From contig CAZWFZ010000001.1 of assembly GCA_964633455.1 (NCBI GenBank), forward strand, positions 1-30,271: a DNA stretch of 30,271 nt, given 5' to 3'. Origin of the DNA: an uncultured Candidatus Peribacteria bacterium. Lineage in GTDB: Bacteria > Patescibacteriota > Gracilibacteria > Absconditabacterales > Absconditicoccaceae. Position numbers and translations under genes: made by a program. The notes below the pieces were generated by a model. It was given only the letters and a program-made list of their open reading frames with translations, did not search any database and had not been told where the DNA came from. Shown piece after piece: positions 1 through 30,271 of this stretch (positions within the stretch are counted from its first letter, which is position 1; the number at the start of each line of letters is the position of its first letter).

Positions 1-11
1 AGAACTTTTTG

Positions 12-55
12 CTTCTTTTTGGGTCATGCCAAAAAGAAGGCCACCCCGGCAGGGG
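12..55. repeat. Intergenic palindromic (REP-like) hairpin pair
   Basis: 11-bp inverted repeat CTTCTTTTTGG (12-22) / CCAAAAAGAAG (29-39), then CCCC-GGCA-GGGG (44-55). May be truncated by the window edge. Confidence 0.5.
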
Positions 56-79
56 GAATATTACTTTTATAAAACAGGT

Positions 80-781
80 ATGCTTAATCTTACCAAGATA
101 CGAAGAAGTTTCCTCAACTTCCTCCTCCCACCCCACTGCCTTGTTTGCGAACAGATCGGCTCCTACTTTTGCAATACATGTAAAAAGAAGCTCGAACTAC
201 ACCCACCCATCTGTCCTGTTTGTCATCAACCTTCACGTGAATTCCGTAGATGCTTGGGATGTCACTGACCATTGGATCAAGTACTCATTATGTTCACCTA
301 CTCCCCCGCCATACAAACGCTTATTAAGCAATTTAAATATGGACATAGCTCGCTTCTCGCTGAATTTCTTTGAACACAATTGGCTTTACATATGAGCACC
401 CAAGAACACTGGCAAGCATATAAAGAAAAAGTGGTGATTACCTCCATCCCTATGCATCGATACAAGCAATATCGAGTTAGGTGATTCAATCAAGCCAAAC
501 TTTTGGCACAAACCTGTGCCAGAGAACTAGATATTCCTTACCACGACCTACTCATCAAACAACAATGGACTTTTTCACAAGCAAGTAAATCAAAAAACAC
601 GAGAGAAGACTCACTACAAAAGGTATTTAGAGCTTCTGAAGCGGATTTTGTTCCGAAACATATTATTTTGGTCGATGATGTGATGACCACAGGAAGCACG
701 CTGGTGCAGGCAGCCAATGTGCTCAAACAAAAATATCCTCAAGCAACTATCTGGTGAGCAGTGATTGCCAGAAATGGGTAA
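80..781 (+). CDS. comF: ComF family competence protein (double zinc ribbon + phosphoribosyltransferase domain), 233 aa
   Basis: Single frame with TGA=Gly. CxxC motifs (CLVC, CNTC, CPVC, CLGC), conserved R[TGA]FNQA = RGFNQA at 479-496, IILVDDVMTTGSTL; ends at TAA 779-781. Confidence 0.93.
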
Positions 782-797
782 AAATACAGTATATTTT

Positions 798-825
798 TTG
801 ACTTTATTCATAATTAATATATAAT
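798..825 (+). promoter_or_regulatory. Sigma70-type promoter upstream of the orphan at 855
   Basis: TTGACT (798-803), 16-bp spacer, TATAAT (820-825). Confidence 0.55.
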
Positions 826-854
826 ACATAAAACTTTATTCTTTTCTTCCTCAA

Positions 855-1787
855 ATGCTCTGATTTTTCAAAAAATCTGCAGAATCCAAAGAATTTACTA
901 CTTTTGAAGAGTGAATTATGCTTCTTCGTAAATGAGGCTGGTCGGATCAACAGATTGAGGAATTTATGAGAATGTCTCATCAAGAAATAGAAAGGGAGGC
1001 TGAAACACAAAGAGAGTATGAGGCAGAACTCACTCCAGAACAAAGACAAAAAGGATTAGATCATTATTCACAAAGCATTTCTGATTTATTTACTGAATCC
1101 TGAAAATTTAATGGTAGAAAAACAATATATGACAAAAATAAGGAAGCACAAGAACTTAAAAAAGAGATAATTAAACAAAAAGCAAAAAAATGTGCAGACA
1201 TACTAGAAAAAGTTTTTTGGTCACTCAAAAGCGAAAGTCCACTTAAGAGCAGATTTGATGTATATGGCACAGACGCTTGATGGGATGCTATCACACAAGC
1301 AGTAGATAAGTCTTATGGTATGCGGGAAGCGGCGACTATATTTGACTGAGTGAAGTGACTTCTCGAACAAAAATGACTTTCAATGAATCGTCCCGCATAC
1401 GACTATTTTGTTCAAAAAGAAAGATGAGGTGGTGTATGGTTAGACGTAGGGATTATAGGTGAAGATACGATAAGGGAAAAAGAAATTGAAAAAAGAGCAG
1501 TCACCTGTGCTAAGGTACTTGAGCATATCTATACTGATCTATCAAAGGAGAATACCGAGGAAAATGAATTTGACCTCTATGAAAATCCCTTCGGTAAGGA
1601 TGCAATTTTGCAGGCATTAGCTTGATACGAAGATGGATTACGTACAGATGAAATATTAAAGAAACTTGTAACTCTACTCGAACAGAGAGGATATATCTGT
1701 TCTTGTCCTACTATTGACTATTTTATGGCAAAACAACTTAAAGGATATTTCTATGTATCCAAAAAGATTGTTGGAAAAGAGGTGTAG
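855..1787 (+). CDS. Hypothetical protein with two tandem ~95-aa homologous domains, 310 aa
   Basis: Open from ATG 855 to TAG 1785-1787 when TGA=Gly; absent from the standard-code track. An internal repeat is visible in the translation. Confidence 0.8.
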
Positions 1788-1906
1788 ACATTATTGTCCA
1801 CTTCTTTGATTTTTGTCTACACAAATTTTTGACATTCTTTTACAAATTGGCTTTTGTAGCCAAAAAATAAAAGTGCTGTATTGTAAAAAAAGAGTAGACA
1901 CACCCT

Positions 1907-3022
1907 TTATTTGACGAAGTGAGAAAATGTAGTTCGCTGTGCCTGAGGTAATCGGCGACGTCCATGTTCCAAAAGGTAATCAGAAGGAACTAGATGTTGT
2001 ATACAACGACGTCCAAGGAGCGAAAGAATAAGACTACCAAAAAGTGCTTTGACAAATACAAATGGAGTAAGCCAAGATGAAGCTTGCTGAAGATATCCCC
2101 CCAGCGAAGAGGCAGAAATAAGTTGTTGTTCGCTAGTTACTTGTGCAGGGAAAGGATGAAACAGTCCTACCTCATGATACATCACTCGTTCCTGGGGAGC
2201 ACGCGGAACTAGAGCCAGCGGAACCCAACCAATGAGTCTTTGGACACCGTGTCGCCAAATGAGATCAGGCTGAAACTGCTTTTGGGTATGCATCAAACGG
2301 AGAGCAAAAGGAATATTGCAATAACTACCCAGGAAATTGAACCATTTTTTCCACCCACTAGGTCTCTCACAAGAGCCAACCAACTGTACCTCAAAACCAT
2401 GATCTATCAGAAGATGATACACATTTTGAAGATACTGTTCCACGCCTCCTAGTGGACAAATATAGTCAGAAACGAGCAAAATACGGCCAGATTGTTTCCC
2501 GAGCAATGATTTGAAAGCACTCATCCACACCTGTTCTGTATACTTATTTGCAATTGTGCGTGCGTCTGTGCGGCGATCCGGCAGCTCTCCATTGGTCATT
2601 TTGGTAAGGAGAGTAAGCATTTGTTCGGTATAGGATCACTGCTCATCCAACTGATACTCTGGGAAAATAAAGGGCATAATACCTCCTTTTGCAAATCCTA
2701 CTACCGGCACACCTAGTTGGAGCGACTCCAATGCACTCATCCCAAACGTTTCCAAGAAAAGAGACGGCATGAGGGTAATATCAGCCTGTTGTCGGGTATA
2801 ATTTATAGCTTCTTTGGGTTGAAACCCATGGAAAGTAACGAAAGGAAGGGAAGGAAGCACTGCTTCCAGCTCGGGCTGCAAAGCACCGGATCAAAAAATA
2901 TGACAATGGACACTACTCACCAAGGGGGATTGTTTGAGTGCTTGCAGGAGTTCCAAGACCAAATGAAAACCCTTCTCCTTAGTCAGTCTCCCCACAAAGA
3001 TCATCGTCACCTGTTGCGTCAT
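1907..3022 (-). CDS. GT4-family (GT-B) glycosyltransferase with swapped domain order, ~371 aa
   Basis: Track ORFs 2636-2881 and 1907-2620 share a frame and join through TGA. N-half has IFVGRLTKEKG, HIFGSG and ETFGMSALE (EX7E); C-half has RILLVSDYICPLGGVEQY. Alternative starts at 3004 or 3034. Confidence 0.85.
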
Positions 3023-3698
3023 GTATTGTACCATTATAAAAACCCACCACAAATTCTCCTTTGCTTGGGATAGTTCATTTCTTCACTTGTTCCAAAATAA
3101 CGGCTACATCTCCGCACGCAAGTTGCTCATGGAGTTTGGAGAGTTCTCTTGCAATCAAGACACGGCCGGTAAATCATAAGGTAATCATTTCTTCAAGAAG
3201 TTTTTGTATTCTATGAACGGATTCATACAAAAAGACCGGGATCGGCGAAGCAATTATTTCACGTTGCATAGTTTGTTTTCCTTTTTTCTTGGGGAGAAAA
3301 CCGTAAAAGGCGAAACGATTGGTAGGAAATCGTGCTGCCACAACCGCTGGCACAAGAGCATTTGTTCCTGGTAGGACGCTAAAAGGTATATTATTTTCTC
3401 GACATAATCTAATAATTGTTTTACCAGGATCTGACAATCCTGGTGTGCCCGCGTCAGAAAGTAAACCTGCGTCTTGGGTGCGTAATAAATTGATGAAATT
3501 ATCCAATTGGTGTGGAGAGGTGAAACTCGTTAAAGAAAAAAATTGTTTTCCCTCGTGTGGTATGTTATATAAATGAAAAAGTCTCTTGGCAGTTCTGGTA
3601 TCTTCGCAGAAAAAAAGCGACAAAGAGGATAAGAAACCTTTGGCTCTGATAGTGATATCTTCGAGGTTACCTACAGGGGTAGGAAGGACATACAACAT
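2979..3698 (-). CDS. rsmI: 16S rRNA (cytidine1402-2'-O)-methyltransferase RsmI, 239 aa
   Basis: MLYVLPTPVGNLEDIT, CEDTR, SDAGTPGLSDPG, FYGFLP, YESVHR. Read-through of TGA 3174-3176 gives RELSKLHEQ and KGEFVV; TAA at 2979-2981. Confidence 0.95.
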
Positions 3699-3718
3699 AG
3701 CAAACGTATAAATAAATT

Positions 3719-4231
3719 TTAGTGAGACTCTTTTTCTTCTAACAAAAGTACCTCCCTCAGAGGTTGTTCATGAAATTTTAGTTCATGATTACCGTCAATA
3801 AATATGCTTATATCACGATTATATGCTTTTTCATATCACGAAAGATCCCATGGTAGATGTGGATATTGAACCAATAACTCATCTATGTTGGGTATTACTA
3901 CCTCAATATGTTGTCGTCCATTGAGATAGTGATGAGTTGCTTTGGGAGCTGGTAGTTCAATCAAAGAATCATATTTTAAAACATTACTCTTCAACCATAA
4001 ACATTCAAAAACACTCACATTTCTTCCTCCAATTATTTTCTCAGAGAGATGACTACTTCTTGTGGCATGAAGTTGATTTTTGACATGCTGATACAGAAGT
4101 ACACTATCTACTCTCAAACATCGATGGTCTATGAAGGCATCATGAAGGGCTATGTTAAATTTTTCCTTTACCTGAGAAAGTGTCTCTTGTGCATAGGTAT
4201 CTGCTGATTCTAGATAGTGGAAGATATCCAT
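3719..4231 (-). CDS. YecM-like VOC family protein, 170 aa
   Basis: DHxCLRV, IIGGRNV, IELPAPK, G[CGA]QHIE (GWEH-like), LKFHEQPL after TGA read-through; TAA at 3719-3721. Confidence 0.8.
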
Positions 4232-4252
4232 AATACCAGAGAAAATAAAAAA

Positions 4253-5536
4253 TTATTTCATCTCAAGTTTTACTTGTTCCACCAGTTGTGCAGATTTTTT
4301 GATAACAGTTATTTTGTAGACATCTGTTTCATACGTGTCATGCAAAGCAGGAATACGATTGAGCATAGTATTGAGAAATCCAGCTAGGGTAGTATATTCT
4401 TCGTCTTCTGGGAGATCAAAAGGAAGATATTCATTTATTTCATTGATGGAAAGTGTGGCATTGATATGGTACACTCATGTCCCGTGTTCTGTCACCGGTT
4501 TCTCCATATCATCAGATTCATCATGAATATCACCTACCAACTCCTCTACTACATCTTCCAAACTGACTATACCTACGGTAGTGCCGTACTCAGAAGTTAC
4601 AATAGCAAAGTGTTGTTTCATTCTCTTCATATTTGCCAATAATGCACTTATAGTTTGGTTCTCAGGAACAAAGTATAAAGGTCTCAACAACTCTCTGAGT
4701 GAGAACTCTTTCTTTTGATAAATATAAGTCAAAATATCTTTGGTAAGTATCCAACCTATCAAGTTATCTTCTCCTCATGCATAGACAGGTACTCTAGAAT
4801 ATCCTTCTTCGATAATTGCCTTTATATTTTCTTCTTGGTTATCCTCAATATCAATAGCAAATAATTTATTCTTGTTGGTCATTACATCACATACTTCTTT
4901 GTCATCGAATTCAAATACATTGTGGATAAGCTCTCTTTCTGATGCAGTAATTTCTCCTTCCTCCTCACTTTCAACTACAATCATACGAAGTTCCTCTTCA
5001 CTATGTGCCTCTTCTTCATTGGTAGGAGTAATACCAAATAAGAAAAGTAACTTAATCGACATTCGATTAAGCATCTTGATGAACGGGTTGAATAAACGAG
5101 TAAACCAAATAAGTGGTTTAACGATAGCCAAAGATGTCTCCAAGGGAAAACGAATTGCAAGTGACTTGGGAGCGAGTTCTCCAAGTACAATATGCAACAT
5201 AGTAATCACCAAGAAAGACAAAGGAAGTGCCAATGAATGCAAAAATGCTTCTGAAACACCAATATCTAGGTAAGAGAAAAGGTACTCAAACAGTTTCAAA
5301 AAAGTTTCTTCTCCCACCCAACCAAGGGCAAGACTTGCTAGAGTAATTCCCAACTGACAAGCGGATAAATACCAATCTAGATGTTCTTTTACATATTTCA
5401 CCAGCGCTGCTTTAGCAGATCACTGTCTTACCAAAACATCCAACTGGGATTCTCTCAACTTTACAATTGCAAACTCTGTTGCAACGAAATAACCATTGAG
5501 CAATATCAAGAAAGCGGTAAATAGCCACAGGGCCAT
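4253..5536 (-). CDS. HlyC/CorC family (CNNM + CBS + CorC-HlyC) transporter / hemolysin-like protein, 427 aa
   Basis: Three same-frame track ORFs joined by TGA. LLNGYFVATEFAIV, QLGITLASLALGW, GELAPKSLA, YSRVPVY, EYGTTVGIVSLEDVVEELVGDIHDE. Confidence 0.93.
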
Positions 5537-5690
5537 AGAAACATATTTATAAAGAATAAAATCAAAATCCTTGACAATTTTTTACTGATTATGAATATAA
5601 TATAATGACTCAAATATGCAAGAGAGGAAACAAAAAAACACCTCACGGTGCTTTGATAATTCGTGCATTTGGTTAGCTGGCCTTTTGAAT

Positions 5691-5738
5691 AACCCTCCGG
5701 CTCGTTACACTCGCCACCTCCCTTCTAAAGGGAGGAAC
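5691..5738 (+). repeat. Short variant of the intergenic palindromic repeat family
   Basis: CCTCCGGCTCGTTACACTCGCCACCTCCCTTCTAAAGGGAGGAAC resembles 25361-25429 minus the 20-bp internal module. Confidence 0.7.
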
Positions 5739-5794
5739 AACGATAGGCAATTGCTTTGTATATTTGTCTATTTGCTAATTTGAATATTTGATTT

Positions 5795-5808
5795 AGGCAT
5801 CGGTGGGA
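5795..5808 (-). repeat. 14-bp duplication of the tRNA-Cys 3' end (att-like)
   Basis: AGGCATCGGTGGGA at 5795-5808 is identical to 5880-5893. Confidence 0.75.
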
Positions 5809-5879
5809 CCTCGGTCCCAAGGCAACTATAGTAAATAAGGATCTTTTCTTTATTTCTCTTCTTACTTTTTCAAAGGAAA

Positions 5880-5954
5880 AGGCATCGGTGGGATTCGAAC
5901 CCACGGTTGTAAAGCTTTGCAGGCTCCTGCATTGGACCACTCTGCCACGATGCC
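5880..5954 (-). tRNA. tRNA-Cys(GCA)
   Basis: Cloverleaf: GGCATCG/CGATGCC acceptor, GGAGC-CTGCAAA-GCTTT anticodon arm, GTGGG-TTCGAAT-CCCAC T arm, U73; CCA not encoded. Confidence 0.95.
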
Positions 5955-6022
5955 GTGACTCACTGTATAGGTAAATAGAAGCTATTTTCAATGGATTTAT
6001 CGGTCTGTGAAAAGAAATCACG

Positions 6023-6919
6023 CTATGCTCGTAGTTTTTCAGGATAGTTTCCTGCTTTTACAAGTTCGGCAATATGGGATTGAACGAAAGGTTTATCCTC
6101 TGGGTTAGTAACTCCACATCGGAAATCTTCGCTTTTATATACTGCACAGGTTGCTTGTTGTTGGGTAATAAGTTGATCTACAACGAGCGGAATAAAGTAT
6201 TCACCTCACTTGGTCGGATCATACGTAGACAAAAATTGGGTGAATCATTGTTCTGCAGCGGAGAAAAACTCTGGATAAAATCACCAAAAATTCATAGAGA
6301 CCACTTCGTCTCCAGTAAAGGTGGTTCCTGATTCATCTTCCAGTACTCCTTGATCATTTTTCTTGATCTTGAGGCGTTCAACTATATGATCCAAAACGCC
6401 GTCATGGGTTGCACACACTCCTCTATTTACCGAACCAAAAGGTGAAATGGTGTTACGTAAGGTATACCCCACCAACGCTATACGCTCTGCATGAGGGTTG
6501 CTCAAAAAGGTGGCTATTTGTTGATAGGCGTGTGCTCCATAGAAATCATCTGCATTAATGACCGCAAAAGGAGTATCTATTACTTCCTTAGCAACCAGTA
6601 CCGCATGGGCAGTACCTCGGGGCTTTTGACGTTCAGCTAGCAAGGGTGTATATATTTCTGGGAGAAGTGTATTTGCTTCTTGGTAGACATAGACGACTTC
6701 GACGGACTGAGCAATACGGTTACCAATACGTGCCTTAAATTCATCCGCAAAATATTCGCGAATCACAAACACTACTTTGTCAAAACCAGCACGGATTGCA
6801 TCATAGACACTATACTCGAGCAATGACTCTTCATGAGGACCAAAACCATCCATTTGTTTGAGACCACCGTAGCGGGATCCCATTCAAGCAGCCAACACCA
6901 ATAACGTAAGTTTTGCCAT
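6023..6919 (-). CDS. Sugar-phosphate nucleotidyltransferase family protein, 298 aa
   Basis: LVLAA[TGA]MGSRYGGLKQ, KP[CGA]GTAHAVL, FAVINADDFYG, VSMNFW[TGA]F, [CGA]CGVTNPEDK; TAG at 6023-6025. Confidence 0.92.
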
Positions 6920-6985
6920 AAAGTATACATAAAAAAATAAGAGGCGGTCACTATAGGCAAAAACCTACAACTAGCAAGCTTAATT

Positions 6986-7036
6986 TCCCTCTCCCTCTGG
7001 GGAGCACCCTAAAGGGTATAAAGGCTAGGGTGAGGG
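6986..7036. repeat. CCCTCTCCC-type palindromic element with an inserted mini-hairpin
   Basis: CCCTCTCCCTCTGGGGAG[CACCCTAAAGGGTATAAA]GGCTAGGGTGAGGG; GC-rich island in AT-rich intergenic DNA. Confidence 0.6.
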
Positions 7037-7053
7037 TAGAGTGTCACGAACCA

Positions 7054-7116
7054 GTTTCCCCCTTTTAGAAAGGCCTCGGTGCCCGTATGGGTAGGGTGGC
7101 CAAAGGCCGGGGGATT
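7054..7116 (-). repeat. Intergenic palindromic repeat, inverted copy of 25361-25429
   Basis: 7054-7100 is the exact 47-bp reverse complement of 25383-25429; both also share the AATCCCCCGGC end. Confidence 0.92.
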
Positions 7117-7200
7117 ATTCAAATGGTCAACGCAAGTAAATTGGTATCTTAGTGTCGGTTGGGTATAAAGACTTTTACAGATTTTTTACAGCATAAACTT

Positions 7201-8739
7201 CTAGCCTACAAATAAGCTTTTAGCCCTATATTGCGTAGCTTCCGCAAGATGTTGTCTAGACACTACTGGACATGTATCAATATCGGCTATTGTTCTCGCA
7301 ACTTTGATAAGTTTATGGGCAACTCTGGGCGAGAGATGATACAAGGAAACATATTCACTAATGAATTGTCTGGCTTCATGAGATAATGGTATATATGATG
7401 CTATATGTTTGGCTGGGATAGTTGCATTGGTACTAATTGGTGTGCCTGCAAATCTATTAGACTGCTCTTGTCGACAGTTGAGGATCATCTCTTGAAAATT
7501 GGGAGAGGAAGTGGTTGTTTGGGGATCTAGAATAGTATCGATAGACTGTCTTGGAATCTCTACGATAAGATCAAATCTATCAAGCAATGGTCAGGAAATT
7601 CTCTGTTGATAGTTTTTGATATCATTGAGTGAACATACACACGGTTTCTCTCTGTCTTTATAATATCCACAACGACACGGGTTCATAGCTGCCACAAACA
7701 TCACTTGTGCAGGATAGGTGACAGATCCATGGGCACGAGAAATCACGATAGATTTGTCTTCGAGTGGTTGTCTCAATACCTCAAGTACTTCTCTCGGAAA
7801 CTCTGGTAACTCATCAAAAAACAGTACTCCCAAATGTGCTAGACTCACCTCTCCCGGCACAAGTTGTTGTCCACCACCGACGATTGCTACTTTGGAAGCC
7901 GTATGATGGACACTTCTAAAAGGCCTTTTGGTAATCAGTGGATGCTCTTGGGAAAGTAGTCATGCCACTGAGTATATCTGACTTATTTCTAGTATTTGTG
8001 GAAAGGTAAGGGGTGGCAAGAGACCAGGTAGTGCTTTGGCTAACAAAGATTTACCGCTTCCTGGGGGACCAACCAGGAGAATGTTGTGCATACCAGCTGC
8101 AGCTATGGTGAGTGCTCTTTTGGCTAGCAAATGACCAGAGATAGCATGAAAGTCCTCGTTAGGAGCTAACGAAGAAGTCAGGAGATGATCTGGTGAGAGA
8201 ATAGGGTGAGGTTGAAGTTTATGTAGCGAAGCACAATGATCGATGATCTGCTGAAAATGAGCAACGGGAAAAAGCGTAATATCTGGAATATAAGCAAGTT
8301 CATGGATATTTTCTTGGGGTACGACAAAATGGGTGTATCCTTGTTTCTTGGCGCTGATCAACGAAGGAAGTAATCATGCCACATATTTGATAGTGCCCTC
8401 TAGACCTAACTCGCCAAAGAACAACCAATTACCAAACCCAGTGTGATAGGTGGTTTCTTCTCTCACCAAATGAAGGAGTGCTACCGCAATAGGTAAATCA
8501 TATCTCGTCCCAATTTTTTTCATCTCACTGGGTGCAAGATTGACTACTAGTCTGCGAGGTGGGAGAGAGAGACAACAATTCTTGAAGGTGGATCTTATCC
8601 TCTCTTTGGCTTCTTTGATAGCCAAATCAGGGAGTCCAATTATCTCTATTTTGGGTAATCCATTACTTTGATCAGCCTCAACCGTCAGCTCATATCACTG
8701 CAGTCACCATGGTGCAAAAGTTTTGATGCAAACGCTCAT
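7201..8739 (-). CDS. comM: ComM/YifB Mg-chelatase-like AAA+ ATPase, 512 aa
   Basis: Four same-frame fragments joined by [74 protein letters not shown][TGA]PLLDRFD. Confidence 0.96.
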
Positions 8740-8902
8740 GTACTCTCGATAGATAAAACAATTTAAAAATTGTTTGATCGAAGAGAGTTAGCCCATTTTA
8801 TCTGCGTGGGAAACTGATGCGGTAATTCTCTTCGAATAGAGAGAGTACAAGAAAAGAATAAGAAATAACAAAGAATTTCTACAGAATATTTAAAGAATAT
8901 TA

Positions 8903-10210
8903 TTATGAAAAGAGATTGACGAGAACATTCACAAATACGTATGCTACGATCGCTATACCAATACCAATCACCGCGTAGAGTATCAAATCTTGTGCCGTTT
9001 TGAGTGACTTAGCATCTCCTCTAGAAGTCATCAAAAGGAAGCCACCATACAAGAGTACAAGGAATGCTACTAGTCCAATAATAATCCACAACCACTCATT
9101 GATCAACCTAAATATATTGAAAAAACTCTGATCATCTTCTGATGGAGTTAAAATATCCGTATTGGTAACAATATCCCTCTTCCATTCATGGGGAATTTCT
9201 ATTCTCAGATCTCCCCTATTTTTGTCTGTGCCATTAGTTGCACCAGCTGTAGGATTTCCAGCCGTTGCTGTACTTCACGCTGTCGCGGTTCATGCTGTCG
9301 CGGTTCATGCCGTTGCCGTTCAAGCAGTCGCGGTGCCTGCTGTTGCCGTTCATGCTGTTGCTGTGCCTGCTGTCGCTGTTCACGCCGTAGCTGTTCAGGC
9401 TGTCACCGTTCACGCTGTCGCTGTGCCTGCCGTTGCTGTTCACGCTGTCGCTGTTCACGCTGTCGCTGTGCCTGCTGTCGCTGTTCACGCTGTTGCCGTT
9501 CACGCTGTTGCTGTGCCTGCCGTTGCAGTTCATGCTGTCGCTGTTCACGCTGTCGCTGTGCCTGCTGTCGCGGTTCAAGCCGTTGCTGTGCCTGCCGTCG
9601 CTGTGCCTGCTGTCGCGGTTCAAGCCGTTGCTGTGCCTGCCGTCGCTGTGCCTGCTGTCGCGGTTCAAGCCGTTGCTGTGCCTGCCGTCGCCGTTCATGC
9701 TGTTGATCCTCCTCCATTTGAAGCTCAACCTCCACCAGGATTGGGGTCTTGACCATCTTCTATGCCGTCATTATCATCATCTGGGTCTTGATCGTCCGTG
9801 ATCCCATCACAATCTATATCATTGGGAGGTATACCACCTGCACCATACAGACAATATGCAAATTTCACCAATGTTTTATTAAGTTCTTCATCGAGCACAA
9901 TAAATCTTCCTGTCCCGCCGAAAGGACTAGGAACAAGTTGTGGTGGATAGAATCCTAATGCATGGGTGCCTTGTACAGGTCACAAAATAGTTAATCCCGA
10001 ATAGGGTGTGTACCGAAACAAGTTAAAGAAAAGTTGAGAAACAGGAGTCACATCATCCCAAAGCCCACCGTATGCTGCCAAATCTGCTGTATATGACTGT
10101 GCTTGCTCTATATAAAAAAGCGTAGGACCTGTATACACCGGCGCATTACTTGCGGAAGCAACTGAAAGGGAGCTTACCAAAGAGAGAAATCAGACAATCC
10201 AAAGTTTCAT
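8903..10210 (-). CDS. Secreted/membrane protein: signal peptide, Asp-rich DxDxDG motif, (TATAG)29 repeat, C-terminal TrbC/VirB2-like pilin domain, 435 aa
   Basis: Frame read continuously from ATG 10210 to TAA 8903-8905 with TGA=Gly. MKLWIVGFLSLVSSLSVASA start; DIDCDGITDDQDPDDDNDGIEDGQDPNP; two C-terminal hydrophobic helices around GGFLLMTSRGDAKSLKTAQ. Confidence 0.85.
9272..9703 (-). repeat. 15-bp coding tandem repeat, about 29 units (Thr-Ala-Thr-Ala-Gly)
   Basis: Gly codon every 15 nt from 9695-9697 to 9275-9277 (18 TGA, 11 GGC). Exact 45-bp higher-order copies at 9571-9615 and 9616-9660. Confidence 0.95.
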
Positions 10211-10234
10211 GACATAAGCTAACTACTAAATATA

Positions 10235-10690
10235 CTAATCAAAGAAAGTAAGACTACTACGGGTCAACGCAGTGATCAAGAAGATAATCATTACACTTGC
10301 AAGTGCTAACAATAAACCAATAGCTACATATCCTATCTGTTTGAGTGCATCCTTCATCTTCCCCTCATCTCCTCTCGACCAAATAATTTTGAGTCCTGCA
10401 ATGATAATCATAGGAATAGCCAAAATTACTACCAACCTCAATAAAAACCTTGCAAACCTCACCAAAATTGAATCATTTTCTTTGATGCCAAACGCATCAC
10501 TTATCATATCACTATTGGTTGTATAAAACAGATCTCCAGCTTCTGCATCAGCAGAATATGGGTCCTGTTGATTATTATGTGATTCAAAATATGCATCCTT
10601 GAGCCAATCATCTACTGCCAGGACAGAAGTAGACATAGTCAACCCAGCGAAGAAGAGAAAACACAAAAGTAAATAACGCATTCGTAACAT
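10235..10690 (-). CDS. TrbC/VirB2-like pilin (CPR-type), ~151 aa
   Basis: Signal-like N-terminus, then two TM helices flanking AGLKIIWSRGDEGKMKDALKQI, the same layout as the C-terminal domain of the downstream gene. Start 10690 or 10681. Confidence 0.75.
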   Translation of the reverse strand: MLRMRYLLLCFLFFAGLTMSTSVLAVDDWLKDAYFESHNNQQDPYSADAEAGDLFYTTNSDMISDAFGIKENDSILVRFARFLLRLVVILAIPMIIIAGLKIIWSRGDEGKMKDALKQIGYVAIGLLLALASVMIIFLITALTRSSLTFFD

Positions 10691-10697
10691 ATAAAAA

Positions 10698-11105
10698 TTA
10701 AAGATTTTGGAGCAATGCATCTGCCTCAGCTTCTTCTTTTTCTTTGGTTGCCGCCTCCTGTTTTTTGATACCTTGAGTCACATCCAAATATCATTCATTA
10801 TCTCGTTGTTGTATATATTTATTTTCAATATCTGTCTTCTTTTGATTGTACTTCTGCTCTATTTCCTGTAATTTTTCTTGTTCTTTGGTTAAAATTCCAT
10901 TCAGTTTAGCTAACTGCTGTTCATTCATCAATGGCAATAAATTAAACCAATTCTGCTTTTCCTCATGAGAATTGAGTGATTGTGAACGCAAGATCAGCGT
11001 AATAATATCTGGCATTTTTTCAATAAACTCAACCGGAATAGTATATCCTTTTGCGGTTTCTTGGACATCTGGAGGGAGAGTGAGTAGTGCTGTTGTGAGA
11101 TCCAT
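10698..11105 (-). CDS. Hypothetical coiled-coil-rich protein, 135 aa
   Basis: Track ORF extends through TGA 10791-10793 to TAA 10698-10700; EEKQNWFNLLPLMNEQQLAKL. Confidence 0.8.
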
Positions 11106-11111
11106 GGGATA

Positions 11112-11312
11112 TTAAAGTGATAATAAATGTTTTTGAAGTTCTTCATCTGCCTGTTTTTTCTCTTTTTGTTCTAGTGTTTGTAATGCCTTTTGACGCTTCT
11201 TGACTCACGCATATGCTGTACGCAACTGACTCATATAGCGCTGATATTCACGGGTTGAGAGTCTTTTGGGACGACCTGCCGAAAGAAATTGTTCTGACAT
11301 ATCACTACGCAT
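11112..11312 (-). CDS. Small basic hypothetical protein, 66 aa
   Basis: ATG 11312 to TAA 11112-11114 with one TGA; abuts the next gene operon-style. Confidence 0.6.
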
Positions 11313-11397
11313 ATATAAAACCTCTTCAAGTATAGGGAAAACTCACCTCTACGTCAAATTTTATTAGGCTATTTTACATAATTTATGCCTATAAAAT

Positions 11398-11426
11398 TTG
11401 ACAATATTTTAAATTGTAGATATAAT
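11398..11426 (+). promoter_or_regulatory. Perfect-consensus sigma70 promoter
   Basis: TTGACA (11398-11403), 17 bp, TATAAT (11421-11426). Confidence 0.75.
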
Positions 11427-11461
11427 ATTATGTACACTTGCTTTATACACAGAATGTGCCT

Positions 11462-12358
11462 ATGAATACCAACTTTGTTGGTCGCCCTCAGGAATGCCTC
11501 GATTATATCAACCAACAATCTGCAAAAGCTACTACCAACCAGGAGATAGTAGACAATTTTTTGGGTGTCTATTCCAAAAAATACCTAGGGAATAAAGGGG
11601 TAATCAAAGAAATACTAAGCAATTACCAAGATAGCAGGAACTTCCAAGAGATTACCAATAAAGCTATGGATCCAAAACTACTTATTGTTTCAAATTCAGA
11701 ACTTTATCAAATAAATCACAGGTCTGACAATCGGGTTAAAAATCTCTCATCAATTAATTGTGGCTTTAAGGCTAATTTTGGCTTTATAATTGCTGGAAAC
11801 TCATCATTTAGTAGTATAACTCACCATTACTTTTGATATCTCTCTTTAGATGATAGTGTTTGCAATAAAGTAAATCCACTACTTCTCAAAGAGCTTACAG
11901 ATATAGCCTTCTTGGCAAATCATGATTTTATTCATGCAATTAGCCTAGGAAATGAGTGATGAAGTAACTCACTTTTCGGGGATGTTCAAAATACTACTTG
12001 AATGCCTGGATATGAATATATGAGTCTTAGCTTTCATTATGCTATTTTCCAAGATATCTATACGAAGTACCCTCATATCAAGACTGAGATAATTCAGAAA
12101 GCCAAAAACTATCTTAGTGAGGTTGAAAAAGATACAACACTCGAAAGGGATGAAAAAGAATACCTTATCGGTACATATATCTATTTTTTATGGAGAATAC
12201 TCCCTTGTTGAGATCGACCAAAAAAACTTTCCAATAAACTAAGTTATCTTGTAATAGATGATAGCTATCCTAGTTGAGGAAATATCAGTAAAAATAGTAA
12301 ACATATAAACACCACGTATCAACAACTCAAAGAATGAAAGACTATTATAAACCCTTAG
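11462..12358 (+). CDS. Hypothetical protein, 298 aa
   Basis: Track ORFs 11438-11836 and 12002-12211 share a frame and join through TGA codons; TAG at 12356-12358. Confidence 0.8.
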
Positions 12359-13535
12359 AAACATTCAAAATTTCATAAGAAGTAATCTCATTTCATTTAG
12401 TAACTACAGGCACAAAAGGCCTCACAAAGAAAGGAACTCATTTTTTACTCAACCATTTGGAAAAGAGTTTTCCATGATAACGATCTCCTGGTTGGGGGAG
12501 TCTAGATTCCTTGGGAGAGAGTATTCATAAAGAATGGTTGGTGTTTGTCTTCCAAAAAGGGGTTTTGCTCGTAGCTGGGAAGAAATAGAGGTGCTTTTTA
12601 GCTAAGCAAATCCATGTTCCACGGACATAACGATAGCCAACCGTTGCAGAAGTGAGAAAAGTGAAGAGCTCGTCCAAAAAGGCTTTGGTAACTCAATTGT
12701 ATAATTTTTGTCTAGACAGTAGACATGACAATTCATGTCTATTCTTAGGAAGTTGAGTTTTGTATCACGAGATTTTTCCTTGTAATGTGTTAATAATAAT
12801 TGGTTCAAAAAGAGGAGTGAAGGTAGTAAGTAATTTTTCACCTGAGGAATACATATGTTGTCGTTGCTGTGCAACAGATGCAGGAAGATATTCTGTTTGA
12901 AAACGATCTCTAAGAGAGTTTCTTCTGGTGAGGGTAGTTTGTTTATTCGAAGGATCAATTCGGTAGGGAATGGAGTGTGTATTACAATATGTTTGCGTTA
13001 GATACTTTGGGAGGGAAAGTAAGGGACGGATATGCACGTAGGTATCATGTTGGCTTATGAGATGCATATTGAGTAATCATCTCATACGACATCAACGCTC
13101 CAAATTGAGAAACGTAGTCTCAATACGATCCGTGAGGGTATGACCAGTACACAAAATACCACCGGTACGATTGAGGTGGTTTTCAAAAAACTGTTTTCTT
13201 GTTTTCCTTCGGGTTGTTTCCGTACTCTTATTTCCACTCAGGAGTGAGCACCCAATCACCTGTAGTCACGAGAAGTACGTGGTAAACCAAGAATATAACT
13301 CTGGCATATGTGCTGTTCTATGGTCGAGATAGAGGATGACAATCCTAGACATGTCTAGACTGTTTGTAAAAAAAGTATCAAAAATGAGTTGTGAAAGGCA
13401 CATACTATCAGGTCCTCCTGATACAGCAATATATACAGGTAAGGTATCTTTGGTAAATAGATCTAGCAAAACAACTCTTTCGGTATTGGAAAGAGTATGC
13501 TCTGTTCATTTATAACTAATCTGTGGAGGGAGCAT
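12345..13535 (-). CDS. tilS: tRNA(Ile)-lysidine synthetase TilS, 396 aa
   Basis: IAVSGGPDSMCL, LYLDH, TGHTLTDRIET, IRPLL, IPY[CGA]IDPSN, RNSLR; continuous with TGA=Gly to TAA 12345-12347. Confidence 0.92.
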
Positions 13536-13707
13536 ACCTAGTAACTAGGGTGAAGAAAGTGACTATATATATTTGGAAGGGGAATACAAATTTTGTTATT
13601 TACGGAGGATCTTTTGAGAAAATAATAATGTTTGAGCTTCCATGGATTTTTCTTCTTTTTTGAGTATAGAGGGGTCACTTTTTTATGATCTATGGGATAG
13701 AGCTACA

Positions 13708-14199
13708 ATGCAGGATACAAATTTTGTAATTAAAATTGCTGACCTTCTCAAAAACACCTGAAGCAAAGACGCGGTACACTTAGAAAAGAAATTTTCTAAG
13801 GAAATTAAGACTTCTGATGAGGGTATTTCTGCTACCGTGAGATTGATGTGACTCAATGACTCAAGTGTTTTAGTGACGCTCACTGATATCAAAGCGACCG
13901 TTCACAAAGAATGTGATAGATGTACTGCTTGATATACTGATGAGGCTTATATAGAGGAACTTGTCCTCAAGGGAGTAGTTCCGACAGGGGAGGAAGATTT
14001 TATTGGTGAAGAAAATGAACATTGTATCATCAATACCAATGAATCTTCTATAGACCTCCATGATCCTATTGTACATGCAATCAAGTTCTGTGACCATGTT
14101 GTCAACCATTGTCCAGATTGTGCAAAAATTGTTGCTTCTTTGGATGATGAAACATCTAGTGAAATAGGCTGATGACCTATTATTTGGAAAAAATCTTAA
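13708..14199 (+). CDS. yceD: YceD/DUF177 family protein, 163 aa
   Basis: Missed by the track because of TGA codons. ECDRCT and HCPDC metal-binding pairs, IDLHDPI; TAA at 14197-14199. Confidence 0.8.
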
Positions 14200-14273
14200 C
14201 ATTTCATCTTAGCTTATTACTGTTATTATCTTTTTCTCTTTTTTTAAATTATATATTATAAAGAAAAGAAGGA

Positions 14274-14546
14274 ATGTTGAAAACTTCTTATATTATCTTC
14301 TATTTTTTGGCTATAAATGTAGTTACCTTCATTATTTTTGGCATAGACAAGCGAAAAGCAAGGAATAATCACTCCCGCATCTCCGAAAAAGCACTTCTCA
14401 ACTACTGTTTACTTGGTGGGGGAGTCTGAGCATTGCTCGCAATGGAGTATTTCCGCCACAAAACCCAAAAATGATCATTCCTTCTCAAATATTATGTGAT
14501 AATTATTCTGTGGTTATTCTTAGTAATTTATAGTTTGCTTCAATAA
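14274..14546 (+). CDS. DUF1294 family small membrane protein, 90 aa
   Basis: FGIDKxKA, RISEKAL, LLGGGV[TGA]ALLAMEYFRHKTQK. Confidence 0.88.
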
Positions 14547-14576
14547 AGAGGAAGAGTTTATCTCTTCTTTTTTTGT

Positions 14577-17375
14577 ATGAACCCTACAAGTAGACAAAAA
14601 CAACTCTCGAAACATATATTCACCTTACTTATTCTTTCTCTATGTTGGTTTGGTGGAGGAGTTTTGAGTGATCTTATTATAAGTGAGGTCTACATCGACG
14701 GAACAGATGAATGGATTGAAATTACCAATAAGGGAGATTCATCTTTTGTAGGTACAGTGACGATAAGTGGTGCAAAGTCTTCGGTATTGACCTATACTTC
14801 ACTCTCTCTGGCTCCATGAGCCAGTTTTCTGATTGGAGACCAATGTAATATGTTACTCGATCCAACGTTCTGTCTCCGTGATCAAGGACTTTCTCTCAGT
14901 GATACCAAAGAACTCAAACTTCTCCTTACACAAATCAGAGATACAGGAGAAAGTGAGGAACAAATATTCCATTTTTCCCAAGACCTTGTAGTGAGCATAA
15001 ATGATAAAAAAACTTCTCTGTCGTGTACCTATCCAGTATGTGAACTATATTTTCCTACTCCTTTTTCCCAAAGTAGTAATGTAGTAGAAGGAATCATAGC
15101 CAACCCATGAAGAGTATATGAAAATAATGAATCACCAGAAATTACCTGAGAGAGTGTTCAACTAAATATACCTCTTTTCTCTTTTACTCATTCAGGGGAA
15201 CTACTCACTTTTTCCTTAGAAATGAAAGACACTCGCTGTGAACAATCATGCCTTTTGACCCTCACAGGAAATACCATTTTTTCTGTACCCGTACAAGTCA
15301 TGTCATGACAAACTTGGTCAACACACTTCACCATGACACCAAGTGGACAATCAGGAGAAACCTTGGTATGGAGCCTTTCTTCAACCAGTTGAGAAATTCT
15401 TAGTGGACAGTATACCATGACATTTTCTTTACCACCAACAGAAGATATTCCTACCAGTTGAACAGATATGCTTAGTGGTGGCCAAACGTGAGATAATGAA
15501 ACTGAAAATGAAACTCCCCAAAATCCAGACACCACTAGCACCACTGGATCGCAACAAAATATTCCTGACCCTATTCCTCTCCTTCCCAAAATTTCTCTCT
15601 CTGAAATTCATGCCACCAACGATACCTTTCCTGAATATCTTGAACTATTTATTTCCTCCCCTGCTAGTGGATCATTAACTATCCAGGGTGCGGGAAATGG
15701 AAAAGCGATCAAGACTATCTCACTTCAAATTATAAGTCCACAAAGACTCCTCATAACTTCAGAAGCTATTACTTGAGTTGAGAACCAATATATTCTTCCT
15801 AGCCTTTCACTAACCGATGGAGGTGAGGAGTTGACGCTACTTCGACAAAGTGGACACCAGATAGACAAAGCTGTCTATTCCGATGCAAAAAAATGATTTT
15901 CACAATATTTTTCTTCATTTTCTTGATTAGACAAAAATTATACACGTTTTTGACCTCCAACTCCGGGTATTAGCGAAGAGTTATATACTACTTTATTTTC
16001 ACCAACTTCTTGAACACCAGCTCCTCAATGTGAAATTATTTTTCAACATACCTCACCCTTGTATGCTCATCACAAAATCAACCTCCAAGCATCCTTCAAT
16101 AATAAACCACTTACCAATACTTCACCTTCCTATAGCTGTTTTTGGTCTCTTTCTTGAAGTGAGTTTACAGGATGTAACCCTTCTTTTCTCTCATTTTCAG
16201 AAGCCTGAGTATATCCTATTACCTTAGAAATATTCTCTCAAACTCCTAATACCCTTCTTTGTAAAACATTTTCTTCACTCAACCTTCCAGAGCTTCCAGA
16301 AATACAATCATGCAGAGCAGAATATTATAGCTGACTCTATAACAACCGAAAAGAAAAGTATGGTGTATTAACTACCGCAATTAGATCATACGGGTTTCGT
16401 GTGAGTGGAAGTTGAACTAATATAACCCTCACTTCTCCCCAACAACAAACAGAAACAAAACAAATTACCGGTACGCTAGTTACTTGACGAGTTACTATTA
16501 CCAAACTTCTTCCCAATCCTTTGGGTAAAGATACATGAACTGAATGGATTGAAATACAAACCACCACCTGAGAGGTTATTTCTAACTCACTTTTCCTTTC
16601 CAATGGAAATCGTTCAATTCGTTTTCCACCTTATGATTTAGTACCGGGTAAAATATATAGCTTTACCTGAAATCGATGACTTCTCAATAGTTCAGCGTGT
16701 ATTACGTTAGCATGATCATGAATTATCTATGATACCTACTGCTATACTACCCCAAAAGAATGAGTAATTCCTCCGAGGAGAACTGTCGAAAACACCACGT
16801 ATAGTACATCAATCAAAACAACTATCTCATTCATAGGGGATCAGGTTTGTGCGAAGCAGAAGGGACAAATTATAGTCTGCAAAGACCTCCTGATTACCAA
16901 AGCTGAGATAAAAGACCTCAAAAAATCTACAAAAAAAGTCACTTCACTTGAGAAAAAACTTACGACTGCTCTCAAACGGCGTGATAAACACAAGAAACTT
17001 TCTACCCAATTTACTGCTTACAAAAAAACGCAAAGCGCGAAAACTACTCAACTCAAACAACACTACAAACGCGCTACTTCTACTCTTTATGCGCTCAAGT
17101 CACACCTCCAGTCTAAGTGGATGATAGCGTATCAAGATCCTTATATTCTGAATATGTATAGGTTATTTTCCTTCTTTGAAGACCAAGAAACTCTTTCTAG
17201 ATCACTCTATGGTAAAGAACTATCTACACAAGATATTACCCAAATTCAAGAACTCTCTTTGGGTTCTACGGTCTATGACGATGCCTATATTCCAGCACTT
17301 ATCGAATACTTAGTACCAATTATACAATCATATACTCACAAGGCAACACCACTCCAACAGATAGTTCCTCCATAG
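14577..17375 (+). CDS. Large secreted protein with three lamin-tail-domain-like modules and a basic coiled-coil C-terminus, 932 aa
   Basis: One frame with many TGA and no TAA/TAG until 17373-17375. N-terminal TM; modules LIISEVYIDGTDEWIEITN, ISLSEIHATNDTFPEYLELF, ITKLLPNPLGKDTGTEWIEI. Confidence 0.82.
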
Positions 17376-17376
17376 A

Positions 17377-17404
17377 TTGACATTACAAGGTAACTTTGTA
17401 CAAT
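17377..17404 (+). promoter_or_regulatory. Sigma70-type promoter for the csaB-like/comEC pair
   Basis: TTGACA (17377-17382), 16 bp, TACAAT (17399-17404). Confidence 0.55.
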
Positions 17405-17432
17405 TGTTAGGCTATTTTAGTTTAACCTCCTG

Positions 17433-18332
17433 ATGGAATATTACCTCAAAGGGTATTATGGCTACAAAAATCTCTGAGATGAACTCCTCTTGTTTGGAGT
17501 ACTTTCTTGGTTGGCTAACGAAGGAGAGGCTAAAAAAATTGTCATCGAATCAGGAGATCCTATCCGACTTACGCAGTGGCTCAAAAGACATCATGCAATG
17601 ATGCCAGTTGGAGTAGAAGTATATTGTGTCGGAAATAATAGTTCAGATATCTATAAAAAATATCACTTAGTTTTGGGATGAGGAGAGGTGCTGACCGATG
17701 CAAGGAGATTTCCTTATGGTGGATGGAATTACCTTATCAAACATTTTTGGCGTATTGTATTTGGAAAATTTTCACTCCTTGGCTGAATTGGTCGCCCAAG
17801 AATATTGACTACCAGACTCCTCTATTGGTTTATGCTTCCGAGAGCTAAACATATAGTAGTGAGAGATAAAGACTCTTTTGCCCTAGCATACATGTATCAT
17901 GATAATCCAATTTTTAGTGGAGACTTTGCCTATCCTATCGTCGAAAAAATTTTGGTGGAGAAAGATGAATGAGTCCCCTACAATATCATTAATCTCAACC
18001 CCTACAAACGAGATAGTTCGAGCAAGAAAAAGGTTGCAGAAATTATAGAAAGTCGTGGTGGAGATTGGATATTTATTGCAGGAGATGTGGGTGAAGATAT
18101 TCCACTATATCGTGAGTTGCAGGTATCTATGGAAACTATTTCCTTGTTTGATTGGACTTCCCATACGCTACGCGAAACCATTTCATTCTTAGCATCTGCC
18201 AAATACGGTTTAGCTACGAGATTACATATTCTTCTTCTGTTGCAGTTTTTTCATATTCCCCTTTCTCCGCTCGTCTACCAAGAGAAAATTACCAAAGTAT
18301 TAGGTATTCAAGAAGATACACCCACCCTCTAA
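17433..18332 (+). CDS. Polysaccharide pyruvyltransferase (CsaB-like), 299 aa
   Basis: GYYGYKNL[TGA]DELLL, VLG[TGA]GEVLTD, IVVRDKDS; TAA at 18330-18332. Confidence 0.85.
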
Positions 18333-18348
18333 ATAATCTCTTACCTGT

Positions 18349-19755
18349 ATGCACCCAAATATTTTTTTCCTCAGACGAGGATATATATTTTTTGGTACAA
18401 TATATGTATTTATTCTTTTTTCTTTTATTCAAGAATGAAATATTTCTTGGCCCATTTTTCTTGGAGCAATACTCATAGTATGCTGATCTATACGAAGATT
18501 TCATCCACAGATTTTTTTCTCTTTGTGTCTTTGAATCATTCTCTGATGAGTAAGTTCTCGGACACATCATCAAAAAAGTCATACTCTACCACACTTTTCT
18601 CCCCAACACGTACTTACCTGAACAGTTAAACAAAAAACAGCAATTGATCGTCGAAACATTATTACCACACAAGGAAATATACTTCTTACTACAAGTATTC
18701 CACTAAATCCAGGTGATAGTATAGCATTTCTCCCTGCGTTGCCTTGGTATGAAAAATATCCTTCTGTGCAAGCAGAGAACTACCAAAAACGACTACATCT
18801 CAAATGATATCAAGCAAGTCTCACGACGTATTCGCTCTCCCTACTGTGAAAACAAAAACCCGCTCTCCAAACATCTATCAGAGAGTATCTCCTCGATCGT
18901 TTTACTTTAGTGTGATTCAATCCTACTACTCAAGCGCTCTTGCGTGGCATGATTTGGTGAGATACGTCATCGCTTACGCGCACCCAACTCGATCAATTCG
19001 TAGCTAGTGGACTCATACATATAGTAGCAGTCAGCGGGAGTAATATTGCTTTTATTCTTCTCTTGGGTGCATTCTTTTTTCGACGAGTACCGGTGTCTAT
19101 CAGGTATGTTTTACTAATGCTCCTGGTATTTGGGTATGCAACAATCTGTGGGTGGGAAAGTAGTGTTGTGAGAGCAGTGTGTTTTGGAATGATTACGCTG
19201 GGATCACTTCTCCTATGAAGACCCAAAATGATGTGGTCGCTCTTTTGGATGGTAGCAGTCAGTATGCTGTGGCGACACCCTGATATATTTTGGTATGATA
19301 GAGGACGATGATTGAGCTTTTCTGCAACAGGTACTATCATGCTTTTTGCTACGTTATTTCCCTCACCATCGTCACGATATATGAAATGAGTTACTACGCT
19401 CTTGCTCCCGACCATAGCGGCTACGTTGGGCACCTTTCCCCTGCTGTTACTCTTCAATAATACTTATACCCTCTGAGGTATTGTGGCTAATCTCCTCGCC
19501 TCACTCCTCCTCCCTTGGCTTATACGAGGAGCAATAATAGCTATTTTCTTGTGAGCACGAACTATATATATACCTTTTTTTCCCTGACTTCTCAATCGGT
19601 GAGTGGCAACTCTTTTTGGTATCAGTGAGAAAACTATTCACCTTTCTCCCCAATTATTTACCTCCCCAAATACTACATATAGTATTGCACTTGGTGTGAT
19701 TGTTTTGGTGTGGTGATGAGGTTATATATTTTATAAGACAAGGAGAAAACAATAA
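18349..19755 (+). CDS. comEC: ComEC/Rec2 competence channel (no C-terminal metallo-beta-lactamase domain), 468 aa
   Basis: Missed by the track. SGLIHIVAVSGSNIA, ESSVVRA, YDRG[CGA][TGA]LSFSAT, IVANLL; many TM segments; TAA at 19753-19755. Confidence 0.92.
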
Positions 19756-19783
19756 ATACATCATTACACATAAATATACTCAT

Positions 19784-19855
19784 CAAGGATGCCTGGGCTC
19801 GAACCAAGTCCTTCGGCTTCGGAGGCCGATGTGCTACCAGTAACACCTCATCCTT
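19784..19855 (-). tRNA. tRNA with CCG anticodon, probably charged with Trp (tRNA-Trp(CCG))
   Basis: AAGGATG/CATCCTT acceptor, G73, GTGT-TACTGGTA-GCAC D arm, TCGGC-CTCCGAA-GCCGA anticodon arm, CTTGG-TTCGAGC-CCAGG T arm. tRNA status is well supported; the Trp identity is inferred. Confidence 0.85.
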
Positions 19856-20009
19856 ATGTATACCATTATTGTGTACTGATTTTATATCTATAAGCAAACT
19901 AACGTCTTTATGTATTTTTGACTCAGCTCCATAAAATTTCCGCAATCATTTTTGTAGCTACTCTTGAGTATACATAAAGTGAAACTTTGAAGTTCTCAAG
20001 TACTTTTTT

Positions 20010-20385
20010 CCCTGTCATGTCAGACAGAAATAGTCGTCAACTAGTCGTGTTTTGTCAGTCATTATCTGTCTTATTTTAGTATTCGCGTTGTGTCTCGTGT
20101 CTTCTTTATTTTCCTCTGTCAATATCCTGGGGTGTTGAGGAAGTAAACACTCCTTCACAAACCATTGTTTAGCTCCCTGTGTATGAACATATTACACCTA
20201 TTTTCTTGGATATAGCAACTAGTTTATGTGTCACAGACTGGCTAGTTGTTCGTAATGTGTTGTAGAGTCGTTGTTGTTCCTAGCAAAACGACCAGTGCTT
20301 TTTTGTGTGCGTTGCGTAGCTCATTAACATCTAGAGACCTTGCATTATGTGAATGAATGCGTACAAACGTGCACAGGGAGCAATC
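20010..20385 (+). ncRNA. Candidate structured 5' leader RNA of the S-layer gene
   Basis: Nested helices: 20172-20185/20368-20381, 20186-20195/20252-20261, 20214-20224/20240-20250, 20267-20272/20287-20292, 20302-20313/20356-20367. Their deviations are G-U pairs in the plus sense. Confidence 0.6.
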
Positions 20386-20425
20386 CTTTCATTATTTCTT
20401 TTTATATTTCTTTAATATTTCTAGC

Positions 20426-23400
20426 ATGAATTTGAAAAAATTCGTAGCAGGATTAACAGCTATGGCTGTAGCTGCGTCTAACTTCCTCGGGGGAGTAGCA
20501 GTTGCCCAGCTCAATGATCCTGAGTTCACCACCGCTCTCAATTGGGCGTATGAGAATGAGATGACCAAGTACAACACGGAAAACGGTTTCATGCCTTATG
20601 CTAACATCACAAGAGAACAAGCTTCTAAATTTGTTGATGTGTATGCTATGACCAACTTGTGTCTTTCTCCTGATGCTGATATGGATTGTGATTTCAGCGA
20701 CATCCCTGCAGACGAGTCTTTGGACGAGTATGTAATGTTGTCTTGCCAACTTGGTCTCTTCAAGGGATCAAATGGTAAATTTATGCCAACAGCGCAACTT
20801 ACTAAAGCTCAATTGCTCGCGGTTCTCGTAAGAGCAATCAAAGCAGCAGCTGGTGAAGAGCCTGTATCTGAGGATGCAACTCCTTGGTGGTCTAACTACT
20901 TTACTGAAGCAAAAGAACTCGGCTTGACTAAGGAAACCAATGTAAACGCATTGGATAAGCCTGTGACAAGATATGAGACACTTTTGATGATGTATAGAGC
21001 TAGAATCGAAGATCAATGTAGCACTACTAGTGATGATATCACTGACTTGCTCAAAGATCTCTTCGGTGATGACACAGACACAGACAACGGTACTGGTGAT
21101 GTAGCTCCTACATCTGATGGAACTCTCGAAATCAGTTTGAGTCCTACGACTCCAGCTGGTGACACTGTTCCTGGTTTGTCTAATGTTGTTGTTGCTGAAT
21201 TCGAGGTAACTGCTACAACTGAAGCAGTTATGCTCAACACACTCGAACTCAGAAGATACGGCATCTCAAACGACGATGCAGTAACGAGAGTTAGTTTGTT
21301 CTTGGCAGATGGTACAAGATTGACCAACGGTAAGTCATTCAATAGTGACGATACTGCTCTCTTGAACTTGAGCCCAAGATTGGAAGTAGGTGTTGGTGAA
21401 ACTCACAAAATCAGAGTAATTGCTGAGATTGGTAGTTCTGATGGTCTTAATGGTGCTAACAACCAACAATTCGTTATTGGTATTGAGTCAGCTAATGACG
21501 TAACTACTAATGGTGATGTTGATGGTAACTTCCCAATCAAAGGTAATGAATTCGACGTAGGTGGTGAAAACGCTCCTGAAATCGAAATCACTCCTGATGG
21601 AACTATCTCAGACGTTCAATTGGGTGAGAAGGGTGCAGAAGTTGCTGCTCTTACACTCGACAACAACTCATCTGACGATATCGAGTTGACTCACATTACA
21701 TTCACTGATGGTGAAGGTAATATTGACGACGCTATGATGAACTTCTCACTTGAATGTGATAGCGAGGAAATTGCTACTACTGAAAACGCAAACGGTGACT
21801 ACTTGAGCTTTACATTCGATCCTTACACTGTCAAAGAAGGTGAGTCAATCGATTGTAATATCTACGCTGATGTAGTTGCTAGCGCTGGTGAAGCAATTGC
21901 ACTCTATATTGATGAGTCTCTCGACGTTATGGGTTCTTCTGACTTCGGTTATGGAATTGCAGTTGACGTTGATAACTATCAAGAAGCACAAGCACAAGTT
22001 GTTGATATTCTCGCTGGTGAGTTAACTCTCGTTGAGCAGAATCTCGATGCTGATGAAGTGAGAGAGGATCAAGACGATGTAGTTCTCGGTGAATTCAAAG
22101 TGATTGTGAACAATGGTCAAGCTTTGTACATTGAAGACATCTCTATGGATCTCTTCTCTGATGCTAATGCTAGCTGAGTTGCATTACAACTAATCTTCGA
22201 AAACTTTGAATTGTATGATGTAACACACAATACAAGATACGACTTGAACAACACAAACGGTACTGGTATTGTATTGAGCGAAGAGAACATCGATATCTAT
22301 CTCCCAGATTCTGGTGAGACTGTTCTCCAAGTTAGAGCTGATACAGTTACTACCTTCCCAGGTAACGTTGCTGATATGGTAACAGTTCATCTCGAACTCG
22401 ATGCTAACCCAGCTAACGGTGACTTGGTAATCAAAGAGTCTGATGACGATGAGCAAGTTATGGACCTCGTTCCATCATTCATCTCATTTGATGGTGTTGA
22501 TTTGGTAGATTCTTCTGTAGACGTTACTGAGATCACATTGTCTGATACTTCTGTAGTAAGAGGTGCTGAGGATGTAGTTGCTCTTCAATTCCAGGTTGAG
22601 ACTGATTCAGTTTCATCTGCATTCTTGCAAGAGATCGCTATCCAAGGTACAGTTAACTTCAACACAGACGTTGTATCTGCAGTTTCATTGTTCAGAGGTA
22701 CTCCTAGTGGAACACACACTCTCGTAGAGTCAAATGGTGGATTTGATATCAATTCAAACTCTATCACCTTTGATAACTTCGATGAGATTGAAGTTCCTCT
22801 CAACTCTACTCAACCGTTCTTCGTAACGATTGATGTAGTTGATGATCCTATGAACGTTGGTTTAACTCTCGCATTGAGTGTTGATCAGACTCCACTTCCA
22901 AAGCTTGATGATGACAACAACAATGATATGGATGTTAATGTAACAAGTGCTGGTTCTAGAACTATGACTATCAGTAACTTCGGTACATTGGCTTGTGACT
23001 TCGACGTAAATGACGAAGAAACAGACATTCCTTCTATCGTTCTTGGTGGTGAAGAATCTAACTACTTGGCTAGCTTTGACTTCAATGCTCAAAACGAAGA
23101 CATTTGGGTAAGAGATATCTTGATTACTGCTTCTCCTGCTCTCAATTTCGTATCTGCATTTGAAGAAGTTATCTTGTCTGATGAAGATGGTAACGAATTG
23201 TACAGAGAAATAGTTACTTCTAATGCTATGTACCTCAATGAAATTGAGACTGCTAGCGGTGCTGAATTCATCATCACTGAAGGTAGTACTAACTTGTATG
23301 TATCATTGGTTGCATCTATCATCGGTAAAAACCAAAATGGTGTAGAAGCTGGTGCTTACAACCTCTCTATGAGTGTTCAACAAGCTGAAGGTGTAAGTTC

Positions 23401-24019
23401 TAATGACGATGTTGCTACTACTATTGTTCCTGTGAACTGTGGTGGTACATCTGAAGACTTTATGTCTAGAGCAGTTGCTATCTCTACTGTTGATCTCGTT
23501 AGCTCAGCTGGAAGTACTAGCTTGCCTACTTACCTCTCAAATGGTGTAAGTAACAAACTCGGTATCGTTAAGGTTGTTGCTGATTCATGGGATAACAATG
23601 ATCCTGCTGATGCTTCAAGCATTAACATTGAACTTACAGGATTGAGAGTAGAATTCGAAAACGGTACTGAAGATCCTGTAGCTGGTGTTACACTGAAGAA
23701 AGTTGGTAAGACTCTTACTACTACTCCACAAGCAGTAGCTGCTGGTACTAATATTGTTGTATTCGACATGACACAATTGTCTGCGGATTCTGACAATATT
23801 GTTCAGGAAGGTCAAACAGTATACTACGTGATCGAAGGTACTCCAGTTGTAGACGATCCTAGTGAATCAATTAGAATCAACTTGTCTGATTTGTATGGCG
23901 CAACCGCTAACCCATCATTCAGTTACAGAGGAGATTTCGTTGGTGCTTTGAGCACTAATGCTATCTACCTCGAAGATTCTGAAATCGATGGTATCTTGCT
24001 CGTAGACAACAACAACTAA
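20426..24019 (+). CDS. S-layer-like surface protein: signal peptide, three SLH domains, long acidic beta-rich repeats, 1197 aa
   Basis: Track ORFs 20357-22177 and 22211-24019 are one frame split by a single TGA. SLH-like segments FMPYANITREQ, GLFKGSNGKFMPTAQLTKAQ, LDKPVTRYE; strongly biased codon usage. Confidence 0.88.
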
Positions 24020-24051
24020 TCATTGTTTAGTCTATCAGTTAAGTACATATG

Positions 24052-24088
24052 GAGAAGTCCTTGGCCTCGGCCAGGGGCTTTTCTTTTT
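24052..24088 (+). terminator. Rho-independent terminator of the S-layer gene
   Basis: 14-bp stem GAGAAGTCCTTGGC / GCCAGGGGCTTTTC with CTCG loop and a T tract. Confidence 0.85.
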
Positions 24089-24157
24089 GGTGAAAAATAA
24101 GTATAATTAAATAAACAGTCTAATCTTTAATAGCTAGAAGTAGGTGATTTTTGATTT

Positions 24158-24193
24158 AAAGAAAGTGTCCTGCAAAGCAGGTCCTTTCTTTTT
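24158..24193 (+). terminator. Second terminator-like hairpin
   Basis: AAAGAAAG-TGT-CCTGC-AAA-GCAGG-TC-CTTTCTTTTT. Confidence 0.6.
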
Positions 24194-24227
24194 CGTAAAA
24201 AATGATATGGTATTAGTTTTTCTTTTA

Positions 24228-24537
24228 TGTATAAGCACTGTTGTTGAAAGTTAATCCCGCAGCTTACAGCAAGCGGGATCATTGCATCAATCATACTTCG
24301 TTATGAAGATGCAAAGATTCTTACTTCTATAAGTATTCGCATACCTTCGGTATACTTAACTTATAGAGGGTGATTTAAGGTTGAATAAGTGTTGGTAGGT
24401 ATAGTCGTTGAGATAAGGGTGGTTACCTCAAGGGTAATAAATGGAAGTAAGGCAAACCCGCTGACGCCTCCCTTATCAATAATACTGTTACTCGATCTGT
24501 CACATCATTTGACCTGGTTCGTATCCTGATTATATGC
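24228..24537 (+). ncRNA. Candidate ~300-nt structured RNA of unassigned family
   Basis: Four helical domains, two UUCG loops (24297-24300, 24346-24349), a long rod 24378-24515 with G-U pairs; no ORF. Confidence 0.55.
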
Positions 24538-24567
24538 TTTCCTATTTTATATTTCCCTATTTATGAG

Positions 24568-25359
24568 ATGAAAAGAGTTGTTTTTCTCCTGTTCACTACG
24601 TTCTTTTTGGCGGGTTGTTCACTTACCGACACCAAAGTAGCATTTGAGAACTTTATAAATAGTCTTCTCCAAAAAGACCAAGCACACGAACAGTGATTTG
24701 TGCTGACCGCGAGCGAAGTAAGTACACGTTTTTACCGTGATGAGACGGGCATTGACCTGAGTAAGCTAGGCCTAACTGCAGTTCCTGATCTCTGTGCCCT
24801 TGTAAGCCCAGAAGAGTACGATTTGGTGCGGTTTTTGGACCTTTCTCAGAATAAAATCAGGATCGTAGATCAAAATTTGGACTGTTTTCAGTATCTCCAA
24901 GTGATCAACCTCTCCTACAACGAGATTCAGCAAGTAGTGACACTGGGTACGCTCCCTAGACTCAAGGACTTGAGACTCCAAAAAAACCAAATAACTACTA
25001 CTGAAAATTTTCCTCCACTCACCGGATTGACGAGATTAAACCTTGCATACAATCAAATCACCGTAGTACAAGACCTAGAGAAACTTATTAACCTCAAAGA
25101 GCTTGAACTCCAACATAATGTGATAGAGGAGTTTATTGGTGCAGAGAAAATGCAACAACTCGAGCGTCTCAAGCTTGAATTCAATAAACTCTCCAACGTT
25201 GACTTCCTCAAGGAAATTAAATCTCTCTTCACCGTTAGTGTCGGAGGCAATCAACTTCCACCAGAAATCGAGGCAATTTGGAAGGCGTTTAGTCCTGTCT
25301 TCAAAGTGGGCTGATCAGGTAGCGTAGCAGCCACCGGCGCTGCATGAACAGGCCAGTAG
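24568..25359 (+). CDS. Leucine-rich-repeat lipoprotein, 263 aa
   Basis: MKRVVFLLFTTFFLAGC lipobox; ~22-aa LxxLxLxxNxI repeats; TAG at 25357-25359 after two further TGA. Confidence 0.88.
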
Positions 25360-25360
25360 A

Positions 25361-25429
25361 AATCCCCCGGCTCGCTTCACTCGCCACCCTACCCATACGG
25401 GCACCGAGGCCTTTCTAAAAGGGGGAAAC
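25361..25429 (+). repeat. Intergenic palindromic repeat (long variant)
   Basis: 47 bp identical in inverted orientation to 7054-7100; begins 1 nt after the LRR stop codon. Confidence 0.92.
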
Positions 25430-25454
25430 ACGAATTCCTGTTTCTTTTGCTCCT

Positions 25455-25486
25455 GTGTATTTGGTTATTTGTGTATTTGGTTATTT
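25455..25486 (+). repeat. 16-bp tandem duplication (8-bp TATTTG periodicity)
   Basis: GTGTATTTGGTTATTT x2 immediately before the rsmA start. Confidence 0.7.
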
Positions 25487-25497
25487 GCACCTTTGAT

Positions 25498-26298
25498 ATG
25501 TGACAACGTTTTTGACAACATTTTCTTTGTGATCCGGCCGTGATAGACAGCATCTATCAGGCCGTTTTTTCGGTTTTACCAGCAGGGCAGGAGCCAACTA
25601 TCTTGGAAATTGGGCCAGGTGAGGGGGTACTGACTAAACCCTTACTAGATTTGCAGACCAACTATCGAGCATTTGAAGTAGACACGACGCTCCAAAAAAA
25701 ATTGGACAAAATTTTTACACCACGCAAAAAGGCACATCTCATCTGGGGTGATGTGCTTACCTTACCTTGGCAGAAAGAGCCAGATTGTCTTACGTTGTCT
25801 ATATCTGACAACTCTCAAACCTTCCCTTATGCGTCCCTTGTCGTCGTTGGAAACTTGCCCTACTATATTACTTCACCCCTGATCCAACAATTTTTTGGCT
25901 ACGCGGGCGCTGAGGCGGGCGTGGTGATGATCCAAAAGGAGGTTGCTGAGAAACTCGTGACCAAGGCAAAGAAGAAATCTTACTTGTGGCGACTAATCAA
26001 CAACTTCTATACTATTGAGCTCCTCACGCATGTGGCACCGACGTCGTTTTCTCCTCCTCCCAACGTGTGGAGTAGTGTGATTGTCCTCAAAAAGCGCTTA
26101 CCGCTCTTGGATAGTGAGCAGTGGAAGAACTTCCGCGAGCTTTTGGACATAGTCTCCCCCTACACTCGCAAAATGCTCAGAGCGATCTGGAAAAAGGAAG
26201 AAACCAAACTTGCTGACTTTGTTTTACCAAAAGAGCTTGAGGAGAAAAGATGGGAGGAATTGGGACGAGAAGAGGTAAAAAAATTACTTAACAAATAA
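25498..26298 (+). CDS. rsmA: 16S rRNA adenine dimethyltransferase RsmA/KsgA, 266 aa
   Basis: M[TGA]QRF[TGA]QHFLCD (GQHFL), ILEIGPGEGVLT, VVGNLPYYITSP, MIQKEVA, SFSPPPNVWS. Confidence 0.95.
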
Positions 26299-26313
26299 TC
26301 AACATATTTAATA

Positions 26314-26341
26314 TTGACAATTATAATAAATTTAATATAAA
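26314..26341 (+). promoter_or_regulatory. Sigma70-type promoter for the orphan at 26364
   Basis: TTGACA (26314-26319), 16 bp, TATAAA (26336-26341). Confidence 0.5.
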
Positions 26342-26363
26342 ATTTGCAAATAAAACAAAACAT

Positions 26364-26852
26364 ATGCAAATGAAATATGGAAATTGGGCTATCTTGTTGT
26401 TCTTTAGCTTGGTTATCGGTACAGCGTTGTGGTGGTTCACACCACGTCGTGTGGTTAATGAGTGCGATGAGTTGAGAAAAGATTTGGAAGTACTCAAGGG
26501 AGACCTCAACCAGGCTGAGCAGAAAATTTACAAGTTCGAACATCCTGAGGAGCACACGGAGCATTTTGGGAAATTGGGAGTGAGGAGATTGGCAGCATTT
26601 AGGATTAGTGATAACTTGTATCAATCATTTTCTGGTGGGTATCGCTATCCTTTGGAGCTCAAATGTGGTTGCAGTGATTGCAAATGTATTGAACCACCAT
26701 CCCTTTTGGTTGGAGAAGAGTACCGACAAGATCTCAGTAATCACATAGTAGAAGTGAGAGTCTTGAAGAAGGATGAACCAAACTATTATGAGCTCCTGCG
26801 AACGCGTCCAGATTTGGACTCGTTGCAAGTTAGTACAACGGCTCAGCAATAA
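26364..26852 (+). CDS. Hypothetical membrane-anchored protein, 162 aa
   Basis: N-terminal TM helix, short coiled coil, CGCSDCKC cluster. Start may be 26370. Confidence 0.75.
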   Translation: MQMKYGNWAILLFFSLVIGTALWWFTPRRVVNECDELRKDLEVLKGDLNQAEQKIYKFEHPEEHTEHFGKLGVRRLAAFRISDNLYQSFSGGYRYPLELKCGCSDCKCIEPPSLLVGEEYRQDLSNHIVEVRVLKKDEPNYYELLRTRPDLDSLQVSTTAQQ

Positions 26853-26879
26853 GTTATCAACTATCAAAAAATCTATTTG

Positions 26880-26938
26880 CCAGGGAATTCCCTGGTTTTT
26901 TTAAAATATGAAAAGGCCTGAATAATTTATTCAGGCCT
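26880..26938. terminator. Paired terminator hairpins between convergent genes
   Basis: Perfect palindrome CCAGGGAATTCCCTGG (26880-26895) followed by T7; 12-bp inverted repeat AGGCCTGAATAA / TTATTCAGGCCT (26914-26938). Confidence 0.75.
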
Positions 26939-26942
26939 CATT

Positions 26943-27233
26943 TTACCATACATTTGCTATCATCTTTAGCACCCACGGTTTTGGGTTGAAGCGTTGGTAA
27001 CTGACCATAACGCTTAGCGTGAAACCAATTGAATCCGGTATAATTATATACCAATTCCTTGTCTCTACCCCATACCATGCCCTAAAGAAATACACAATGC
27101 ATACTATAATAGAGAAAGGGAAATCCATCCCAAACCTATTATCTTTGTATTGCTTGATGATTTGCCGTGGAAGTCCCCAGCAGACCATTATGATAGCAAA
27201 TGCTCGGAAAGTTTCTCCTAACACTTGTTCCAT
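26943..27233 (-). CDS. SemiSWEET/PQ-loop-like three-TM transporter, 96 aa
   Basis: Three hydrophobic segments, GLPRQIIK motif after TM1, IIIPDSIG in TM3. Confidence 0.7.
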   Translation of the reverse strand: MEQVLGETFRAFAIIMVCWGLPRQIIKQYKDNRFGMDFPFSIIVCIVYFFRAWYGVETRNWYIIIPDSIGFTLSVMVSYQRFNPKPWVLKMIANVW

Positions 27234-27324
27234 TTCTTTATATTTCTTTACTTTTATATTATAATTATAAATAACTATAAGTCAATAGTAATCTTACAAG
27301 TAAAAGAAGAATTACTAGTATATT

Positions 27325-28614
27325 CTATCCCTTTATCAACGTCGCAAATTGCTTTTTCCCTTTCCTTAATAACACAATTTCCCCTTGGAGAAAGTCAGTT
27401 TCTTGCAACTCATAACCCATATCATGGACTGATGTTTCATTAAGTACGACACCATTATTTTTGATCAACGTTTTAGCTTCTCCATTGGAAGGGGCAAGAC
27501 CTGCTTCGACAATCGCTTCGATAATTCTCATGCCGACAGCTATGGGATTTTTTCCACCAATTGCTTGATGAAGAGCAGCGAGATCATCTGATGAAAGTTG
27601 GTTAACTTTATCCATAGGATTTCATTCACCAAAAAGTGTTTGTGTGGTGAGTTGTGCCTGACGTGAAGCCTCACTTCCAAAGACGGTTTCAACGACCGCG
27701 AGTGCTAATTTTTCTTGGCCGATTCTTTTTTCGGGAGTTGCGTCGTGTTCTGCAATTACCTTTTCTATTTCTTCGAAACTTACGAGCGTTAGTAATTTGA
27801 AATATCTTTCTATATCTGCATCGGCGGTGTTCATGAAGTACTGATAGATCACATATGGACTATTTTTGTTGGGATCTAGTCGCAATGCATTTCCTTCTGA
27901 CTTTCCAAATTTCTTTCCCGTACTGTCGACAATGAGCGGGCAGGTGACACCATAAGTTTCAACATCAAGTTTCTTTTTGATGAGTTCAATTCCCGTAACA
28001 ACATTCCCTCGCTGATCAGAGCCTGCAATTTGTAACTTACAGCCAAAATCTTGGTAGAGTCTGAGATAGTCATATCCTTGTAGCAGCATATAACTGAACT
28101 CGGTATATGAGATAGACTTATCAGGATCTTCAATTCTCTTTTTGACGGTCTCTTTGTTCATCATTTGATTAATAGTTATGTATTTGCCGACCTCTCTCAA
28201 GAATCACAAAAAGCTCATATCAGTATAAAAATCCGCATTATTTTTGACTTCAAAATTGAATGTATGTCATGTAAGTTGTGTGAGATGGTCTAACACAGTT
28301 CATACTTGTTTTGTAATGGCAGCTACATTATTTGCTAATGCTTCTTCGCTGAGAAAAGATCTCTCGCTGTCTTTGCCTCCTGGATCACCAATCATGCCCG
28401 TTGCTCCACCGACGATGAGGATCAGTTTATTCCCTCTTTTCATATACTGCACAGCATGCATAAATCCCACAAAATTCCCCAAATGTAGAGAATCTGCTGT
28501 TGGATCGACTCCCCAGTATAGTGTCTGCTGACCTCATGTATACAGATCAAAAACGGCTTCATGGGTATATTGATTGAGGAATCAACGCGCTTCGAGTTCG
28601 GCTTTGAGGTGCAT
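27325..28614 (-). CDS. tyrS: Tyrosine--tRNA ligase, 429 aa
   Basis: GVDPTADSLHLGN (HIGH), VGGATGMIGDPGGK, GSDQ[CGA]GN, KFGKSEG (KMSKS), C-terminal S4 domain LLRKGKK; three fragments joined by TGA. Confidence 0.97.
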
Positions 28615-28675
28615 GTTTACAAGAAGATTAAACGTTGTAATCTATAGGGAAGATGTGCATTTTTGCAAGATGAGG

Positions 28676-28717
28676 TGAGAATTGAGAGTTAAGAAATAAG
28701 ATTTAAGAATTAAGAAA
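28676..28717 (+). repeat. Six degenerate 7-bp tandem repeats
   Basis: TGAGAAT TGAGAGT TAAGAAA TAAGATT TAAGAAT TAAGAAA. Confidence 0.65.
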
Positions 28718-28864
28718 CTATACTCCAGAAAATGGAACTTATGAAAATACTACAAAAGGCACCAAGGAGTACTATGTATGCTTTTGAGGGTGCTAAAATA
28801 TTTTATTCAAGCATTTCTGCCGAGTAGTCCAATTTTAAAAATTGTTTGACTCCAAGGCAAAAAC

Positions 28865-29101
28865 CTAATGTGTATCCCGGTATTGGAGAAATATGTCAGA
28901 TTCTATTTTTGCTTGTTTTAGTATTCATTTGAGAGTGCCGACATCGAGTTCTTTGTGTTTTGGCACAACAGTGGTAATACTTGATCCCGTGTTAGTTTTG
29001 GTATACACGTAATGTGATCATACGGATCTTTGAAAAATGAATCATTGTGATTCGAGGAACTTCATCAGAAATACTCATGAAACTATCGGAAATTTAGGCA
29101 T
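28865..29101 (-). CDS. hicA: HicA family toxin (mRNA interferase), 78 aa
   Basis: Missed by the track. FLESQ[TGA]FIFQRSV[TGA]SHYVY, TVVPKHKELDVGTLK[TGA]ILKQA; conserved Gly positions are TGA. Confidence 0.9.
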
Positions 29102-29309
29102 GATTCTGTACAGAAAATGTGGAGACAAATGAAAATGACGGAGCATCCTCATCCAGTCTATCTTTTTCAACCAGATTATATGCATATACCGCCTCTTGAA
29201 GGTTTTTGAGGGCGACTTGAGGAGTTTCTCCTTGTGAAACTACACCATTTTCTAGACATGTTGCCACATACATGAGCTGTCACTGTGTTACGTAAGCTGT
29301 ATAAGGCAT
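29094..29309 (-). CDS. hicB: HicB family antitoxin, short form, 71 aa
   Basis: YVATCLENGVVSQGETPQVALKNLQEAV; its stop overlaps the hicA start by 8 bp. Confidence 0.88.
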
Positions 29310-29460
29310 GTGATCGTGGTAATACCATAAAACTACTTTATTAGGTCTTTAATGGCAGTATAGTCATAATATGAAAAATCACAAGCTTTTTCAATGAACT
29401 CACTTGACTCACTAGAGACAAAAGATATAACGTAATTAATTTTTATTTATACAAGAGGTG

Positions 29461-30135
29461 ATGTATATTGTCTTCGAGGGAGTAGTAGGAACAGGTAAGT
29501 CGACCCAGTCGAAGAAATTGGTGGAGAAGTTACAGGGGCAATATCCTGAGCGCGAGGTAGTTTGGGTCAGAGAGCCAGGGAGCACTCCTATTGCTGAGGC
29601 TATTAGAACACTAGTACAGGCGACACCATTTGATGAGGAGATGCACGCATTGACGGATGCATACTTGTATGCAGCATCGAGAGCACAATTGATCAATACC
29701 AAGATAGCAAGTGTTTTGGAAAATGGGGGTATCGTCGTGGCCGATAGATCATTTTGTTCATCACTTGCTTACCAAGGCCATGCGCAAGGACTGGGACTTG
29801 AACGTGTGCGAAATATCAACAAAGAAGCAGTCAGCCGTTATTTACCTGATCTCGTTTTGTATCTTACTCTTGAACTTGAAATAGCACTGACGAGAACATT
29901 TGATGCGAAGGGTGACAAATGGGAACAGAAGAAAATAGATTTCTTCGAATCTGTTGCACAAGGATATGAAGCAGTGAGCCATCTACCAGCAATCGCTGAT
30001 CGTCGACATACCATCGATGCATCAGGCACTATCACAGAAGTTGAGCAGGCAGTGCGAGAAGTAGTGAATAAAAAATGCACACAACAAGCACCAGGATTAC
30101 GTACAACTACCTTACAAAAAGACCTTACCAAATAA
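29461..30135 (+). CDS. tmk: Thymidylate kinase, 224 aa
   Basis: IVFEGVVGTGKSTQ, REPGST, LYAASRAQ, VADRSFCSSLAYQG, PDLVLYL. Confidence 0.96.
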   Translation: MYIVFEGVVGTGKSTQSKKLVEKLQGQYPEREVVWVREPGSTPIAEAIRTLVQATPFDEEMHALTDAYLYAASRAQLINTKIASVLENGGIVVADRSFCSSLAYQGHAQGLGLERVRNINKEAVSRYLPDLVLYLTLELEIALTRTFDAKGDKWEQKKIDFFESVAQGYEAVSHLPAIADRRHTIDASGTITEVEQAVREVVNKKCTQQAPGLRTTTLQKDLTK

Positions 30136-30224
30136 TTTTTTTATACTTTTGCAAAGCGACCTCTACACAAAGCAATTGCTTTTTGGTCGTTTTTTCGTAG
30201 TTTTCCGTGATGTAAGCCCAGACG

Positions 30225-30261
30225 CAAATATACAAATAATCAAATATCCAAAATACAAATT
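30225..30261 (+). repeat. Degenerate ~8-bp CAAATA tandem repeats
   Basis: CAAATATA CAAATAAT CAAATATC CAAAATA CAAATT; reverse complement of the TATTTG unit at 25455-25486. Confidence 0.5.
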
Positions 30262-30271
30262 AGCCCAGATG

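Follow-up and report, generated by a model that had tools for sequence, protein, structure and literature searches.

Read with genetic code 25, in which TGA specifies glycine, many short table 11 open reading frames in the window (the whole 30,271 nucleotide stretch of DNA that we analysed) resolve into long conserved genes. One such frame, on the minus strand, is open over positions 1907..3052, with 381 codons counted from a TTG at 3052, and encodes a glycosyltransferase (GT) of the GT4 type. The start codon is most likely the ATG at 3022, since homologues begin three to eight residues ahead of the I-F-V-G-R-L strand, and under code 25 we thus obtain a 371 residue product with the same gene coordinates that a previous, sequence-only reading of this DNA had arrived at (Table 1). 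Residues are numbered here as in protein P0001, that is, from the TTG at 3052; these numbers equal those of P0002, a recorded protein of 371 residues with 99% identity to the window GT, plus 10. The Gly54 codon is TGA in homologues too, where database translations display it as W. Annotation pipelines give proteins of this kind no label beyond "glycosyl transferase family 1 domain-containing", and when code 11 is applied they split them into fragments.

It had been claimed that there is no room upstream for a further N-terminal domain, and both grounds given for this, the overlap with rsmI and the TAG that closes the frame, were verified. About 120 nucleotides lie between the stop codon of the GT gene and a convergent gene downstream. 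With rsmI overlapping on one side and this short interval on the other, there is therefore no space for another GT domain. A search for relics of a tandem duplication, either a remnant N-domain upstream or a remnant C-domain downstream, found none, either in the window or at the other loci retrieved.

Table 1. The glycosyltransferase gene, its parts and neighbours, and two canonical-order relatives. Positions refer to the window unless a locus is named.
Feature	Position	Strand	Remarks
Whole gene, circularly permuted GT4-type GT-B glycosyltransferase	1907..3022	-	371 aa; ATG 3022 to TAA 1907-1909
Donor-binding Rossmann domain (canonical GT4 C-terminal domain)	2525..3022	-	residues 11-176; PF00534, VIA Z
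Acceptor-side Rossmann domain (canonical GT4 N-terminal domain)	1910..2485	-	residues 190-381; VIA Z, PF13439
Join of old termini: C-terminal GT-B helices (161-184) and 5-residue loop	2486..2572	-	AF2 secondary structure
New C-terminus, F-S-H-F-V-K	1910..1927	-	where canonical-order relatives enter the interdomain linker
GRLTKEKG motif	2969..2992	-	R22 and K27 invariant; GT4/GT5 diphosphate-binding Arg/Lys pair
E-x7-E (E101...E109)	2726..2752	-	E101 invariant; second position E, D or N in family
GGVE loop after N-domain strand 1	2438..2449	-	G202, G203, invariant E205
His293 (MYHE/MYHD)	2174..2176	-	invariant; position of conserved N-domain His of GT4 enzymes
Hydrophobic N-domain helix, residues 328-346	2015..2071	-	Kyte-Doolittle mean 1.98 over 19 residues
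In-frame TGA, Gly54	2891..2893	-	conserved Gly of HIFG.G motif
In-frame TGA, Gly139	2636..2638	-	frame under table 25
TAG ending GT frame upstream	3104-3106	-	
rsmI (TP_methylase family, PF00590)	2979-3698	-	upstream neighbour; 44-nt overlap with GT start
Canonical N-then-C single ORF, genome G200	L020 1079-2299	-	407 aa
Canonical N-then-C single ORF, genome G320	L100 909-2141	-	411 aa

Glycosyltransferases have two major folds; in one of them, GT-B, catalysis depends on closure of the two Rossmann domains about the interdomain linker and the C-terminal crossover helix. GT4 enzymes are built in the order acceptor domain, linker, donor domain and C-terminal crossover helix. According to the sequence-only reading the window frame instead opens with the donor domain and continues in frame into the acceptor domain, and each half of that claim is borne out. 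Pfam Glycos_transf_1 (PF00534) matches residues 14-126 (E 1e-20; 74.5 bits against a cut-off of 26.4). In the AF2 model of the full-length protein (pLDDT 86.5, pTM 0.82), residues 11-176 superpose on the C-domains of GT-B enzymes with VIA Z scores of 19-20, the matches including SenB, SdgB, P. abyssi GlgA, residues 199-361 of the BshA-like structure 2jjm and residues 220-389 of MshA.

The acceptor half is less easily recognised from the single sequence: Glyco_transf_4 (PF13439) matches residues 202-280 of the window protein with E 5e-4 and 20.7 bits, under its cut-off of 28.5. When the second halves of family members were scanned singly the same profile was found in 11 of 15, with a best E of 3.8e-12. 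A separate AF2 model of residues 186-381 (pLDDT 81, pTM 0.80) matches solved GT4 N-domains over its whole length (positions 4-195) with VIA Z scores of 11-12; these are PglA (2-176), WbnH (1-167), GlgM, MshA (1-196), PimB' (4-171) and BshA (2-175). The two checks proposed earlier, a domain scan and superposition of an AlphaFold model, thus agree: Glycos_transf_1 precedes Glyco_transf_4, the latter at the level of the family, and the halves superpose on GT-B C-domains (Z about 20) and on GT4 N-domains including that of MshA. Profile hits in canonical order, named beforehand as an outcome that would overturn the claim, were not found. We therefore confirm that the donor domain comes first and the acceptor domain second in the window GT, the reverse of the GT4 order, and that the protein is a topological variant of GT4 without the chain order of standard members.

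Searches of structure collections gave a concordant picture. A PDB search with the full-family profile returned single-stretch matches only, profile positions 2-177 aligning with the C-terminal halves of canonical proteins; that sequential aligners never pair both halves together is exactly the behaviour a permutation predicts. Sequence-only PDB searches, with each half as a single sequence or with a profile of the second half, returned nothing useful. In the AlphaFold database (AFDB) the protein has a full-length structural twin, A0A2G6GD38 (TM 0.77-0.79), annotated only as a family 1 domain protein. The AFDB match at rank 2, A0A523T7G6, a 377-residue "glycosyltransferase", aligns with residues 6-294 of the model, more than one domain, at TM 0.57 and, to judge from this alignment of models, may be another, unrelated permuted or rearranged GT-B.

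The position of the break is well defined. AF2 assigns helices to residues 161-171 and 173-184 and a strand to residues 190-197 (R-I-L-L-V-S-D-Y, the opening strand of a normal GT4), such that the crossover helix of the donor domain leads into strand 1 of the N-domain with no spacer beyond a five-residue loop. At the other end, canonical-order relatives (P0132, P0141 and the proteins of genomes G200 and G320) read ..LPHF or ..LPNF, then a linker of about 15 residues, then ..FGR(L/I)..EKG; the permuted proteins end in F-x-H-F and begin just ahead of F/Y-x-G-R-L. The cut therefore falls within the linker between the domains, and the former termini are connected. The earlier observation that the frame stops at TTFSHFVK, where the linker would begin, agrees with where these canonical relatives place the break. 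After rotation the same four homologues are colinear with the permuted proteins, and there is one defined breakpoint for the new termini. The expression "natural domain-swapped enzyme", used for this protein previously, is right in that the arrangement is natural, its order being kept down to 25% identity, but the proper term is circular permutation.

Because contigs of metagenome-assembled genomes (MAGs) can be chimeric, and this genome consists of 187 contigs, we considered whether the 3' half of one GT4 gene had been joined to the 5' half of another during assembly. An independent Logan contig from sequencing run X1, a wastewater metagenome that is probably the source sample, spans positions 1700-3300 with two differences and is free of joints and loose ends. 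From a second sample, X2, a contig covering 2436-2703 crosses the fusion point at about 2485-2503. Both extend over 2560-2660, the interval for which confirmation of read support had been recommended, and the misassembly at the junction that would have undone the earlier claim is not found. Moreover, well over 50 genomes assembled independently of one another, several of them as a single contig, have this order, and the junction sits within a conserved, alignable region. An assembly artefact is thus of negligible probability and for practical purposes refuted.

The frame could also yield two separate polypeptides, by way of an internal start near Met176, or be a decaying gene or pseudogene remnant of a tandem GT4 pair. 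Relatives do exist in which the halves are separate genes, adjacent in genome G122 and unlinked in G166, G173, G275 and G306, and at three loci of Gracilibacteria MAGs the halves lie in overlapping frames. In the window, however, the frame is unbroken under code 25, and the junction has neither a start codon nor a spacer, as opposed to the G122 arrangement in which the second gene has its own ATG after a spacer of 10 nucleotides. Against decay, the catalytic residues and the full length are kept across the family at 25-77% identity; against a tandem-pair remnant, the flanks hold no leftover N- or C-domain. The window GT, being a single ORF, does not have the one gene per Rossmann domain of a split GT-B heterodimer, and separately translated products, another refuting outcome foreseen earlier, are not indicated by the sequence in the window genome, where one continuous ORF is found. 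We consider such a two-product or decaying gene very improbable. Taken together, these results lead us to read the window gene as encoding a single-chain, GT4-family GT-B nucleotide-sugar glycosyltransferase, circularly permuted with respect to the rest of GT4, a reading to which we assign a probability of roughly 0.9.

Residues expected at the active site of such an enzyme are strongly conserved. In 15 diverse family members R22 and K27 are invariant on the donor side, along with S97, F99, L100, E101, T102 and F103 where E-x7-E begins; on the acceptor side D196 and E205, both around the GG loop, H293, H353, P356 and S357 are invariant. The donor motifs align with those of the P. abyssi glycogen synthase GlgA, GRLTKEKG falling on GRF..GQKG and the E-x7-E motif likewise. 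In homologues the helix at residues 328-346 is amphipathic and rich in Lys and Arg, with K335 invariant; it may be an interfacial membrane-binding element.

When the two halves were folded as separate chains they docked with an ipSAE of 0.67, compared with 0.00 for the best control; the ipSAE mark of this test is reached by 51 of 78 solved complexes and by 2 of 108 mismatched pairs. The predicted interface comprises the crossover helices, E-x7-E, the GG loop (203-218, facing E-x7-E), the His293 and HLVPS regions and the new C-terminus. Part of this docking may reflect the model's memory of the GT-B fold. That the halves dock as separate chains is evidence for a normal GT-B cleft, and it makes heterodimers plausible for the two-gene relatives.

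A further alternative is that the fold has been kept and glycosyltransfer lost, leaving a protein that binds sugar nucleotides or serves as a scaffold without catalysis. Three observations would fit such a loss: variation at the second Glu of E-x7-E (E, D or N), a highly divergent N-domain and a pathway context that is not conserved. The invariance of Arg22, Lys27, Glu101, the GG loop with Glu205, and His293 in the 15 diverse members stands against it, as does the presence of a near-universal single-copy gene in genomes of about 1 Mb, which argues for a maintained function; on balance we regard loss of activity as unlikely.

For the permuted, catalytically competent enzyme that we favour, the chain runs from the donor Rossmann domain through the crossover helices and the five-residue loop into strand 1 of the acceptor Rossmann domain, and ends at the point where the interdomain linker ought to begin. 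The domains are predicted to lie face to face as in any GT-B, with Arg22/Lys27 and E-x7-E opposite the GG loop and His293, and from this packing the catalytic cleft should be preserved and connectivity alone altered. There would be one covalent crossing between the domains as against two in a canonical GT-B. We infer that the permuted GT is catalytically active and that the rearrangement came about by gene fission and fusion or by tandem duplication.

The permuted form is widespread. Sixteen full-length homologues with 28-99% identity have the same order and the same termini. A library of 1.84 billion representatives contains 267 cluster representatives at E<=1e-30, and among the best 150 of these 267 about 110 match in a single stretch over positions 1-377. 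Six-frame scans of whole genomes revealed a full-length, TGA-rich permuted match in 40 of 40 sampled genomes of the window's own family (f1), in 14 of 16 genomes of a second family (f30) and in single cases in two further families; in other families of the class the match is limited to positions 2 to about 180, which are ordinary GT4 C-domains. Counted as one genome per genus, about 31 of 40 f1 genera have the permuted gene. With half-domain HMMs 55 of 64 named loci proved to be permuted, including those of Vampirococcus lugosii and human oral SR1 HOT-345, so that the same order is indeed found in other Absconditabacteria, where the sequence-only reading had advised looking for it. Carriers are recorded as Candidatus Absconditabacterales, candidate division SR1, Candidatus Vampirococcus lugosii and Candidatus Gracilibacteria. 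At shallow depth, the clades of the gene tree agree with those of RpoB, indicating vertical descent. Judged by these sequence comparisons, SR1/Absconditabacterales and some Gracilibacteria have inherited the permuted GT vertically, as a core gene present essentially in single copy.

Usage of TGA as glycine appears, from the sequences compared, to be very uneven between genes. In four f30 genomes (G099, G133, G154 and G225) RpoB has zero to one in-frame TGA, compared with up to 14 in the permuted GT; in f1, TGA is commoner in RpoB than it is in f30 RpoB.

We surveyed connectivity within f1 using ORFs bounded by TAA or TAG under code 25 and a separate HMM for each half. Single ORFs in canonical N-then-C order are present in genomes G200 and G320 (Table 1), and P0132 and P0141 are further proteins of this kind. 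These four orthologues share with the permuted form the same divergent N-domain (half-profile E 1e-45 to 1e-51), the same C-domain and the same TGA-recoded organisms; they differ in having the N-domain before the C-domain, a linker of about 15 residues at the place where the permuted proteins have their ends, and an extra insertion in the C-domain. No genome among those surveyed was seen to have both a permuted and a canonical copy.

Two-gene forms are of two kinds. In G122 the C-domain gene is followed, 10 nucleotides on, by the N-domain gene in another frame, and in G166, G173, G275 and G306 an N-domain gene (about 200 residues) and a C-domain gene (about 180 residues) are on different contigs. 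Each half in these five genomes is bounded by TAA or TAG under code 25, and in G166 the two halves are internal to contigs of 125 kb and 157 kb. In G122, the C-domain gene that stands alone (locus L021, G122:C6, 910-1830) has an insertion of about 130 residues after the GRL..KG strand, and the canonical-order proteins of G200 and G320, P0132 and P0141 have one of about 25-40 residues in the same place. At the Patescibacteria/Gracilibacteria MAG loci L168 (JASDUA010000120), L174 (DNKW01000067) and L180 (CALREC010000066), the C- and N-parts overlap in different frames, which may reflect frameshift errors, pseudogenes or more cases of an adjacent two-gene organisation. Some apparent cases of splitting were discarded: the stand-alone N-domain proteins P0005, P0134 and P0147 are pieces of permuted genes that result from gene calling with code 11, and the "N-domain only" state of G194 and G316 is due to assembly gaps and that of G312 to a contig end, so that none of these three genomes is scorable.

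Which form came first is addressed by several trees. In the gene tree the canonical proteins form one clade with support of 100 and a long stem, and the unlinked-split proteins form a clade (support 93-100) among permuted ones; the simplest account of the unlinked split is a secondary fission. With three canonical GT4 outgroups added, the backbone collapses to a polytomy, and the branches leading to the outgroups measure 3-5 substitutions per site. AU tests on the gene tree reject neither a single clade of canonical plus adjacent forms (p 0.40) nor a grouping of canonical forms with the outgroups (p 0.60). A rapidly built RpoB tree with f30 as its root, from which the G225 row was dropped as an extraction artefact (branch length 10), gave (G122,(G200,G320)) nested among permuted lineages, a placement that would make canonical order a reversion. 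We did not retain this nested placement, since a constrained RpoB tree with the G122/G200/G320 trio basal in f1 scores 15.5 log-likelihood units better (p-AU 0.86). A DusB gene is convergent with and downstream of the canonical gene in G320 and of the permuted genes in the f30 genomes G099 and G255, and this hints that canonical and permuted genes share one ancestral locus.

Three histories require similar numbers of events. Canonical order may be ancestral and retained in the G122/G200/G320 trio; the permuted order may be ancestral to both families, with reversion via a two-gene state like that of G122; or a two-gene ancestor may have undergone independent fusions in either order, as has been put forward for Alg13/Alg14. 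Every one of them passes through gene fission and fusion or tandem duplication. A bolder reading, which we think less probable than not, is that connectivity is labile within one family, the permuted, adjacent two-gene, unlinked two-gene and canonical forms being orthologues interconverted by fission and re-fusion, and that the order in G200 and G320 is a reversion via a G122-like intermediate. If connectivity is labile in this way, the family offers a natural series on what the interdomain hinge contributes to GT-B catalysis.

Family models gave no name to the enzyme: no NCBIfam model comes near its cut-off for the window protein, and none matches the canonical-order relatives at E<=1e-5. The neighbours of the GT gene vary among relatives. 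As in the window, rsmI adjoins it in G206, G114 and G218, and a ComF-like gene is found in the window's near relatives; elsewhere the neighbours are trmD (beside P0007), MurC (beside the G122 pair), a PcsB-like hydrolase (near the G320 gene), GalU (beside the GT in G316, E 2e-81), and FtsW with a Mur ligase (near P0014). In the window, 3 kb upstream and on the strand of the GT, lies a divergent sugar-phosphate nucleotidylyltransferase (6023-6919, minus strand; PF00483, with weak AglF/RmlA-like matches). This gene and the GalU of G316 may be a clue to the donor used by the GT.

Other window genes touch on the cell surface. A polysaccharide pyruvyltransferase gene (17433-18332, plus strand; PF04230, E 6e-14) is located upstream of a 1257-residue ORF (20246-24019, plus strand) that was earlier described as an SLH S-layer protein. 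This pair suggests a pyruvylated wall polymer, the synthesis of which would require glycosyltransferases. Two adjacent minus-strand genes (8903-10210 and 10235-10828) each end in a T4SS-pilin domain (TrbC/VirB2-like, PF18895), and a similar pilin-like gene is present near the GT at the P0007 locus (L005 4762-5283). Another contig of the window genome (G000, contig C6, loci L002-L004) has three more GT4-type C-domain matches, at 846-1130, 3053-3397 and 10968-11324, and has the look of a glycan gene cluster of its own, made up of ordinary GT4 enzymes.

With low confidence, we infer that the permuted GT is membrane-associated and acts in the synthesis of a cell-envelope glycoconjugate or glycolipid from a UDP-hexose donor. 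It is probably important for the cell envelope of the epibiotic SR1/Absconditabacteria, because it is near-universal in this group, including the cultured predator Vampirococcus and the human oral SR1.

Compared with canonical GT4 retaining GT-B enzymes (PimA/PimB', MshA, BshA, PglA, WbnH, GlgM, TarM and SdgB, and archaeal GlgA), the permuted GT has both Rossmann domains, the Arg/Lys diphosphate motif, E-x7-E, the GG loop and the N-domain His in common. Its C-domain is recognisable as that of a GT4 by sequence (E 1e-20) and its N-domain by structure (Z 11-12). It differs in that the C-domain precedes the N-domain, in that its termini lie at the cut linker, and in matching no specific subfamily model. 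That the linker is cut and the termini fused throughout a large, conserved natural family shows that the GT-B fold can do without the canonical hinge. The normal-order and two-gene orthologues in sister genera are matched natural controls for enzymology, for studies of domain closure and for the engineering of split and permuted glycosyltransferases.

The nearest parallel is the split UDP-GlcNAc transferase Alg13/Alg14, with a likeness also in EpsE/EpsF. The MurG-like Alg13/Alg14 is split in most eukaryotes and re-fused in kinetoplastids (PMC8993221; PMC4973528), and PMC8993221, citing Bickel 2005 and Averbeck 2007, describes Alg13-Alg14 fusions in reverse order in Entamoeba and Dictyostelium. 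Our search of 8.4 million papers and preprints turned up neither a permuted GT4 nor a description of this SR1/Gracilibacteria GT family. The earlier statement that no such enzyme had been described therefore holds for GT4 within the literature searched, but not for the GT-B superfamily, given the reversed Alg13-Alg14 fusions. In both systems a GT-B enzyme can be found as a canonical chain, as two polypeptides or as a C-domain-first fusion, and in Alg13/Alg14 too the donor half packs against the acceptor half by its C-terminal helix. Alg13/Alg14, however, is eukaryotic and belongs to another GT-B lineage (MurG/GT28-like, inverting), and its reversed fusions are sporadic and form no large conserved family. 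What is new here is a topological variant of GT4 that is well established as a family, and, unlike Alg13/Alg14, one in which all of these connectivity states occur inside a single bacterial family.

Follow-up and report, generated by a model that had tools for sequence, protein, structure and literature searches.

VirB2-like pilin arrays are known in Patescibacteria, among them Southlakia epibionticum and Nanosynbacter lyticus; in S. epibionticum, the one species tested, the VirB2-like pilins are essential, and a pilus has been proposed, although none has been observed (PMC10633639, PMC12102498, PMC12857230). In a survey of Patescibacteria, VirB2 was sought as a small protein and no adhesins were detected; a term search of its text turned up no reference to fused pilins (PMC12102498). 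The locus analyzed here lies in a stretch of DNA of 30,271 nt (the window) from an ultrasmall bacterium of the class Gracilibacteria, which uses genetic code 25 (NCBI table 25), that is, TGA is read as Gly. The gene of interest occupies positions 8903-10210 of the minus strand, with its stop codon at 8903-8905, and encodes under code 25 a protein of 435 aa, P0001 or pilin B. As in the described arrays, pilin B scores above the cut-off of PF18895, combines a signal peptide with a two-helix hairpin, and belongs to a set of tandem, divergent, chromosomally encoded paralogs in an ultrasmall host-dependent lineage with a monoderm-type VirB4. The described pilins are, however, small, whereas pilin B has a predicted extracellular N-terminal part of ~340 residues and, with its 435 aa, exceeds the 100-180 aa expected of a stand-alone T4SS_pilin. 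Moreover, in this assembly of 187 contigs it does not adjoin virB4, which is located on another contig.

A second point of comparison is provided by the staphylococcal proteins ClfA and Sdr, which span the cell wall with Ser-Asp dipeptide repeats and are anchored through LPXTG and sortase. Like pilin B, they place a low-complexity repeat of variable length between an anchor and a head (ligand-binding in ClfA and Sdr) that lies toward the N-terminus, and the (GD)n and (GE)n arrays of some pilin B orthologs look especially similar to the Ser-Asp repeats. Nevertheless, the proteins are non-homologous, and the anchor of pilin B is a membrane hairpin rather than a sortase substrate. As a fusion of a pilin hairpin with an ectodomain, pilin B offers a code-25 case, a near-perfect pentapeptide stalk and a C-terminal hairpin.

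Reading frame and reassigned TGA codons

The frame of pilin B contains 21 TGA codons and no internal stop under table 25; 18 of the 21 lie in the repeat, between G172 and G312. Read with table 11, it is broken up, and no fragment exceeds 67 aa. The recoding extends beyond this gene: ComM, CNNM, ComEC, TyrRS and other proteins match their Pfam families over the full length only when TGA is read through, and code 25 applies window-wide. In ComM, which served as a control, five TGA codons align to Gly or Ala of the solved ComM (the best structure match, E 2.7e-98).

Four versions of the gene could be compared, namely, that of the window, one from a genome of the same genus (G046) and two from a JGI contig (L010) and an ENA contig (L025), with protein identities of 89-97%. 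Between the window and G046, 52 synonymous codon differences stand against 7 non-synonymous ones in the N-terminal part and 29 against 4 in the C-terminal part; a further count against the orthologs gave 67 versus 22. In the alignment columns of the four versions that hold a TGA, the remaining codons are GGN in 49 of 52 cases and TCA in the other three. As most codon differences are synonymous and TGA exchanges with GGN, these comparisons show that P0001 is a real gene, evolving under purifying selection in the minus-strand frame, and that TGA specifies Gly in it. The same holds inside the repeat, where the fifth position is filled by TGA in 17 units and by GGC in 11; this alternation at a single repeat position had been taken, from the sequence-only reading, as an internal confirmation of the recoding, and the ortholog columns bear it out. 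P0001 thus offers a clean internal demonstration of TGA as a Gly codon and an instance of a recoded codon put to use in simple repeats.

The opposite reading would be that P0001 is non-functional, the repeat being mis-assembled or the true product being that of an Ala-Val-rich ORF on the other strand (9162-9752, plus). Indeed, this plus-strand frame is open under code 11 and gives only four peptide units. It is, however, limited to the repeat, whereas the minus-strand frame runs on into conserved N- and C-terminal domains, bears the marks of purifying selection and is present in four independent assemblies; the use of code 25 throughout the window likewise argues against a plus-strand product or a non-gene. 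Such a reading has already been largely refuted, and we consider it extremely improbable.

A VirB2-like hairpin at the C-terminus

The C-terminus of pilin B is assigned by PF18895 and AlphaFold to a VirB2-like helical hairpin (8906-9094, minus), composed of TM1 (aa 373-394), a basic loop (aa 395-408) and TM2 (aa 409-434). Against PF18895 (T4SS_pilin), the whole protein scores 33.5 bits versus a cut-off of 26.6, with the match covering residues 362-430, and the C-terminal part alone reaches 36.2 bits. AlphaFold predicts helices at residues 358-396 and 403-434 with pLDDT of 66-84, and this is the only confident part of the whole-protein model. The 14-residue loop is net positive, with Arg, Lys and Lys against two Asp. 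A weak match to a Mycoplasma ICE pilin-like family was also obtained.

The C-terminus had been described earlier as a two-helix, TrbC/VirB2-like domain to be checked by profile search. The pilin-like hairpin stands, given the T4SS_pilin score and the predicted helices; to TrbC/VirB2 (PF04956), P0001 has no match. With the diderm pilins of the latter family pilin B has in common a hairpin of two hydrophobic helices, a short basic loop and export by means of a leader peptide. It differs from them in that there is no sign of cyclization or of a long leader and in that the organism is presumably monoderm; furthermore, the neighboring pilin A (P0002) also stays below the PF04956 cut-off (18.6 versus 27.9 bits).

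The hairpin is preceded by a segment (aa 324-372; 9095-9241, minus) that opens with the motif G-D-L-R-I-E-I-P and aligns to pilin B orthologs across the order (query positions 1-100). Because the signal-peptidase site of the short orthologs directly precedes this motif, the alignment indicates that the ancestral mature pilin B began with this segment.

Orthologs across the order and origin of the insertion

Orthologs of the last 101 residues of P0001 are found in 132 of the 141 genomes of the order. When the best 30 of these loci are read under code 25, 22 encode a pilin B of 120-140 aa, in which the signal peptide is followed at once by the motif [I/L]-R-[I/V]-x-[I/V]-P and then by the hairpin. 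The module of two complete genomes (G001 and G004) comprises a PilT-like ATPase, a 135-aa protein and pilin A, followed by a pilin B that is short (121-130 aa). As these positional orthologs are short, the comparison shows that P0001 is a short pilin B into which ~300 residues were inserted, behind the signal peptide and ahead of the motif with which the ancestral mature pilin opened. The positional series from short to long orthologs thereby shows where and how the pilin fusion arose.

The remaining 8 of the 30 best loci encode long forms of pilin B, two from the genus of the window and six from two other genera. Among the latter, the protein of G101 (405 aa) consists of a head followed by (GD)n, and that of G076 (518 aa), with 80 TGA codons, of a head, several DxDxDG loops and (GE)n. 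G077 (366-396 aa) has repeats that pass the Pfam TSP_3 threshold (27.7 bits versus 25). The longest, in G079 (910 aa), comprises a head of ~300 aa, TSP3-like loops, a 13-residue Thr/Gly/Ser repeat and a Cys-rich segment. The proteins of G078, with (GGTDE)n, and of G075, with TSP3_bac-like repeats, are cut by contig ends. The synteny of pilin A, pilin B and ComM seen in the window is common to G079, G101 and G076; the gene for the 135-aa protein is found upstream in G101 and G076, and the contig of G079 ends just upstream of pilin A. The heads of the long forms could not be aligned with each other or with the head of the window by BLAST or hhalign; common to the long forms are the calcium loops, a spacer of simple sequence and the boundary motif, which is conserved. 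These architectures indicate that the insertion after the signal peptide recurs, with unrelated heads and different repeats, in at least two genera besides that of the window. The wider class also has PF18895 hairpins in larger proteins, from 300 to more than 1300 aa in length, and several such hairpins within a single protein.

The Thr/Ala/Gly stalk

The stalk of pilin B is a low-complexity stretch of Thr, Ala and Gly (aa 170-323; 9242-9703, minus), predicted by AlphaFold to be coil at a pLDDT of ~30. Its core comprises 28 contiguous T[A/V]TAG units (aa 173-312; nt 9275-9694), beyond which there are one extra TATAG behind a Ser (28+1) and partial units on each side. The count of 29 repeats with 18 TGA codons given by the sequence-only reading is therefore fair as to the units and exact as to the codons. 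Variation among the units had been described there as synonymous save for one Ala-to-Val change, and as evidence of selection on the peptide. This was borne out: the sole non-synonymous change is GCG to GTG at 9404-9406, and the sites that vary within the 15-nt unit are third codon positions, that single second position and the first and third positions of the Gly codon. Indeed, the 19 distinct 15-nt units collapse into 2 peptide units in the frame of P0001, compared with 4-19 peptide units in the other five frames.

The exact 45-bp copies reported earlier were recovered: a stretch of 95 nt matches itself exactly when shifted by 45 nt, which corresponds to about three exact copies at ~9549-9691. 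Tandem Repeats Finder gives periods of 30 and 45 nt, and the Logan unitig at 9617-9691 has a depth of ~2x that of its flanks, which fits additional copies there. Elsewhere in the 1.22-Mb genome, no TATAG-like arrays were found. The expectation that stalk length would vary between strains is supported by the four orthologs, which have 28, 29, 24 and 15 contiguous units, all counted in short-read assemblies, where repeats may be mis-counted; as Logan contigs break inside the array, part of this variation is possibly an assembly artifact. The Logan contigs themselves showed neither indels nor joints. Taken together, the exact 45-bp copies and the differing unit numbers suggest that slippage continues, and we interpret the (TATAG)n array as one that evolves through gain and loss of units.

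A different reading of the array had been suggested by its Thr-x-Thr pattern, namely, that it folds as a regular β-solenoid or ice-binding surface and is not a flexible spacer. Antifreeze glycoproteins are built of (Ala-Ala-Thr)n, and both the alternation of Thr in the repeat and this compositional likeness favor the idea. However, AlphaFold, run on the single sequence, gives the repeat no secondary structure at that same pLDDT of ~30, and no pentapeptide-repeat or antifreeze family of Pfam was matched at E values of up to 1; both are weak negative evidence. The lineage bearing P0001 lives in wastewater and activated sludge, which also counts against ice binding. Furthermore, orthologs from other genera have (GD)n, (GE)n or (GGTDE)n in place of the array; because such different repeats occupy the same position, the comparison suggests that the array acts by its length and composition and not by a specific fold. 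We thus regard the solenoid as very improbable and favor a spacer.

Signal peptide, head and putative calcium loops

The N-terminus of pilin B reads as a Sec-type signal peptide (aa 1-20; 10151-10210, minus), with Lys2, a hydrophobic core and Ala-Ser-Ala before the predicted cleavage site; AlphaFold places a helix over residues 2-18. It is followed by an orphan head domain of ~110 aa (aa 21-128; 9827-10150, minus), which is restricted to the genus and matches no Pfam or NCBIfam family. A six-frame search detected the head in 2 of the 141 genomes of the order, the window's own included, and within the genus it is present in two of three species. An exhaustive phmmer search of 1.8 billion representatives retrieved only its own cluster, and outside the genus the combined searches (word index, phmmer, six-frame translation of the 141 genomes and ESM Atlas) returned nothing but Asp-rich, TSP3-like matches. 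The best ESM Atlas score for the head, 0.81, is a lead only. With the alignment of four sequences, AlphaFold yields no confident fold for the N-terminal part (pLDDT 38.7). Two cysteines, Cys120 in the head and Cys134 in the adjoining calcium-loop segment, are kept in all four orthologs.

Two candidate relationships of this region were rejected. The match to P0008 proved to be a repeat artifact. A thioredoxin-like head, suspected by eye from a strand resembling P-x-F-I-V-L-D and from a CxxC in the G101 ortholog, has no Pfam support, and BLAST and hhalign cannot align the heads.

C-terminal to the head lie two tandem putative calcium-loop motifs of the DxDxDG type (D-x-D-x-D-G-I-x-D-x-Q-D-P; aa 131-156; 9743-9820, minus), invariant in the four orthologs. 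Their phmmer matches fall on proteins with TSP_3 or TSP3_bac repeats. This segment had been called thrombospondin-type-3-like, and the two loops themselves are present: P0001 resembles the type 3 and bacterial TSP3 repeats (PF02412 and PF18884) in carrying two D-x-D-x-D-G-x-x-D-x-x-D motifs. Family membership, by contrast, was not upheld, as the TSP_3 score of 11.1 bits (E 0.32) falls below the cut-off of 25; on this score, the likeness is one of motif only. P0001 also differs in having only two loops. A Gly/Ser/Asn hinge (aa 157-169; 9704-9742, minus), also invariant in the orthologs, connects the loops to the stalk.

Genomic neighborhood

Pilin B is the last gene of a conserved module in which it directly follows pilin A, itself preceded by the gene for the 135-aa protein; the gene order of the window is repeated in L010 and G046. 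Pilin A (10235-10681, minus) is a short VirB2-like protein of ~148 aa, encoded 24 nt upstream of P0001, and its translation probably starts at the Met aligned with the 148-aa ortholog of G046. It scores 23.3 bits against PF18895 and, as for PF04956, remains below the cut-off. Its orthologs adjoin pilin B in G046, L010, G001, G004, G079, G101 and G076. The first conserved gene of the module (10698-11105, minus) encodes a helical protein of 135 aa that matches nothing in Pfam or NCBIfam and has orthologs upstream of pilin A in G046, G001, G004, G101 and G076. Directly downstream of P0001 is the gene for ComM, a Mg-chelatase-like helicase (7201-8739, minus; Pfam Mg_chelatase, 299.7 bits), which also adjoins pilin B in L010, G079, G101 and G076. 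Neither the head nor the gene for the 135-aa protein was detected in G045 (95% complete), a genome from another species of this genus; the module is therefore dispensable, or unassembled in that genome. Upstream of the module there is a promoter-like site (11357-11329, minus), a consensus match only; a scan of the module by consensus matches gave no convincing terminator.

In the genome as a whole, nine PF18895 matches fall in eight open frames, six of the matches scoring above the cut-off, and most are arranged as tandem pairs. Apart from P0001, these frames measure 127-207 aa from stop to stop, with the exception of one multi-hairpin frame of 383 aa. The window contains no gene for a T4SS secretion machine. 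A VirB4 ATPase of the monoderm CD1110 family (335.6 bits versus a cut-off of 325) is encoded on another contig, C38, and the genome also encodes type IV pilus ATPases; no TrbL/VirB6 match was found in the assembly, which is 88% complete. An envelope context within the window is provided by two genes 7-10 kb from P0001, one for a pyruvyltransferase and one for a protein of 1257 aa whose SLH matches stay below threshold.

Possible function of pilin B

We propose, with a probability of roughly 0.6, that P0001 is a membrane-anchored and possibly pilus-borne form of a VirB2-like subunit adapted to surface display, with a slippage-prone, wall-spanning stalk and a contact head. The protein would be exported by Sec and its signal peptide cleaved. 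The hairpin would lie in the cytoplasmic membrane, its basic loop facing the cytoplasm and its two ends the exterior, which would leave the whole insertion extracellular; this topology is expected from the positive-inside rule and from the likeness to VirB2. The Thr/Ala/Gly array, uncharged and rich in hydroxyl groups, could serve as a flexible, possibly glycosylated spacer. By a rough estimate, it would measure ~12 nm as a coil and up to ~50 nm when extended, which may suffice to pass the head through the wall and a putative S-layer. Calcium, if bound by the putative loops, would stiffen the neck, and repeat slippage might tune the reach. The head would then contact an external target, plausibly the cell of a host or of prey. 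The group is known for a host-dependent lifestyle (PMC8080830, PMC11452946); together with the position of the head and its restriction to one genus, this leads us to infer a role as an adhesin or contact domain, which is a guess from position.

Two other arrangements of the same parts deserve consideration. Pilin B might be a minor or tip subunit of a T4SS-type pilus, with pilin A as the major subunit and stalked heads decorating or capping a filament assembled by VirB4. In solved conjugative pili, the termini of the pilin face outward; the pair of pilin A and pilin B is conserved across genera, and the genome does encode the CD1110-family VirB4. Pilin arrays of Patescibacteria have, moreover, been proposed to form a pilus (PMC12857230). 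On the other hand, a pilus of this pilin family has never been seen, the pair does not adjoin virB4 in the window's assembly, and in G001 and G004 it lies beside a PilT-like ATPase instead; an N-terminal extension of 340 residues on each subunit would also crowd the filament. A filament subunit of this kind is thus possible, though on the unlikely side. Alternatively, P0001 could be a pro-protein cut at the G-D-L-R-I-E-I-P boundary, which would release a soluble head and stalk and leave behind an ordinary short pilin B. This would agree with the signal-peptidase site that immediately precedes the boundary motif in the short orthologs and with the retention of the motif in all long forms. However, no second cleavage site is recognizable, the module has no dedicated protease gene, and a long spacer is hard to explain in a released protein; we accordingly hold processing of this kind to be improbable.

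Returning to the membrane-anchored display form, a broader and more speculative extension, which we put forward tentatively and consider somewhat doubtful as it stands, is that pilin B is a modular display scaffold of the order, whose ultrasmall members are predatory or epibiotic. The hairpin would carry swappable, genus-specific heads on calcium-loop necks and simple stalks whose length is set by slippage, and the combination would decide which host or prey is engaged. Slippage would be made easy by the reassigned codon, since TGA as Gly permits very simple repeats. That the pilin hairpin serves as a platform on which contact domains are displayed is a testable hypothesis, and the heads would be candidate host-specificity determinants in a group with cultivated relatives.

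A possible second reassigned codon

Residue 66 of P0001 is encoded by CGG in the window and by TGG in all three orthologs. More generally, across the 21 kb of synteny, CGA and CGG are interchanged with TGG much more frequently than with the remaining Arg codons. A reassignment of CGA and CGG to Trp was reportedly proposed for Absconditabacterales by Shulgina and Eddy (2021). As the exchange between CGA/CGG and TGG fits such a reassignment, residue 66 may be Trp and not Arg.

Genomic context of the pilin module

In two genomes from other genera, G001 (L022, positions 1635–4174) and G004 (L023, positions 4201–6846), the genes for the 135-aa protein, pilin A and pilin B lie directly downstream of a gene for a PilT-like ATPase, of the type IV pilus retraction type. 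Neither VirB4 nor ComM adjoins the module at these two loci. This arrangement bears on which machine handles these VirB2-like proteins. In G045, a 95% complete genome of another species of the window's genus, the pilin-B head, the 135-aa protein and the pilin-B hairpin were all without a match, the module having been either lost or missed where the repeat interrupted the assembly.

Repeats and calcium loops in long pilin B proteins

Pilin B of G079, a genome of another genus, is 910 aa long (L064, positions 659–3388, minus strand). Its head of ~300 aa is accompanied by many Cys-containing TSP3-like loops of the pattern D-x-D-G-x-C-D-R-N-C-D and by eight copies of a 13-residue Thr/Gly/Ser repeat, and a tract of acidic residues and a segment rich in Cys precede the hairpin. 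The ortholog in G076, likewise of another genus (L066, positions 3448–5001, the same locus as L049, positions 1501–3054; minus strand), contains 80 TGA codons, most of them within (Gly-Glu)n arrays, while that in G101 has (Gly-Asp)n arrays in which Gly is encoded by TGA. These simple hexanucleotide repeats are built with heavy use of the recoded stop codon.

DNA coding for Asp-rich calcium loops is common to unrelated abundant taxa. In sequencing runs X3 and X5, the short stretch that encodes them in the window (positions 9755–9787) also matches high-depth contigs (up to 155) that come from other organisms. Such shared DNA can misdirect read mapping.

CGA and CGG codons

Codon 66 of the pilin B gene (positions 10013–10015) is CGG in the window vs TGG in three orthologs. 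In genes syntenic between the window and L010, a contig with one of the orthologs, a window CGA is opposite TGG 13 times and the reverse pairing occurs 8 times, some spurious overlapping frames being included in the count; by comparison, CGA paired with other Arg codons is rare, with the same partial inclusion of spurious frames. This pattern of codon exchange is consistent with a possible reassignment of CGA/CGG to Trp.

Fused pilin arrays and a glycosyltransferase

Single open frames of 350–470 aa with two to four successive T4SS_pilin hairpins are found in the window's own genome (contig C56, positions 1662–2810, plus strand) and at loci from other families of the class (L026–L028). In these frames, pilin arrays are fused into a single polypeptide.

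Elsewhere in the window, a GT4 glycosyltransferase ORF (positions 1907–3052, minus strand) displays a swapped order of Pfam domains, residues 14–126 matching Glycos_transf_1 and residues 202–280 weakly matching Glyco_transf_4.

What the first reader, a model, noticed from the sequence alone, without database searches (positions are those of the whole stretch)
19784..19855. A CCG-anticodon tRNA on a tRNA-Trp-like body: likely hardware for CGG recoding
Seen: anticodon loop CU-CCG-AA, A1-U72, G73, and U at position 20. Established: tRNA-Arg(CCG) normally has G37 and the A20 identity element, whereas tRNA-Trp has loop CU-CCA-AA, A1-U72 and G73; such tRNAs were invoked for Absconditabacterales by Shulgina and Eddy 2021. 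CGG codons here are few. Those in ComEC (18559-18561, 19597-19599) lie at membrane-helix positions suiting Trp, but 1323-1325 aligns near an Arg in the internal repeat, so CGG=Trp is less proven locally than CGA=Trp. Automated tools would label this tRNA Arg.
Basis: partly seen in the sequence, partly recalled or inferred. Interest (0 to 1): 0.7.

Follow-up and report, generated by a model that had tools for sequence, protein, structure and literature searches.

The report
Tryptophan-type tRNA reading CGG (known)
This is a real tRNA gene from an uncultivated wastewater SR1/Absconditabacterales bacterium that almost certainly puts tryptophan, not arginine, at the rare codon CGG. The genome-wide codon evidence here is strong, but this code change and this tRNA type were published in 2021.

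Summary
The tRNA is real, but it lies on the minus strand (19784-19855; Rfam 53.6 bits). It has anticodon CCG, A1-U72, G73, U20 and a 5-bp anticodon stem. ARAGORN labels it Arg.

The 1.22-Mb genome has a tRNA-Gly(UCA), and its same-genus relatives are labelled Absconditabacterales.

I tested what CGG means by codon correspondence:
- **Same-genus genome:** of 260 CGG sites, 85 stay CGG, 75 are TGG, 51 are CGA and 19 are CGY/AGR.
- **Same-family genome:** of 21 sites, 12 are TGG, 2 CGA, 4 Phe/Tyr and 0 Arg.
- **Standard-code outgroup that carries a canonical tRNA-Arg(CCG):** of 8 sites, 3 are TGG, 4 Phe/Tyr and 1 AGG.

CGA behaves the same way, so CGG, CGA and UGG form one synonymous Trp set.

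Eleven genera have orthologous tRNA(CCG) genes. A1-U72, G73 and U20 are invariant in them, and 11 of 22 stem pairs show compensatory changes.

The "Trp-like body" holds only at the identity positions. Whole-sequence models do not separate Trp from Arg (45.0 vs 46.5 bits). The nearest paralogue is the Trp-type tRNA(UCG).

This is the reassignment of Shulgina and Eddy 2021, and this scan has already met it on other genomes. The incremental points are CGA at 37% of Trp codons in a GC-41% genome and the high turnover of CGG. Charging has not been tested.

The parts
19784..19855 (-). tRNA(CCG), Trp-type by identity elements: A1-U72, G73, U20 (no A20), loop CU-CCG-AA, 5-bp anticodon stem, 4-nt variable loop, A8/U14, no encoded CCA
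   Evidence: Rfam 53.6 bits; ARAGORN. It is conserved in 11 genera, with compensatory changes in 11 of 22 pairs and an invariant A1-U72/G73. No difference inside the gene is listed for a roughly 90%-identical strain from another study's activated-sludge run, while the flanks differ.
19820..19822 (-). Anticodon CCG (reads CGG on the + strand)
   Evidence: Sequence; Infernal alignment
18349..19752 (+). ComEC-like competence membrane protein upstream of the tRNA, convergent with it; carries 2 CGG and 11 CGA codons
   Evidence: Pfam PF03772, 7.4e-32; codon list and homologue columns
18559..18561 (+). CGG codon 71 of ComEC; the homologue column is W 8, L 8, F 6 of 37
19597..19599 (+). CGG codon 417 of ComEC; the homologue column is hydrophobic (L 9, F 6, G 4, V 4)
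10013..10015 (-). CGG codon 66 of the pilin-like protein; the 96%-identical same-genus orthologue has TGG here
1323..1325 (+). CGG codon 157 of an orphan protein (855-1784); no informative homologue. It aligns to Leu in a weak internal repeat.

Best explanation
The gene encodes a functional tRNA with anticodon CCG that the cell's single TrpRS charges with tryptophan, so that CGG is translated as Trp.

The organism is an Absconditabacterales (SR1) bacterium that reads UGA as Gly and both CGA and CGG as Trp.

Division of labour:
- tRNA-Trp(CCA) reads UGG.
- A Trp-type tRNA(UCG) reads CGA, and probably CGG weakly by wobble.
- This tRNA(CCG) is the cognate Watson-Crick reader of CGG.
- Arg keeps CGU/CGC through tRNA(GCG) and AGA/AGG through tRNA(UCU) and tRNA(CCU).

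ArgRS is kept off this tRNA by the loss of A20, and TrpRS is attracted by G73 and A1-U72.

CGG is the only single-step synonymous bridge between UGG and CGA, because the other path runs through UGA = Gly. This tRNA therefore keeps that path neutral.

Shown here: the gene and its conservation, the identity positions, and the Trp meaning of CGG and CGA.

Inferred, not shown: charging by TrpRS, rejection by ArgRS, expression, and how CGG reading is shared between the two tRNAs.
For: - **Gene.** Full-length tRNA, 53.6 bits.
- **Conservation.** Orthologues in 11 genera of the family keep the cloverleaf. 11 of 22 pairs have compensatory changes, while A1-U72 and G73 are invariant and A20 is absent in all 11. 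Four more family genomes have a tRNA(CCG): G015 by ARAGORN, anticodon only, and three by pattern, ending U72-G73.
- **Contrast with real Arg tRNAs.** All 12 canonical Arg tRNAs of the clade have G1 and A20. A standard-code outgroup has a textbook tRNA-Arg(CCG) with G1-C72, A20 and A73-CCA.
- **Code, same genus.** In a genome with median 90.7% protein identity, CGG pairs with CGG 85, TGG 75, CGA 51 and CGY/AGR 19 of 260 sites. TGG pairs with CGA 110 and CGG 64. AGA and CGT almost never pair with TGG or CGR (29 of 6108).
- **Code, same family.** In a GC-28% genome, CGG pairs with TGG 12, CGA 2, Phe/Tyr 4 and Arg 0 of 21. CGA pairs with TGG 96, Phe/Tyr 36 and Arg 0 of 180.
- **Code, outgroup.** CGG pairs with TGG 3, Phe/Tyr 4 and AGG 1 of 8; CGA pairs with TGG 30 of 73. 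The outgroup's own CGA and CGG pair mostly with this genome's Arg and Lys codons (CGA: 99 Arg and 34 Lys of 192; CGG: at least 29 Arg and 9 Lys of 62).
- **Single sites.** The only Trp-set codon in TrpRS is a CGA at a column that is W in 21 of 21 homologues.
- **Local sites.** 10013-10015 is CGG here and TGG in the relative. ComEC CGG71 falls in a W/L/F column.
- **Enzymes.** One TrpRS and one ArgRS gene are present.
- **Taxon.** tRNA-Gly(UCA) is present, and the same-genus records are named Absconditabacterales.
- **Literature.** This reassignment and the Trp-type criteria are published (PMC8629427; PMC13092985).
Against: - No aminoacylation, proteomic or tRNA-expression data exist.
- No sigma-70-like promoter or terminator was found beside the gene.
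- Whole-sequence models built from the clade's Trp and Arg tRNAs do not separate this tRNA (45.0 vs 46.5 bits). Across the 11 orthologues the Trp model wins 6 and the Arg model 5.
- C35 and G36 are ArgRS determinants in E. coli, and G73 is compatible with Arg. Rejection by ArgRS therefore rests on the missing A20 alone (established knowledge, not tested here).
- Position 8 is A and position 14 is U, where U8/A14 is usual.
- 19 of 260 CGG sites pair with Arg codons in the close relative. These are expected single-step non-synonymous neighbours, but a minor Arg reading cannot be excluded.
- One 1.8-kb contig of the assembly uses CGG and CGA at invariant Arg positions. It is probably a contaminant.
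Confidence: 0.88

Rival explanations
1. The tRNA is still charged, wholly or partly, with arginine, so CGG is ambiguous (Arg and Trp). The Trp signal at CGG would then come from wobble reading by the Trp-type tRNA(UCG).
For: C35 and G36 are Arg identity elements, and G73 is acceptable to ArgRS (criteria quoted). The Arg model scores the tRNA as well as the Trp model does. 19 of 260 CGG sites pair with Arg codons in the close relative.
Against: A20 is invariant in all 12 canonical Arg tRNAs of the clade and absent from all 11 tRNA(CCG) orthologues, whereas A1-U72 and G73 are invariant as in tRNA-Trp. In the family-level comparison CGG pairs with TGG about as often as UGG itself does: 12 of 21 against 130 of 257. 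There is thus no sign that CGG is avoided at conserved Trp sites.
Confidence: 0.06
2. The gene is dispensable or decaying, and CGG is read in practice by tRNA(UCG) alone.
For: CGG is rare (13 per 10,000 codons). tRNA(CCG) evolves faster than tRNA(UCG): 62-86% against 83-100% identity across genera. It has an odd A8/U14. BLAST found it in neither same-genus assembly.
Against: Both same-genus assemblies simply break in this region, so its absence there is an assembly gap. The cloverleaf is kept by compensatory changes in 11 genera. U8/A14 becoming A8/U14 is itself a two-sided change. No difference inside the gene is listed for a diverged strain whose flanks differ.
Confidence: 0.05
3. The tRNA is glutamine-type, as proposed for CGG in Peptacetobacter.
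For: It has a weak 1:72 pair, A37, G73, no A20, G3-C70 and G10, which are part of the Gln-type rule quoted.
Against: G2-C71 and G38 are missing (A2-U71 and A38 instead). CGG pairs with CAG at only 6 of 260 sites, against 75 for TGG.
Confidence: 0.01

Closest known systems
Trp-type tRNA(CCG) and tRNA(UCG) of Absconditabacteria/Absconditabacterales, with CGA and CGG reassigned Arg to Trp on top of UGA = Gly (Shulgina and Eddy 2021, eLife 10:e71402, PMC8629427; catalogued again in PMC13092985)
   Same: Same clade, same anticodon, the published Trp-type criteria are met (G73, no A20, A1-U72), same 5-bp anticodon stem, the same partner tRNAs (UCG Trp-type, GCG Arg-type, no ACG), and the same codon meaning shown here genome-wide.
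   Different: This genus has GC 41% and CGA at 64 per 10,000 codons (37% of Trp codons), with CGG at 13. The published range is GC 0.26-0.38 and CGA below 37 per 10,000, though that was measured on Pfam columns, so the figures are not strictly comparable. Nothing differs in kind.
Canonical bacterial tRNA-Arg(CCG)
   Same: Anticodon CCG, C35 and G36, and A37 as in this clade's Arg tRNAs. The anticodon arm and the first three variable-loop bases (UCGGCCUCCGAAGCCGAAGG) are identical to the outgroup's tRNA-Arg(CCG).
   Different: A1-U72 instead of G1-C72, U20 instead of the invariant A20, a 4-nt instead of a 5-nt variable loop, and CGG not used at Arg positions.
The genome's own tRNA-Trp(CCA)
   Same: A1-U72, G73, U20, and a loop CU-CCN-AA that differs only at position 36.
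   Different: Only 50% identical outside the anticodon, a different D-stem (GUGU against GCUC), and a 4-nt against a 5-nt variable loop. The tree groups it with tRNA-Trp only weakly (UFBoot 50 or less).
CGG to Trp in Anaerococcus and Onthovivens/RFN20, and CGG to Gln in Peptacetobacter (same 2021 paper)
   Same: A dedicated tRNA(CCG) with non-Arg identity captures a rare CGG codon.
   Different: Those lineages lack tRNA(UCG) and keep CGA as Arg. Here CGA is reassigned too and is the commoner of the two codons.

Membership tests
Trp-type tRNA(CCG) of Absconditabacterales (criteria of Shulgina and Eddy 2021) | G73 discriminator | tested here: met
   Infernal alignment; invariant in 11 of 11 orthologues
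Trp-type tRNA(CCG) of Absconditabacterales (criteria of Shulgina and Eddy 2021) | No A20 in the D-loop | tested here: met
   D-loop UACUGGUA gives U20. All 11 orthologues have U after G18-G19. All 12 Arg tRNAs have A20.
Trp-type tRNA(CCG) of Absconditabacterales (criteria of Shulgina and Eddy 2021) | A/G1:U72 (supporting element) | tested here: met
   A1-U72 in 11 of 11
Trp-type tRNA(CCG) of Absconditabacterales (criteria of Shulgina and Eddy 2021) | Host is an Absconditabacterales genome that reads UGA as Gly | tested here: met
   tRNA-Gly(UCA); TGA pairs with GGN codons; same-genus records are named Candidatus Absconditabacterales
Trp-type tRNA(CCG) of Absconditabacterales (criteria of Shulgina and Eddy 2021) | CGG occupies Trp columns, not Arg columns | tested here: met
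   Of 260, 21 and 8 CGG sites in three comparisons, the partners are TGG, CGR or aromatic codons in 212, 18 and 7, and Arg codons in 19, 0 and 1
Trp-type tRNA(CCG) of Absconditabacterales (criteria of Shulgina and Eddy 2021) | 5-bp anticodon stem (PMC13092985) | tested here: met
   U27-A43, C28-G42, G29-C41, G30-C40, C31-G39
Trp-type tRNA(CCG) of Absconditabacterales (criteria of Shulgina and Eddy 2021) | Aminoacylation with Trp by TrpRS | not testable with these tools
   Only the presence of a single trpS and a single argS could be shown
Canonical tRNA-Arg(CCG) | A20 together with C35 and G/U36, and CGG at Arg positions | tested here: not met
   C35 and G36 are present, but A20 is absent and CGG is not at Arg positions
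tRNA-Trp isotype by whole-sequence model (stand-in for tRNAscan-SE isotype scores) | Higher score with a clade Trp model than with a clade Arg model | tested here: inconclusive
   Trp model 45.0 bits against Arg model 46.5 bits for this gene. Among the 11 orthologues the Trp model is higher in 6 and the Arg model in 5.
Gln-type tRNA(CCG) (Peptacetobacter) | Weak 1:72 pair, A37, A/G73 and no A20, plus G2-C71 and G38; CGG in Gln columns | tested here: not met
   The basic rule is met, but the tRNA has A2-U71 and A38, and CGG pairs with CAG at 6 of 260 sites against 75 for TGG

The most novel reading that the evidence does not exclude
The two tRNAs that carry the reassignment, tRNA(CCG) and tRNA(UCG), are paralogues of one another (UFBoot 99). 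They form a lineage of their own that is neither a recent copy of tRNA-Trp(CCA) nor a remodelled tRNA-Arg.

This genus has gone well past the rare-codon stage. At GC 41%, 44% of its Trp codons are CGR, with CGA acting as the sink and CGG as a fast-turnover bridge: 33% of CGG codons are retained between congeners, against 80% for CGA and 87% for UGG.

If so, the dedicated tRNA(CCG) is kept to make the UGG-CGG-CGA path neutral rather than to serve a standing stock of CGG codons.
Probability: 0.45. Interest if true: 0.4.

Novelty: already known. Interest (0 to 1): 0.25.

Why it matters
Sense-codon reassignments in bacteria are very rare, and standard pipelines mistranslate them. ARAGORN calls this tRNA Arg. 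Table 25 would put Arg at about 1,800 Trp positions in this genome's native ORFs, which is 44% of all Trp codons. The public protein collection even holds this window's ComEC with UGA read as Trp.

For this genome the practical result is a code table: UGA = Gly, and CGA and CGG = Trp. It also flags at least one assembly contig that follows the standard code.

Scientifically the case adds no new principle. It does offer a well-populated example of a reassigned codon that has rebounded in frequency. It also offers a defined set for a charging experiment: one tRNA(CCG), one tRNA(UCG), one TrpRS and one ArgRS.

Tried and rejected
1. **Isotype scoring.** I built covariance models from 21 clade tRNA-Trp(CCA) and 12 clade Arg tRNAs. 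The scores do not discriminate.
2. **tRNA phylogeny for the origin.** CCG+UCG is solid (UFBoot 99). Its attachment to tRNA-Trp(CCA) is not (50 or 17), and the nesting of UCG inside CCG has only 76-89 support. A second tRNA(UCG) sequence type also exists in other genera. I therefore claim no origin and no order of events.
3. **Promoter and terminator scan around the gene.** Nothing found.
4. **Expression.** The one RNA run with a share of the words covers only 20282-20400 and not the tRNA, so it is no evidence either way.
5. **Absence of tRNA(CCG) from the two same-genus genomes**. Rejected as evidence of loss. G002 contig 17 ends at about window 14491 and G001 contig 8 starts at about 21852, so both assemblies break here.
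6. **Adenylosuccinate lyase, chosen as a conserved CGG-rich test protein.** Its CGG and CGA sit at invariant Arg positions. However, the gene is TGA-free, lies on a 1.8-kb contig, is 56-60% identical to its best database homologues (those named are Bacteroidota), and has no homologue in three relatives. I treat it as a contaminant or foreign gene and not as counter-evidence.
7. **ComEC homologues.** They are only 24-36% identical, so those columns are weak support only.
8. **First pattern search for tRNAs in other genera.** It used a wrong spacer and returned noise; I repeated it correctly.

Full report
**Observation.** Infernal/Rfam finds a full-length tRNA at 19784-19855 on the minus strand (53.6 bits, E 4.9e-9). 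ARAGORN calls it tRNA-Arg(ccg).

The RNA has these features:
- a 7-bp acceptor stem that starts with A1-U72, and G73;
- D-stem GUGU/GCAC and D-loop UACUGGUA, so U20 and no A20;
- a 5-bp anticodon stem and loop CU-CCG-AA;
- a 4-nt variable loop, a normal T-arm and no encoded CCA.

The argument from G37 does not hold in this clade. The genome's real Arg tRNAs and an outgroup's canonical tRNA-Arg(CCG) all have A37.

**Genome.** The window is contig 1 of a 1.22-Mb, 187-contig, GC-41% assembly.
- It has a tRNA-Gly(UCA), a tRNA-Trp(CCA) and a second odd tRNA with anticodon UCG that also has A1-U72, G73 and no A20.
- It has three tRNAs with A20 (GCG, UCU, CCU).
- The TrpRS of same-genus genomes lies on records named Candidatus Absconditabacterales.
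- There is one trpS and one argS.

**What CGG means.** I predicted ORFs with TGA read as sense. I then aligned them, with CGG and CGA masked, to three other genomes fetched piecewise. For each codon I tallied the codon opposite it wherever the flanks were conserved.

| Codon in this genome | Same genus (G002; 665 ORFs, median 90.7% identity) | Same family (G015; GC 28%, median 40% identity) | Outgroup (G031) |
|---|---|---|---|
| CGG | 260 sites: CGG 85, TGG 75, CGA 51, CGY/AGR 19 | 21 sites: TGG 12, CGA 2, Phe/Tyr 4, Arg 0 | 8 sites: TGG 3, Phe/Tyr 4, AGG 1 |
| CGA | 1344 sites: CGA 1074, TGG 103, CGG 55, Arg codons 37 | 180 sites: TGG 96, Phe/Tyr 36, Arg 0 | 73 sites: TGG 30 |
| TGG | 2060 sites: TGG 1794, CGA 110, CGG 64 | 257 sites: TGG 130 | 92 sites: TGG 40 |
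| AGA and CGT | pair with TGG or CGR at 29 of 6108 sites | – | – |

- In the family comparison CGG and CGA behave just like TGG.
- G031 belongs to the same class but uses the standard code: TGA falls at 2 per 10,000 aligned codons.
- G031 carries a textbook tRNA-Arg(CCG).
- G031's own CGA and CGG pair mostly with this genome's Arg and Lys codons, chiefly AGA and CGT.

Two single sites agree. The only Trp-set codon of TrpRS is a CGA at a column that is W in 21 of 21 homologues. In the window, CGG 10013-10015 is TGG in the 96%-identical orthologue.

The two ComEC CGG codons fall in W/L/F and hydrophobic columns. CGG, CGA and UGG are thus one synonymous set, and that set is Trp.

**Is the tRNA functional, and what is its identity?** BLAST, ARAGORN and a pattern search find a tRNA(CCG) in at least 15 of 25 genomes of the family.
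- In the 11 aligned orthologues, 11 of 22 stem pairs show compensatory changes.
- A1-U72 and G73 never change, and position 20 is always U.
- The three orthologues found by pattern also end in U72-G73. For G015 only the anticodon was read.
- All 21 tRNA-Trp(CCA) genes share A1, U72, G73 and U20.
- All 12 Arg tRNAs share G1 and A20.
- In an activated-sludge run from another study, a roughly 90%-identical strain shows no listed difference inside the tRNA gene, while the flanks differ or are replaced.

By the published rule (G73, no A20, A/G1:U72 as support) this is a Trp-type tRNA.

**The 'body'.** Outside the anticodon the tRNA is 50% identical to the resident tRNA-Trp(CCA), 55% to tRNA(UCG), 59% to tRNA-Arg(GCG) and 61% to tRNA-Lys(CUU).
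- A maximum-likelihood tree of 96 tRNAs joins the family's CCG and UCG tRNAs with UFBoot 99, and it places the outgroup's tRNA-Arg(CCG) outside that clade. It attaches the pair to tRNA-Trp(CCA) with 50 or less.
- Covariance models built from the clade's Trp and Arg tRNAs score this gene 45.0 and 46.5 bits.

So only the identity positions are Trp-like, and the origin of the pair is unresolved.

**Mechanism (inferred).** TrpRS charges three isoacceptors:
- CCA for UGG;
- UCG for CGA, and by wobble for CGG;
- CCG for CGG.

ArgRS is excluded by the missing A20. CGG is rare (13 per 10,000 codons) and turns over fast: 33% is retained between congeners, against 80% for CGA and 87% for UGG. CGG is also the only synonymous single-step link between UGG and CGA.

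**Known or new?** This is the reassignment predicted with Codetta for Absconditabacteria. That work includes the tRNA(UCG)/tRNA(CCG) pair and the explanation of why the two codons move together (PMC8629427). The 5-bp anticodon stem was catalogued in PMC13092985. Earlier reports of this scan reached the same verdict on other genomes.

What goes beyond the published range is quantitative.
- GC is 41%.
- In native ORFs, CGA is at 64, CGG at 13 and UGG at 97 per 10,000 codons. That is 37%, 7% and 56% of Trp codons.
- The family member G015 has 8, 3 and 79.

**Caveats.**
- There are no charging, proteomic or expression data.
- The two same-genus assemblies break around this locus, so gene presence in the genus rests on this assembly and on metagenome contigs.
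- The assembly contains at least one standard-code contig.
- Kin are not independent, so the Fisher P values overstate significance.

Noticed in passing
G000 contig 169 (locus L084), outside the window: A 1.8-kb contig encodes an adenylosuccinate lyase. It has no in-frame TGA, and its CGG357 and CGA288/360/369 sit at positions that are Arg in 119 of 119 homologues. The best database homologues are 56-60% identical (those named are Bacteroidota), and there is no homologue in three relatives. It is probably a contaminant contig, or a foreign gene, that follows the standard code.
   Followed up: partly
window about 24273-24332, 25360-25427, 28677-28739, 30225-30260: Short intergenic stretches of 30-60 nt recur on many contigs of both same-genus genomes at 75-98% identity. 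This looks like a dispersed repeat family of unknown role.
   Followed up: no
G000 contig 68, 2638-2909; G002 contig 2, 65023-65427: Partial copies of tRNA-Trp(CCA) lie beside the gene. In G000 the first 21 nt occur twice more upstream. In G002 the match is split, with two extra copies of the 3' end. This resembles the footprints of elements that integrate into a tRNA gene.
   Followed up: no
window about 14500-21850: Both same-genus assemblies have contig ends on either side of this stretch, which holds the LTD-domain protein, a pyruvyl transferase, ComEC, tRNA(CCG) and the start of a 1254-aa protein. A related strain in another metagenome has 216 other letters in place of 19541-19780. The region looks strain-variable.
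   Followed up: partly
G031 (loci L096-L135), same class: This relative uses the standard code: TGA is at noise level in aligned codons, and CGA and CGG sit at Arg positions. Its tRNA-Arg(CCG) and tRNA-Trp(CCA) genes encode their CCA ends. The class therefore contains both standard-code and recoded lineages.
   Followed up: partly
G003, G016, G018, G023, G024 (places listed): These genera carry a second sequence type of tRNA(UCG), with loop and stem CUUCGGAACCG, that also ends in U72-G73. It differs from the CUUCGGCACCUC type of this genome's group.
   Followed up: no
window 19842 and 19848 (tRNA positions 14 and 8): This tRNA has A8 and U14 where most orthologues have U8 and A14. Its two closest orthologues have U8 and U14. 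This looks like a two-step swap of the 8-14 tertiary pair.
   Followed up: no
window 18349-19752: The public protein collection holds this ComEC translated with TGA as Trp at 19 positions. In this organism TGA pairs with Gly codons, so the database copy is mistranslated.
   Followed up: partly
G000 contig 92 (locus L035): Outside the genus, the pattern search found TrpRS relatives at only 40-46% identity, and many of them are Bacteroidota records. The search method is biased, so no inference is drawn.
   Followed up: no

Follow-up and report, generated by a model that had tools for sequence, protein, structure and literature searches.

The sequence between the tRNA gene and the S-layer-type gene (19857-20425 of the window, the window being the whole 30,271-nucleotide stretch of DNA that was analyzed) is probably the promoter and leader region of the main S-layer-type gene in a code-25 bacterium of the Absconditicoccaceae (SR1), a region composed of tandem promoters and leaders with hairpins at their 5' ends and not of one large RNA domain. 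This assignment is built on the motifs, on their conservation, on their distribution over the genome and on the decay of the helices of a large fold that a sequence-only reading had placed at 20010-20385. In the proposed arrangement a distal promoter of the ECF type, termed P2, would start transcription near 20262 and produce a leader of ~165 nt opening with a stem-loop at 20267-20292, and a proximal housekeeping-type promoter, termed P3, would start near 20374 and produce a leader of ~53 nt opening with a hairpin at 20375-20388. Both leaders would end in a U-rich initiation region free of a Shine-Dalgarno sequence. The hairpins at the predicted 5' ends would shield an mRNA of very high abundance against decay that depends on its 5' end (genes for RNase J and RNase Y are both present), and the ECF-type promoter would link S-layer expression with a small envelope regulon. 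The start sites, the sigma factors acting at them and the stabilizing role of the hairpins are predictions throughout.

Genome, Genetic Code and Neighborhood

Long open reading frames are few in the window when it is translated with table 11, and with table 25 (TGA = Gly) coding sequence is dense. The genome assembly consists of 1.22 Mb in 187 contigs and is 88% complete, and the sequencing runs containing DNA of this genome are from wastewater and activated-sludge samples. The genes surrounding the region are the following.

17433-18332, CsaB-like pyruvyltransferase gene, upstream of comEC
18349-19755, same strand as the S-layer gene, comEC, the upstream neighbor
19783-19856, minus strand, tRNA gene with anticodon CCG (ARAGORN and Rfam), transcribed away from the S-layer gene
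20426-24019, plus strand, S-layer-type gene (1197 amino acids) with a signal peptide, an N-terminal SLH-like region (weak SLH match) and one TGA=Gly codon
24568-25359, plus strand, LRR lipoprotein gene, downstream of the S-layer gene

Relatives of the S-layer protein carry the database names S-layer-homology or SLH-domain protein of Candidatus Absconditicoccaceae. The true start of the gene is at 20426, where the reading frame opens with the signal peptide MNLKK.... An ATG at 20357, used by some gene callers, lies 69 nt too early and is an artifact of TGA read-through; the spurious upstream start (window 20357-20425; L051, L057 and L060 among the relatives' loci) adds 13-26 residues to database proteins such as P0004. 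TGA=Gly codons number 1 in 1197 in the S-layer gene compared with 19 in 468 in comEC, and most full-length S-layer orthologues have none, so that the reassigned codon looks to be strongly avoided in the most expressed gene.

The order comEC, tRNA, S-layer gene, LRR lipoprotein and ksgA (RrnaAD; window 17433-25359) is partly repeated on the contigs of three relatives, with comEC preceding the S-layer gene in L060, the LRR gene following it in L057 and L059, and ksgA present in L057. A tRNA gene is placed upstream of the S-layer orthologue in L022, L029, L030, L033 and L061 and, on the opposite strand, in L058-60 and L067. The upstream regions compared are those of S-layer orthologues from the genomes of 40 relatives and from metagenome contigs; the upstream windows of L026 (G021:C17) from -550 to -350 were left out owing to letters other than A, C, G and T, presumably a run of masked N. 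A metagenome scan for relatives of the S-layer protein found none, and a metagenome pattern scan matched only L066 (on the same contig as L061) and L067.

The Predicted ECF-type Promoter P2

Comparison of the upstream regions of the orthologues gives a bipartite motif, TGTCAC(A)-N14/15-TCGT(A), from which the following element was assigned and scored with a PWM from the relatives.

20229-20255, plus strand, P2, ECF-sigma-type promoter with -35 TGTCACA (20229-20235), a 14-nt spacer and -10 TCGTAA (20250-20255)

P2 is located at -197 from the ATG, within the claimed closing helix of the large fold, and has a predicted start at about 20261-20264. It reaches the maximum PWM score (21.75) and is one of five such sites in 1.22 Mb, compared with 0-2 for a reversed control. 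A single copy of the P2-type motif is present at -182 to -345, mostly at -190 to -220, in 20 of the 25 relatives with enough upstream DNA, and in L051 the element is 100% identical. Over 41 genomes of the family the exact pattern TGTCACA-N14-TCGTA has 82 matches compared with 3 for the reversed pattern. Judged from these sequence comparisons, P2 is real and orthologous across the relatives. It has the form expected of an ECF promoter, with bipartite -35 and -10 elements, CGT in the -10, a fixed spacer and repetition before several genes.

The other four perfect sites in the genome are positioned 42-48 nt before the ATG of genes for the LRR lipoprotein, an ABC exporter, an MscS-type channel and an unknown protein.

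24498-24523, plus strand, perfect motif 42 nt before the ATG of the LRR lipoprotein gene
C1:32364, perfect motif before the ABC exporter gene (ABC_membrane and ABC_tran)
C47:6117, perfect motif before the MscS-type channel gene
C101:627, perfect motif before the gene of a 473-amino-acid protein without a Pfam family

As the first of these is contained in the spacer 24228-24537, that spacer is probably in part promoter. The four targets and the S-layer gene seem to make up a small envelope regulon. Contig C1 carries three of the five perfect sites within 12 kb. The 13 relaxed matches and the 5 perfect ones all occupy the plus strand of their contigs and the minus strand has none; for the relaxed motif chance alone would give about 6 hits on each strand. 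The sigma factors encoded are RpoD and two of the ECF type (C78 and C151), proteins of 192 and about 200-225 amino acids that match the Pfam families Sigma70_r2, Sigma70_r4_2 and Sigma70_ECF.

The Proximal Promoter Candidate P3

A scan with a generic sigma-70 consensus found nothing on the plus strand, and the promoter consensus of the organism itself was therefore derived. The pattern CTTGMA-N16/17-TAnnnT is found 132 times in the genome, compared with 48 hits of the control, most often 20-40 nt ahead of open reading frames; this strong over-representation and the preferred position identify it as the ordinary promoter of the organism.

20340-20367, plus strand, P3, sigma-70-like candidate with -35 TTGCAT (20340-20345), a 16-nt spacer and -10 TACAAA (20362-20367)

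P3 also lies within the claimed closing helix, and its predicted start is at about 20373-20375. The pattern CTTGNN-N16-18-TA occurs at -74 to -165 in 21 of 23 leaders, that of the window included. The -35 TTGCAT and the 16-nt spacer agree with the sigma-70 form (TTGnnn, a spacer of 16-18 nt, TAnnnT). The -10 is without the final T in the window and in loci closely related to it (TACAAA, TACAAC), so P3 remains a candidate only, and distant orthologues have TAnnnT. P3 may be a weak promoter, or the bases conserved in it may belong to RNA elements of the P2 leader instead.

The relation between the two elements can also be read the other way, with TGTCACA-N14-TCGTA as a transcription-factor site acting on the promoter at 20340-20367, which would then be the sole start and give a ~53-nt leader with a 5' hairpin. 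In most orthologues the motif does precede the sigma-70-like element at a fairly constant distance of 80-120 nt, and no part of the region is conserved more widely than the sigma-70-like element with its hairpin. Against this, the four other perfect sites end 42-48 nt before an ATG, which leaves no room for a separate sigma-70 promoter, and the bipartite form with CGT downstream is the signature of an ECF promoter (PMC3426412). The conserved stem-loop of the close group starts 6-9 nt after the motif, and an RNA contig joining 20282 onward to the coding sequence, upstream of the P3 start, points weakly in the same direction. A factor site is accordingly a doubtful alternative to the tandem promoters.

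Leader Hairpins and the Initiation Region

With tandem promoters the actual leader is probably shorter than the ~380 nt that had been claimed, measuring about 165 nt and/or 53 nt with small hairpins at the predicted 5' ends. The elements of the predicted leaders are as follows.

20267-20292, plus strand, 5'-proximal stem-loop of the P2 transcript, GUCGUU (20267-20272) pairing with AACGAC (20287-20292), with an inner stem
20295-20383, plus strand, long irregular hairpin predicted in the P2 leader (MFE structure of 20261-20428), the 3' strand of which is the GGGAGC segment noted before as the partner of 20172-20185
20375-20388, plus strand, small GNRA-loop hairpin AGGGA-GCAA-UCCUU, with which the P3 transcript is predicted to begin
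20389-20425, plus strand, U-rich, unstructured translation-initiation region without a Shine-Dalgarno sequence, the only part with DNA matches in other genomes

The close group shares the sequence (G)UAGAGUCG, which starts 6-9 nt after the P2 -10 and opens a stem-loop. The fifth pair of the stem at 20267-20292 is U-A in the window, L051 and L061, C-G in L056 and L067, and G-C in L057; a hairpin of different sequence occupies this position in L022 and L058-60, and distant orthologues are without this stem-loop. Covariation in this stem-loop consists of the one variable pair and the hairpins of unrelated sequence. The architecture of the long hairpin is also found in L051 and L053 and is not recovered as a consensus in nine relatives, and over its full ~165 nt the P2 leader shows no significant structure (z -1.1).

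RNAalifold applied to the leaders of nine relatives returns the small hairpin at 20375-20388 as the sole consensus structure, the loops among the relatives being GCAA, GUGA and GCGA. All 21 leaders tested have a predicted stem within 40 nt after the proximal -10, formed by unrelated sequences such as CUGUGU-GGAG-ACACAG, CCGUGU-GAAA-ACACGG and AAGGA-GNRA-UCCUU. The segments following the proximal -10 in these leaders have a median MFE of -5.9 kcal/mol compared with -3.3 kcal/mol at 65 other promoter-like sites, a comparison in which the relatives are not independent of one another.

Before the start codons of 818 long open reading frames no enrichment of Shine-Dalgarno sequences (GGAG or AGGA) was found, and the U content at -25 to -12 in the same set rises to 40-50%. 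The U-rich stretch preceding the S-layer ATG is therefore the normal initiation region of this genome.

A tentative extension of these observations is that the ~165-nt P2 leader acts as a lineage-specific cis-regulatory RNA of the Absconditicoccaceae, in which the stem-loop (GUAGAGUCG...CGAC) and AAGGA-GNRA-UCCUU would be sites for a protein or an RNase and would set the stability or translation of the mRNA. In the latter hairpin a Shine-Dalgarno-like AAGGAG is paired with UCCUU, in an organism without a Shine-Dalgarno signal, and UCCUU resembles the usual bacterial 16S 3' end.

RNA Contigs and Decay Enzymes

Metatranscriptome contigs from three libraries begin within the leader at 20282, 20322 and 20388 and run into the coding sequence, and none of them covers 19857-20281. 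One RNA-library contig spans 20282-20598 without a difference, which suggests, weakly, that at least 144 nt of leader travels with the coding sequence. The contigs are compatible with starts near 20262 and carry little weight here, as contigs cannot show starts. Absent RNA cover further upstream is not counted as evidence because the DNA run compared also has a gap at 20040-20270 and the RNA contigs stop at various positions. Many metagenome contigs of the S-layer gene begin 18-180 nt before the ATG; the idea that such gene-sized contigs are transcript assemblies marking the start was dropped, as the L057 contig includes the promoter. RNase J and RNase Y are the decay enzymes encoded, and RNase E/G was not found in the 88%-complete genome.

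Stability and Conservation of the Large Fold

The sequence-only reading had described the region as one highly structured leader closed by a 14-bp helix, with the arms given here.

20172-20185, plus strand, 5' arm of the closing helix, pairing with 20368-20381 and lying upstream of both predicted starts
20368-20381, plus strand, 3' arm of the closing helix, overlapping the predicted P3 start and the small conserved hairpin

Much of this description is reproduced by calculation. The arms do pair, 10 bp of them as a perfect inverted repeat (20172-20181 with 20372-20381), and the nested helices are present in the MFE structure of 20172-20381 with lengths of 10, 11, 11 (6+5), 6 and 9 bp; the G-U pairs, counted before as nine, are 12 among 72 pairs. 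The fold of 20010-20385 is specific to the plus strand as stated (z -2.1, compared with +0.3 for the minus strand), the distance from the end of the structure to the ATG at 20426 is 44 nt, with a U-rich stretch in between, and the further hairpin proposed near 20110-20142 is seen at about 20101-20143. The absence of likeness to known RNA families is borne out by Rfam, which gives no match even at E up to 10. In the window only two tRNAs pass the gathering score of an Rfam covariance model, and over 19700-20500 at E up to 10 the models return only eukaryotic families at chance level (14-17 bits compared with cut-offs of 45-65). A known RNA in disguise (6S, RNase P and others) is rejected from the Rfam results and the lack of conservation.

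The folding energy of the core 20172-20381 is -68.1 kcal/mol with a z of -3.96, a value valid only for boundaries picked on the helix, and it is better than all 200 shuffles, as the sequence-only reading would have it. The fold is not exceptional for the genome. An RNALfold scan assigns z -3.14 to 20139-20391, and 14 other plus-strand loci (at least 120 nt) reach z -3.9 or lower in the same 30 kb, several inside coding sequence and three inside the S-layer coding sequence itself. As these loci fold better, the fold strength of 20139-20391 is within the genome background. Within 574 nt one perfect inverted repeat of 10 nt is close to what chance would give, and the same region has a second, unrelated one.

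The closest comparison is with L051 (81% protein identity), which is near-identical to the window from ~20195 to the ATG, the entire ECF-type promoter included, and is divergent with insertions and deletions further upstream. On this alignment the boundary of conservation fits P2. L051 retains 8 of the 14 pairs of the closing helix, 8 of the 10 of the next helix and 9 of the 11 of the promoter-spanning helix. Pair losses in the helices upstream of 20262 are mostly uncompensated, and simple identity of sequence accounts for the retention of the helices downstream of 20262. When L051 is folded, the counterpart of the 5' arm forms a local hairpin of its own and the GGAGC segment pairs with a U-rich strand downstream of the promoter, the same pairing being predicted for 20261-20428 of the window. 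The equivalent region of L051 is itself unusually stable (z -4.3), and there may be some selection for structure upstream of P2.

In L022, L061, L067 and L058-60 a tRNA gene sits 60-150 nt upstream of P2, so the 5' arm is without a counterpart in these loci, and more distant relatives contain nothing equivalent to the helices upstream of 20262. Covariation among homologues, on which the sequence-only reading had itself staked the structure, was found at no pair of the closing helix. When 19860-20425 was searched as DNA against 60 relatives, the U-rich tail preceding the ATG was the only part matched and the structured part gave nothing, and the element 19860-20425 is single-copy in its own genome. 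The 14-bp closing helix is most likely a lineage-specific, fortuitous complementarity.

The far upstream part of the claimed structure contains a weak promoter-like match.

20013-20039, plus strand, P1, weak promoter-like match TGTCAT-N15-TCGTCA (PWM score 10.0), inside a TGTC-rich stretch

At a PWM threshold of 11 the real matrix has 98 genome hits compared with 80 for the reversed control, which places P1 at chance level; it is degraded in L051 and probably has no promoter function. An origin of P1 by duplication of P2 was considered and found unsupported, there being no extended direct repeat. The TGTC-rich stretch (20013-20120) has 7 plus-strand copies compared with 0.74 expected and is confined to the window and its close kin (the upstream regions of L051 and L056); it could represent decayed promoter copies or regulator sites. 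The GACAG/CTGTC pairings that had been proposed as alternative structure at 20012-20070 belong to this stretch. An extra ~200 nt of TGTC-rich sequence between the tRNA and the promoter is peculiar to the close kin of the window.

One structured leader or cis-regulatory RNA of ~210-380 nt, closed by 20172-20185 and 20368-20381 and transcribed from a promoter near 20013-20039 or further upstream, is on this evidence improbable. Its merits are the core energy that no shuffle equals, the plus-strand-specific signal, the promoter-like match at 20013-20039 and the stability of the L051 region. They are set against the uncompensated decay of the closing and two next helices in L051, which folds differently, the tRNA gene found in distant relatives where the 5' arm would be, the chance level of P1, the two conserved promoter elements inside the structure and the fourteen loci of the window that fold better. 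What probably survives of the proposed stability or cis-regulatory RNA is an unusually long leader with stabilizing-type hairpins that has no Rfam description; the single ~380-nt RNA closed by a 14-bp helix is not supported.

The transcripts predicted from ~20262 and ~20374 lack the 5' arm 20172-20185, because both promoter-like elements sit inside the helix. A longer transcript with the 5' arm could arise by read-through from comEC or from an unrecognized upstream promoter. In a minor transcript of this kind the 5' arm might compete with the hairpins at 20295-20383 and 20375-20388 for 20368-20381 and so alter stability or translation. For such a switch speak the three mutually exclusive partners of the GGGAGC segment in the predicted folds and the position of comEC, which ends at 19755 on the same strand and after which a search detected no terminator-like site. 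The 5' arm is not conserved, however, and the change of G20376 to A in L051 keeps the pairing with the internal U-rich strand but breaks that with C20177. A switch is highly improbable.

An invertible promoter, in which a recombinase would flip the 190-bp segment with both promoters between the perfect 10-bp inverted repeats GCTCCCTGTG and CACAGGGAGC and cause phase variation of the S-layer, draws on the position of the repeats around the promoter elements and on the frequent breaks of assemblies near the locus but is rejected as very improbable, since the repeat is short, near chance, retained at 7 of 14 positions in L051 (compared by hand) and absent from other relatives, the neighboring genes (comEC, tRNA, S-layer gene, LRR lipoprotein) include no recombinase, and the contigs break at 20039, 20271 and 20282 and not at the repeats, with no inverted joint seen.

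Implications of the Promoter and Leader Assignment

The assignment of tandem promoters removes a false lead, as there is no large new RNA class at 20010-20385, and outlines, in a form open to testing, how an uncultivated episymbiont lineage with code 25 may regulate its most abundant envelope protein. The signature TGTCACA-N14-TCGTA is a family-wide ECF-type element of the Absconditicoccaceae that marks what appears to be a small envelope regulon. Together with this signature, the housekeeping consensus cTTGMA-N16/17-TAnnnT and the U-rich, Shine-Dalgarno-free initiation region should aid the annotation of Absconditabacteria genomes, and these promoter and initiation signals would be useful in choosing expression signals if such organisms become tractable.

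Comparison with Known Systems

Stem-loops at the 5' terminus stabilize mRNAs in the leaders of Escherichia coli ompA and of Bacillus subtilis aprE and ermC. The predicted S-layer leaders share with these a hairpin placed a few nucleotides from the predicted 5' end, an abundant envelope protein as the gene product and a genome that encodes RNase J and RNase Y. They differ in that the hairpins are short (5-6 bp at the base) and that the position at the 5' end depends on predicted starts.

The published signature of ECF41 promoters is TGTCACA-n16-CGTC (Wecke et al. 2012, PMC3426412). P2 has the same -35 heptamer TGTCACA, the same CGT in the -10 and a similarly small regulon per genome, and the spacing agrees within one base (15 nt between TGTCACA and CGT in P2). 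The -10 of P2 is TCGTA compared with CGTC in ECF41. A further difference is in the targets, which for ECF41 are neighboring carboxymuconolactone decarboxylase, oxidoreductase or epimerase genes and here are envelope or membrane genes (S-layer, LRR lipoprotein, ABC exporter and MscS). ECF41 sigma factors have a fused C-terminal extension, whereas both ECF sigma factors of this genome show only regions 2 and 4 in Pfam, and for lack of the extension the element is termed ECF-type and not ECF41.

The closest parallel to the arrangement as a whole is in the S-layer genes of Lactobacillus, for which two promoters and an mRNA-stabilizing 5' UTR have been described (review PMC3666127). As in slpA of L. 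acidophilus, L. brevis and L. crispatus, a highly expressed surface-layer gene is preceded by two tandem promoter elements, the predicted leader is long (~165 and 53 nt compared with a genome median of ~40 nt from -10 to ATG) and hairpins are predicted at 20267-20292 and 20375-20388, directly after the predicted starts. The two systems differ in that there is no sequence similarity, in that the present organism belongs to another phylum, uses code 25 and makes no use of Shine-Dalgarno sequences, and in that its distal promoter is of the ECF type and not a second housekeeping promoter, with starts that are predicted. By this analogy a hairpin-bearing S-layer leader would be the ordinary arrangement for such genes.

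Follow-up and report, generated by a model that had tools for sequence, protein, structure and literature searches.

The DNA between positions 24228 and 24537 of the window, i.e., the 30,271-nt stretch of contig CAZWFZ010000001.1 (GenBank assembly GCA_964633455.1) of an uncultured member of the Absconditabacterales, is probably a patchwork spacer of independently evolving pieces and not one RNA gene. It is best read as a composite spacer, likely to correspond with a long 5' leader, that separates the tandem terminators of an S-layer-like gene from a gene coding for an LRR lipoprotein. Each of the rival explanations that are weighed below is less likely.

The window was read with genetic code 25 (TGA = Gly). 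The interval follows an S-layer-like gene with its stop at 24019 and precedes, on the plus strand, the LRR lipoprotein gene (24568..25359; code 25), the product of which carries a signal peptide with a LAGC lipobox and the Pfam domains LRR_4, LRR_8, and LPAM_1, and has orthologues. Two terminator structures occur on the plus strand behind the S-layer-like gene. The first is an intrinsic terminator (24051..24084), retrieved as a terminator-like site in the scan, the hairpin of which is kept in a related genome (G001) with a different stem sequence. The second is a bidirectional-looking terminator hairpin (24158..24191), retrieved both as an inverted repeat and in the terminator scan, with CCTGCAAAGCAGG as its core and AAAGAAAG and CTTTCTTT as its flanks; this hairpin is conserved in G001. 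The region is thus situated between the 24019 stop and the 24568 start, 3' of two terminators, and interrupts no gene, as a first, sequence-only reading of this DNA had stated. An open reading frame at 24389-24640 was rejected as coding, given a 7-nt indel in G001. In a more distant relative (L055:1683-2106), a 101-nt unit that comprises the second S-layer terminator and the hairpins upstream of it is repeated 4.2 times in tandem with 97% identity. Each of these units contains a short hairpin (GATAAGGGTAGTACTTATC), the first 13 nt of which are those of the P1 strand of a core hairpin located at 24412..24477, so that the terminator unit and the core may be related by an old duplication.

The genome of the window (G000; 1.22 Mb, 88% complete) was compared with G001, a Candidatus Absconditabacterales MAG of the same genus with the same flanking genes, encoding proteins that are 93-95% identical. 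Three more spacers (L055, L057, and L058) were reached via homologues of the LRR lipoprotein. The L055 lipoprotein shows 85% protein identity, L055 being more distant than G001; the L058 contig starts at 24376 and L057 has just 90 nt upstream, so that the region of hairpins A to C is visible in neither. The lipoprotein gene served as a yardstick, with identities, overall and at third codon positions, of 90.5% and 76% between G000 and G001 and of 76% and 54% between G000 and L055. A protein-anchored scan of JGI metagenomes yielded no relatives, and a blastn search of a phage collection gave no match.

The sequence-only reading had proposed a single multi-domain RNA of about 300 nt with partial group I intron-like signatures. 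Much of the pairing on which it relied is indeed found. Hairpin A (24254-24260/24273-24279), helix C with its cUUCGg loop, the helix formed by GATAAGGG and CCCTTATC (24412-24419/24470-24477), and the 7-mer alternative pairings are all present. Hairpin B occurs where it was described as well, but its loop is CUUCGU with a C.U closing mismatch and not the canonical C(UUCG)G. The 310-nt interval has a minimum free energy of -83.8 kcal/mol (z -2.26), and 2 of the 100 shuffles were equally good, which is a modest excess. Nearly all of this signal comes from 24234-24372, covering hairpins A to C, with z-values of -4.6 on the plus strand and -5.8 on the minus strand; values for rod D (24373-24520) were -1.4 and -1.7 and those for its inner core -2.0 and -2.2. 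As the minus strand folds at least as well as the plus strand, 24234-24372 consists of DNA-level palindromes. The G001 spacer aligns end to end with that of G000, except for precisely this 139-nt stretch, which is reduced to 9 nt. The idea of one RNA thus fails, in that 139 nt of it are an indel between close species, part of it is a dispersed repeat, and rod D lacks covariation. One multi-domain noncoding RNA or group I-like derived ribozyme spanning 24228-24537 is therefore most improbable: the hairpins are there, the fold is somewhat better than that of shuffled sequence, and no known family accounts for the region, but more than the loss in the sister species weighs against it, since neither rod D nor the closing helix is conserved, group I models do not match, no gene is interrupted, and RNA contigs are lacking over the region whereas the neighbouring S-layer mRNA was assembled at a depth of 18.7.

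Known RNA families do not explain the locus either. At gathering score, Rfam 15 retrieved just two tRNAs in the whole window and no family in ten repeat-bearing loci; among the models run were those of group I introns, RNase P, and tmRNA, without a match at this locus. At E<=10, the segment 24100-24650 and the L055 spacer gave chance-level sRNA matches only (E 0.6-5.7), and a search of the whole genome with the group I model (RF00028) gave four weak matches, none of them at this locus. The likeness to group I introns (RF00028 and subfamilies) is limited to two short resemblances to the Q and S elements. The Q-like element (24253-24263) lies inside hairpin A and is absent from G001 and L055, whereas the S-like element (24397-24407) falls in the fastest-evolving stretch, which is 64% identical to G001. 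Unlike group I introns, the region has no covariance-model match, P and R partners, or host gene. The suggestion of a derived ribozyme, resting on these two elements, was consequently abandoned.

Three other identities were considered and rejected. Firstly, a divergent tmRNA was set aside, as the tmRNA of the sister species G002 is canonical (G002:C22:5496-5898, at a contig end) and without similarity to this region, and the T-loop-like stem of the candidate is not conserved. ARAGORN found no tmRNA in the window or the genome, and RF00023 gave tRNA-sized matches only; the tmRNA of G000 is just unassembled, because G002 possesses a canonical one without likeness to the locus. A tmRNA was undetectable in the G000 and G001 assemblies alike. 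A hairpin-B-like element (AATCAACCATACTTCGTTATGGAGATT) was noticed about 15 nt upstream of the 5' end of the G002 tmRNA (L026, L065). Secondly, RNase P RNA did not match at the locus, and the RNase P RNA of the genome is encoded on another contig (G000:C39:4896-5265, L001; RF00010 full-length, 69 bits, E 3e-21). Its 69 bits are below the 100-bit gathering score, and it would therefore be missed by standard annotation. Thirdly, the GGCAAACC...GACGCC stretch resembles c-di-GMP-I or fluoride motifs to some extent, but neither identity found support in the covariance models.

The part of the interval that folds best is made up of repeat modules, all described here on the plus strand. Hairpin A (24254..24279) is an inverted repeat, consisting of a GC-rich CCCGCAG...GCGGG module followed by ATCATTG. 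Hairpin B (24279..24322) is a dispersed, genus-restricted palindromic repeat module with the base CATTG...CAAAG. Hairpin C (24320..24372) is a nested module with the outer stem CTTCTATAAG/CTTATAGAGG and an inner cUUCGg hairpin. Copies of the hairpin B region (24275-24332) with 92-100% identity occur elsewhere in G000 (C129, C41), in G001, and in G002, adding up to 3 clear copies in G000, 3-4 in G001, and 4-7 in G002; none were detected in the other 58 genomes searched. Near-identical copies of hairpins A and C were not found. The nine B-copy neighbourhoods share a common order, namely a variable GC-rich hairpin, (A/G)TCATTG, hairpin B, and CAAAG, the latter being followed by either an ATATCxCTAACGxGAT hairpin or a longer hairpin that begins with ATTCxxACTTCTA. 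A GC hairpin with (A/G)TCATTG stands directly 5' of B in 5 of the 9 other B copies, and cccgcag..ctgcggg hairpins are present in L010, L018, and L020 too. Similarly, the 5' base of hairpin C, ATTC(T/A/C)(T/C)ACTTCTA, recurs 3' of B in L010 and L013 with different interiors. Both the A (CCCGCAG...GCGGG and ATCATTG) and the C (ATTCTTACTTCTA...) of the window match this layout exactly. Comparison of these arrays identifies A, B, and in some lineages C, as members of a family of nested, modular palindromic hairpin repeats that is specific to this genus. Short-motif counts at the module junctions were uninformative, and stop-to-stop ORF calling round the B copies was too noisy to give the orientation of the repeats relative to genes.

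The modules are gained and lost at one place. In L055, hairpin C is present (48/54 identical) and hairpins A and B are replaced by a different 23-nt hairpin. Because the spacers of G000, G001, and L055 differ in the A to C region, the site right after the conserved TTTATGTATA box (CTTTTATGTATA) is identified by the alignment as a hot spot of hairpin gain and loss. Short dispersed repeats amount to 53 kb (4.4%) of the 1.22-Mb genome. A second family of GC-rich modular palindromic repeats, unrelated in sequence to hairpin B, occurs just 3' of genes in the window (5691-5738, 7054-7100, and 25383-25429), one copy being directly 3' of the LRR lipoprotein gene.

Among known systems, the REP/BIME elements of proteobacteria, which bear a GTAG or CGTC tetranucleotide tag at one end (PMC3733652), come close to hairpins A to C. 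Both are short imperfect palindromes, restricted to intergenic DNA and dispersed in several copies, that occur in mosaic arrays with other hairpin types, often 3' of genes, and vary in presence between close relatives. Unlike REP/BIME elements, hairpin B is present in 3-7 copies per genome instead of tens to hundreds, the module ends are CATTG...CAAAG without GTAG or CGTC, and the units are nested, with 'plug-in' hairpins inside longer hairpins with a CATTG...CAAAG base, and confined to one Absconditabacterales genus. A RAYT (Y1 transposase, PF01797) was not found in G000, an absence that is unproven in an assembly that is 88% complete.

Long nested hairpin modules with the base CATTG...CAAAG and an A.A mismatch were also seen in L011 (1600-1660), L010 (150-215, minus strand), and L019. 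They have A/T-run shoulders and a small inner hairpin (ATCACTAACGTGAT), and their U-G pairs form only in the orientation of hairpin B, which hints at a role at the RNA level. A more far-reaching proposal is that an undescribed system of nested 'plug-in' hairpin modules exists in this Absconditabacterales genus and that the core hairpin is a domesticated member that regulates the surface LRR lipoprotein. Such modules, variable in their interiors but with a conserved base (CATTG...CAAAG or ATTC...GAAAT) and with G-U pairs on one strand only, would then be inserted 3' of genes and at leader 5' ends, and would act at the RNA level. This proposal is considered unlikely.

Downstream of the modules, the sequence-only reading had drawn a long rod (D), a T-loop-like motif, and a helix closing the whole structure. 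Rod D is present in the minimum-free-energy fold of G000, but its pairing does not exceed the level of shuffled sequence and its two strands have discordant histories. In a four-sequence alignment, its outer helices were 82.5% paired versus 81.2% in column shuffles, and 151 of the 500 shuffles were as high. The 5' strand (24373..24411, plus strand), a fast-evolving flank that contains the 'S-like' AGGTATAGTCG, is 64% identical to G001, 67% to L058, and 85% to the more distant L055; the 3' strand (24478..24515, plus strand), including an invariant TGTCAC, is 90% identical to G001 (with a 7-nt gap) and 50% to L055. Between G001 and L058, the 3' strand is the same and the 5' strand differs greatly. 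As such discordant strand histories are not those of a co-evolving helix, rod D is a fold of the AT-rich sequence of this genome only. The T-loop-like motif (GGTTCGTATCC) does exist, but its GG/CC stem is not conserved, its counterpart being AG..CC in G001 and L055 and AT..AG in L057; in G000, it falls in the spacer of a promoter-like site at 24509-24538. The possible closing helix (24228-24234/24530-24536) is not conserved in L055.

One segment behaves differently. Hairpin C and the next 39 nt (24319-24411) are 87% identical to L055:2268-2360, compared with 76% for the adjacent gene and 54% for its third codon positions. In G001, the closer relative, C has been lost and identity across those 39 nt is 64%. 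Exchange or strong constraint of this segment may be behind the pattern, and the patchwork model explains neither.

One part of the hairpin-bearing region is conserved, namely the core hairpin (24412..24477, plus strand). It comprises helix P1 of 8 bp (GATAAGGG/CCCTTATC), three more pairs, the apical hairpin P2 of 5 bp, and a 29-nt purine-rich 3' internal loop. The core is identical at 64 of its 66 positions (97%) to G001 and likewise to L058, versus 76% at third codon positions (P about 4e-6), and it is 72% identical to L055 (P 0.002), which points to purifying selection. In a covariance-model alignment, 16 of the 16 pairs are kept in four sequences. Double-sided changes were found at three pairs, all of them in the single sequence L055 and in an alignment fitted to the model: A-U to G-C in helix P1, and C-G to U-A plus U-G to G-C in apical hairpin P2. 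The first two only are convincing physically, as the last one would leave a 1-nt loop. Regarding pairing and double-sided changes together, 11 of the 500 shuffles and none of the slid controls were as good. A secondary structure with helices P1 and P2 maintained through compensatory changes is hence rated as probable and not as established, because it depends on one informative sequence and a model-fitted alignment. Two U-G pairs of the core form on the plus strand only. The core is single-copy and, among 61 genomes of the family and 141 of the order, present in G000 and G001 only, besides the metagenome contigs L055 and L058. An exact-pattern scan of a metagenome collection with a 26-mer of the core gave 0 hits, and a 20-mer search of GTDB genomes returned only G001, plus chance matches in unrelated GC-rich genomes. 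A conserved open reading frame in the core is excluded by indels in L055; in particular, a micro-ORF (ATG at 24441, 13 codons, code 25) loses both its ATG and its frame there.

Two explanations of the core can be set against these data. The first takes the core, with or without hairpin C, as a new lineage-specific cis-regulatory RNA, possibly a riboswitch-like or regulator-binding leader controlling the LRR lipoprotein gene. The core indeed lies on the sense strand upstream of the lipoprotein gene in all four lineages with sequence there, is non-coding, is conserved above the neutral proxy with compensatory changes in both helices, and has a large, partly conserved purine-rich internal loop. 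Yet this internal loop differs substantially in L055, an expression platform was not found, the core being more than 90 nt from the start codon without a terminator-like site, and the downstream LRR lipoprotein gene offers no metabolic hint. Moreover, the core is limited to one narrow clade, so that the recurrence across many genomes or genes that marks riboswitches and other cis-regulatory leaders is missing, and RNA contigs over the region are lacking. This explanation is therefore doubtful. The second takes everything, including the core, as functionless selfish or relic hairpin DNA, with the conservation of the core resulting from low local mutation or recent exchange. The richness of the genome in hairpin repeats (with its 53 kb of short dispersed repeats), the truncated core-like hairpin (GATAAGGGTAGTACTTATC) within the tandem unit of L055, and the mosaic of similarity along the spacer would fit; a single copy per genome at the same position in four lineages, with substitutions that preserve pairing, would not, making this explanation quite improbable. 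Most likely, the core would act in cis within the leader of the lipoprotein mRNA, as a structural element or a protein-binding site.

Whether the spacer is read as a leader depends on where transcription starts. Upstream of the hairpins, a promoter-like site (24208..24235, plus strand; putative promoter P1) combines TGGTAT, a 16-nt spacer, and TATAAG, with the box TTTATGTATA over the -10 region. It is weak at -35 (2-3/6). The block 24196-24233 that contains most of it is 100% identical in G001, and L055 keeps TGGACT-16-TATATA and the CTTTTATGTATA box. Across the genome, the TTTATGTATA box has TTGACA (at least 5/6) at 16-18 nt upstream in 11 of its 235 occurrences, versus 9 of the 857 for five permuted boxes. 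This about 4.5-fold enrichment for a correctly spaced TTGACA argues that the box behaves like a -10 region of this organism. Transcription may thus start near 24242, about 7 nt after TATAAG, giving a leader of about 325 nt, or about 190 nt in G001; intrinsic terminator-like sites were absent from the plus strand between 24236 and 24567. The S-layer gene has a long structured leader, and two TTATGTAT(A/T) boxes resembling that at 24224 precede it at 19853-19916; a promoter box of this kind with a long hairpin-rich leader behind it may be common to the two surface-protein genes.

The alternative promoter-like site (24509..24538, plus strand; promoter P2) is TTGACC-18-TATGCT. A promoter there would put the whole structure upstream of the transcript, and the conserved blocks (GATAAGGG...CCCTTATC, TGTCAC, and a TCGTA box) could then be transcription factor sites in DNA. 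That it is the single sigma-70-like match in the scan speaks for this explanation, as do TGTCAC and TCGTA, which do not vary among five lineages and keep a nearly constant distance to the ATG. Helix P1 is, furthermore, a perfect palindrome that folds equally on both strands and would serve equally well as a DNA site. However, one sigma-70-like match versus 1.8 expected is within chance, and its -35 is conserved in neither G001 nor L055. Additionally, the compensatory change in apical hairpin P2 and the U-G pairs restricted to the plus strand favour an RNA or a cruciform over half-sites 50 nt apart. DNA sites for a downstream promoter are thus an unlikely explanation of the conserved blocks.

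Metatranscriptome data cover the upstream gene. The organism is present in wastewater and sludge metatranscriptomes (X6, X9, and X20). Contigs X6 and X9, from a strain that is about 97% identical, cover 23400-24063 of the window at depths of 18.7 and 7.6, and X6 (3386 nt) covers the S-layer-like gene and ends at 24063. As these contigs cover the gene and end at the terminator, the S-layer-like gene is expressed in situ and its first terminator appears to work. The contigs of three metatranscriptomes had nothing over 24070-24700, an observation from Logan contigs, which cannot show absence, and a run search found no RNA runs holding 24236-24545. An abundant, stable noncoding RNA such as RNase P RNA or 6S RNA would probably have appeared among the contigs beside the S-layer mRNA.

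Returning to the composite spacer as a leader, transcription would start near 24242 and read through into the lipoprotein gene. The A to C modules would be transcribed as stable 5' stem-loops that, at most, shield the 5' end of the mRNA from decay; they are dispensable, as relatives are without them. The core hairpin, on the plus-strand RNA, would act in cis as a protein-binding or stability element of the leader and not as a ligand sensor. The regulatory leader that had been proposed for the LRR lipoprotein gene thus survives in a reduced form only, with a conserved promoter-like box, no terminator in between, and a conserved 66-nt hairpin. In S-layer and other surface-protein mRNAs, such as those of ompA and the slpA of Lactobacillus, long structured 5' leaders stabilise the transcript. 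The putative leader of about 325 nt, rich in stem-loops and situated after a promoter-like box and before a cell-surface protein gene, resembles these. It differs in that its start site is predicted only and in that most of its hairpins are dispensable repeat modules instead of a conserved leader structure.

These results remove the candidate for a new ribozyme or noncoding RNA class. Most of its structure is a side effect of palindromic repeat modules, and these modules inflate the folding signals of intergenic DNA in this genus. There remains a hairpin of a narrow clade, with some covariation, upstream of a surface-protein gene. There is also evidence that modular hairpin repeats of a family prone to turnover persist in a lineage of the candidate phyla radiation, the genome of which measures 1.2 Mb. 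No long-standing question is made testable by these findings. If these modules were transcribed 5' or 3' stabilisers, they would have a bearing on the control of mRNA decay in an uncultured, recoded (TGA = Gly) lineage.
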